Of a stretch of 64,000 nucleotides of DNA, positions 1 to 64,000 are shown piece by piece. The position numbers were made by a program, and so were the translations under genes. Position 1 is the first letter of the stretch. Every line of letters begins with the position of its first letter. Origin of the DNA: Heterodontus francisci (lineage: Eukaryota); the NCBI RefSeq assembly GCF_036365525.1, contig NC_090379.1, forward strand, positions 114,564,263 to 114,628,262, read 5' to 3'. The notes beneath the pieces are model-generated. The model made no database searches. It was given only the letters and a program-made list of their open reading frames with translations, and was not told where the DNA came from.

Positions 1-239
1 TCCGTTGATATGCTCCTGCTGCTTTGCCACTGCTTACAATACACAGCTGAAGAGATCCAACCGCTATTCACACTTCCCTTTTTCTCTTCACCCAATACCT
101 ACTAGTGGATAGTTACACAGACCCACAGGTACCACACCCATGTGGGAGCCAAGGCCATAAGCATCAGCAGGCTAGTGATCAAGGCACAAAGGACAATCAA
201 GTCTCAATGTGTCATCACATAGCCTCTGGTGCACAGGTG

Positions 240-1025
240 CACTCTCATGCATTAGGAATACTGGACTTGGCAACATGATTATGTTTTAAAACGGTGATTT
301 TTAAAAGTTTAAGATAGAGTCCGAGAAGTCAGGTGACCTCACATCTGCTTAAGGACACAACAGAAGTCTTGGTTGCCAGGACGACAGAAAATACAGAACA
401 AAGACTTTTTTGTTTCAAAAACAGGGACTGCAGGGATAACACCTGAAGAACAATAGGTTTCTCCCTCCCAGACTTGCGAATCGTAAACAAGGAGTCAGTG
501 ACTTTTGAAGATGCAAATATATCAGGCAGCTGATAACACCTGGGAACAAGCCCAGGTAGCTTGGCTGAAACCAGACGTTTGAAATGTGCATATTGGAAAA
601 GGACAATAAGCTATTGATTTTACAGTCCACACAAATTTAATAGATTTTCTGAAAGCAGTCAGGCTGCACAGAAGACGGCAGGGAGCTGGGGGGGTGGGGG
701 GGGGGGGGGAGGGAGCTGGGGGGGGGGGGGGGTGCAGGGGAGGTGGAGATACAGGGAGGCAGAGAGTGTGGGGAGCAGAGAGAGAGAGGGGGGCACAGAG
801 AGAAGGGGGAGAGAGAGAGAAGAGGTACAGAGAGAGAGAGAGAGGGCGACAGGCAGCAAGAGACAGAGAAGTGAACCAAGAGGACATTGATTTTGAAAAT
901 TTCTGGGAGATACAACCCATTGCAACTGGGACGAGTCTGGTACATTTAACCACAAAGATTTTTCCATCAAAGAGGACTGTATAACATAAGAGATTGTACT
1001 TTCACACAGACTGAAACAGCTCAAG
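240..1025. mobile_element. Possible LTR-like repeat remnant with internal G/GA-rich simple repeat (680-870)
   Basis: Non-coding, with an internal (GA)n/G-run tract. General resemblance to shark LTR-type repeats only; termini not defined. Confidence 0.25.
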
Positions 1026-1029
1026 TGCT

Positions 1030-3590
1030 AAAAACAACAAATATCTAGAATCTATTTGCGACAGTTTTTTGGACCAAATGTTTTAGAAACAACAAAGGAA
1101 CAAGGCATCTTGATTATGTGATGACTAAAGATGTAGAATTAGTTAATAATCTGATGGCAAGGGAACATATTGTGCATAGTGGCCATATTATGATTGAATT
1201 CTCTATCAGGTTTGTGAAGGAGAGTCAGAAACCACGGTTTTAGATTTAAGTAAGGCAAACTTTGAAGAAATGAGAATTGAACTTACCATGGAAAACTGGG
1301 CTCAGCTGTTAATGGGCAAAACTTCAACAACTAGAATATTACATAGCACTTTTAACATTGTAAAACATCCCAGGGCACTTAACAGCAGCCACATAAGGGG
1401 ATATTAGGACAGTTGACTAAGGGTTTGCTCCCAGAGGTAAACTTTAAGGAGTATCGTTGGGAGGAAGGAGAGGCAGAGCGGTGTAGTCAGAGAATTCCTG
1501 AGCTGAGGGCCAAGGCACCTGAAGGCACAGCCACCAATGGTGGAGCAATGGAAACCAAGAGGCCAGAGATCTGAGAAGCTGCAAGGCTGGAGGTGGTCAC
1601 ATAGATAGTGAGGAATGAGACAATGAAGGAATTTGGAAACAAGGATGAGAATCTTAACATTCAGGGGTTACTGGACTTGGAGCCAACATCAGTCAGTGAG
1701 CAAAGGGGTGATGGGTGCACGGGACTTGGTGCGAATTCGGATCCAGGCAGTAGAATTTTGGATGGGCTGAAGTTTATGGAGGGTGCAAGATGGGAGGTCA
1801 GTCAGCAGAGCATTGGAATAAGATGAGTCTAGCAGTAGCCAAGGCATGGATGAGGATTTCAGCAACAGATGATCTGAGGCAGGGTCAGAGATAAACAAAC
1901 TCAGAGTTACAGACAAATTCCGCTAAGTATTTAAAGTAATTAGCACAATACAAAACCACTACAAGTCCCTAAAATGCAAATGCCCCACCTTTATCTTTTA
2001 GCAACCATGGTCAACAAATGAAGTAAGAGACAGAATCAAACTAAAAGAAAAAACTTACACAAATCCAAGGAGTCTGGTAGTCAGACAGTTTTAGAAAGCA
2101 ACAAAGGAATACAAAAAGGAATACAAAGGTACAAAAAGGAAATATATATTTTTTAAAAATCAATGCTAACAGAAAAAGATTTTGTCAACACACTAAGAGT
2201 ATGACAAGGGGGAATGAAAAAGATAGGTGCAGGTGGGATAATAAGGAAATGGTAGACTTGACAAATGAACACATTGCATCCGTTTTCACAGCGGAAGAGG
2301 AGGATGAAATATCAGCAGTACAAGGGAACTAAAATTGGAAATTTACAAATAGCAGTCCATTCCTTCATAAGGGATGGAGGGAGCAATCATGAAACTACAG
2401 GCCTATCAGTTGTGGGGAAGTTACTGGAATTCATCATCAGGGACAGAGTGACTGAACACTGATCAACTTGTACTTGTTCAAAAGTCAGCATGGATTTGTA
2501 ACAAAGTCAGGTCTGACCAATCCAGTTGAATTTTCTGAGAAGGTAATTAACATGGTGGATTGGGAATGACTCTGGATGTTTTCCAGATGGATTTCCAAAA
2601 AGCATTTAATAAGGTTCTGCACAAGTGATTACCAAAATTTGGAGGTAATGTTGTGATATAGATTTACAATTGGTCAAGAGATAAGAGGGAGTGTCCTGGG
2701 ATAGAGGGAACAACCTCTGATTGGTGCAATGTGGCCACTGGCGTGCTCCAGGGATCTGAACTAGGGCCTCAGTTTTTGACCACATATTAATAACTTGGAT
2801 AAAGGAATGGCTTGGCCATGTGAGCCGCATGGAAGATGGCAGGATCCCCAAAGACACATTGTACAGTGAGCTCGCCACTGTATCAGACCCACCAGCCGTC
2901 CATGTCTCCGCTTTAAAGACGTCTGCAAACGCGACATGAAGTCCTGTGACATTGATCACAAGTCGTGGGAGTCAGTTGCCAGCAATCGCCAGAACTGGCG
3001 GACAGCTATAAAGGTGGGGCTAAAGTGTGGCGAGTCGAAGAGACTTAGCAGTTGGCAGGAAAAAAGACAGAAGCGCAAGGGGAGAGCCAACTATGTAACA
3101 GCCGCAACAAACAAATTTTTCTGCAGCACCTGCGGAAGAGCCTGTCACTCTAGAATTGGCCTTTATAGCCACTCCAGGCACTGCTCCACACTCCACTGAC
3201 CACCTCCAGGCGCTTACCCATTGTCTCTCGAGATAAGAGGCCAAAGAGACAAAGGAATAAAGTATTGCATAGCCAAGTTTGCAGATATCAAGTTAGGAGG
3301 CTCAGTGAGGTGTGTAAATAGCAACTAGTAAGTACAAAGAAACACAGCCAGACTGAATGAGTTGTCAAAACAGTAGCAGATGCAGTCCAAGGCAGAAAAG
3401 TGGGAGATCATTCACTTCAGATCCAAGAAAAACAACTGGAATATTTTCTTAATGGGCGAGTCTGGGATCTGTAGACCATTGAAAGGATTGAGGTGTCCAT
3501 GTACCTAAATTAATAAATGCTAGCTCACAGCGACAAAGAGTAATAGAAAAGACTAATGCAACGTTACCATTACCTCAAGTGGGAGATATA
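1030..3590 (+). mobile_element. Degenerate CR1 LINE fragments, interrupted by an L2-like fragment (~1335-1880, -) and an RTE insertion
   Basis: Frameshifted RT-like remnants, e.g. SVVGKLLEFIIRDRVTEH and gatttccaaaaagcatttaataaggt (DFQKAFNKV). Confidence 0.7.
2809..3250 (+). mobile_element. RTE-clade LINE 3' fragment
   Basis: WLGHVSRMEDGRIPK and the C-terminal C2H2 motif FCSTCGRACHSRIGLYSHSRHC are typical of RTE ORF ends. Flanked by AAAGGAAT at 2801-2808 and 3251-3258 (TSD). Confidence 0.85.
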
Positions 3591-3994
3591 TCCTTCAAGA
3601 AAGGCACTGAAATCAAAAGGAATCTGAAAGGAACCTAGTATCAGATATGGCTCAACAAAGCCAATAGGATGCCAAGCAATTCAGTCAAACACCAGAACTA
3701 ACAGGTCAGAGAACCAGGAATAGGGCTCCGTGGATGACGAGGGAGATAGAGATTATGATGAAACAAAAAAAGATGGTGTATGATGCAAGTCAGGTGAATT
3801 CTTCAAGTGTGAATTAGGCCAAATACAATAAGTTGAGAGGGGGAGGTGAAGAGGAAATTAAGACGATCAAAAAGAGAATGAGAATAGAATGGCAGTTAAC
3901 ATAACAGGGAACCCAAAAATTTTTCGCTGGCAGGTAAATAATAAGTGGATTACTAAGAGACAGGGGTGAGGCCTACTAGGACAAAGAGGATTTT

Positions 3995-5170
3995 TTTTTA
4001 TTCATTCGGATAGGTCAGCATTTATTGACCATCTCGAATTGTCCTCGAGGAGGTGGTGGTGAGCTGCTCTCTTGAACCGCTGCAGTCCTTGGAGTGTAAG
4101 TACAACAACAGTGCTGATGGGAAGGGAGTTCCAGGATTTTGACCCATGACAGTGAAGGAATAGCGATATAGTTCTGAGTCAGGATGGTGTGTGGCTTGGA
4201 GGAAACCTGCAGGTAGTGGTATTGCCATGCATCTGCTGCCCTTGTCCTTCTAGGTGGTAGAAGTCACAGGTTTGGAAGGTGCTGCTGAAGGAGCCTTGCT
4301 GAGTTGCTGCAGTGCATCTTGTAGATGGTACACACTGCTGCCACTGTGCATCGGTGATGGATGGGGTGCCAATCAAGCGGGCCGCTTTGTCCTGGATGGT
4401 GTCAAGCTTGAGTCTTGTTGGAGCTACTCCATCCAGGCAAGTGGAGAGTCACACTCCTGACTTGTGCCTTGTAGATGGTGGACAGGCATTGGAGAGACAG
4501 GTGGTGAGTTACTCATCATAGAATTCCCAGCCTCTGCCCTGCTCTTGTAACAACAGCATTTCTGTGGCTGGTCCAGTTGTTTCAGGTCAATGATGACCCC
4601 CCCCAAAGGATGTTGATAGTGGGGGATTCTGCGACAGTAATGCAGAACATCAAGGGGAGATGGTTCGATTCTCTCATGTTTGAGATGGTCTTTGCCTGGC
4701 ACTTGTGTTTCACGAATATTACTTGCCACATATCAGCCCCAGCCTGGACATTGTCTTGGTCTTGCTGCATTTCTACAAGGACTGCTTCAGTATCTAAGTA
4801 GTCACGAATGGCGCAGAACATTGTGCAATCATCTGTGAACATCCTCACTTCTGATGGACGGAAGGTCGTTGATGAAGCAGCTGAAGATGGTTGGGAACTA
4901 GGACACTACACTGAGGAACTCATGTAGTAATGTCTAGGGACTGAAATGATTGACCTCCAACAACCACAATCATCTTGCTTTGTGGTAGATATGACTCCAA
5001 ACAGTGCAGTGATTTCATTGACTCCAGTTTTTCTTGGGCTCCTTGATGCCATACTCGATCAAATGCTGCCTCGATATCAAGAACAATCACTCTCACCTAC
5101 GGAGTTCAGCTCGTCCATGTTTGGATCAATGACATCAGGAGCTGAGTGGCCCTGGCAGAACCCAAACAGT
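3995..5170 (-). mobile_element. Non-LTR retrotransposon family B (CR1/L2-group RT), 3' portion
   Basis: MFTDDCTMF RT motif. Same family as 13.6-14.5, 29.7-30.3, 39.7-42.0 and 53.5-56.1 kb. Confidence 0.85.
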
Positions 5171-5189
5171 GATAGAGAAATAGAGAAGA

Positions 5190-6430
5190 GGGGACCGGGG
5201 GGGGGGGGGGGGGGGGGGGGTGGAGAGGAGAGGAGAGGAGAGGGGACAGGGGGGGGGGGTGGAGAGGAGAGGAGAGGGGACAGGGGGGGGTGAAGAGGGG
5301 ACAGGGGGGGGGGGTGAAGAGGGGACAGGGGGGGGGGTGAAGAGGGGACAGGGGGGGTGGGGGTGAAGAGGGGACAGGGGGGGGGTGAAGAGGGGACAGG
5401 GGGGGGGGGGTGAAGAGGGGACAGGGGGGGGGTGAAGAGGGGACAGGGGGGGGGTGAAGAGGGGACAGGGGGGGGGTGAAGAGGGGGACAGGGGGGGGTG
5501 AAGAGGGGACAGGGGGGGGGTGAAGAGGGGACAGGGGGGGGGTGAAGAGGGACAGGGGGGGGTGAAGAGGGGACAGGGGGGGGTGAAGATGGGACAGGGG
5601 GGGGGGTGACGAGGGGACAGGGGGGGGGGTGACGAGGGGACAGGGGGGGGGTGACGAGGGGACAGGGGGGGGGTGACGAGGGGACAGGGGGGGGGGTGAC
5701 GAGGGGACAGGGGTGGGGGGGGGTGAAGAGGGACAGGGGGGGGGTTGAAGAGGGGACGGGGGGGGGGTGAAGAGGGGACAGGGGGGGGGGGGTGAAGAGG
5801 GGACAGGGGGGGTGAGAGGGGACAGGGGGGGGTGAAGAGGGGACGGGGGGGGGTGAAGAGGGGACGGGGGGGGGTGAAGAGGGACGGGGGGGGGTGAAGA
5901 GGGGACGGGGGGGGGGTGAAGAGGGGACAGGGGGGGGGGTGAAGAGGGGACAGGGGGGGGGTGAAGAGGGGACAGGGGGGGGTGAAGAGAGGGACAGGGG
6001 GGGGGTGTGAAGAGGGGACAGGGGGGTGGTGAAGAGGGGACAGGGGGGGGGGTGAAGAGGGGACAGGGGGGGGGTGAAGAGGGACAGGGGGGGGGTGAAG
6101 AGGGGACAGGGGGGGGTGAAGAGGGGACAGGGGGGGGTGAAGAGGGGACAGGGGGGGGGTGAAGAGGGGACGGGGGGGGTGAAGAGGGGACGGGGGGGAG
6201 AAGAGGGGACGGGGGGAGAAGAGGGGGACGGGGGGGGGGTGGGAGAGAGGGGACGGGGGGGTGAAGAGGGGACGGGGGGAGAAGAGGGGACGGGGGGAGA
6301 AGAGGGGACGGGGGAGAAGAGGGACGAGAAGAGGGGACGGGGGGAGAAGAGGGACGGGGGGAAGAGGGGACGGGGGGAAGAGAAAGGGTGGAAGGGAGGG
6401 AGGGAGGAAGGAAAGAGGAGGGGGGGAAGG
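5190..6430 (+). repeat. G-rich minisatellite, ~21-23 bp unit GGGGACAGGGGGGGGTGAAGA
   Basis: Dozens of tandem units with variable G-run length; strong G-quadruplex potential. Confidence 0.95.
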
Positions 6431-6543
6431 AGAAAAGGGGATAAGCGAGGAGAGATTGAATGCTTCAGTTTCTATTTCGCTAGCTAAAGGTTCCCCTGCA
6501 AACCACCCTCCACCACCAACCCCCATCCCCGGGCGGTACTCAC

Positions 6544-6650
6544 GGTGAATTAGCCTGTTGCAGCACAGGCCGCACGCTCACATAGCTCGCGGCTTCATGT
6601 TGATGCCGCGCGTGGGGAACATGGGAGGGTGGGGGGGGGGGGGTGGTTCT
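6544..6650 (-). other. ZNF106: Probable non-coding first exon of the divergent upstream gene (ZNF106 by synteny); 5' end approximate
   Basis: CpG-rich segment ending in a strong minus-strand donor (TTCACC|GTGAGT, GT at 6543-6542). Identity is inferred only from the human head-to-head ZNF106/SNAP23 arrangement; no ZNF106 coding exon is seen. Confidence 0.5.
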
Positions 6651-6800
6651 GTTGTCGCGCAAGCGCGAGCTGGGCATCCGACGCATGCGCAATGCGACGC
6701 TAAGTGATTATATATATATATATACGTCACTACGGTACGGGGCATGCGTAGTGAGAAAGTATAAGCAACAAGAGTTGAAGGGAAGTGCTGCTGCGGAGTG
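6600..6800. promoter_or_regulatory. CpG-rich bidirectional promoter (ZNF106?/SNAP23)
   Basis: NRF1-like ACGCATGCGC 6681-6690, CRE-like TACGTCAC 6723-6730, ETS GGAAGTG 6781-6787 and a (TA)n tract, between two divergent splice donors. Confidence 0.75.
6745..6800 (+). other. SNAP23: SNAP23 non-coding exon 1 (start approximate; second assembled copy ends at 7260)
   Basis: Donor GGAGTG|GTGAGT at 6800/6801 in the CpG island. The first coding exon has its own acceptor, so an upstream UTR exon is required. Confidence 0.65.
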
Positions 6801-6914
6801 GTGAGTACTTGGGGTTACGGTACGATGTAATCCTTATCTTCTTCCCTTCACCACCCTCACCAACTAACTCCTTCCCTTCGCCACCCCCCCCCACCAATTA
6901 ACTCCTTCCCTTTA

Positions 6915-7114
6915 NNNNNNNNNNNNNNNNNNNNNNNNNNNNNNNNNNNNNNNNNNNNNNNNNNNNNNNNNNNNNNNNNNNNNNNNNNNNNNNNNNNNNN
7001 NNNNNNNNNNNNNNNNNNNNNNNNNNNNNNNNNNNNNNNNNNNNNNNNNNNNNNNNNNNNNNNNNNNNNNNNNNNNNNNNNNNNNNNNNNNNNNNNNNNN
7101 NNNNNNNNNNNNNN
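6915..7114. other. Assembly gap (200 N) with duplicated flanks
   Basis: ~6658-6914 is repeated at ~7116-7370, with differences mainly in homopolymer and (TA)n length. Confidence 0.95.
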
Positions 7115-7329
7115 TCGCAAGCGCAGAGCTGGGCATCCGACGCATGCGCAATGCGACGCTAAGTGATATATATATATATATATACGTCACTACGGTACGG
7201 GGCATGCGTAGTGAGAAAGTATAAGCAACAAGAGTTGAAGGGAAGTGCTGCTGCGGAGTGGTGAGTACTTGGGGTTACGGTACGATGTAATCCTTATCTT
7301 TCTTCCCTTCACCACCTCACCAACTAACT

Positions 7330-8705
7330 CCTTCCTTCGCCACCCCCCCCCACCAATTAACTCCTTCCCTTTGCCCCCCCCACCAACTACCTCCATCCCT
7401 TTGCCCTCCCCCCCGCCAACTACCTCCTTCCTTTGCCCTCCCCCCCGCCAACTACCTCCTTCCCTTTGCCCCTCCCCCCCGCCAACTACCTCCTTCCCTT
7501 TGCCCTCCCCCCCCGCCAACTACCTCCTTCCTTTGCCCTCCCCCCCCGCCAACTACCTCCTTCCCTTTGCCCTCCCCCCCCCGCCAACTACCTCCTTCCC
7601 TTTGCCCTCCCCCCCCCGCCAACTACCTCCTTCCCTTTGCCCTCCCCCCCCCGCCAACTACCTCCTTCCCTTTGCCCTCCCCCCCCGCCAACTACCTCCT
7701 TCCCTTTGCCCTCCCCCCCCCCGCCAACTACCTCCTTCCCTTTGCCCTCCCCCCCGCCAACTACCTCCTTCCCTTTGCCCTCCCCCCCCCGCCAACTACC
7801 TCCTTCCCTTTGCCCTCCCCCCCCCGCCAACTACCTCCTTCCCTTTGCCCTCCCCCCCCCGCCAACTACCTCCTTCCCTTTGCCCTCCCCCCCGCCAACT
7901 ACCTCCTTCCTTTGCCCTCCCCCCCCGCCAACTACCTCCTTCCCTTTGCCCTCCCCCCCCCGCCAACTACCTCCTTCCCTTTGCCCTCCCCCCCCCCGCC
8001 AACTACCTCCTTCCCTTTGCCCTCCCCCCCCGCCAGCTACCTCCTTCCCTTTGCCTCCCCCCCCCGCCAGCTACCTCCTTCCCTTGCCCTCCCCCCCCCC
8101 CGCCAACTACCTCCTTCCCTTTGCCCTCCCCCCCCCGCCAACTACCTCCTTCCCTTTGCCCTCCCCCCCCCCCCGCCAACTACCTCCTTCCCTTTGCCCT
8201 CCCCCCCCGCCAACTACCTCCTTCCCTTTGCCCTCCCCCCCGCCAACTACCTCCTTCCCTTTGCCCTCCCCCCCCGCCAACTACCTCCTTCCCTTTGCCC
8301 TCCCCCCCCCCGCACAACTACCTCCTTCCCTTTGCCCTCCCCCCCCCCCGCCAACTACCTCCTTCCCTTTGCCCTCCCCCCCCCCCCCCGCCAACTACCT
8401 CCTTCCCTTTGCCCTCCCCCCCCCCCGCCAACTACCTCCTTCCCTTTGCCCTCCCCCCCCCCCGCCAACTACCTCCTTCCCTTTGCCCCTCCCCCCCCCC
8501 CCGCCAACTACCTCCTTCCCTTTGCCCTCCCCCCCCCCGCCAACTACCTCCTTCCCTTTGCCCTCCCCCCCCCCCCGCCAACTACCTCCTTCCCTTTGCC
8601 CTCCCCCCCCGCCAACTACCTCCTTCCCTTTGCCCTCCCCCCCCCGCCAACTACCTCCTTCCCTTTGCCCTCCCCCCCCCCCGCCAACTACCTCCACCCC
8701 CACCC
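7330..8705 (+). repeat. C-rich minisatellite, ~34 bp unit CCCCCCCCCGCCAACTACCTCCTTCCCTTTGCCCT
   Basis: About 40 near-identical tandem units in SNAP23 intron 1. Confidence 0.95.
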
Positions 8706-8709
8706 CCTC

Positions 8710-9500
8710 AGATTAATTAAAGCCAGCATAGATTTGTTAAGGGAAAATAATATTTTACTATTTTTAATGAGGTAACAGAGGGTTAATGGGGAATGCGGTT
8801 GATGTGGTGTACTTGGACTTCCAAAAGACATTTCATGAAGTGGCACATGATATGCTCTCCAGCAAAGTTTAACCCCAAGGAATAAATGGGACAGTGACAG
8901 CATAGATACCAAGTTAGCTGAGTGATAGGAAACAGTACTGGTGAATAGTTTGTTTTTCAGACTGGAGGTATTCCCCAGGAGTCGGTACTAAGGCCACTGC
9001 TTTTCTTGATCTATATTAATAGCTGAGACTTGGATGTGCAGGGCACAATTTCAAAATTTCCAGATGACATGAAACTTAGTATGGTGATGTCCTTCAAGAG
9101 GATATAGACAGGCTGGTGGGATGGGCAGACATGTGGCAGCTAAAATTTAATGCAAACTGATACATTTTGGTTGGAAGGAGGAGAAGAAGCACTATAAACT
9201 GAAGGATACAATTCTCAAGGGGGTGCAGGAGCAGTGAGACCCGGGGGTGTACGTGCACAAATCATTGAAGCTGGTAGGGCAGGTTGAGAAACTGGTTAAA
9301 ATGGCATATGGATTCCTGGGCTTTATAAATAGGGGTATAGAATACAAAAGCAAAGAAGTTATGGTAAAACCTTTATAAAACACAGGTTCACTTTCAGCTG
9401 GAGTATTGTGTCCAATTTTGGGCACCATACTTTAGGAAGGATATTAAGACATTAGAGTGCAGAAAAAAATTACAAGACTGTTTCAAGGGAGGAGGAACTT
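8710..9500 (+). mobile_element. Degenerate CR1 LINE RT fragment
   Basis: gtgtacttggacttccaaaag (VYLDFQK) and ctggagtattgtgtccaattttgggcacca ([10 protein letters not shown]). Confidence 0.85.
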
Positions 9501-10199
9501 CCTGCATTTGGCGCGCAAGTCTCTAGAGTGGGTCTTGAACCTGTCACTTTCCTGACTGGGGATGATCGTGCGCCCACTGAGTCGTGGCTGACGCTGCATT
9601 CTCGTCAGGCTCCAGCAACGACCTGGGGTGTGTGTGTAGTCCTGACTATCTGAGAAGTCTCATTACTGAAAGAAAAAAATGAAACTGGCTGCAATGTACT
9701 TGTAAGAGTGTTTAGTCTGCTTTCAGGATATCCTAGGTCTATTCCAATGCATTCTGTTCAAAGTCAACCACGGAACATTTCCTCCTTGTATATGAAGCAC
9801 AACTGTAACTGAGGGTTAGAATCTTTGCTCCACAAAGCACTAAGGATATGGTCTCCCCATCTCTCTCCTCGCCAGAAAGTAAAGCAGCAAGTATTGATTG
9901 CTCAGGAGTAATCTGACTGAATTCCTTCCCTGGTCCTGTATATACCATTCCTGTGCTGATCCTCTCTGATACTGGACTTTGCTCTTCCTGTGCAACTAAT
10001 TGATTTATGGGCCTTTATGTCATGAGCAGACAGCTGCTGCATACCAAACTGTTGGGGAGGAGGTGGGGAAGCTGTGAGCCATTTGGCCCATTCACTGCTG
10101 ACCAAAAGAAGCAATGTGGAGCCCACTGCTACAGGTCAGTAATGTGACTGCTCTGCACAGTCCCTCTCCAGCTATCAGGGAAGGTTCAGAGCTCAGAAT

Positions 10200-10634
10200 A
10201 CAAAGAGCTTTCGCACTTTTCAGGACATCCCCAAAGTCCTTTACAGCCAAGTAAATAATTCTTTCAAGTACTGTTGTAATGTAGAAATGTGGGGCAGCCA
10301 ATTTGCACATAGCAAGACTCCACAAACAGCAATGAGATGACCAGATAATCTGTTTTAGTGCTGTTGGTTGCAGGATGAATATTGGCTGGGACACCGGGGA
10401 GAACTCCCCTGCTCAAATAGTGCTGTGGGATCTTTTACCTCCATCTGAGAAGGTAGACGGGGCCTCAATTTAACGTCTCATCCAAACAACTGCACTTTTG
10501 ACAGTATGGGACATCCTCAGTACTGCACGGAACTGTCAACCTAGATTTTATATTGAAATAATCTGCAGTGGGACTAGAACCCACAACCTTCTGACTTGGA
10601 GGTCAGTTTACCACCCACTGAGCCACAATTGACA
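10200..10634 (-). mobile_element. DeuSINE (SacSINE1-like)
   Basis: tRNA-like head, Deu-type core (gatgagacgttaaa..gaggccccgtct) and L2-type tail. Confidence 0.8.
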
Positions 10635-11570
10635 CAACTCAGAGAAGTAGTTACAGAACGTAAATTTGAAATGACTGCACATTGCAGAAAGATGTAGGGC
10701 CCTGGGACTGTGGTTTTTAACATCTGCGGTTCTTGTTCACCTGGCTGATGCAGAGGGTATGAGGCTGCTCTGTGTAAATGGTATGGCAGCCAGAACACTC
10801 CACCTGAAAAGCTTGTGGGAGTGCACGTTGGGGTCTGCGTGTGGATCTCTGTCTGTGACTGTGTTGCTTTATCTTGGTGATTACACTGCATTCTGGCTGG
10901 TGTGTACAGTATGCATTTCAAGGTGAATGAGACAAAAGGTGGTAGCGACGTGGCCTTTCACTTCAGGACTAGTCAATCACCTAAACCTTTGCAAGTGAGA
11001 TGGGATTAAATGTAGAACCAGAACTTAGACATAATTCAGTCCCCAGTTTAAAGGAATAAATTCTGCTGTTTGTATTCTCCATTGTACATTTCTATGTGTA
11101 ATAGATACTGACTATGTAAATCTGTCACTCTCCGATTCCCTACCCTGCAGTAGTGGCTCCTGACCTTGGTAGGACACTGATAATCTCTCTCTTTTTAGTT
11201 CTGAGATGAATTTTATTTATGTATCGCTGAAGTGTAAACAACAGCCTCTGAGTTTTGACTCCACCTCCTGCTCTACTTCCTCTCAGCCTCGTTATCTCCT
11301 CAGGTTTTTAAAGCTAATCGTCACTGTGGTACTGAGTGCTAAGGTCCCTATTAACCACCCGTTTGTTCATAACTTCATTCTACTCCTGGGAGACGCCCAC
11401 AGCTCGCCAACTTTTGCCCAAGATACGAGAAAAAAGCCTGATAACTGGTACGTGATCCTTTTCTTCACTCTAGCCTGTGACTAAACTCCTGTTTTATCAA
11501 TGCTATGATAGTTGTTGCTCCGCTGAATTTCCTCTCTTGTTCGTCCGAAGCTCTAATTAAAACGTAAAAG

Positions 11571-11900
11571 ACAATTTGCTTACAGCAAGGTCCCACCAAC
11601 AGCAGTGTGGTAACGACCAGATAGTGTTTTTAATGTATTAATGTTAATCAGCAGCTAGAGAGAATGCCCCTACTCTTGTTTCATTAGTGTCTGTGGGATC
11701 TTTGACACCCACCTGAGGGGGCAGATGGGCCTCGCTTTAACATCTGTTCCGAAAGACAGCAACTCCTGATAGTGCAGTGTTCCCTCAGTGTAATACTGGG
11801 TGTGTCAGCCTGGATTATGTGCTTACGTCTCTGGAATGGGATTTGAACCCATGGCTTTCTGACTTGGGTGAGAGTGCTACCCACTGAGCCACAGCCACAG
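11571..11900 (-). mobile_element. DeuSINE (SacSINE1-like)
   Basis: Same family as 10.2-10.6 kb. Confidence 0.75.
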
Positions 11901-12109
11901 ACCATCCTACACCACCACCTCGCATTTAATTTCTACCATCCAAATGATTCCAGATGGTGGCATTTTCTTCTCCTTCATTGTTTCCTTCCTTGTACACTCT
12001 ACACATTCAAAAACTCTAGCTCTGCATCAACTGATCACTAATTCTATTATCTCCTCTTCACTCCAACCCTTTTCAGCTTTGATAGTATCCTACACTTAAA
12101 CTCTCAATA

Positions 12110-14720
12110 ATAACAGCAACTTGTATTTATATAGCACCTTTTAACATAGTAAAATGCCCCAAGGTGCTTCACAAGAGTGTTCTCAAACAAAACTCAGCCA
12201 CGTAAGATATTAGATCAGATGACCAAAACCTTGGTCAAAGAAGTAAGTTTTAAGGAGTATCTTAAAGGAGGAAAGAGGTTTAGGGAGGAAATTTCAAAGC
12301 TTGGGGCCTAGGCAGCTGAAGGCGCGGCCACCGATGGTGGAATGGTTAAAATCGGGGATGCTCGAGGCTAGAATTTGAGGAGTGCAGATAATTCGGAGTG
12401 TTGCGGGGTTGGAGGAGGTTAGAGATAGGGAGAGGTGAGGCCACGGAGGGATTTGAAAACGAGGATAAGAATTTTTAAATTGAGACATGCCGATTGTAGT
12501 CTGTGAGCACAGGGAATAATGGGTGAATGGGACTTGGTGTGAATTAGGACAGGGTTAGCAGAGCTTTGGATGACCTCAAGTTTACAGAGGGTAGAATGTG
12601 GGAGGCCAGCCATGTGTGCATTGGAATAGTTGAGTCTAAAGGTAACCATGTGTGAATGAGGATTTCAGCAACAGATCAGCTGATACAAGGGCAGAGTTGG
12701 GCAATTTTTTTTTTTTTTTTACAGAGGTGGAAATGGGTGCTCTTTAGTGATGTGCTTATGTAGTCAGAAGCTCATCTCGGGGTCTAATTTAGTAAGGTTG
12801 CCAGCGGTCTGGCTCGGCCTCAGATAGTTGCCAGGGAAGGGAATGGAGTTGGTATCAAGGGAACAGAGTTTGTGATGAGGACCAAAGACGGTGACTTCAG
12901 TCTTCTGAATGTTTAGATGGAGGAAATTTCTGCCTGTCAGACAAGCATTCTAACAATTTAGAAACAGTGGAGGTGTCACCGATGTACATGTGGAAACTGA
13001 TGCTGTGTTTTTGAATGGTGGCTCTGAGGGGCAGCATGTAGATGAGAAATGTGAGGAGGCCAAAGACCAATCTTTGGGGTGCACCAGAGGTAATGGTGTG
13101 GGAGCAGGATGGGAAGCTATTGTAAGTGATACTTTGGCTCCGATTAGCTAAATAAGAATGGAACCGGTGAGAGCAGTCCCACCCAGCAGGACAACAGTGC
13201 AGAGGCATTAGAGGAGGATGGTGTGGTCAACCACATTAAACGCTGCAGACAAGTCAAGAGGAAGGATAGTTTACCTTTGTCACAGTCACATAGGATGTCA
13301 TTTGTGGCTTTGAGTGCCATTTCCGTACTGCGGCAGGGGCCGCAACCTGATTAGGATTCAAACAATCCAGGAAAATGGACATGGATTTGGAGAAGAAAGG
13401 GAGGTCGAGATGGGATGGTAGTTGCAAGAATGGAGAGAACAAGTTGTTTTTTGAGGAGGGTTGATGAAGGCAGATTGGAAGGAGAGGACAACACTGACAT
13501 TAACAATATCAGTTTAGTGGGGAAAGGATCGAGGGAGTAGGAGGTGGGTCTCGTGGACAAGATGAGCTCAGAGGGCATGAGGGAAGATGGGAGAGAAAGA
13601 TGCACGTTCAGAGCTCAGGCAGGGAGGAACCTTGGAGGAATAATGTCCTCAGGTAATGAAAAAGCCCGTGTCCTGATGCAACAAGACCTGGACAACATCC
13701 AGGTTTGTGCTGATAAGTGGCAAGTAACATTCGTGCCAGGCAATGGCCATCTCGAATAAGAGAGAATCTAACCATCTCCCCTTGACATTCAATACCATTA
13801 CCATTGCTGAATCCCCCACTATCAACATCCTGGGGGTTACCATTGACCAGAAACTGAATTGGACCAGCCACACAAATACTGTGGTTACAAGAGCAGGTCA
13901 GAGGTAGGGAGTTCTGCAGCGAGCAACTCTCCTCCTGACTCCCCAATGCCTGTCCTCCATCTACAAGGCACAAGTCAGGAGTGTGATGGAATATTGTCCA
14001 CTTGCCTGGATGGGTGCAGCTCCAACAATACTCAAGAAGCTCAACACTATCCATGGCAAAGCAGCCTGCATGAATCACCATCCATCCATCACTGGCGTAC
14101 AGTGGCAGCAGTGTGTACCATCTGCCAGATGCACTGCAGCAACTCGCCAAGGCTCCTTTGACAGCACCTTCCAAACCTGCAGCCTTTACCATCTAGAAGG
14201 TCAAGGGCAGCAGATGCAGGTGAACACCACCACCTGCAAGTTCCCCTCCAAGCCGCACACCATCCTGACTTGGAACTATATCGCCGTTCCTTCACTGTCG
14301 CTGGATGAAATTCCTGGAACTCCCTTCCTAACAGCACTGTGAGTGTACCTACGCCCCAAGGATTTCAGTGGTTTGAGAAGGCAGCTCACCACCACTGTCT
14401 CGTGGCCAGTTGGGGATGGGCAATAAATGCTGGCCTTGCCAGTGACGCCCACATCCCCATGGACAAATTAAAAAATATATATATATTTGGCCCAGTGAGC
14501 TAGTGTAAGGAAGGGAAACAGCAGAGGCAGCTGATTGGATGGCCTCCGTCTTATTGACAAAGACGTTCATGAGCTCCTCAAACTTGTTGATGGTAAAAGT
14601 GGCAGAGCCGGAAGAGGAACTTAAATAGACTGTTTGAGGTAGAGGAAAGAAGTCAGGGTTAATAAAACCTCCAATGTGTTTGCTCTCCATCTGACTTCTT
14701 TGCCACTCTTTCTCGCCACT
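12110..14720 (-). mobile_element. L2 LINE fragment interrupted by a family-B LINE (13640-14470, +)
   Basis: L2-like peptides (FLIYMLPL..HMY; TIGGRAFSCLGPKL) and an L2 tail near 12110-12140. Confidence 0.75.
13640..14470 (+). mobile_element. Non-LTR retrotransposon family B, 3' fragment
   Basis: MQQDLDNIQ..ADKWQVTF; 3' end gggcaataaatgctggccttgccagtgacgcccacatcccat. Confidence 0.85.
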
Positions 14721-14732
14721 CAAGAAGAACCG

Positions 14733-14850
14733 TATATCTATATCTAACCCCTGTGCTGTATCTGCCTTGGGAGTCATTGATGGGACAGTGTAGAGGGAGC
14801 TTTAATCTGTATCTAACCCATGTTGTACCTGTCCCGGGCAGTCCTGATAC
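14733..14850 (+). repeat. Dispersed ~67-bp tandem repeat family (gatgggacagtgtagagggagctttactctgtatctaacc)
   Basis: About 1.7 units; the same family recurs at 58410-58640. Confidence 0.7.
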
Positions 14851-15752
14851 TGACACTGTGTCTGAAGTGGAAAGTGTCTGGCATTGAACTTCAATTTGAG
14901 CACAAATTTCAAGAAAAATCCAACAGTGAGAAAAGGTAATTTTTAAGCAATTAAAGCAGGATCCCACTCAATCAGGAGTGAGGAATTGTAAAGGGGCACC
15001 AGATGTGCAGAGTATGTTGGTTTCTGAGGGATGCCTGTCTTAGTTTCAGGTTGATGTCACTGGTCTTTGTTTATTTTAGTGACGCCCAGTCTGTGCTGAG
15101 TGATGGATATTTGGATGTGTGTGAGAAGGGAGAAGTGCCTTGGGACATTTTACTAGGTAAAAGGTGCGATACGAAGGCAAGTTGTTTGGATGAGAACACT
15201 TCTGGTCTGGCTGTAATGCCCCATGCAGTTGAATAGCCTGCCTGCACTTCCTGTTTAAAAGTTTTTTGAGAAATAACCACTTAGCTTGGGTTCAGAGTGT
15301 GCATCCCTACGACAGTCACAAGCTGCTGGCAGATCTAGTGATATCTAAAATTCTGTTCAGTGTAAGTCTTGGCTTATGTGAAACTTGTAGAGAACCATGG
15401 TAAGACCACACTGAGCGCTGTGCACCAATCTGGTCATAGTATAAAAGTGCTGAACGGGCTGGGCTCTTCTGAAAAGGGAAGGTTGAGGGGTGACCGGAGT
15501 TTTTTAAATTCATGAAAGGGTTTCATAGGATAGATGTAGAGAAAATGTTTCCACTTGTGAAGGGAGTCCAAAACTACAGGCCATAAATACAAGATAGTCA
15601 CTAATAAATCCAATAAGATGGACTAGTTGAGACAAATAGCATAGATGCGCTTAAGGGAAAGCTAGTTAAGTATGTGAGGGAGAAAGGAATAGAAGTTTAT
15701 GCTGATAGGGTGGAAGGAGGCTTGTGTGGAACATACACTGGCAAAGACCATC

Positions 15753-15964
15753 AAAATAGAAAATGCTGGAAACACTCAACCGGTCAGGCAGCATCTGTGG
15801 AGAAAGAAAGACAATTAAAGTTTCAGGTTTGTGACGTTTCCTTAGAAGTGGTCCTGAAACATTTAACTCTTTCTCTCTCCACAGATGCTGCCCGACCTGC
15901 TGAGCGTTTCCAGCATTTGCCGTTTTTATTTCCGATTCCCAGCATCTACATTATTTTGCTTTTG
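15753..15964. mobile_element. Penelope-type mini-element, inverted pair, inside a CR1 3' end
   Basis: Two inverted partial copies. Degenerate TSD ACTGGCAAAGACCA 15737-15750 / ACTGGCATTGACCA 15966-15979. Confidence 0.75.
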
Positions 15965-16696
15965 TACTGGCATTGACCAGCTGGGCTGAATGGCCCGTTT
16001 CAGTGCTGTAAATATCATGTAATTCTATATAACTGCTTTTGCTCCCTGACTTGCTGAACCTGCTGCCACACCCAAGTCTCGAGGCAGAACAGCTGCTATG
16101 TTCTACAAAGCTAAGTGCGTTCTGTCCACCGGTCACCTGTGTGTGTATTTGTTTGCTGTTGCTGGTTTGCTGTTCCTGTGCGGCACTGTCCAGGGTGTCG
16201 GTCAGCACTACAGTTTGGAATTCCTATTCATTTGTTTCTAGGGTTCCTATGTAGTCCACAGTAACACAATTTGAGGCACTTGGAGTCATTCTGTGAGGCA
16301 GACAGCTGAAGGAAGTACTGTGAACAACAGGTACTTTCCTTTAAATGCAGCAAGAGTGAAGAGGAAGCTTGCTTCAGTGTGTCTCTCTCACTCTAGGGCG
16401 CAATTACAATGTGGGTGATGGGGACTGGTTTGCACACTCAACTGGGTATGACGTATAACTCCACATTGCAATTAGTCCCAAGCAATGTCTATGTTGCTAA
16501 TACTATCAGATTGTGCCGTTCAAATTCAGGATATATCCACCAATAAGGCAACAGTGCTCAGAACTAAGCCACAAAGCTCCGAGGAGTGGGTACAAATAAC
16601 CAGAGTTCAGGGGTCACCTGTGGCTTTAGGACTACAGATTAGACAACTCTGATTTGGACTAAACAGAGGGGCTGTCATTTAAGAAGGGAAAAGCTA

Positions 16697-17058
16697 GAAT
16701 GGACTTGCATTTAAATAATGTTTTATGATCTCGCACATCCCAAAGCACTTTATTTCAAAAGTACTTCCTTTGCTGTTTAGTCAGTTATAATGTAGCCAAT
16801 CTGCGCACAGCAAGGTCCCATGCAGCAATCAGATAATCAAATCATCAATTTTAGTGATAACTGAAGGATAAAATTTGACCAGAGCACTGGGGAAAAACTT
16901 AACCTGCTCTTCAAAATAGTGCCATGGAGTCTTTTACATCTACCTGACAGGGCAGACGGTGACCTCGGTTTAACGTCTCATCTGAAAGACAGCACCTCTG
17001 ACAGTGCAGCATTTCCTCAGTACTACACTGAAGTGTCAGCATAGATTTTGTGCTCAAG
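16697..17058 (-). mobile_element. DeuSINE (SacSINE1-like)
   Basis: Deu core and tail. Confidence 0.75.
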
Positions 17059-17727
17059 GAGGGAGAAAGTAGATATTGACCGATTCCTTAGTTTGTGTGG
17101 TAGTTTCTAGAGTGACTGAACGCTTGCTCAAGTATGAGCTGATCAGAGTTGGCATGGATTTGTGAAAGTTCCTGCTTTGAGGAATCTAGTTGAATTACAT
17201 TGAGGATGTGACTAGCATGGTGGACAGGGAAGTCTAGAGAAGTTTCTAAAAGCAGTGCACATCAGATCAAAATAATGTGAATTTATTGAACAATACATGG
17301 TCGTAGGGTAGGGCAATTGAAACTTAAGATTGAGATGGATAGGTTTTCGTTAAAGGTCTACAGGGATATGAAGCAAAAGTGGGTTAAGATAGCATCCGCT
17401 ATAATCTAATTGAACAATGGATTAGATTCGAGGGGCTCAATGGCCTTCTGTTCTTATGTAAGTCCATTATCATATCATGTGACTACCAGAATGGTGGAAA
17501 TCAATCTAGATGGACCTTGGTCTTTCCTCGTCCTGTATTTCCTATGTCGGAACCAAAGCTTGCATTGAGCAAGGCTGAGCTGTTGCCCTCATCGGTATTT
17601 GCAGCATTTATATGCTCAGGAAGCAGGCCTTGGCACAACTCTCCCTGAGCCTTGGGAGGAAGTATGTTTTTGGTTTTGTTTCACACACGTGTGTCTCTCT
17701 CTCCCTTCCAGGTTTGGGCAGATCAGC

Positions 17728-17784
17728 ATGGCTGACATGTCTGTTGAGGATATACAGGACCGAGCAAACCAGGTGACGGATGAG
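17728..17784 (+). CDS. SNAP23: SNAP23 coding exon 1 ([19 protein letters not shown])
   Basis: Acceptor ttccag| at 17711, ATG 17728, donor GAG|gtgagt. Confidence 0.95.
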
Positions 17785-20700
17785 GTGAGTCAGAACTGTG
17801 GGATAGGTGGGGGAAAATGGTGAGCTTTCAGCTGGAAGCAGGCTGGGGAAGAGTTGGGTGGGCTGAGGATACATCCTTCGAAACAGCTGTTGGTGTTTTT
17901 TTTTCCCTAAACTTTCCGCCCCCTTTTTTTGGGACCCCTCTAAGACACGGAAGGCTGTGGAACCCTCCAGGGTGAAGGCCTGAGTCCCTCCAGTACCCCA
18001 ACAGACTGTTAACAGTACCCAATTACTCAGTCAGTGTCAGGTGTCACAGCTGAGCCCTATTCTGTCTTCTCCTATCGCCTCGCTTTCCAGTAGCAGGCAC
18101 TGGATAGAGTGGTTGCCCATCATTACTCTGAGGAGCATTGTAGTACCTCTAATGCTTTTCCAGCTGAGATCAGCTCGCTTCTTAAGCAAAACAGTTAAAC
18201 AGCTCAGACCTGAGGTCCCGTCCCCACCCCACCCCACCCCAAGCAACTTGCTGACCATTCCAAATGTTGGTTATGCTGGGGTTGGTCAGGTGAGCTCCAC
18301 AGGGTGCTCCCAGTGTCCTCGGTTCAGCACGGGCTGCTCTGGCTTAGCCTTTCCAGCAGTCACAAGTTTATTTAATATCTGAAGGAGGCTGACTACCAAA
18401 TGCTCAGTGCAGAGTCCAACAGTAAAATTACGGAAGCACAAACTATCGTGGCTGGTGAATGCAGGGTTTGTGCGTGGCAATACCCCATGCCTGATGATTT
18501 CTGTTCCTCTGTTCACAGTCCCTGGAGAGCACCCGGAGGATGCTGCAGCTGGCGGAGGAGGTAAAGTCAAACTACATCTTCTGTTGGGGTTACAGTACAG
18601 AGTGCAGGGAGATGGGCTCTGTCAAGGGATATAGAGACAGGGAGACATGGTCTGTAATCACACTTTACTGTGACGCTGGAGCAGGCACTGTTTTTAGGTT
18701 TAATATCGCATTCTGGCATGTGCTGGAGATGTGATTGTAGCTTTCACCGGGGGGTGGGCGGGGGGAGGTCAATCGAGCAGACTGGAGCTGATCAGGGCAA
18801 GGTTGTACTTGTTTCTGTTTGTCTATATTAAAACTCTGTTGCTTGTGCACACCTCTTGCTTGTGCCTCATGCATAGTGTTATTGTCACTCTTTAAACTTT
18901 CACCATTATAAATTCACATCCACGGTCTTGCAGCACTAAAGGTCATTCAGCGCATCCAGCTTCTTTTGAAAGAGCTATCCAATTCCCCATAACCTTGTGA
19001 ATTTTTCCCCTTCAAACACGTATCCAGTTCCCTTTTGAAAGTTATTATTGACTCTGCTCCCACCGCTCTTTCAGGTAGTGTATGCCAAATCATAACTTGC
19101 TGCATTTAGGAAAAAAAAAATCTTATCTCTGTCTGGTTCTTTTGCCAATTATGTTGCATCTGCGTCCTCCTGATTACTGACTGTCCTGCCAATGGAAACC
19201 AGTTTCTCATTTATTCTATCACAATCCCTTAGTTTTGAGCACTTCTGAATCTCCCCTTAATCTTCTCGGGGAATACCCCAACTTCCCCAGTCTCTCCACT
19301 TGTTCTGGCTACCATTCTGATAAAGCACCTCTGCATCCCCTCTAAAGCCTTTATATTCTTCCCATAGTATGGTAGCCAGAACTGAATACACTATTCCAGC
19401 TGATACCTGACCAGTGATTTATTTTTTAAAAAGTGTAACTTCCTTTCTTTTATACTCTATGCCTCTGGTTATAAAGCCTGTATACGCTTTTAACATAAAA
19501 GCAAAATACTGCAGCTGCTGGAAATCTAAAATAAAAACAAAATGCTCTCTGAAAGAGTGACTATTTCTGTCTCTGCAGATGCTGCCAGACCTGCTGAGTG
19601 TTTCCAGCACTTTCTGTTTTTTATACTCAACAGCCTTCTCAACATGTCCTGCCACTTTGAGATTTGTGTACATACACCCCCAGATATCTCTGTTCCTGCA
19701 ACTGCTTCAAAACTGTACCATTTGGTTGATATTGCTTCTCATTCTTCCTACCAAAACACATCACTAGATACTTGTCTGTTAAATTTCATCTGCCATGTCC
19801 AGGCTTATTTCACCAGTCTATGATGTTCTGAAGTCTCGCTATCTTACTCATTGTTTACTACTTTTGAATACTGAGGAACCCCATTGTACACTTCCCTCCA
19901 GTCTGATAAGCAGCCGTTCTCTGCTTTGTGTCCCCTAGCCAATGTAGTATCTGTGCTGCCACTGTCCCTTTAATCCCAAGGGCTTTATTGGTGAAGTATC
20001 GGAGAAAGGGAGGAGCAGAAATGCATGTGAAGAAATGCTTACTGAAGGAGAGCACTGCAGCTGAAGAGCAAGCACAATGTTTGCAGGTTCACATTCTGGC
20101 CCCACCCCCGACCAATCTTATTTTGACTCTTCAGAGAATTATCCCAGTATGAACAGTAAAACAAATGCTGTACATATTGGGAATTTGAAAGAGGCTGGAG
20201 ATGGGTAGACAGATCCTTGAGGTTCTGGGCTCTTAACCCACACAGTGGCTAGCACTCTGGGTGTGAGCAGGCAGGGGGTATGGCTGTACCTTCTCACTAA
20301 TTCTGGCACAGTTCATCAGGTGGTGGATTTGGAGAATTGAGCCCTGTGATAACTATAGAATGTGCATGGCTCAGTGTTGGAGTCCCCACTTCTGTGCAGC
20401 CCCCTCCTGTGATTAAAGTGACCACTCAAGTGTGCTGACTCTTCCTTTTATTTCAGAGCAAGGATGCTGGTAGCAAGACCATGATTATGCTGGATGAGCA
20501 GGGAGGTGAGTGCAGAGCTCTGCTTGATACTGTGGGGCTGGTGTGGGTGGGGAGGTAGGGCCGGGGTTGTTCCACCGGCCCTAGGGCTGGTTAGCGTGGG
20601 CCCATACTTGCAGGGAAGGGGTGGGACAGGGAACATGGGGATGATCCTGCAGTGAACAACGGGTACAGTATCCTTTACAACAGTTGGACTGATGAGGGCA

Positions 20701-23700
20701 GACTGTTGTGCGTGTGGAATCTTTGCCTCCGGTTATGTATCCAGGGGTGCTGTCAGCCACTGAACGATTGGGCCATCCAATGGAGAGAAACTTCCCACCT
20801 CCTTGTTCCCTCTCCTGAGTTAAATGTTAAAAAGTGAGATAATGTTCCTCAGTACAACCAAACCTCTGGCCTGGTAGGGGAGAGTGTTAGCTGAACAGTA
20901 ATAGGGGTGGGGGGGTATTGCCAATTGGGTCATAAATTGTCCACCTGCTGATTCCCACATGGAGTAAGCTCAATCTTGGCTGGGTTGTTTCCACTATGGT
21001 GGAGCAAACTGTGTCCCTTGGCAGAACTGGCACACTCTGGTAGGACAATTCCTGACCCATGAAGTGTGTGTGTTGGGAGGAAGACACTAGGAGGAAGGAG
21101 ACTCTGGTTGTTCCAACAGAGCTTCCTGCACATTGTGGCATTCTAAAGACTCATACATTTAAACCGGGGTTTGGGGGGGCAGGTGGTGGAAAAACAGATA
21201 GAGAGCCCCTCAGCTGCTCCACACAACACCTGACCTTGCAACTATGTCCTGTTTTTGTTTAGAACAACTGAAGCGCATTGACGAGGGGCTAGATCAGATC
21301 AATCAGGATATGAAGGAGGCAGAGAAAAACCTGACCGACCTCACCAAATGTTGTGGCCTGTGTGTGTGTCCCTGCAGCAGGTAGGTGTCACTGGGCAAGT
21401 CCAGTGAATGGCTTCCAACTAACCCCCCACCCCAATTTCCCAACCAAGCCAGGGTACGATAAGAAAAAAAAAAAGGACTTGAATTTATATTGCACCTTTC
21501 ACGACCTCTGGACATCCCGAAGTTACAGCCAGTGCAGTCACTGTTTTAATGTGGGAGACGTGGCAGGCAATTTGTGCACAGCAAGTTTCCAAAACAGCAA
21601 TGGAAATGATTAGATAATCTGTTTTAGTGATGTTGATTGAGGGTCATTGGCCAGGATACTGGAGAGAACTCCCCTGCTCCTCTTCGAAAGATCTTTTGGA
21701 TCCAGCTGAGAGGGCACACAGGGCCTGGGTTTAACATTTCGCTCAATAAATAGCACCTCTGACAGCGTAGCACTCTCTCAGTACTGCATTGGAGTGTCAG
21801 CCTGGATTATGTGCTCAAGTCTCTAGAATGGGGTACTCTCAACCTTCTGACTCTGAGATGGGAGTAATACCACTGAGCCATGGCTGACAATACGCAGCAG
21901 TGTGAAAAGAATGCAGCACCTTCAGTCCAAACAGGGCACCCGTCAGTGTCCTTTAAATTACATCCCAGATGTTAAAATGGAGTTTGAAATTGAGTGAAGG
22001 ATATTAGATGGGCAGTGGCTATTTCACACAGGGGCAGACAGACTTGTTGCTGGGGTTAAGGAATGCTGTTCAGACGGTGTACAGGGAGCTTTGTGTACGT
22101 AGTATGCCTACCAACCCAGCTGATGCTGTTGCTGTGTTGAAGGCTGACTGGTTGTCTGTCCACAACTTGGTATCAAGTTGCTGTACGCAGCACACACTGG
22201 TGCTGACAGCTGCCAGGAGATTTGCCACATGCTGCCACTATATGTAAAGTCTGTGCAACTGTGTCTTGTAAATTGATCAGAATTTTGCTTCAAGCCCAAA
22301 GGAGTGTCTTCAGTATTCAAGCTCTGGAACGGTAGCTGTGGTTAATGTGTGTGACATGCTCAGCATGAAGTGTGATGATTGAGTTTTCAGGTCTGTTGTT
22401 TGTCAAACTAACTCCTTTCTGCTGGTTACAGTTCAGCTGCTCTCTAACAATCACAATCTGCTCGCCACTTTTGCTACCACTGTCCATTAGCAAGTTAATC
22501 AAATCAAACTGTGGCTGACAGAATTCTAATTCCAGAGGGCAGCTCAGGAGGAGTGCTTCAGGCTGTTTCTCTAATGCTAGAATCCTCATTAACACTGCTC
22601 TACCTATAATGTCTATTCTTTGAGTTCATTTTCTTGCTCTCTCTCACTCTTCCCCCGCCCCTTTTTTCTTCCCTATGCTTCATTCATTGGAGATTAACCC
22701 TAATATAATCCTGAGTGGAAAATGGGAGCCAGTCAGTGACGTACACAGTGGATTCTGACATGGAGAACACTGCCGATTTGGGAATCGTGTGCTGTCCGCA
22801 TATTGAGTAGGTGGTACATTTAACTGCATGCTGCATGAACCTGGTGTGTGCCTGTTTAAATCGTGTAAATGTTGCAAGTCTGTGTCGTTAAAACAAAGAA
22901 ATTATATTTCTACATCGCCTTTCACAATCTCAGGATGTCACAAAGCATTTCGCACGCAATGAAGTATTTCTGAAGTGTAGTCACTGTTGGAAATGTTGCA
23001 GCCAACCTATACACAGAAAGACTCCACAAACAGCAATGTGATAATGACCAGATGATTTTTTTTTTTGTGGTGTTGATTGAGGAATAAATATTGGCCAGGA
23101 CTCAAAAGATACCCCTGTGTGCTTTGAAATAGTGCCATGGGATCTTTTATGCCCACTGAAAGGGAAGACAAGGCCTTAGTTTAAGGTCTGCTTTGAAAGA
23201 CCTCCAGTGCAGCACACTCTCATTATTGTACTGGTGTGTTAGCCTAGATTATGTGTTCAAGTCAAAATATGTAGGGAGAAGGATTAAGGGAATTGCTAAA
23301 AGGAATACTGGAACCACCAACAGAATGACAAACAGTGGTGGACTGAGAAGGAACTGGAAATGAGCAGAGTGTTGAACAACTAAACCTAACAGGAAGAATT
23401 TCTTTTGGTAAATCATGACAGTAAATGAAGTTGTCCAATGGAAATTGAGAAACATTAATGTCATCCTTGTTTCCTTCCTTAAAAGACTTAACCTACTAAG
23501 TAAGGGCATTGCCCAGTTCTGTCCTAAAATGGCAATCGGGGTCTTGTATACACCATAGAACGCTGATTTGTATATTAAAAGAGGCCTACAGCCTGATTCA
23601 GGCAGAAGGCCCTGAGGACGATAGAGACTGCTACGTAGCAGTAATGGGGTGATACTAACTAAAAAAGACAAACAGTAGCCACCATCCTCGGAGATTCCAC

Positions 23701-26700
23701 GACTAGACAGTGGCGCAGTGGTTAGCACCGCAGCCTCACAGCTCCAGCGACCCGGGTTCAATTCTGGGTACTGCCTGTGTGGAGTTTGCAAGTTCTCCCT
23801 GTGTCTGCGTGGGTTTTCTCTGGGTGCTCCGGTTTCCTCCCACAAGCCAAAGGACTTGCAGGTTGGTAGGTTAATTGGCCATTATAAATTGCCCCTAGTA
23901 TAGGTAGGTGGTAGGGAAATATAGGGACAGGTGGGGATGTGGTAGGAATATTGGATTAGTGTAGGATTAGTATAAATGGGTGGTTGATGGTTGGCACAGA
24001 CTCGGTGGGCCGAAGGGTCTGTTTCAGTGCTGTATCTCCTAAACTAAAAACTAAACTTTCACATCTGTAGGTTCCAGACTAGTTCAACAACAACATCTCC
24101 AAGATGGCCTTAATGTGACTAAGGGTGCTAAGTGAGACTAGAGACAAAGTCCATGATGAAGTTCCACGTGAAAAGGCAGAGATGAGTTTCAGGTAGAGGA
24201 TATCCTGGGTAAAACCTCGAGGTGGGAGCAGAATTGGCTGACCGAGAAGGAGTCTTAAGTCCCCATGTAGCTGGTCCCCATCATCTACTGCATAAACCCC
24301 TCCGTTCCACTGGCAACAATGGTGCCATCTGCAAACTATGAAGCTTCCTTTTCCAGGTCATTGGAAAAATTGTTGAATCAGTCCCAACACTGAACCTATC
24401 TAGAACCTTTCCCATTGAAAGATAGCACCCCCTGCTGATCCATTTGCATTTATACTGAACCTCCACCCATGACACTTTCCATTCAAAGACTGTTTCCTAA
24501 TTGCCCAGCTCAAATTTGATATGTCTGTGCACCACCACCAATACCAGATTTCCTCCAGTAGGCTGCTTGTGGAAAACTCTAAAGACATGAAGTAGTCAGC
24601 CATACAATCTTGCCTAATTAAGCACTAGTTATTTTATCAAAGGTTCCAGCTTGCTGGGCTGACCTGACCTGTCATTCCTTGTGCATATCCACACTACCCA
24701 TTCGTTTGCATTCCCCTGAAAGCCTTGCCAGCTTGACCTTGATGACTGATTGTAGAACTTACATTGGTGCAGAACTTCACCCAGTCCACTTGAGGTACTC
24801 CACTTGCTCCAGTCCTCTATCACCCCTTTCAGAGGTGTCCCTAAAGTGGGTTATTTTCAATTGTCTAAGATCCCTTGTGGTTCAGTTGGTTACAGTTGCG
24901 TGTAACTGAGGTCGCTGTCTGGTTTAGTCCCTGGTCTGTGCTGAGTTAGCTTATCTGTCAGGTCGCCAAAATAAACCCATGTGGCATTGCGTCAGGGAGG
25001 GAGAAATCAGCCGGGTCCTTGCTCCTGATTCTATTAAGAACTGTCTGCCAAGGACCAAACTGGACACTTAATGGGGCTGAGGTGTGAAAGGTGGTCCCCT
25101 GAGTAAAGTGGCAGGGACAGGACCAGGGCCTGTAGAGACAGACTCCCAGCAGTTGATGACCTTGAGGGGTGGAAAAGTAGTTGGGAGGGCAATTCACCAT
25201 TTTGGAAAGGATCTCTGGATTGCAGTGCAGCCCATTACAGGAAAAGAAGATTGATGCTTGTAGCTACTGCAGGTTCCATATGTTTCATTTACATTGCTTA
25301 TCTTCTGTGCCATGAGCTGAAAACCAGAGACATCATGAATTGGTATGACCCATGTTCAGCATGTTTTTTTTTAAAAAAAAAAAAGCTGTTTATACACTAC
25401 CTTTCACAACCTCAATGTCCCAATAGGCTTTACAGTCAATGAAGTTCTTTTGAGCGTAGTCACCGTAGGAAACACCTACCTCCCTCCCCAACTGAAGGAT
25501 GCCTGGATGTGAATCTTTCAAGAACTCATCATGACATCACTGTCTGTCTTTTTCTCTGTCGCAGGGTCAAGAACTTCGAGATGGGAGATGTGTACAAGAA
25601 GGCCTGGGGCAGCGACGCTGATGGGAACACTGGTAGAGTCGTCTCCAATCAGCCAAGCAATGCGCAGAACCACCATGAGATGGCCAGGCGGGGTGGTGAA
25701 GGAGAAGGCTACATTACCAGGTAGCCAGGCTGGGGCTCTGTCACTGTCCAAAACCAGGGCACAGACATCTGGCATTGGTCACATGTACAAGTCACATCAT
25801 TCCCCATATGCTGTAATCGGCAAGCAAACAAACAGCCCTTTGACTGCTGATCCCCAATGAAGACAGCAGGCATGACCTTTCCAGCTCTGCCCAGCCATCC
25901 CATAAGTTAGCACAGCCTTTCCACCTCTAACCCTGGAGATAGAGCATGACCTCTCCATCCTTATCAACCCACCAGAGGAGAACAGACATGACCTCCAGGG
26001 GTGGTGGGAAGGAGCAGGCATGACCCCTCCTCTTCCATCACCAACCAGAGTAGAGAATTCACCTCATTCCTATTGTCTCCCACACAGCCTTTGATTACTA
26101 GAGGCCCACTGGTAAATTTGTTTTAATAACAAAAGGCAGATGATGAAGAAGCATTCACTGTACCAAGTCCCCAACATAATGTGAAAATAACCTGAGAATT
26201 TGGGTTCCTTCTCAGGATAACCAATGATTCCAGAGAGGATGAAATGGAAGATAACCTGCATCAAGTGGGCAATATCATTGGAAACTTGAAAAACATGGCT
26301 ATTGACATGGGCAATGAAATAGAATCCCAAAACAAGAAGATCGACAATATTACTGAGAAGGTACCTGCTGTATTTCTGCCTTCATTCCTCGTGATGCTAA
26401 GGCTTTCAGACTTTAGATAACTCTTACAGGGCGAGTCTTGGCTCCCTAAAGTGTTGAGTATCTTCCCTTGAGAGCAAGGTAACAAGCTCAGGATAGCAAA
26501 CAGGCAATCTCTCCTCAAATAACTGTGGTTACTGGGCCCACCCTAGAGAATCACATCAGGCCTTGTTCCAGGCCTTTAGTTACAAGTGAATGTGTAGCAC
26601 AGTGTCAAATATCTATTTACACTTTTGTGGAGATTTATGCCAGCCAGTTCCTTGCAGAAAAAGCAGAATATCCGAAGCTTTGTTTCATGGATAGTTTTTA

Positions 26701-27790
26701 TAGGTATCATCTTGTTAATTGTATCTAACTGGTCTAACCTATTCATTTTTGAGAAACACTGCTGTCTATCTGGGCAACAAGATAGACTTGTCTTAACTTG
26801 GTTGGTTTGAACTGTTTTTGACAACTTAAATACGCCTGCAAACAGCTGCCGGAGCTTCCTGGATTTGAAGAACTTGGACTTGTCTAAAAATAACAAGACT
26901 GAGAGATAACAGCAAATTACATAGTTTGTTTAAATGTGGCTTAGCCCCTCCTCCTTGGATTGGATTAGCAAAGGTGTAGAAGTAATGTTACGTTGAAATG
27001 CACTAGTTAGACTGCATCTGGAGTACTGTGTTCAGTTCTGGGCACCAAACCTCAGGAAGGATAAATTGGCCTTGGAGGGAATGCAGTGTGAATTTACCAG
27101 AATGATACTGGAGCTAAAAGGGTTAAATTAAAGACAGGTTACAGAGATTAGGCTTGTATTCTTTTGAATAGAGTAGATTTAAGAGATGTTTAAGATGATC
27201 AAAGGATTTGACAAGGTAGAGGAACTATTTCCTTTGGGGAGTCCAGATAGAGCCAGGCCTTTTGAGGGTTGATTTCAGAAGCACTTTGCACAAAGGGTGG
27301 TGGAAATCTGGAACACCCTCTTTTTTTCTCCACCCCCCCCACCTGACAAAAAAAAAAGCTGTGGATGCTGGGGGTCATTTGCAAATTTCAAAACCGATTG
27401 ATACTTTTGTTAAGCAAGGGTACTAAGGGATATAGAAGCAAGGCAGGTAGATGGAGTTGAGATACACATCAGCCATGATCTAACTGAATGACAGAACAGG
27501 CTCTAAGTGCAGAATGATCTTCTACTGTTACTATATTGAGTTAGGCTGGGATGTGTATTTTAGTTGCAGTTGCTTATGTCTTGAGTTTTAAAAAAAAATT
27601 ACCAAGATAAAACACAATCATATCCAACAAGAACAGCAAACATTAGTCCTGTGTGTGCGCGATTGGTGGGGGATGGGGAGTTGTGTGTGTGCGCGCTGGT
27701 GCTGACAGTCTCTGTGTTTAACAGGCTGATGCTAACAAAGCTCGGATCGACGATGCCAACTTGAGAGCAAACAAACTCATCAAAAACTAA
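17728..27790 (+). CDS. SNAP23: Synaptosomal-associated protein 23 (Qbc-SNARE), 7 coding exons, 210 aa
   Basis: join(17728-17784,18519-18560,20457-20505,21263-21380,25565-25720,26216-26360,27725-27790) = 633 nt, all GT-AG. Two SNARE motifs, five-Cys cluster CCGLCVCPC, short SNAP23-type N-terminus and synteny with LRRC57/HAUS2. Confidence 0.96.
18519..18560 (+). CDS. SNAP23: SNAP23 coding exon 2 ([14 protein letters not shown])
   Basis: ttcacag| ... |gtaaag, 42 nt. Confidence 0.96.
18910..19990 (-). mobile_element. Degenerate CR1 LINE containing a Penelope-type mini-element (19496-19624)
   Basis: [10 protein letters not shown]-like RT C-terminal remnants. Confidence 0.75.
20457..20505 (+). 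CDS. SNAP23: SNAP23 coding exon 3 ([16 protein letters not shown])
   Basis: tttcag| ... G|gtgagt, 49 nt. Confidence 0.96.
21263..21380 (+). CDS. SNAP23: SNAP23 coding exon 4 (gene exon 5; [40 protein letters not shown])
   Basis: tttag| ... AG|gtaggt, 118 nt, palmitoylation Cys cluster. Confidence 0.97.
21474..21889 (-). mobile_element. DeuSINE (SacSINE1-like)
   Basis: Near full length with head, core and tail. Confidence 0.8.
22693..22810 (+). other. SNAP23: Candidate alternative or poison exon in SNAP23 intron 5
   Basis: Polypyrimidine tract 22625-22688, AG 22691-22692, donor TAG|GTGGTA at 22810 and TGCATG twice at 22825-22837. Confidence 0.4.
22897..23262 (-). mobile_element. DeuSINE (SacSINE1-like)
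   Basis: Deu core and tail. Confidence 0.75.
23708..24056 (+). mobile_element. HE1-type shark SINE
   Basis: tRNA-like A/B boxes (gtggcgcagtggttagc..gggttcaattc), CR1-like 3' end and (ctaaa)n tail. Confidence 0.9.
25565..25720 (+). CDS. SNAP23: SNAP23 coding exon 5 (linker; [15 protein letters not shown]...GYITR)
   Basis: tcgcag| ... AG|gtagcc, 156 nt. Confidence 0.95.
26216..26360 (+). CDS. SNAP23: SNAP23 coding exon 6 ([14 protein letters not shown]...IDNITEK)
   Basis: tctcag| ... AAG|gtacct, 145 nt. Confidence 0.96.
26965..27535 (+). mobile_element. CR1 LINE 3' fragment
   Basis: [10 protein letters not shown] motif and CR1 3' UTR. Confidence 0.8.
27725..27790 (+). CDS. SNAP23: SNAP23 last coding exon ([21 protein letters not shown])
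   Basis: taacag| acceptor; TAA at 27788-27790. Confidence 0.96.
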   Translation, partial: ADANKARIDDANLRANKLIKN

Positions 27791-29375
27791 TATGGAGCTG
27801 AACTCGACACTCTGCCCTGAACGTACAGTTTTGCCTTCAAATCTGATATGTGTCCCTTTGTGTTGGAGTCACTGCGCCACTTTGTGCCTTCCTGCATCTT
27901 TCTCCCAACGAGCTGACTTCTCGAATTAGTGTAAGATGTGCGTTGATGCTGAGTGACTCCTGGCGTTTTTCATCAGTGCACGGTCTCCCAGCCAGTCAAG
28001 GCCACAGCCAAAGAAGTGACTGATTTTCTCCACCCCACTGGCCTAATGTTCAAGTGGCTTTTGGCAGTATACTTCCAGTGCCTGTTCATCGCCAATGTAA
28101 CGACAGCAGAGGACTGACTGCAAGGGTCAAAATTGGGAGCTGTGGGCAATCCAAATCAGCAATATGTGGAAGACTAGTCTGCCTCTCTTCCCCTACCATC
28201 TTTCACCTTCTAAATACTTATCTTTCTTTCCCCATGGTCTATCTCGCTTGCTCTCTCTCCCCCTTACACTTAAATGCCACCAGATTACCTTAACCTATAT
28301 AGTCATCTTTGACAAAAGTCACATTTGCCAAAATAAGACTAGAGGATAGTGATGATCTGAAGGGAAGAGAATGGGGAGTATTTTGCAGGTACATGACCTA
28401 GAATGACTTGATATTTTCATTGGGATGCACTCAAAGATTCTACCCACTTCACTAATGACACCCTGTCTCTGGGTCCTGCAATAATCCAGATACTTACAGC
28501 CCCTGTACCCCTTACTCTTCCCCTCATTATTCCCATGATTTCTATCCATTTTTTTTTGCTATGACGTCCTTTCAAGTTTTAATTGGATTTAATTTGACAG
28601 CTCAGGAGGTTTGATGATGATGCCGTTTCTACGGTACAAAGCACATTTTAGTTCTGTCCCAGAAATCAGACTGCCTCTGGCCTTTCCTGTCAAATGTGAG
28701 GCACACAGATGCCAGTGGCTGGGCTTGCCCCTCTACCTCAAACCCTCTTCTCCCACCCTGCACCTGCCCATCAGCCACAAACTACACAGACTGCAGAGTT
28801 CTGACCTTTCTATCTGCCTCAACACTGCTCCTAGAGCCTGTGCCTTCAGTGTGTGAGCCTGCCTAGGGGCACTGTCACAGCTGGATTCTGGCAGCTATCC
28901 TGCACTAGGCACCCTCCCCCTCTGGCCTTTGTAGTATGCAGGGGTTGTGGACAGGGAACGATAACCACAAATGCCACTGTGGAGTGAAATCAGTGACCAT
29001 GGAGGCCCAGCTGCAAGAAACAAACTACCTGAAATCATGAAATTTGGACCAAAATAGTTTAAATAACCTGGTTGGGGGGGGGTGCAGGTGAGAGTGTGTG
29101 TTGGCTGGGTGAAGCTGGCTCTCCCCTTGGGCAGGATCCTCTGCACAAAAGCCTGGTCTTTATGCAGTGCCTCTCTGCTTCACATCACTTAATGTCAGCT
29201 ACTTGTATGCAGAAAAACAAGTGAAGATGAGCAGTGGTCGTGGCTGCACAAACTATTTTCAGTGCTTGCTGTAATATATATTGTACATTTAATCATTTCT
29301 CCACAATCCAATTGCATTGAGCTCAATGGGAAACAATAATGTTTAATAGAAAAAATGTCTCATTTCTTTTTCTAA

Positions 29376-29381
29376 AATAAA
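29376..29381 (+). terminator. SNAP23: Probable SNAP23 polyadenylation signal AATAAA
   Basis: AATAAA at the end of an AU-rich ~1.6-kb 3' UTR. Confidence 0.55.
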
Positions 29382-29724
29382 TCCTCAAAGTAGTCATTGT
29401 GCCTGCAGTAAAACCTGACTTATTGGATCAGGACAGGTCAACAACTAAATTTACTTCTCATTAATTGAAAACATCTAATTAATACCTGAATCACTCATCT
29501 CAGCCGGAGAGAATGTTACTGGTGTTTACAATGGTACACATACTGAAAGCTTTCTTGAAGGATTGAATTCCCTCTGTTCGGCTGCAGTGATTGCCTTGTA
29601 AGAGACATTGCTCACGTGGCAATTCTAGCTGCAGTGTTTGTGACTGTCAGGTGCTTTAGTTCCACTTTCCTCTTTGTCCCTTTTGCCAGCCTTTAAAGTG
29701 TTCTTTAGGTTGGGGGGGGTCCTG

Positions 29725-30335
29725 GATATTACCCTGTGGTTCTCTTAACCAGGCAAGTGGTGATTGATCTGGCAGGTCACCGGCTGAGAATTCTGCAGCA
29801 AGTAACTCACCTGTCTCCCCAAAGCCTGTCCACCTACAAGGCATAAGCTAGGAGTGATGGAATACTCTCCACTCGGTTGGATAGGTACAGCTCCACCACA
29901 AGATCGACACAATCCAGGATAAAGCAAACCAGTTGATTGGCACCCCATCAACATCCACTCCCTTCATCACTGACGTACAGTGGCAGCAGTGTGTACCACC
30001 TACAAGATGCACTGCAGCAACTCATCAAGACTCCTTTGACAGCAGTTTCCAAACCCATGACCTCTACCATCTAGAAGGTCAAGGGCAGCAGGTGCATGGG
30101 AACACCACCACCTGCAAATTCCCCTCCAAGTCACACACATCCCGACTTGGACTTATATCATCACTCCTTCACTATGACTGGGTCAAAAACCTGTAAACTC
30201 CCTTCCTACCAGCACTGTGGGTGCCCACACAGACTGCAGTAGTTCAAGAAGGCAGCTCACTGCCACCCAAGGGGAATTGGGGATGGGCAACAAATGCTGG
30301 CTTAGCCAGCACCACCCACATTCCATGAATAAATG
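29725..30335 (+). mobile_element. Non-LTR retrotransposon family B, 3' fragment
   Basis: Matches the other family-B copies; lies between the convergent gene ends. Confidence 0.8.
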
Positions 30336-30505
30336 AATCTGGCTGGCCTTCCCGTTCAGCCTGTGAGCTGGGGTAGGGGGAGTGGCAGGCCAGGGCCACC
30401 TTTGCCATTGCTCTGCCCCAGAGTTTCCTGTTGCTACTCACACATCAAATCAACAGAAGAAATAAAGGTACAGGATTAACAAGGAAGAATTCTATGTGCA
30501 AGTAT

Positions 30506-30511
30506 TTTATT
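30506..30511 (-). terminator. LRRC57: Probable LRRC57 polyadenylation signal
   Basis: TTTATT on + (AATAAA on -), ~620 nt past the stop. Confidence 0.55.
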
Positions 30512-31129
30512 TTATATACACAATGCTGTTTGAACTGATGGAATGGAGCCAGAACTCATGAGGTTGGAATGGGGGTTGGGCTGCACCATCACCTTTAACC
30601 GAGAATGCTGAGTCTTAGCAGCATAGGGACAGGGACTGGCCCTGATCCCAGACAGCAGCCGCTTTGCCAACAAGTCACAGCTTCAAACGGAGGATGAGCT
30701 CCAGCTATGGAATAGGGGATACAGGGAAGAATGGTCAGGTTACCCGAGCCATCTCTCTGCTTAACCTAACTCCTCCCCTACCTCAGGAAATCATGTGTAA
30801 AGTGCTAAAGAGGACACAAGGTGCAACTGTAGTGGATTCCATCAGGAGTGCGCAGGGCTGTGTGTCCCTTCATTCACATCAGCTTAAAGACACTAGAGTA
30901 CAATACATTTTATAGATAACTGGCAGCGTATCAGCTTCACTAACCCCAATAATGAGTACAGGTAGGGCTGTGGCCCTCGGCATTGCATCACACCACTTCT
31001 TCCACTGTCTCCTTCAACTGGTTGGAGTCACCTCCACTGTAAGGACTATTACAAGTTACTTCTACCATTTAACCAGCTGCCCAGATAAGCTGGGCCATTG
31101 TCCCATGCTGAGGGAGGGACCTTGGACCT

Positions 31130-37503
<6,374 letters not shown>

Positions 37504-37724
37504 TCATACCTAAAATAAAACACAGAAGTTAACAAAAAGGAAACTCACAACCTAACAGGTAAAGCTCAACTACACTCACTTACTCAGACAGCTGCGCAAT
37601 CCCCACAGGCAACACATCTCTCCCCTGAGGACAACGTGGTGTCCCTCAACTATCCACCTCGCCAGCTTCCCACCACCACCCCCTCCCCAGGATTCTTCCT
37701 TTATTCCAAAAGATTGAGTCTTCA

Positions 37725-39725
37725 TTAGAGACGAGGATGTTGCCAATGTAGCAGTAATAGACTTGTTAGCAAAGTTAAAGCCCATGGGATTAAAGGAGCA
37801 GTGTGGCAGCATGGATACTACATTGGCGAAAGCACAGAAAGCAGAGAGTAGTGGCCAACGGTTATTTTTCCAGGCTGGAGGGAAGTGTACAGTGCTATTC
37901 CCCGGGTGTCAGTGTTGGTATCAATGCTTTTTTTGATATATGTTAATGACCTGGAATATGATATACAGGGCATCATTTCAAAGTTTGATGAAACGAAAGT
38001 CAGAAATGTAGTAAAAATGAGGAGGATAGCAATAGACTTCAGTAGCACATAGACAGATCTGTGAAACGGGCACATGGCAATTGCAATTTAACACAGGGAA
38101 GGGGAAAAGGAGGGCAGGGAAGGGGAGAAAAACTTGCATTTATATGGCACCTTTCACAACCACTGGATGTCTCACAAGTGCTTTACAGCCAATGAACTAT
38201 TTTTTGAAGTGTAGTCATTGCAGGAATGATAAATTGTGGTAGGATAAATGAGATGACACACTATAAACTAAATAATACAATTCTAAAGGAGGTGCAGGGA
38301 GAGAGAAACTTGGCAGTGGGGGAGGCGGGGTAAGTGTACAAATCATTGAAGGTGGCAAGGTAAATTGAGAAGTCTATAAAAAGGCATATGGGATCCTTGG
38401 CTTTATAAATAGAGGCATAGAGTACAAAGGCAAAGAAGTTATGTTAAATCTTATGAAACATAAGATCGGCCTCAGCTAGAGTGCTGTGTCCAATTCTTGG
38501 CACAACAACTTGCATTTATACAGCACCTTCAACATCGTAAAACGTCCCGACATGCTTCACAGGAGCATTAGAAAACAAAATTTGACAATGAGCCACATAA
38601 GGACATATTAGGATAGGTGACCAAAAACTTGGTCGAAGAGGTAGGTTTGAAGGAGCATCTTAAAGGAGGAAAGAGAGGTAGAGAAGTTTAGGGAGGAAAT
38701 TCCAGAACATAGGGTCGGCGGCTGAAGGCACAGCCACCAATAGTGGAGAGTAGGAAAATCGAAGAGTGCTGACCAGTTGGAGTAGGGATTTGGGGGGGCA
38801 GGGTACCTTAGAAGGGAGAAATGATGACAGGAGAGAGAAGTAAGGAGAAAAATCAGGGAGAAAAACATGGAAATAGATTGATGGGCTCGTGTCCAGAGTG
38901 ACAGCCAAAGCACGTATGCGAATGGGCACAGAGAAAACTCATGTTACATAGGCCTGGTTACAGATCAATAATTAGGATACATATATCCTAGTAGCAATAG
39001 GGAACAGAGAAAAGACAATATGACGGTATGCAGAGTTAAAGTCAGGTGTCCCACAGTGGGTAGAGTGGAGCTGGCATGGAGCAGTGGCGAACAGTTGTCA
39101 CACTTTAGAAGGACCTCAAGGCCATAGAGAGGACACAGAAGAGTTTTAATAGAATGATACAAGGGATACAATCATGGTACAAGGGGTACATCAATCATGG
39201 TGCAGAAACTGGAAAAACTGGTGTTGTTCTCCTTAGAGCAGAGGTGAAGAGGAGATTTGATAAAGGTTCAGGAATAGATTTGAATAAGAAGTGACAGAAG
39301 GATCAGTAACCAAATAAGACAAATTTAAGGTGACTGGCAAAAGAACCAGAGGCAACATGAGGAAACATGTTTAAATAAAGAGGTCTTTCACCTGTTGCGA
39401 TAAGGAATTTTTCTCCTGAGTGGAAGGTCATTTTACCCCACTTGCTTGTTGCCTTTATCTTATGTGGTTCCACAAACTCTGCGTAGCTGTTATTGTAAGT
39501 TACGTTCTTGTCCCGTGTTTTTCCAAAATAAGTTACGATGATCTGGAATGCACTGCCTGACAGGGTAGTGGAAGTGATTCAATAGTAACTTCCAAAAGAG
39601 AATTGCTGAAATGCTTGAAGAGAAAAAATTACAGGGGAGTGGGACTAATTGGATCGCTCTTTCAAAAGAAATGGCACAGCCAAAATGGGCCAAATGGCCT
39701 CCTTCTGTGCTGTACAATTTTATCA
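37725..39725 (+). mobile_element. Fragmented CR1 LINE with DeuSINE and L2-tail fragments inserted
   Basis: Discontinuous CR1 RT and 3' end remnants. Confidence 0.65.
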
Positions 39726-39729
39726 TTCC

Positions 39730-41965
39730 ATGAATCGTAAGCAGCATGCGATAGACAGAGCTAAGCGATCCCATAACCAACGGATCAGATCTAAGCTCTG
39801 CAGTCCTGCCACATCCAGCTGTGAATGGCGGTGGACAATTAAACAACTAACTGGAGGAGGAGGCTCCACAAATATCCCCATCCTCAATGATGGGCGAGCC
39901 CAGCACATCAGTGTGAAAGATAAGGCTGAAGCATTTGCAACAATTTTCAGCCAGAAGTGCCGAGCTGATGATCCATCTCTGCCTCCTTCTGAAGTCCCCA
40001 GCATCACAGATGCCAGACTTCAGCCAATTCGATTCACTCCGCGTGATATCAAGAAATGACTGAAGGCACTGGATACTGCCAAGGCTATGGGCCCTGACAA
40101 TATTCCGACAATAGTACTGAAGACCTGTGCTCCGGAACTTGCCGCGCCCCTAGCCAAGCTGTTCCAGTACAGCTACAACACTGGCATCTACCCTGCAATG
40201 TGGAAAATTGCCCAGGTATGTCCTGTACACAAAAAGCAGGACAAGTTCAACCCGGCCAACTACCGCCCCATCAGCCTACTCTCAATCATCAGTAAAGTGA
40301 TGGAAGGTATCAACAGTGCCATCAAGCGGCACCTGCCTAGCAATAACCTGCTCAGTGACGCTCAGTTTGGGTTCCGCCAGGGCCACTCAGCTCCTGACCT
40401 CATAACAGCCTTGGTTCAAACATGGACAAAAGAGCTGAACTCAAGAGGTGAGGTGAGGTGAGAGTGACTGCCCTTGACATCAAGGCACCATTTGACCGAG
40501 TATGGCATCAAGGAGCCCTAGCAAAACTGAGGTCAATGGGAATCAGGGGGAAAACCCTCCACTGGCTGGAGTCATACCTAGCACAAAGGAAGATGGTTGT
40601 GGTTGTTAGAGGTCAATCATCTGAGCTCCAGGACATCACTGCAGAGTTCCTCAGGGTAGTGTCCTGGGCCCAACCATCTTCAGCTGCTTCATCAATGACC
40701 TTCCTTCAATCATAAGATCAGAAGTGGGGATGTTCGCTGATGATTGCACAATGTTCAGCACCATTCGTGACTCCTCAGGTACTGAAGCAGTCCGTGTAGA
40801 AATGCAGCAAGACCTGGACAATATCCAGGCTCGGGCTGTTAAGTGGCAAGTAACATTCGCGCCACACAAGTGCCAGGCAATGACCATCTCCAACAAGAGA
40901 AAATCTAACCATCTCCCCTTGACATTCAATGGCATTACCATCGCTGAATCCCCCACTATCAGCATCCTAGGGGCTACCATTGACCAGAAACTGAACTGGA
41001 GTAGCCATATAAATACCGTGGCTACAAGAGCAGGTCAGAGGCTAGGAATCCTGAGGCAAGTAACTCACCTCCTGACTCCCCAAAGCCTGTCCACCATCTA
41101 CAAGTGGCGGCGCAGTGGTTAGCACCGCAGCCTCACAGCTCCAGCAACCCAGGTTCAATTCTGGGTACTGCCTGTGTGGAGTTTGCAAGTTCTCCCTGTG
41201 TCTGCGTGGGTTTCCTCCGGGTGCTCCGGTTTCCTCCCACAGCCAAAAGACTTGCAGGTTGATAGGTGAATTGGCCATTATAAATTGTCACTAGTATAGG
41301 TAGGTGGTAGGGGAATATCAGGACAGGTGAGGATGTGGTAGGAATATGGGATTAGCGTAGGATTAGTATAAATGGGTGGTTAATGGTCGGCACAGACTCG
41401 GTGGGCCGAAGGGCCTGTTTCAGTGCTGTATCTCTAAATCTAAAAAAAAAATCTAAAAGTCAGGAGTGTGATGGAATACTCTCCACTTGCCCGGATGGGT
41501 GCAGCTCCAACAACACTCAAAAAGCTCGACACCATCCAGCCCGCTTGATTGACACTCCATCTACAAACATTCACTCCCTTCACCACCGACGCACAGTGGC
41601 AGCAGTGTGTACCATCTACAAGATGCACTGCAGCAACACACCAAGGCTCCTTCGACTGCGCCTTCCAAAACCATGACCTTTACCACCTAGAAGGACAAGG
41701 GCAGCAGATGCATGGGAATCCCACCACCTGCAAGTTCCCCTCCAAGTCACACGCCATCCTGACTTGGAACTATATCGCCGTTCCTTCACTGTTGCTGGAA
41801 CAAAACCCTGGAACTCCCTTCCTATCAGCGCTGTGGGTGTACCTACTCCACATGGACTGCGGCGGTTCAAGAAGGCAGCTCACCACCACCTTCTCTTGGG
41901 CAATTAGGGATGGGCAATAAATGCTGGCCTGGCCAGTGACGCCTACATCCCATGAATGAATTTTT
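39730..41965 (+). mobile_element. Non-LTR retrotransposon family B, RT domain and 3' end (few lesions)
   Basis: PANYRPISLLSIISKVME, QFGFRQGHS, ALDIKAPFDRVWH and MFADDCT motifs. Confidence 0.92.
41105..41457 (+). mobile_element. HE1-type SINE inserted in family-B LINE
   Basis: Near-identical to 23708-24056. Confidence 0.9.
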
Positions 41966-42152
41966 TTTAAATCGATCTATGCATTTTTCAGTGTCAGGTG
42001 TGAACAAGATGAGGCTCAGCTGTGATTTGCTTTGAGCTCATAGAAAGGACTGAGCTCCGTAACACAGAAGCCTCCCAGGGTTGAAAGGAGTCAGAGGGAA
42101 GGTGAGATAAGCTAAATCGCGGGTAGATGGTGGCAGCCCTTGATTTTAAAGT

Positions 42153-42237
42153 AATAAAAACTGGAAATACTCAGCAGGTCAGGCAGCACCTATGGAGAGA
42201 GAGTGTTAATGTTTCAGGTCGATTACCCCTCGTTCGA
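42153..42237 (-). mobile_element. Degenerate Penelope-type mini-element
   Basis: ctggaaatactcagcaggtcaggcagca...gttaatgtttcaggtc. Confidence 0.7.
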
Positions 42238-42344
42238 TTTTTAAAGTCTGCTGATTATAAAAGAGACTGAACGGTGAGTAGAGCTGAATAATTCCCATTA
42301 ATCTCATTACCCTCAGCTCCCAATCACACCCTCCCGGTCGATAC

Positions 42345-42450
42345 CTGACGCTGCGGCCTGCTGTTCCTTCGACCCATTTGTTGTGGGTGGACGGCGGCTT
42401 TCTCCAGGTTACAGGGCGAGGCTGAGATCACCCGAAGGACCGGAAGCTGA
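42345..42450 (-). other. LRRC57: Probable LRRC57 non-coding exon 1 (5' end approximate)
   Basis: Minus-strand donor CGTCAG|GTATCG at 42345/42344, at the edge of the CpG island. Confidence 0.55.
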
Positions 42451-42679
42451 CTGCAAAACGTTCCCCCGGGCACTACCGGTTCTCGGAGCCAGTGTACCAC
42501 CCAATAGTTCCGACTACAGCAGCAACACACAGCCAGCAAAGATAGAGGAACTCACCAACGCATCGGCCCCACTACTTGTGCCGCGTCTCCCTGGTAACCG
42601 CCCAAAAGAAATAACGCATTAGTGAGCCTGACCTTACCAACATGGCGGGAATTTGTCATACGTCATCATTCTGCACCCA

Positions 42680-42737
42680 GAGTAGTAACTTTACCTCATC
42701 AGTACACGCCGCATAGTGACGGTGGAGAGCGCGAGAG
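42680..42737 (+). other. HAUS2: Probable HAUS2 non-coding exon 1 (start approximate)
   Basis: Strong donor GAGAG|GTGAGT at 42737/42738; the ATG exon at 47505 has its own acceptor. Confidence 0.65.
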
Positions 42738-42896
42738 GTGAGTAACGGTCGGAGCGCGAGATGATCGACCGGGAAAACGGCCGCATCCCTCCACCCCACC
42801 CCCACCCCGACCCACGGCAATACCCGCCTTACTCGGTATCGCTGAAACAACCGACCCGCACAACCCTGGCTCTAGGACGCGAGTAATGTCACAGAT

Positions 42897-43028
42897 CTGA
42901 TGAAGAGTCATTGATCTGAAACATTAACTCTGCTTCTCTCTCCACAGATGCTGCCAAACCTGCTGAATATTTCCAGCATTTCGTTTTTATTTCAGATTTC
43001 CAGCATCTGCAGTATTTTGCTTTTATTT
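42897..43028 (+). mobile_element. Penelope-type mini-element with hammerhead-like core
   Basis: CTGATGA..GAAAC core; 16-bp TSD TAATGTCACAGATCTG at 42884-42899 and 43029-43044. Confidence 0.85.
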
Positions 43029-43813
43029 TAATGTCACAGATCTGCGTGTATACTTGGGACTTAGATGATGTCTCAGGTCAGCGTTTAGCCCTGGGTCTTA
43101 GATAATGTCACATATCTGTGTGTATCCCTGGGACCCGAGTGATGTCACATATCTGTGTGTATCCCTGGGACCCGAGTGATGTCACATGTCTGTGTGTATC
43201 CCTGGGACCCGAGTGATGTCACATATCTATGTGTATCCTTGGGACTCGAGTGATGTCACATATCTGTGTGTATCCCTGGGACCCGAGTGATGTCACATAT
43301 CTGTGTGTATCCCTGGGACCCGAGTGATGTCACATAAATGTGTGTATCCCTGGGACCCGAGTGATGTCACATGTCTGTGTGTATCCCTGGGACCCGAGTG
43401 ATGTCACATATCTGTGTGTATCCCTGGGACCCGAGCGATGTCGCATATCTGTGTGTATCCCTGGGACCCGAATGATGTCACATATCTGTGTGTGTATCCC
43501 TGGGACCCGAGTGATGTCACATGTCTGTGTGTATCCCTGGGACCCGAGCGATGTCGCATATCTGTGTGTATCCCTGGGACCCGAGTGATGTCACATATCT
43601 GTGTGTATCCCTGGGACCCGAGTGATGTCACATGTCTGTGTGTATCCCTGGGACCCGAGTGATGTCACATATCTGTGTGTATCCCTGGGACCCGAGTGAT
43701 GTCACATATCTGTGTGTATCCCTGGGACCCGAATGATGTCACATATCTGTGTGTGTATCCCTGGGACCCGAGTGATGTCACATGTCTGTGTGTATCCCTG
43801 GGACCCGAGTGAT
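43029..43813 (+). repeat. 37-bp minisatellite GATGTCACATATCTGTGTGTATCCCTGGGACCCGAGT, left part
   Basis: About 19 homogeneous units, plus degenerate units extending back to ~42860. Confidence 0.95.
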
Positions 43814-44351
43814 TTTAGAATATTATTTTAGAACATTACAGCGCAGTACAGGCCCTTCGGCCCTCGATGTTGCGCCGACCTGTGAAACCATCTGACCTAC
43901 AACTATATTCAGAATTTTAGAACTATGTTTTCAATAATTTTTAAAAGTCTGAATGTTGAGGATTGCTAGTGCTGTGTTTTACCTATCTGGTCTTATTGTG
44001 ATTGTGTTATTGTATATTTCACTTGAGCTGTAAGGTTAATTGAAATCTCAATGTTATTTAAAAAAAATAAGCAAGTTTATAAAGCACTGTCATTGGTGAA
44101 ACTGACTCTGGCGTTTTAAGGATATTTATTTTTACCCAGAACACCACAATCTCATTGCTTCAGCTGGAGGTATTCTGCTGAAACATTTATCTTTGCTTCA
44201 AAGATTGTTGTTACTTTAAAACGAAGTTAATTCTTTTGGAGAATAAAATTATTTTCATTCATTTAAAAGTAAGTTAGGTTCAGTGATTGCATTTTCAAGT
44301 CAATATCGCAACATTGCCAGACTGCCAGTGCTATTATACAATAGCAATTGC

Positions 44352-44683
44352 GGGTGGCGCAGTGGTTAGCACCGCAGCCTCACAGCTCCAGTGACCTGGG
44401 TACTGCCTGTGTGGAGTTTGCAAGTTCTCCCTGTGACCGTGTGGGTTTCCGCCGGGTGCTCCGGTTTCCTCCCATAGCTAAAGACTTGCAGGTTGATAGG
44501 TACATTGGCCATTGTAAATTGCCCCTGGTGTAGGTAGGTGGTAGGAGAATTGAGGGAAGATGGGGATGTGGTAGGGAATATGGGATTAATGTAGGATTAG
44601 TATAAATGGGTGGTTGATGGTCGGCACAGGGTGGGCCGAAAGGCCTGTTTCAGTGCTGTACCTCTCTGACTCTATGCCTATGA
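44352..44683 (+). mobile_element. HE1-type SINE (variant subfamily)
   Basis: HE1 body with B-box deletion. Confidence 0.85.
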
Positions 44684-45690
44684 CAAGCCCACTGGCAATG
44701 GAGTGAAAACTGAGTTAATTGCAGGAAAATGGCGATCACCTTTGCTGTCAATGAGGATGGAGCTATTATAAATACCTTGGCTCATATTTTGTGGTCTGTG
44801 GCAAAGGAATAGCACCCACCATTCATTACACTTAATAGCTACTCACAGACTGTACGTGAGCTTTTAAGTGGCAACTCAGGGTTATTAGAGATTGTTTTGT
44901 TTGACACCCTCCACAGGGCATCTGTAACTTGTGTAAGCAGGGCAAGCAACAGCGTGTCTCTTCAACCAGATTGAAGAATTCTCACTGAGCCATGCAGAGT
45001 CTAAGCCAGGAAATATAAATTAAAATATTTAATTCAATGTAAGCGCATGTACAGAAAGCAAAATAAAGAAAGGGAAAGATGAGGGAAGAAAGAAAGCAGG
45101 AAAAGAGAGAGGCAAGAGACAGAAAAAGTTAAAAAAGTATTTGAATTTTTTCTTAAATTAAGCTTTCAACAATAATTAAATTCTGAAGCAATGAGGCACC
45201 ACACCTCTAACAGTAAATTTTCTATGCTAGAGAGGTTGTTTAGCATTTAAGAGCTATGTTGCCGTTAAAAATTCAATTATACCCAAGTGCACCAGCCCTA
45301 ACTTCTTCTGGCTGTTTAGTAGGTAATAATGGACAAGTATTACAACTACATGTCTTTCCTGTATTTTAATCGTGAATCTCTCAACAAGGTTATGATGTAG
45401 TGAATTTTCTGGACAAGCAGAGTAAATCAGACAGCAACTTCCTGATATCTGTGTTTCACCAGAAGTTGCTGTCCGATTTACACCATAATAATGCTCGCAA
45501 CATCAACCATATTTAATCACAAAATATGGGTCATCAGAACACATGATAAGAAACAGGAGGAGTAGTCCATTGGACCCCTTGAGCCTGCTCCACCATTCAA
45601 TAAGATCATGGCTGATCTGACTGTGGTCTTAATTCCACTTCCCTGCAAGGCCCCATAATCTTCAACTCCCAGGTCAATTATAAATTTAAA

Positions 45691-45824
45691 TAAAAGCAAA
45701 ATACTGCAGATGCTGAAAGTCTGAAATAAAAACAAGAAATGCTAGAAATACTCAGCAGGTCTGGCAGCATCTGTGGAGAGAGAAGTAGAGTTAACGTTTC
45801 AGGTCAATGACCCTTCTTCAGAAC
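45691..45824 (-). mobile_element. Penelope-type mini-element with intact minimal hammerhead core
   Basis: Minus strand reads GTT CTGAAGA A GGGTC ATT GACCT GAAAC GTT AAC. Confidence 0.85.
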
Positions 45825-45966
45825 AATCAACCATGAGGCAAAACATCCTCTCAGCATCTGCCCTGTCAACCCCCGAGAACCTTTTTTTAATTCAATCTTT
45901 CATGGGATGTGGGCATCACTGGCAGGGCCAGCATTTGTTGCCCATCCCTAATTACCCTTGGGGTAG

Positions 45967-46840
45967 TCTTATGACCAAGGTAGGAGGAGTGCACGGTCTT
46001 TTCTGGTTCCACTTCGCCACAGGTCACTTTTTTTTTAATGTTTGATGTATATGCAGTCAATCATATACCTTGCCCTTTATCCCAGAATAAAATACACCAA
46101 CCTGGCTTTTTTTTTAAATAAAAAAAATTATCAGTTTTTTTTTTATAAAACAAGACTTAACCAGTAACAAGGCAAAGCAGTAACACAGATTGAAATATTA
46201 AAGTTCTCTTTTAAAATTCCCCACACACAAACTCACACACACATTGAAAAAAATACAGAAATTCTTTCTGCAGAGATGTTATAAAAAAAGGACAAAAAGA
46301 ATACTTTGGCCAAATACTTGCTAATTCTTGAAGAAAACAAAAAGATATGAAAAGATGTCAGTTGTTTCTTTTTAGTTTGACGTCCCAAATATATGCAGAC
46401 GGCTGTCACTGGGATCTTTCTTGAGCAGTTCTTTTCAGACAACATCGAGGATCAGTTTGGCAGGCTTTCCTGGAGAAATGCAGCATTAGGAGTTTCTGGC
46501 AGGCTTCTCAGGAGAAATGCATCAGTTTCTCTATTTCCTATACTTGATTCTCAAGAAGTTCTCAAAGAGATGGAAGAGGGCGAGCTGATCGTGCCTTCTC
46601 TTGACTGGTTTTCTCCAACTATCTTCAAAACAGTTCACACCTCAACACACTGTCCAAAGCAAAACCAAAAACAATATCTCAAGAGTCAAGCATCCTGACC
46701 TCTATATATCTTAACCCATCACTTCCTTGTAAACATCTTCTCCAGGTCACCAAGGTTTCTGTTGTTTATTGCTTAAAGCACTTGACTTCCAGCAAGGCTG
46801 TTTTTAAACAACATCTCAGTGTCCTTTCAACAAACAACAA
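45967..46840. mobile_element. Possible solo-LTR-like remnant
   Basis: Non-coding segment with general LTR-like character only; termini unconfirmed. Confidence 0.3.
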
Positions 46841-47380
46841 AGTGATGTCACATATCTGTGTGTATCCCTGGGACCCGAGTGATGTCACATATCTGTGTGT
46901 ATCCCTGGGACCCGAGTGATGTCACATATCTGTGTGTATATCCCTGGGACCCGAGTGATGTCACATATCTGTGTGTATATCCCTGGGACCCGAGTGATGT
47001 CACATATCTGTGTGTATATCCCTGGGACCCGAGTGATGTCACATATCTGTGTGTATCCCTGGGACCCGAGTGATGTCACATATCTGTGTGTATCACTGGG
47101 TCCCGAGTGATGTCACATATCTGTGTGTATCACTGGGTCCCGAGTGATGTCACATATCTGTGTGTATCACTGGGACCCGAGTGATGTCACATGTCTATTT
47201 ATTCCTGCGACCCGAGTAATGTCACATGTTTGTGTGTATCTCTGGGACCTGAGTGATGTCATATGTCTGTGTATCCTTGAGACCTGAGTGGTATCACAGG
47301 TTTGTGTGTATCCAGGGCCTGAGTGATGTCACAGGTTTGAGCGTATCCTGGGGACCTGAGTGATGTCACAAGTCTGTGAG
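46841..47380 (+). repeat. 37-bp minisatellite, right part
   Basis: About 14 units of the same repeat, degenerating toward 47380. Confidence 0.95.
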
Positions 47381-47521
47381 TGTGAGATGTTTGGGTTTGT
47401 AGAAGTGAATAATTACAGGCAAGCTTGTGCTCCAGACTCCTAGTGTAGAACTGAATCACTGACACTATGCAGAACTCAGTTTTTTTCTGCAATCTCTTTT
47501 TCAGCCCATCTTCAAGTGAGG

Positions 47522-47611
47522 ATGCAGTCTGCGAACCCCTGGGACCCTACAGCTCCGAACCCGGCAGCCTGTTTTTTGGAGAGGTGCCTGGGAAAGGGAT
47601 TATTGACGCAG
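47522..47611 (+). CDS. HAUS2: HAUS2 coding exon 1 ([30 protein letters not shown])
   Basis: Acceptor tttttcag| 47504, ATG 47522, CAG|gtatta. Confidence 0.92.
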
Positions 47612-50600
47612 GTATTACTGGCTAACCTCACTCGGAGAAATAATGCCTCTTGCACTTTTCAAAATCCATACATATTTTTCTCTAATTCCAGTTGTTTCCT
47701 TGGCCCTACTGCCCAACTGGCTGTTCTTAATTCTTGAAGCCAGTCAGCAACTGTCCCCATGAGGAACTTCCCAGCCATGCCCCATCTGATGCTTGGTGCG
47801 TTGACACTGATACATGCAGGGGTTACCACACTGAGCGGGAGCTCCCAAAACAGAAAGAAAGACTTGAATTTATATAGCTCCTTTCACGACCTGAGGACAT
47901 CCCAAAGCACTTTGCAGCCGGTGAAGTATTTTTGAAGTAAAAGCAAAATACTGCGGATGCTGGAAATCTGAAATAAAAACAAGAAATGCTGGAATCACTC
48001 AGCAGGTCTGGCAGCATCTGTGGAAAGAGAAGCAGAGTTAACGTTTCGGGTCAGTGACCCTTCATCGGAACTGACAAATATTAGAAAAGTCACAGGTTAT
48101 AAGCAAGTGAGGTGGGGGTGGGGCAAGAGATAACAAAGGAGGTCTAGATTGGACCTGGCCACATAGCTGACCAAAAGTCTAGTTACTGTTGTAATATAGG
48201 AAATATGGCAAGATAATCTGTTTATTTGTGATGTTGATTGAAGGATAGATATTGGCCAGGAAAGCAGGAAGAACTCCCCTGCTCTTCTTCGAGATTGTGT
48301 CATGGTATCTTTTACATCCACCTGAGAGGGCTGATTGGGCCTCGACTTAATGTCTCATCCGAGAGTTGGCACCTCCAACAGTGCAGCCCTCCCTCAGTAC
48401 AGCACTGCTGTGTCAGCCTAGATTCTATGCTCAGATCTCTAGAGTGGGACTTGAACTTACTACTACTTTCTGACACAGAGTCAAGAGTGCTAAACTACTG
48501 AGCCACAGCTGACCTGGACACTGGAGCTATTTGTGGAAACCACCCTCCAATGTCAGCCTGGCTGTGATCAGCCAACTGAGCACAGACCAGCCATTGAACT
48601 TGTATCAGGTCAGACTTGACAGGGAATGCTGGCGGGTTATCCAACAAGCTGTATCTCACAGATAGTCCTCTGATGCCCAAACGCACACACTTCCAGTAGA
48701 GGTTGCTCTGTAGCAATTGGATGTGAGATCCAGGACCAATTTTATGTTCTTCTCCCCTTGTTCAGGATGATGAGGCCAGTTAACAGTAGTTCTGCCTCTG
48801 CTGAATGAAACAAACTCTCAGAGACACACAAGAGAAAAGCTTTCCAATAGGCTGACTACATGGTGGTCTCCTCATCCTCTCCCAGGCCATCAAAACCATG
48901 AGGCACCTCCTCTCCCTAAGTCTGCACCTCCTCCCACAGCCTACTGGCTTTTAACAGCCATGCTTGGTATCATCTGAAAAGCTTTCTAAAATCGAAGCTT
49001 AGCCCCTGATTCCAGTCCAGTCTGTTCTAACTTTGGTCCTCGTCTGTACTGTGGGACTCTGTTCCTCAGGGAAATCTAGAATAGGATGTTGTTGTTAGTC
49101 CCAGCACCATGCCTTGCAGAATTGGAGAGACAGGGAGTGAGTCAATTGATGTTGTAGTTACAAGATATGCATTTATTTATTCCCAGGTTACTGACTTGTT
49201 GATTTTCTTCCCCTGTCAAACAGGATATTTTGGATCTAAACAAGGTAGAGTTTGGAAACACAGTGCCATTTGTACAACGCTTCAGACTGATAGATGAAGT
49301 TTCGCACACCAGGGCAGAACTTGAGCAGGTATCAGCTTTTATTTCTCTAGATAATAAAACTGTTCACTCTGTAAAGGGCAGCAAGGAGCCTGTGTTTATA
49401 TAGCACCTTTAACTTGCATCCCAAGGCACTTGGCAGGAGCGTTATCAGATAAACATTTGACACCGAGTTAGGAGAGACCATGCCCTGGAGGCCTGTCAGT
49501 ACAGGACTAGGTTCAAAGTAATGGTCAGCTCCTAATCATTGATGCTGAGTACATTAAGAGCAGCAACTTGTATTTAAACATCATCATATTGTAAAGAAGC
49601 ACCCCAAGATGCTGCCATAAATAGGTGTATGGAAGATGGACACTGAGCCAGGAAGGGAGATGAGGTGTGATCAAAAGCCTGACACGAGAGAGATGTCCCA
49701 AAGTGATTTAGAGCCAATTAAGTATAGTAATAAAAGCAAAATACTGCGGATGCTGGAAATCTGAAATAAAAACAAGAAATGCTGGAATCACTCAGCAGGT
49801 CTGGCAGCATCTGTGGAAAGAGAAGCAGAGTTAACGTTTCGGGTCAGTGACCCTTCTTCGGAACAATTAAGTATAGTTACTGCTGTAATGTAGGGAAACG
49901 CTGCAGTCAATTTGCACATGGAGATAACTCCCCTGCTCTTTTTCTAAATAGTGCCATGGGATCTTTTACAGAGATACCTGAAAAGGCAGACTGGACCTCA
50001 GTTTCATAACATCACATCCCAAAGACAGCGCCTCGGACAGTGCAGCACTCCCTTATTACTGCACTGGACTGTTAGCCTACATTATGTGCTCAAGTGTCTA
50101 GTGTGGGACTTTAATCCCAGACCTCTTACTCAGAGACAAGAGTACTGACCACAATTGACATCTACAGAGAGAGACTGAGGACTAAGGCATGTGTAAGGGT
50201 TTCAGTCAAGTTAGAGGTGGTTAGAGTGGAAATTAAAGTAGCTTGCATGCAATGTTACCCAGGTAAATATGAAAACAATAACTACACTGCAAAACAAAAG
50301 TAATTAATTGGATGTAAAGCCCTTTTGGATGTAGTGAAATTGTGAAATTTCTGTATAAATGAATCTTTGTCTTTTTTGTTTGGCTCTTTTGTTCATTTTG
50401 CAGAATTCATAATAGTTTCATCATACTGTGTGTTTCCCAGCTTTCTCCTCTCATTCCCTGAAGCAGTGACACAGACTGAGATATGATTACTTGAATACTG
50501 CCCACACGTTGACATCTTACCTAAGTGGCCAGTCCTCATGTGGGCCTCACCAGTGAGTGCGAGCACAAAATTATTCTCTGGAGAGGGAGGGGAGCAACAA

Positions 50601-53600
50601 ATTATTGACCTGGTTGGGAGATTGGCTGAGCAGATGGTGGCAGAGAGTAGGCATAATGGGCAGGTATTCTTACTGTGAGGGTGTGACTCGTGGTATCCCA
50701 AAAGGATCTGTGTTGGGGCCTCAACTTTTCACAGTATTTATTAATGACTTAAATGATGGAATAGAAAGCAACATATCCAAATTTGCCAATGATGCAAAGA
50801 TAGGCAGCATTGTAAGCAGTGTAGATAGAAGCATAAAGTTATAGATTAAGTGAATGGGCAAAACTGTGGCAAATGGATTTCAATGTAGGCAAATTTGAGG
50901 TCGTCCACTTTGGATCTAAAACGGATAAAACAGTGTACTTTCTAAGTGGTAAGAAGCTAGAAACAGTGGAGATCCAAAGAGACGTGTGGGTCCAGGTACA
51001 TCGATCCTTAAAATATCATGAACAGGTACAGAAAATAATCAAAAAGGCTAATGGAATGCTGGCCTTTATATCTAGAGGACTAGAATACAAGGGGGTAGAA
51101 GTTACGCTACAGTTATACAAAGCCCTGGTTAGACCATACCTGGAGTACTGTGAGCAGTTCTGGACATCATGCCTTAGGAAGGATCTATCGGCCTTGGAGA
51201 GAATGCAGTGTAGATTCACCAGAATGATGCCTGGACTCCAAGCCTTACTCACAAGGGGAGATTACACAAATTTGGCTTATATTTCCTGGAATTTAGAAGG
51301 TTAAGGGGTGATTTGATCGTGGTTTTAGAGATATGAAGGGGAACTTATTAGGTAGATAGAGAAGTATTTTCTGCTGGTTGGGGAGTCTAGGATTAGGGAG
51401 CGTGGTCTAAATATTAGAACCAGACCTTTCAGGAGTGAAATTGGGAAACACTTCTTCACAGGAAGAGTGGTAGAAGTTTGGAACACTCTTCCACAAACGG
51501 CAATTGATGTTAGGTCAATTGTTAATTTTCAGTCTGAGATTGATAGATTTTTGTTTACCAAAGGTATTAACAAAGGTGGATATATGGAGTTAGGTTGCAG
51601 ATAAGTCATGATCTCATTGAATGACAGAACAGACTCGAGGGGCTAAATGGCCTCCTCCTGTTCCTATGACAGACAACCCAATCCTGTCCTCACCCAGTGT
51701 TCACACATATATATTGCAGCAGGAGGCACTGAACAATGGACACCCTGGCTGATCAACCAAAGAGCTATGAAGCCAGTGGTACAGCTCAAACTTCCAGCCC
51801 GATTGAAATCCAGTCCCTCAACACAGACCAGTAAAGCAGCTGGGACCTGGTCTGTATAGCCAGTAGTGCGCTCAACCACCGAGCTACTTGATGAGTCTCT
51901 GCTGTGTACTGTTGTTCATGTTTCTTCATTTCTTCTGACTGTCAGAAATCTCTGGAGTTAAAGCTGCTGCAGTTGCAGAACGACACAGCAGATATCGCCC
52001 ACCCCATGTGTTTGGGTAAGTCTGCCACGGGTGGCTCTGTGCACGTGAAATATCAATGGGGGCAGATGAGTTGCTGAATGGGTTTGATGTCTCCTTTTAA
52101 GGGACTGGAATTACATGTAGGCCAGACCAGGGATGTGTGGCAGGTCCTTTCCCTCTTGGATATTGGTTGGTTTTTTACAACAGTCTGGTAACTTTCATGT
52201 TGTTTTATCAGCCCACCTATCACCAGATTTATTGAATTAAGTTTCATGACTTGCCAGCTGTCGGGGCAGATTTGAACTCCAATTTGCCAGTCCAGTTCTA
52301 TAACCACGAGGCTACTGTACGCTCTACCCCTGCCAAAATATCTGTTTTTAATACATGGGTCAAGTTCAGAAGAAGGTGAACAGTTTATAATTCGCTACTT
52401 TTTATGTGTGGGATAGACTGCTGAAGAAGGCAGATATTGTGGGAAATAGGTGTGAGAGAGGGATTAGGGAGCAGAACCAGCCAATCCTAAGGGGCCGTCT
52501 AGGGCATTCACTTCCGATGTGACCCAGTGCTGTCAGTCTATCCATCTGAATGTGCTTAGATGTGTTTAGCATGCATTCATTCCAGGTGTCCCCATGGCCT
52601 TGTGGACCATTTGGCACTAATTTCAGAGGATCCCAGGTTCACACCACAGTCTGTGCTGAGTTTTCCAAAGTCACTCCTGAACCAAGAGAGACAAGCCAGC
52701 CAGGGCTGCTGCTCCTGATCACCGCTTGAATGGCCTGTCAGTGCTCAGTGAAGTAAAGCTATTTGGGTGAGCTACAACCTGTAAAACTGCCCAGTGTGAG
52801 TTAGTACCTGAAGGACAAAAGGGGAGAGGCTAGGGGTGAGGGGAAGGAGTCTGCACTGGTTTGGTGTGAATTGCTCTGTGTATCAGGTACGCAGTGCTGC
52901 GGCACCACATATTTGACCTGCTTCTCTTGTATTGCTAGCTGAGAAATACAGTGAGCTTCAGTCGATGAACAGCCACTTGGAGGCGATCTTGCAGGAGAAA
53001 GTGTCGCTGAAGCAGCGGTTGGTGCAGCCTATTTGCCATCAGTGCCTGCCTGTGGAAGCCAATTGTCACAGGTGAGCTGTCGAACATCCCGACTGGAGTT
53101 GGGTTTAGCAATGTCAGCACCATGGTAACTGGAATATAATTAGGGCCCATACCTCAAAGCCAGTTTCTGAAGCAATCCCAAATGGATTCTGGCCAATATT
53201 TGAAGACATCTCAATCTGATTTTAATATTAAGTTTTGTGCGTGGTGTTGCAAGGTAGAGTTCACTAAAGAGTACTTTGAGAAGAGAATGGTATGTTGCTT
53301 GAATGGCCTCATCATTCTTTCCATTCTGCAATGGTTTGGTGTTTCTGTGCATTAGCATTTTCACATCAATGCTGCATCTTAGAAAGGGAACCTTACCATC
53401 TGAACCTTCTTTTGGAATGTATTGTGAAGAAAATTAGAATTACTATTAACAAACTATGTGTCAGCCTTGGCCCAATGGGAGCACTCAGCCTCTGAGTCAG
53501 AAGGTCGTGGGTTCGAGACTGTCTTGAGCTTCAAATGTAGGCTGACATGGCAATGACCATCTCCAGCAACAGAGAACCTAACCATCTCCCCTTGACATTC

Positions 53601-56600
53601 AATGGCATTACCATCGCTGAATCCCCCACCATCAACATCCTAGGGGTTACCATTGACCAGAAACTGAACTGGACCAGCGACATAAATACTGTGACTACAA
53701 GAGAAGATCAGAGGCTAGGAAACCTGCAGCGAGTAACTCACCACCTGACTCCCCAAAGCCTGTCCACCATCTACAAGGCACAAGCGGTGTGATGGAATAC
53801 TCTCCACTTGCCTGGATGGGTGCAGCTCCAACAACACTCAAGAAGTTCAACACCATTCAGGACAAAGCAGCCTGCTTAATTGGCGTCCCTTCCACCAGCT
53901 TCAGCATTCACTCCCTCCACCACTGCGCACAATAGCTGCAGTGTGTACCATCTACAACAGGGTTGTCCAACCTTTTCGGGCAGAGGACAGCCAAAAATTA
54001 CAATTTTTGCTCGGACTCTGGGGGACGGTGAGCAAATTTCGAGAGAAAAGGGCATTCAAAATATATGTTGCTAATTAAAAACAACAAATTTTTGTGAAGA
54101 AGCTTTAAATGAGAAGACTAATTTATTGACTTATTTTCTTGTCACTATATTGAAAACGATTTTAGTGACATTCCTGGCATTAATTTTGCTTGCATAAGTA
54201 GTCAATCTCTGCCTGTACACTTGATCAATGTCCATCTTTGAGGAGATCTGTCTCAGTCTCTGTCTCTCCCTATGTTTCCCTCTCTTGTGTGTTCCTCCCT
54301 CTCTATGTCGTCCTCACTCTCTGTGTTACCCCCCCCCGCCCCTCCTTCTCTCTGTCCCCTCTTCTCTCTCTCTCTCCCCCCTCTCTCTCTCTGTTCCCCC
54401 CTCTCTCTGTCCCCCCCTCTCTCTCTCTGTCCCCCCTCTCTCTCTCCCACTGTCTCCGTCTCTTCCTCGCTCCCTCTGTCCCCCCGCTCGCTCCCTCTGT
54501 CCCCCCGCTCGCTCCCTCTGTCCCCCCGCTCGCTCCCTCTGTCCCCCCGCTCGCTCCCTCTGTCCCCACGCTCGCTCCCTCTGTCCCCCCCGCTCGCTCC
54601 CTCTGTCCCCCCCCCGCTCGCTCCCTCTGTCCCCCCCCCCGCTCGCTCCCTCTGTCCCCCCCCCGCTCGCTCCCTCTGTCCCCCCCCCGCTCGCTCCCTC
54701 TGTCCCCCCCCCGCTCGCTCCCTCTGTCCCCCCCCGCTCGCTCCCTCTGTCCCCCCCCGCTCGCTCCCTCTGTCCCCCAGCTCGTTCCCTCGCCCTCCCC
54801 CCGCTCGCTCCCTCGCCCTCCCCCCCTCTCCCTCGCCCTCCCCCCTCTCCCTCGCCCTCCCCCCCTCGCCCTCGCGCTCCCCTAGCCCTCGCGCTCCCCT
54901 AGCCCTCGCGCTCCCCTAGCCCTCGCGCTCCCCTAGCCCTCGCGCTCCCCTCGCCCTCGCGCTCCCCTCGCCCTCGCGCTCCCCTAGCCCTCGCGCTCCC
55001 CTAGCCCTCGCGCTCCCCTAGCCCTCGCGCTCCCCTAGCCCTCGCGCTCCCCTCGCCCTCGCCTTCGCGCTCCCCTCGCCTTCGCGCTCCCCTCGCCTTC
55101 GCGCTCCCCTCGCCCTCGCGCTCCCCTCGCCCTCGCGCTCCCCTCGCCCTCGCGCTCCCCTCGCCCTCGCGCTCCCCTCGCCCTCGCGCTCCCCTCGCCC
55201 TCGCGCTCCCCTCGCCCTCGCGCTCCCCTCGCCCTCGCGCTCCCCTCGCGCTCCCCTCGCCCTCGCGCTCCCCTCGCCCTCGCGCTCCCCTCGCCCTCGC
55301 GCTCCCCTCGCCCTCGCGCTCCCCTCGCCCTCGCGCTCCCCTCGCCCTCGCCCTCCCCTCGCCCTCGCCCTCGCCCTCGCCCTCCCCTCGCCCTCGCCCT
55401 CGCCCTCGCCCTCCCCTCGCCCTCGCCCTCGCCCTCCCCTCGCCCTCGCCCTCCCCTCGCCCTCCCCTCGCCCTCGCCCTCGCCCTCTCCCTCCCCTCGC
55501 CCTCCCCTCCCCCTCGCCCTCGCCCTCCCCCCGCTCCCCCGCTGGAAGCACATTCTAGCCTCAGCAACTGAGCTGTGAAACTCAGTTTTTAAAAAGGCCA
55601 CTCTGCAAGAAGACAAAGGGAATTTTCATATCTCCACTCATGGAGCCCTGGCGAGGATGAGGAAAGGCCGCAGGCCGGATGGAAACCTTTGGCGGGCAGA
55701 ATCCTGGTCTGCGGGCCGTATGTTAGACAACCCTGATCCACAAGATGCATTGCAGCAACTCACCAAGGCTCTTTCAACAGCACCTTCCAAACCCACGACC
55801 TCTACCACCGAGAAGGACAAGGGCAGCAGTTGCATGGGAACACCACCACCTACATGTTCCCCTCCAAGACACACACCGTCCTGACTTGGAACTATATCGC
55901 CGTTCCTTCACTGTCGCTGGGTCAAATTCTTGGAACTCCCTTCCTAACAGCACTGTGGGTGTACCTACCCCACATGGACTGCAGCGGTTAAAGAGGGCAG
56001 CTCACCACAACTTCTCAAGGGAAGTTAGGGATGGATAGGGTTAGTGTCGCCTTGCTAGCAACGCTCACATCCCAAGAACGAAAAAAAAAACACTCCCAGT
56101 ACAGTACTGAGGAAGCGCTGCATTGTTGGATGTGCCATCTTTCAGATGAGACATTGATCCAAGGTCCCATCCGCACACTGAGGTGGATGTAAATAACCCC
56201 GTGGCACTATTTTGAAGAAGAGCAAGAGATTACTCCCAGTGTACTGGCCAATATTTATCCTTCAACCAATGACCCCATTATCGTTGTATCATACAACTAC
56301 CAGGATGGTGAACTAGATGGACCTTGGTATTTTTCCATCTAGCAATTCCAATGTTCCGATGTAACGATCACAAAACAGATTACCTGGTCATCGTCAAGTT
56401 GCTGTTTGTGGGAGCTTGCTGTGTACATAGAAACATAGGAGCAGGAGTAGGCCATCGAGCCTGCTCCGCCATTCAATATAATAATGGCTGATCATCCACT
56501 TCAATGCCTTTTTTCCACACTATTCTCATATCCTCTTATGTCATTTGTATTTGGCAATTTGTCAATCTCTGCTTTAAACATACTCAATGACTCAGCTTCC

Positions 56601-58890
56601 ACAGCCCTCTGGGGTAGAAAATTCCAAAGATTCACAACCCTCTGAGTAAAGGAATTTCTCCTCATCTCCGTCCTAAGTGGCTTCCCCCTTATTTTGAAAT
56701 TGTGTCCCCTGGTTCTAGACTCCCCAACCAGGGGAAACATCTTAGCTGCATCTATCCCTTTAAGTATTTTGTAGATTTCAATGAGATCATCTCTCATTCT
56801 TAAAACTCGAGAGAATACAGGCCCAGCTTTCCTTAGTCTCTCTTCATAGCACAGTCCCACCATCCCGGGAACAAGTTTGGTTGCATCCCTCTATGGCAAT
56901 AATATCCTTCCTAAGGTAAGGGGACCAAAACTGCACACAATACTCCAGGTGCATCTAACCAAGGTTCTATATAATTGAAGCCAGACTTCACTACTCCTGC
57001 ACTCAAATCCTCTTGTGATATAGGCTAACATACAATTAGCCTTCTTATTTGCTTGCTGCACCTGCATGTTAGCTTTCAGTGACTTATTGACAAGGACACC
57101 CAGGTCCCCTTGTACATCTACACTTTCTAATCTCTTACCATTTAAGAAATACTCTGCACACCTGTTCCTCCTACCAGAGTGGATAACCTCACATTTTTCC
57201 ACATTATATTCCATCTGCCACATTCTTGCCCACTCACCAAGTCTGTCCATTTGGTCCCCACATCCAAATCATTGATATATATTGTGAACAACTGGGGCCC
57301 AAGTACTGATCCTTGTGGTACCCCACTAGTCACAGTCTGCCAGTGTAAGAATGACCCATTTATTCCTACTCTCTGCTTTCTGCCTGTTAACCAATCCTTA
57401 ATCCATGCCAGTATATTACCTCCTATCCTATGTGCTTTAATGTTGCGAACCAACTTCCTGTGGTGAACCTTATCAAAAGCCTTCTGAAAATCCAAGTATA
57501 CCACGACCACCGACTTCCCTTTATCAATTCGGTTAGTAACATCCTCAAAAAGTTCCAACAGGTTCGGCAGGTACAAATTGTCTGCCGCATTTCCTACATT
57601 ACAACAGTGACTACGCTTCATAAGTACTTCAGAACATGAGTTCTGATGAAAGGTCACTGACCTGAAACATTAACTCTGCTTCTCTGTCCACAGATGCTGC
57701 CAGACCTGCTGAGTATTTCCAGCATTTCTTGTTTTTACTTCATAAGTACTTCATTGACTGTAAAGTGCTATGGTCATGAAAGGCGCTATATAAATGCTGT
57801 TCTTTAAATGGTAATAATCTAATTGTAACTAAACCCAACAGCATGAGAGAGCTAGATTAACATCAGTATAGAGACAATTAACAGGGGAAGGGGTTACTGA
57901 CAGTGAGGGAGCTGGATTAACATCAGTCGAGATACAGTCAGTAACACAGGGCACTGGGGGTAGAGGGGTTACTGAGTGACAGTGTGGGGGAACTGGATTA
58001 ACATCAGTAGAGATACAGTCAGTAACACAGGGCATTGGGGGGAGAGGGGTTACTGAGTGACAGTGTGATGGAGCTGGATTAACAACAGTAGAGGTACAGT
58101 CAGTAACAATCCAAGCTTGGCATGAGACTGAGCTCTTTCTCTGCTACTTTTAACTCTCTGCTACTCATATTAACATTTCCTCAGGTATGTCTCTGAGCTC
58201 CTGCCAATGATGATTAAGTTTATTGAGAAACTGGACTCAAATCTGCAGCTGTTAAAAACCATCCCTCAGGTGACAGAGAAAGTAAGGATGATGGTAAGTA
58301 AACAATGGAAATTTTCAACTGTCTTTATAATTCTTTTTCTCTTTTTGTGAAGAATGGGACATTTTCCATTTCAGTTACCCAAAATATCACAGCATGAATC
58401 AGATATAGTCCATTCTATACTGTCCCATCAAACACTCAGACCCATGCAGCACCTACTCTTTGAGTCTTAGATGGGACAGTGTAGGGGGAGCTTTACTCTG
58501 TAACTAACACTTTTTTTTCTTGTTTTCTGCTTTACTCTGTATCTAACTCCGTGCTGTACCTGCTCTGGGAGTGTTTGATGGGGACAGTTTAGAGGAGATT
58601 TATTCTGTGGGAAACCCGTTTTGTACCTGTCCCAGAAATACTCAATACAAGGACTATGTGAGAAATAAAGAAGTGTTCTGTTCCCCAGCACTGATCTTTC
58701 TCCATTTTGTGATTAACAGAAAGATGCACTAAAAGTATAGGCATTTTAAGACTTTCTTTTGTATGTTTAGGAAAACCTTGTGGCCAGGATGGTGTCTGAG
58801 GTACTGGAACTGAAGGAAGTGATGGAGTTTATTGTGAAGTGGAGAGAGCAGCAGAAGACTGTTGGATTGGAGAGCCTGGGATGGAAATGA
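47522..58890 (+). CDS. HAUS2: HAUS augmin-like complex subunit 2, 6 coding exons, 208 aa
   Basis: join(47522-47611,49224-49328,51946-52015,52939-53071,58185-58293,58771-58890) = 627 nt. [41 protein letters not shown] and KWREQQ match HAUS2; head-to-head with LRRC57. Confidence 0.95.
47855..48512 (-). mobile_element. DeuSINE interrupted by a Penelope-type element (47938-48178)
   Basis: The SINE tail and core are separated by a 240-bp insert that extends ~105 nt beyond the hammerhead. Confidence 0.85.
49224..49328 (+). CDS. HAUS2: HAUS2 coding exon 2 ([11 protein letters not shown]...AELEQ)
   Basis: aaacag| ... CAG|gtatca, 105 nt, phase 0-0. Confidence 0.88.
49693..50160 (-). mobile_element. 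DeuSINE interrupted by a Penelope-type mini-element (49729-49864)
   Basis: 14-bp TSD CAATTAAGTATAGT at 49715-49728 and 49864-49877. Confidence 0.85.
50590..51670 (+). mobile_element. CR1 LINE RT and 3' fragment
   Basis: [35 protein letters not shown]. Confidence 0.9.
51946..52015 (+). CDS. HAUS2: HAUS2 coding exon 3 ([23 protein letters not shown])
   Basis: gtcag| ... G|gtaagt, 70 nt. Confidence 0.94.
52939..53071 (+). CDS. HAUS2: HAUS2 coding exon 4 ([20 protein letters not shown]...EANCHR)
   Basis: gctag| ... AG|gtgagc, 133 nt. Confidence 0.95.
53958..55735. mobile_element. Non-autonomous hAT-type DNA transposon
   Basis: TIRs CAGGGTTGTCCAAC / GTTAGACAACCCTG; 8-bp TSD ATCTACAA 53950-53957 / ATCCACAA 55736-55743. 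Confidence 0.88.
54250..55542 (+). repeat. C-rich, CpG-rich compound tandem repeat inside the hAT element
   Basis: (CT)n, then ~21-bp CCCCCGCTCGCTCCCTCTGT, then 17-bp CTCGCGCTCCCCTCGCC, then (CTCGCC)n. Confidence 0.95.
56428..57570 (-). mobile_element. CR1 LINE RT and 3' fragment
   Basis: [33 protein letters not shown]; GTACA duplicated at 56423-56427 and 57571-57575. Confidence 0.9.
57632..57737 (+). mobile_element. Penelope-type mini-element with hammerhead fold
   Basis: GAGTT CTGATGA A AGGTC ACT GACCT GAAAC ATT AACTC at 57638-57676; 16-bp TSD CTTCATAAGTACTTCA 57616-57631 / 57738-57753. Confidence 0.88.
57845..58110 (+). repeat. ~82-bp tandem repeat (gagctggattaacatcagtagagatacagtcagtaacacagggc...)
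   Basis: About 3.5 imperfect units. Confidence 0.8.
58185..58293 (+). CDS. HAUS2: HAUS2 coding exon 5 ([20 protein letters not shown]...VRMM)
   Basis: cctcag| ... ATG|gtaagt, 109 nt. Confidence 0.94.
58410..58640. repeat. Dispersed ~67-bp repeat family, with one inverted partial unit
   Basis: actgtcccatcaaacact is inverted relative to gtgtttgatggggacagt; same family as 14733-14850. Confidence 0.7.
58771..58890 (+). CDS. HAUS2: HAUS2 last coding exon ([39 protein letters not shown])
   Basis: gtttag| acceptor; TGA at 58888-58890. Confidence 0.92.
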   Translation, partial: ENLVARMVSEVLELKEVMEFIVKWREQQKTVGLESLGWK

Positions 58891-59559
58891 TGTCTCTGCT
58901 TTCTGGTTGTAAATGCTTATGATTGGGCGAAGTGTCTGGGCCAACTCCGTGTGGTAAAGCAAAATACTGAAAACATTCAGCATCCTTGGAGAAAAAACAG
59001 AGGAACTAATGTGTCAGCTGTGAACCCTTGGTCCTTCCCTGTGGTGCTGACTGTGTGCACTTCTGACAGGTTTTATTTGGTCAACATCTGTGCTTCCTGT
59101 TGCTGGTACCTGACTCAAGCAACAAGTCTTCATGTCAGCAGGCTATTTTACAGGGTAGCCAAGTCCTCACCTTTTTCCATCCTTGTACAAATTCCAGCAG
59201 AAGTCACTGGATCATGACTAGGAGCAGAACCCTGACTAACTTTTCCCATCCTCATCCCCTTGTCCCTGACTGGGAATGAAACCGGGGCCTTTCTGTTCAG
59301 TGCCTTTACTCTCAAGGCCACTGGGGGATCTGTTATCCCAGGTAAATAGGGGATCAGTAGGAAGGTTTCGATATAACCTGATTGGATGCTGCACCTCATC
59401 AGAGAAAACCTGCCCCAAATACACAACACACAAGTGAATCCTTTACTATTGAGTCGGTTACCTTATTGAATTTTATGCATACTTGCCTTTCGGCAAAGGG
59501 TACTAGTTTCACACACATTCCTGTTTATCAGAAATTGGCTAAGATAATGCTTATTTGTA

Positions 59560-59611
59560 AATAAAAGCTTTTCAGAATATTTAACAATTTTTGGAATTTT
59601 ATTATAATAAA
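59560..59611 (+). terminator. HAUS2: Probable HAUS2 polyadenylation signals
   Basis: AATAAA at 59560-59565 and 59606-59611. Confidence 0.55.
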
Positions 59612-59713
59612 TCAGAACCAAGAGCACTAACTGGAAACACAAAGGGTCCAGCAGTATCAGTACCGGGGCTATGAGAAAGATTATTGACTCCCTCAAAGCC
59701 TCTCCACCATCTA

Positions 59714-60064
59714 GGTGGCACAGTGGCGCAGTGGTTAGCACCGCAGCCTCACAGCTCCAGGGACCCGGGTTCGATTCCGGGTACTGCCTGTGTGGAGTTT
59801 GCAAGTTCTCCCTGTGTCTGCGTGGGTTTTCTCCGGGTGCTCCGGTTTCCTCCCACAAGCCAAAAGACTTGCAGGTTGATAGGTAAATTGGCCATTATAA
59901 ATTGTCACTAGTATAGGTAGGTGGTAGGGAAATATAGGGACAGGTGGGGATGTTTGGTAGGAATATGGGATTAGTGTAGCATTAGTATAAATGGGTGGTT
60001 GATGTTCGGCACAGACTCGGTGGGCCGAAGGGACTGTTTCAGTGCTGTATCTCTAATCTCTAAT
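59714..60064 (+). mobile_element. HE1-type SINE in an old family-B LINE fragment (~59670-60420)
   Basis: 14-bp TSD CTCTCCACCATCTA at 59700-59713 and 60065-60078. Confidence 0.92.
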
Positions 60065-60624
60065 CTCTCCACCATCTACTTGGTTCAAGTCAGGAATGTG
60101 ATAAAATATTCATCATTGGCCTGGATAGGTGCAACTGCAACAGTACTCACCATGCTTTACGGCCTCCAGAATTCAGCTGTTTGCTTAATCAACAACTTTT
60201 CCACTGTCGTGGGAACATCATTAGCTGCAATTCGGACACTATCCTGACTTGGACAGATATCGCTGTTCCTTCATGGTCACTGGGTCACTATCCTGGAATT
60301 CCCTACTTAACCCCACTGTAAGAGCACCATCACCCCAAGAGCTATAGAGGTGCAATGAAAAGTCTCACCATCCCCAACTCGGAAACTGTGATGGGCTGTA
60401 AATAAGGGCCTTGCTGTTCAATACCCTCAGAGCTAATTTTTAAAAACAGGCCTGGTTGATACTTCTGGGAGAGGGGGAGGTCCTAGTTACACCCAAGAGG
60501 CAGGCACACTCGTGATTTCAAATAACAACTATGGGATGGAAATGTAGCTAACAGCGTGCTCTCAAGTCTCAGCTTAGTCCATACACAGTTTCAGAAGTTG
60601 GCCTCTGATCCTCCTTCCTGATTG

Positions 60625-61660
60625 TTGCTACCTATGGGCACCTTCACTATGAGGTCATCAGTTAATCCTATCTTGTTACACAATACCAGGTCTGTTCTCT
60701 GGTTGGCTCCAGAACATGCTGTTCTAAGAAGCTATCCCGAAAACATTCTATGAACTCCTCATTAAGGCTACCTTTGCCCATCTGATTTTTCCAGTCTATA
60801 TGTAGATTAAAATCCCCCATGATTATCACTGTACCTTTCTGATAAGCTCCAATTATTTCTTCCTTTATATTCTGTCATACAGTGTGGTTACTGTTAGGGG
60901 GCCTGTATACCACTCCCACAAGTGACTTTTTGCCTTTATCACTTCTCATCTCTACTCATCGCTTCTACATCTTGGTTTCCTGAACTTAGGTCATCCCTCT
61001 CTAATGTGCTAATACCATCATTAATTAACAGAGCCACCCCTCCACCTTTTCCTAGCTTCCTGTCATTCATGAATGTCATGTACCCTTCAATATTCAGGTC
61101 CCAATCGATGTCATCCTGCAGCCATGTCTCTGTAATGGCTATCAGATCATCCTTATTTATTTCTATTTGCGCTATCAGTTCATCTGTTTTGTTTCGAATA
61201 CTACGTGCATTCAGATACAGAGCCTTTAGTTTTGTTCTTTTATTATTTTTGTAATGTCTAGCCTTGACTGCTGATATACTCTTAGATTTATACTCTCTAT
61301 TCCTTCCTGTCACGGTCTGTTTATCATTTCCCATATTTATACCTTTCTCTCTTGCCTTGTCTCCGCTCTTTGATTTACCACATCTTCCCAAATTTGATCC
61401 CTTGCCCCCACTATTTAGTTTAAAACCCTCTCTACTTCCCTAGTTATGCAGCTCGCTAGAACACCAGCCCCAGCATGGTTCAAGTGTAGATCATCCCAAT
61501 GGTACAGTCCCCACTTTCCCCTGTACTGATGCCATTGTCCCATGAACCGGAATCCACTTCTGCCACATCAGTCTTTGAGTTATGCATTCATCTCTATAAT
61601 CTTATTTGCCCTATGCCAATTTGCACATGGCTCAGGTAATAATCCAGAGATTATTGCCAG
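60625..61660 (-). mobile_element. CR1 LINE 5' part (APE endonuclease region and ORF1 end)
   Basis: LKALYLNARSIRNK..DLIAITETWL..KGGGVALLI. Confidence 0.9.
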
Positions 61661-61727
61661 AGACCCTGGCAACATGAATGAATGAACAAACAGTAATTGG
61701 AAGGGAGTGTTATATTTATATATTATA

Positions 61728-62012
61728 TTTAGAAATACAGCACTGAAACAGGCCCTTTCGGCCCACAGAGTCTGGGCTGACCAACAACCACCCATTTATA
61801 CTAACCCCACAGTAATCCCATATTCCCTACCATCTGCCTACACTAGGGGCAATTTACAACAGCCAATTTACCTATCACCTGCAAGTCTTTGGCTGTGGGA
61901 GGAAACCGGAGCACCCGGCGAAAACCCACGCGGTCACAGGGAGAACTTGCAAACTCCGCACAGGCAGTATCCAGAATTGAACCCGGGTCCCTGGAGCTGT
62001 GAGGCTGCGGTA
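61728..62012 (-). mobile_element. HE1-type SINE, 5' truncated
   Basis: Reverse complement of the HE1 body. Confidence 0.85.
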
Positions 62013-62879
62013 GCTGACTGGCACTCTGAACTATAACTTCTTGGTTAGACGCAACATGTAACAAAATACAAGGATATGAAGACTCTTGAGAACAACACAG
62101 CATAAAATAAAGGCACCGACGAGATTGTGAAATTCTGGTTCTCACAAGCAGCAGTCCTCACACACCTACACAATGTTTTGTCTTTTTATTTTGTTTACGA
62201 GATCTGGGCATCATGGGCCAGAGCAGAATTTATTGCCTGACCTTAGTCGCACTTGAGAATGTGGTGATGAGCTGCCTTCTTTCTGAACTGCTGCAGTCCA
62301 TGTGGTGAAGATATTGCTACAGTGTTGTTAAGTAAGGAGATCTAGAATTTCGACCCAGCAATGATGAAGGAATAGCAATATATTTCCAAGTCAGGATGTT
62401 TTTTTAAAGAAATAATCTTGGGTCAAAATGCCCACCTTCACAATTCATGATAAAACAAACACGACCTGAATGAACTAGTTTGGTCACTGTCTGCAAGTTA
62501 GCTGATAAAGAAAATGAGCTTTGATGGCTGGGTGGCAGGTTTAAGATGTTAATGTATGCTGCTTGATAGGCAGATGTGTTATTTCTGATGTGGTCCATGT
62601 TTCAAACCATTTGAGGACTTTTAAGCAGAAGCTGGTTAAAGGTACTCAGCATTAATTAAGTTCCAGACTGAAGGTTTTCACAGCCATTCAAGTCCCATGG
62701 GAATCAAATTACTGGACTCTTCAAAGGAAAAATGATATAAAATGGGCAGTTTTCACTGGGCTTTAGTTCTGTCTGAGGCACTCTTCCTCAATTGAACACT
62801 TGTGTATTCTATATGTAACATCTCACTCAGAAAGGCTGCAGCCTGTACCAAGAAACATGAAGACTTAATTGATTGGCCC

Positions 62880-63800
62880 AAGAGATTGTAAAGAAGAGTT
62901 TTGATAAGAGTCAATAAGAGGAAACTCTTTCCGCTGGCAGGAGGGTCGATAACCAGAAGACAAAGATTTAAGATAATCAGCAAAAGAACCAGAGGCAACA
63001 TGGAGAGTTTTTTTTTAAATGTAGCGAGTTGTTATGATGTGGAATGCATTGCCTGAAAGGGTGGTGGAAACAGATTCATTAGTAACTTTCAACAGGGAAT
63101 TGGATATATAGTTAAAGGGCAAAGAAATCGCAGGGCTCCAGGCAAAGAGCAGGAAGTGGGATCAATTGGATAGGTCTTTCAAAGAGCTGGTGCACACACA
63201 ATGGGCCAAATGACCTCCTTCTGTTCTATAGTGTTCTAAGCAACTCTTTGTGTTACAGTGAAAAGACAGCTCTTTGAGACACTGTTTCCAGAGTTAATAA
63301 TTTCTTTCTAATTGAAGCCATGTTAAGGAGAAAAGTGGCACCAGCTTTAAGTGGTTCAAGAAAGTGTATCTCAACCTAGGGAACATTAGAAACAGGTGTA
63401 GGCCATTCAGCCTCTCGTGGTTGATCTGTACCTCAATTCTATTTTCTTACTTTAGCCCCCTATCCCTCGATACCCCTACCTAACAAAGCTTGTTTGTCCT
63501 CAGTCTTAAACCCTAATTGACCCCCAAAAACCACAGCATTTTGGGGTGGAGAAGAGTTCCAGATTTCCACTACACTTGGTATGAAAAAGTGCTTCCTAAT
63601 TTCAGTCCTAAATGGCCTAGGTCTAATTTTAAGATTTTGCCCTCTTTTTCTGGATTCCCTCACCAGAGCAAATAGTTTCTCCATATCTACCCTATCAAAT
63701 CCTTTTAACATTGTAAAAACCTCAATCAGATCACTCCTCAATCTCCTAATTTCATGGCAATATAAGTCAAGTTTTTGCAACCTGTCCTTATAATGTAACC
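62880..63800. mobile_element. Two CR1 3' fragments (62880-63235 +, 63385-63800 -)
   Basis: CR1 C-terminal peptides (RSDLIEVFTMLKGFD..VVEIWNS). Confidence 0.75.
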
Positions 63801-64000
63801 TGGCGAAATCATGGTAGCGTTTATTTTGGAGGTACGTTCAACCAGTGAGTACCATACTGGGATTTTCTGAAAAAACAGGTGAGCTTGCAAGGCCACATCA
63901 GAGGACGTGAAGAGTCAATCACTGATTGTAGGACTGGAGTCACATATAAGCCAGTCTAGGCAGGGGTGGCAGGTTACCTTCTTTGAAGGACACCGGGTTA

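Follow-up and report, generated by a model that had tools for sequence, protein, structure and literature searches.

A candidate regulated alternative exon with a downstream TGCATG pair in intron 5 of Heterodontus francisci SNAP23

The window analyzed here, a 64-kb stretch of Heterodontus francisci DNA, contains seven coding exons that match P0126 (RefSeq synaptosomal-associated protein 23-like, Heterodontus francisci) residue for residue. In a tree of 29 proteins, the gene is placed as the SNAP23 orthologue: it groups with gnathostome SNAP23 in a clade of 16 rows that has 100/100 support, apart from the SNAP25-like paralogue. Exon 5 encodes the end of the first SNARE helix and a five-cysteine cluster. 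The intron that follows (21381–25564) separates this cysteine-cluster exon from the linker exon and harbors the candidate exon described below (Table 1). Two direct copies of one dispersed repeat, 68% identical (21531–21821 and 22974–23263), flank the unique 1-kb stretch in which the candidate lies. A sequence-only reading of this DNA had described the stretch as free of transposable elements; it is unique in the window as judged by self-comparison only, but it is not special, being one of 25 such stretches of at least 600 nt. Elsewhere, the window holds LINE reverse-transcriptase fragments at ~40.6 kb and ~57.1 kb, and large low-complexity purine/pyrimidine-skewed tracts at 5000–8800 and 54200–55600, one of which spans a 200-N gap (6915–7114).

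Table 1. Features in and around SNAP23 intron 5 (window coordinates; a slash marks the end of an exon).
Feature	Position	Strand	Remarks
SNAP23 exon 4	20457–20505	+	Ends in phase 1; exact mapping of P0126 residues 34–49
SNAP23 exon 5	21263–21380	+	118 nt; donor CAG/GTAGGT
ACTAAC, QKI/branch-point-like motif	22407–22412	+	285 nt upstream of candidate acceptor
Pyrimidine tract, strongest of intron 5	22625–22688	+	Within a 68-nt AG-free zone; TGC at 22676
First AG past tract, weak GAG acceptor	22690–22692	+	Real acceptors of the gene are CAG or TAG
Candidate alternative exon	22693–22810	+	Bounds provisional; inner acceptors end at 22715, 22728, 22732, 22736, 22748, 22765
31-codon open frame	22715–22807	+	Weakly like exon-5 peptides; in register with exon 6 via donor 22806
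Two overlapping weak donors	22807–22816	+	TGA/GTAGGT (exon end 22806), TAG/GTGGTA (exon end 22810)
Tandem TGCATG-C-TGCATG, RBFOX motif pair	22825–22837	+	Motifs start at 22825 and 22832, downstream of donors
SNAP23 exon 6	25565–25720	+	Linker; starts in phase 2

The coordinates given earlier for the ACTAAC motif, the pyrimidine tract, the first AG, the donor at 22810, and the TGCATG pair all proved correct when the sequence was re-checked. The cluster that they form is more than chance: the strongest tract of the intron is followed by the sole close TGCATG pair in 64 kb. In a scan of the window, the 46 pyrimidines in 50 positions at 22625–22674 have no equal on the + strand except in low-complexity repeats at 54–55 kb, and a CTCAC at 22643 within the tract is a candidate branch point. 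The two TGCATG motifs lie one base apart, 15–19 nt past the donors, and are the only pair within 40 nt of each other among the 24 TGCATG occurrences on both strands. Pairs within 10 nt arose in 1.1%, 0.5%, and 0.2% of 1000 intron shuffles at word sizes 2, 3, and 4, respectively; the motif-cluster tests were post hoc, and the choice of the locus by eye from a very large scan inflates all p-values. Of 39 strong tracts (at least 42/50 pyrimidines), many of them pieces of low-complexity runs, one is followed by two GCATG motifs within 250 nt, namely the intron 5 candidate. Upstream of the candidate, five CTAAY motifs fall within 310 nt, a density reached by 0.1% of overlapping windows. The 11 YGCY motifs in 300 nt are borderline (5%), and the QKI motif is on the side opposite to that in mouse. 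Searches for structured RNA were negative, with no Rfam match, no unusual fold of 22560–22900 (z +1.33), and, among 57 short inverted-repeat pairs in 20506–23500 examined without a shuffle control, none that makes a convincing docking or bridge pair.

The splice sites that would bound the exon are weak. The GAG of the first AG had been called a poor acceptor, a judgment borne out by the six real acceptors of the gene, all of which are CAG or TAG. The next 75 nt hold six further AGs, of which three are CAG. The donor ending an exon at 22806, overlooked by the sequence-only reading, has the same hexamer, GTAGGT, as the exon-5 donor. With a frequency matrix, the donors at 22806, 22810, and 22813 score −0.7, −1.3, and −1.0, whereas the gene's six real donors range from 0.7 to 7.2; 18–21% of the GTs in the window score as well as 22806 or 22810. 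A stronger donor at 22843 (top 2.7%) was set aside, as it would place the RBFOX pair inside the exon; cassettes ending there meet a stop with all seven acceptors. Depending on the sites chosen, the candidate exon measures 41–121 nt. The equality in length with exon 5 holds arithmetically for the bounds 22693–22810, but it hinges on preferring donor 22810 to the equally weak 22806. Because several donors are equally weak, the 118-nt coincidence rests on one choice among equals.

As a cassette between exons 5 and 6, the segment carries a premature stop in 25 of 28 acceptor–donor pairs (seven acceptors by four donors), so a poison outcome would be the default arithmetic of the candidate splice sites. 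Of the three open forms, two start at 22766 and are 45 and 48 nt long, and the third is 78 nt long (22729–22806). Forms of at most 51 nt that are both open and a multiple of three are achieved only with the poor acceptor at 22765, a GAG preceded by 9 pyrimidines in 20 and separated from the tract by six AGs. When the segment replaces exon 5, three of 28 pairs are again open, all of them via donor 22806. Translation reproduced the 13-residue peptide described in one frame of the segment, the stop after LTLI when it is spliced as a cassette, the immediate stop when it replaces exon 5, and the 45-nt form that stays open (22766–22810). Two or more exon junctions lie downstream of the cassette stop.

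The proposal that the segment is a decayed exon-5 duplicate was assessed with seven kinds of similarity test, whose p-values range from 0.005 to 0.66. At the DNA level, ungapped alignment to exon 5 gives 40 matches in 118 positions, equaled by 3.0% of 4606 AG-started segments. The count of 19 matches in the first 44 nt was reproduced (0.9%), but the p-value becomes 0.15 once any sub-window is allowed, and a gapped comparison yields p 0.66. Peptide comparisons are borderline: a BLOSUM match gives p 0.023 against the gene's own exon 5 and p 0.005 against a 13-peptide panel; with a panel of 101 exon-5 peptides, 9 of 1075 tiles across the window reach the same score (shuffle p ~0.02, about 0.01–0.02); and an exon-5 profile HMM and an ungapped profile give p 0.17 and p 0.13, respectively. 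Allowing for window choice leaves the DNA similarity without significance (p 0.15, with p 0.66 for the gapped comparison), and the peptide similarity is borderline (p 0.005–0.17). In the peptide match, window position 22715 is paired with base 15 of exon 5, a register that differs by eight bases from that of the DNA match, so the two matches do not represent a single signal. Suggestively, the most exon-5-like frame is the one that donor 22806 would join to exon 6; its best peptide matches are DLG-type SNAP25-like copies. The candidate segment was not found by tblastn as an exon-5 copy, and the 31-residue frame has no Pfam match and only four matches among 1.84 billion representatives, all to unrelated repeat proteins. 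The region also ranked high when scanned with the exon-5 HMM, a result that was discarded, as it derives from cysteine codons in the downstream TGCATG pair, outside the candidate exon. A weak exon-5 peptide profile match elsewhere in the window (~37000–37090, minus strand; E 0.0015 within the window), with stops nearby, is probably chance.

Protein and DNA searches place the junction in a broader context. The gene models of 10 frog species have 9–14 extra residues at the SNAP23 exon 5/6 junction and one rodent model has an 11-residue insert there; these are predicted gene models, with the position of the inserts in intron 5 inferred from the protein junction. A further 39 SNAP23 rows include six with inserts, all from frogs. 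Because frog gene models carry inserts at the junction, a cassette at this position would predate mammals. The frog inserts (P0144–P0147, P0157–P0159, P0204–P0209) are in frame, directly follow the cysteine cluster, and are strongly polybasic in several species. The salamander, lizard, and teleost SNAP23 members among the matches listed have no insert. Among the matches listed (the best 120 of 326 in the SNAP23 protein search), none of the 32 SNAP23 sequences of chondrichthyans, which cover 23 named species and include two Logan proteins, contains an insert either. This count argues against a well-used in-frame form in sharks and says nothing about a poison form. When isoforms that are short or altered were sought by a protein search with exon 6, the five clusters returned were all canonical.

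A metagenome scan of at least 79 loci yielded two recognized as vertebrate SNAP23 with intron 5 DNA. One is teleost-like and covers the whole 1.5-kb intron 5 (L051); the other is bird-like and covers 5.9 kb of an incomplete intron 5 (L061). Both contain a single TGCATG and thus lack the pair, and neither resembles the shark segment (p 0.27 for L051 and 0.56 for L061). Teleosts have two SNAP23 paralogues, and snap23.1 names occur among the proteins listed. The two introns count against uniform conservation, an argument weakened by the teleost paralogues and by the incompleteness of L061. In L061, a long pyrimidine tract is followed by a short segment ending TTAG/GTATGA (4980–5090), possibly a small exon, with no adjoining RBFOX motif. 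Separately, two hagfish SNAP25-like proteins of 204 residues each (P0152 and P0153) are identical outside the exon-4 region, a pattern that mutually exclusive copies of exon 4 would produce.

These data suggest a model, to which we assign a probability of about 40%, in which the segment is a weak alternative exon, included where RBFOX is high (striated muscle and neurons), that would mostly add a premature stop and would correspond in position to the Snap23 cassette of tetrapods. The long pyrimidine tract would define the 3' splice site, and RBFOX bound just downstream of donor 22806 or 22810 would rescue the weak donor, as in the mouse microexon. Use of the first AG would introduce a TAA five codons into the exon, far upstream of the later junctions. 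A stop well upstream of later junctions leads to nonsense-mediated decay. SNAP23 mRNA decay is predicted here because the stop is early and later junctions lie downstream of it, and decay would lower SNAP23 output in RBFOX-rich tissues. In human brain, SNAP23 protein is low relative to SNAP25 (PMC3104942), which fits such damping by analogy and proves nothing for shark. The tissue regulation proposed by the sequence-only reading gains support from the non-random signal cluster, the mouse microexon in the same intron, and the frog inserts at the junction, but the acceptor and donors are weak and the QKI motif is on the wrong side.

Several alternatives have to be set against this model. A serious though doubtful one is that the cluster consists of ordinary intron signals or the leftovers of a disused exon, with no regulated splicing. 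The weakness of the acceptor and both donors points that way, as do the selection of the locus from a large scan, the lack of conservation in the two other vertebrate introns, and the missing annotated isoform in the 23 named chondrichthyan species among the matches listed. The absence of chondrichthyan inserts would be expected if inclusion were unproductive, and a segment that is never spliced fits it equally well. Against chance or decay stands a joint architecture that is unique in 64 kb, located in the intron where mouse has a like adjacent RBFOX pair. Another alternative keeps the exon but makes it coding, like the tetrapod microexon, so that it would lengthen the spacer from the cysteine cluster to the zDHHC17-binding motif and add cysteines. 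Three of the 28 cassette pairs are open, the 15 residues of the 45-nt form approach the 9–14 of the tetrapod inserts, and S-acylation of SNAP25 is sensitive to this spacer (PMC7247313). This form would nonetheless depend on the poor acceptor at 22765, its peptide is unlike the 10 tetrapod inserts (p 0.75), and inserts number 0/32 in chondrichthyan proteins among the matches listed, compared to 10 frog species; it appears improbable. Highly improbable is an internal first exon, in which transcription would begin within the intron and the ATG at 22760 (GAC-ATG-G) would read through donor 22806 into exon 6, giving a short SNAP23 that has a CC anchor but, of the SNARE helices, only the second. Frame and phase fit, and GC-box-like CCCCGCCCC in the pyrimidine tract and TGACGTA at ~22738 were counted in its favor as presumed promoter-type motifs. 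Only five CpGs occur in 170 nt, however, no such protein is found among the five exon-6 search matches or the cluster lists, and the tract and AG-free zone suit an acceptor better.

The remaining alternative is that a diverged tandem duplicate replaces exon 5, with exon 4 joined to a start at 22716, 22737, or 22749 and donor 22806 joined to exon 6. The resulting protein would be in frame, but the second half of its first SNARE helix would be largely missing, and it would have two cysteines in place of five. All three stop-free forms share the exon-5 donor hexamer and two use CAG acceptors; the open frame is also the frame that resembles exon 5 (p 0.023, 0.005, and ~0.02). Exon duplication recurs in the family, as in the SNAP25 exons (PMC2581893) and in gene models P0003–P0011, which have a doubled exon 5. 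On the other side stand the results of the HMM, ungapped-profile, and gapped-DNA tests among seven kinds performed, the eight-base shift between DNA and peptide matches, and the inner acceptors, which have no pyrimidine tract of their own. No such protein occurs among the matches listed or the 1.84 billion representatives. In addition, older cDNA data place the SNAP25 exon-5 duplication in early bony fish, and the same source reports none in Torpedo (PMC2581893). The segment may be a decayed duplicate, with a borderline peptide match; a working exon-5 duplicate is judged unlikely. Quite improbable is its fullest version, a 450-million-year-old tandem copy of exon 5, ancestral to the tetrapod Snap23 microexon and switched by RBFOX for exon 5 via 22806 in muscle or nerve, giving a protein whose first SNARE helix is truncated and whose anchor has two cysteines.

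The shark segment is a well-placed candidate for a regulated exon. If it is a true counterpart of the tetrapod cassette, regulated splicing at the SNAP23 exon 5/6 junction would date to the jawed-vertebrate ancestor, and the regulatory scaffold would have outlived both exon sequence and outcome, since the outcome is a stop in shark, whereas frogs and mammals have an in-frame insert. As far as gene models go, the Snap23 cassette is already extended beyond mammals by the frog inserts. In-frame shark forms would change the cysteine-to-zDHHC17-motif spacer (PMC7247313). If the duplicate reading were true, exon-5 duplication would predate bony fish and the split of SNAP23 and SNAP25, and the date for the SNAP25 family would have to be revised. 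No report of a shark or frog SNAP23 alternative exon was found in the literature, although the supplements of a cross-species splicing preprint, whose main text does not name SNAP23, could list one (10.64898/2026.09.05.749416). The accessible portions of PMC12721327, PMC11719525, and PMC13069148 hold nothing on such an exon.

Known systems resemble the candidate to different degrees. SNAP25 exons 5a and 5b are mutually exclusive and differ by nine residues (PMC2581893). They belong to the same family and occupy the same exon position, one shark site pair also gives 118 nt, and other shark site pairs also keep the transition from phase 1 to phase 2. In contrast, the identity of the shark segment to exon 5 barely exceeds background, its 118-nt form meets an immediate stop when it replaces exon 5, and the open forms are 27–60 nt shorter. 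The exons 5a and 5b of SCN-alpha genes, RBFOX-regulated duplicates whose motifs are conserved to elephant shark, show that shark introns can contain exon duplicates missing from the annotation and that intronic elements linked to RBFOX can be very old (10.1101/2025.08.16.670673); those copies are plainly found by tblastn, unlike the shark SNAP23 segment. In the 3' architecture described for regulated microexons, a strong tract lies at some distance from a weak AG, and UGC stands between the two (10.1101/2024.09.17.613571); the shark tract, weak AG, and UGC are alike, although the shark segment is longer. Frog SNAP23 isoforms share the insert junction with the shark candidate; their inserts are in frame and annotated, with peptides unlike that of shark.

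The closest comparison is with the mammalian Snap23 exon 6 microexon, a 33-nt exon of striated muscle described as conserved in mammals (PMC12064062). In mouse, the microexon has a weak GC donor and requires the RBFOX2 motifs downstream of it, and the printed morpholino and primers show two TGCATG motifs directly adjacent to each other, with QKI motifs downstream and none upstream (PMC12064062). The shark candidate occupies the same intron of the same gene, after the cysteine-cluster exon, and likewise has a TGCATG pair downstream of a weak donor and MBNL-type YGCY motifs nearby. When the 13 nt that follow the donor dinucleotide in mouse are compared with 13,086 GT/GC sites, the shark donor at 22806 fits better than 99.1–99.9% of them under five gapped settings, which were picked after a first look by eye, part of the match being plain donor consensus; without gaps, the rank is only 8.7%. 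The mouse primer past the RBFOX pair shows no significant match to shark (7–15%), nor do the exon-body primer and QKI oligos, and the shark 15-residue peptide does not resemble the 10 tetrapod inserts. The donors also differ, GC in mouse and GT in shark, and the tetrapod cassette is in frame, whereas the shark candidate is mostly frame-breaking or stop-bearing. QKI motifs lie downstream in mouse, whereas the nearest shark ACTAAC is upstream; in this region, ACTAAY occurs at 22407 and 23654 only, with none in the 300 nt downstream of the candidate. Taken together, the shark segment is a candidate for an exon that would work like the RBFOX-dependent Snap23 cassette, differing from it in QKI position and in peptide.
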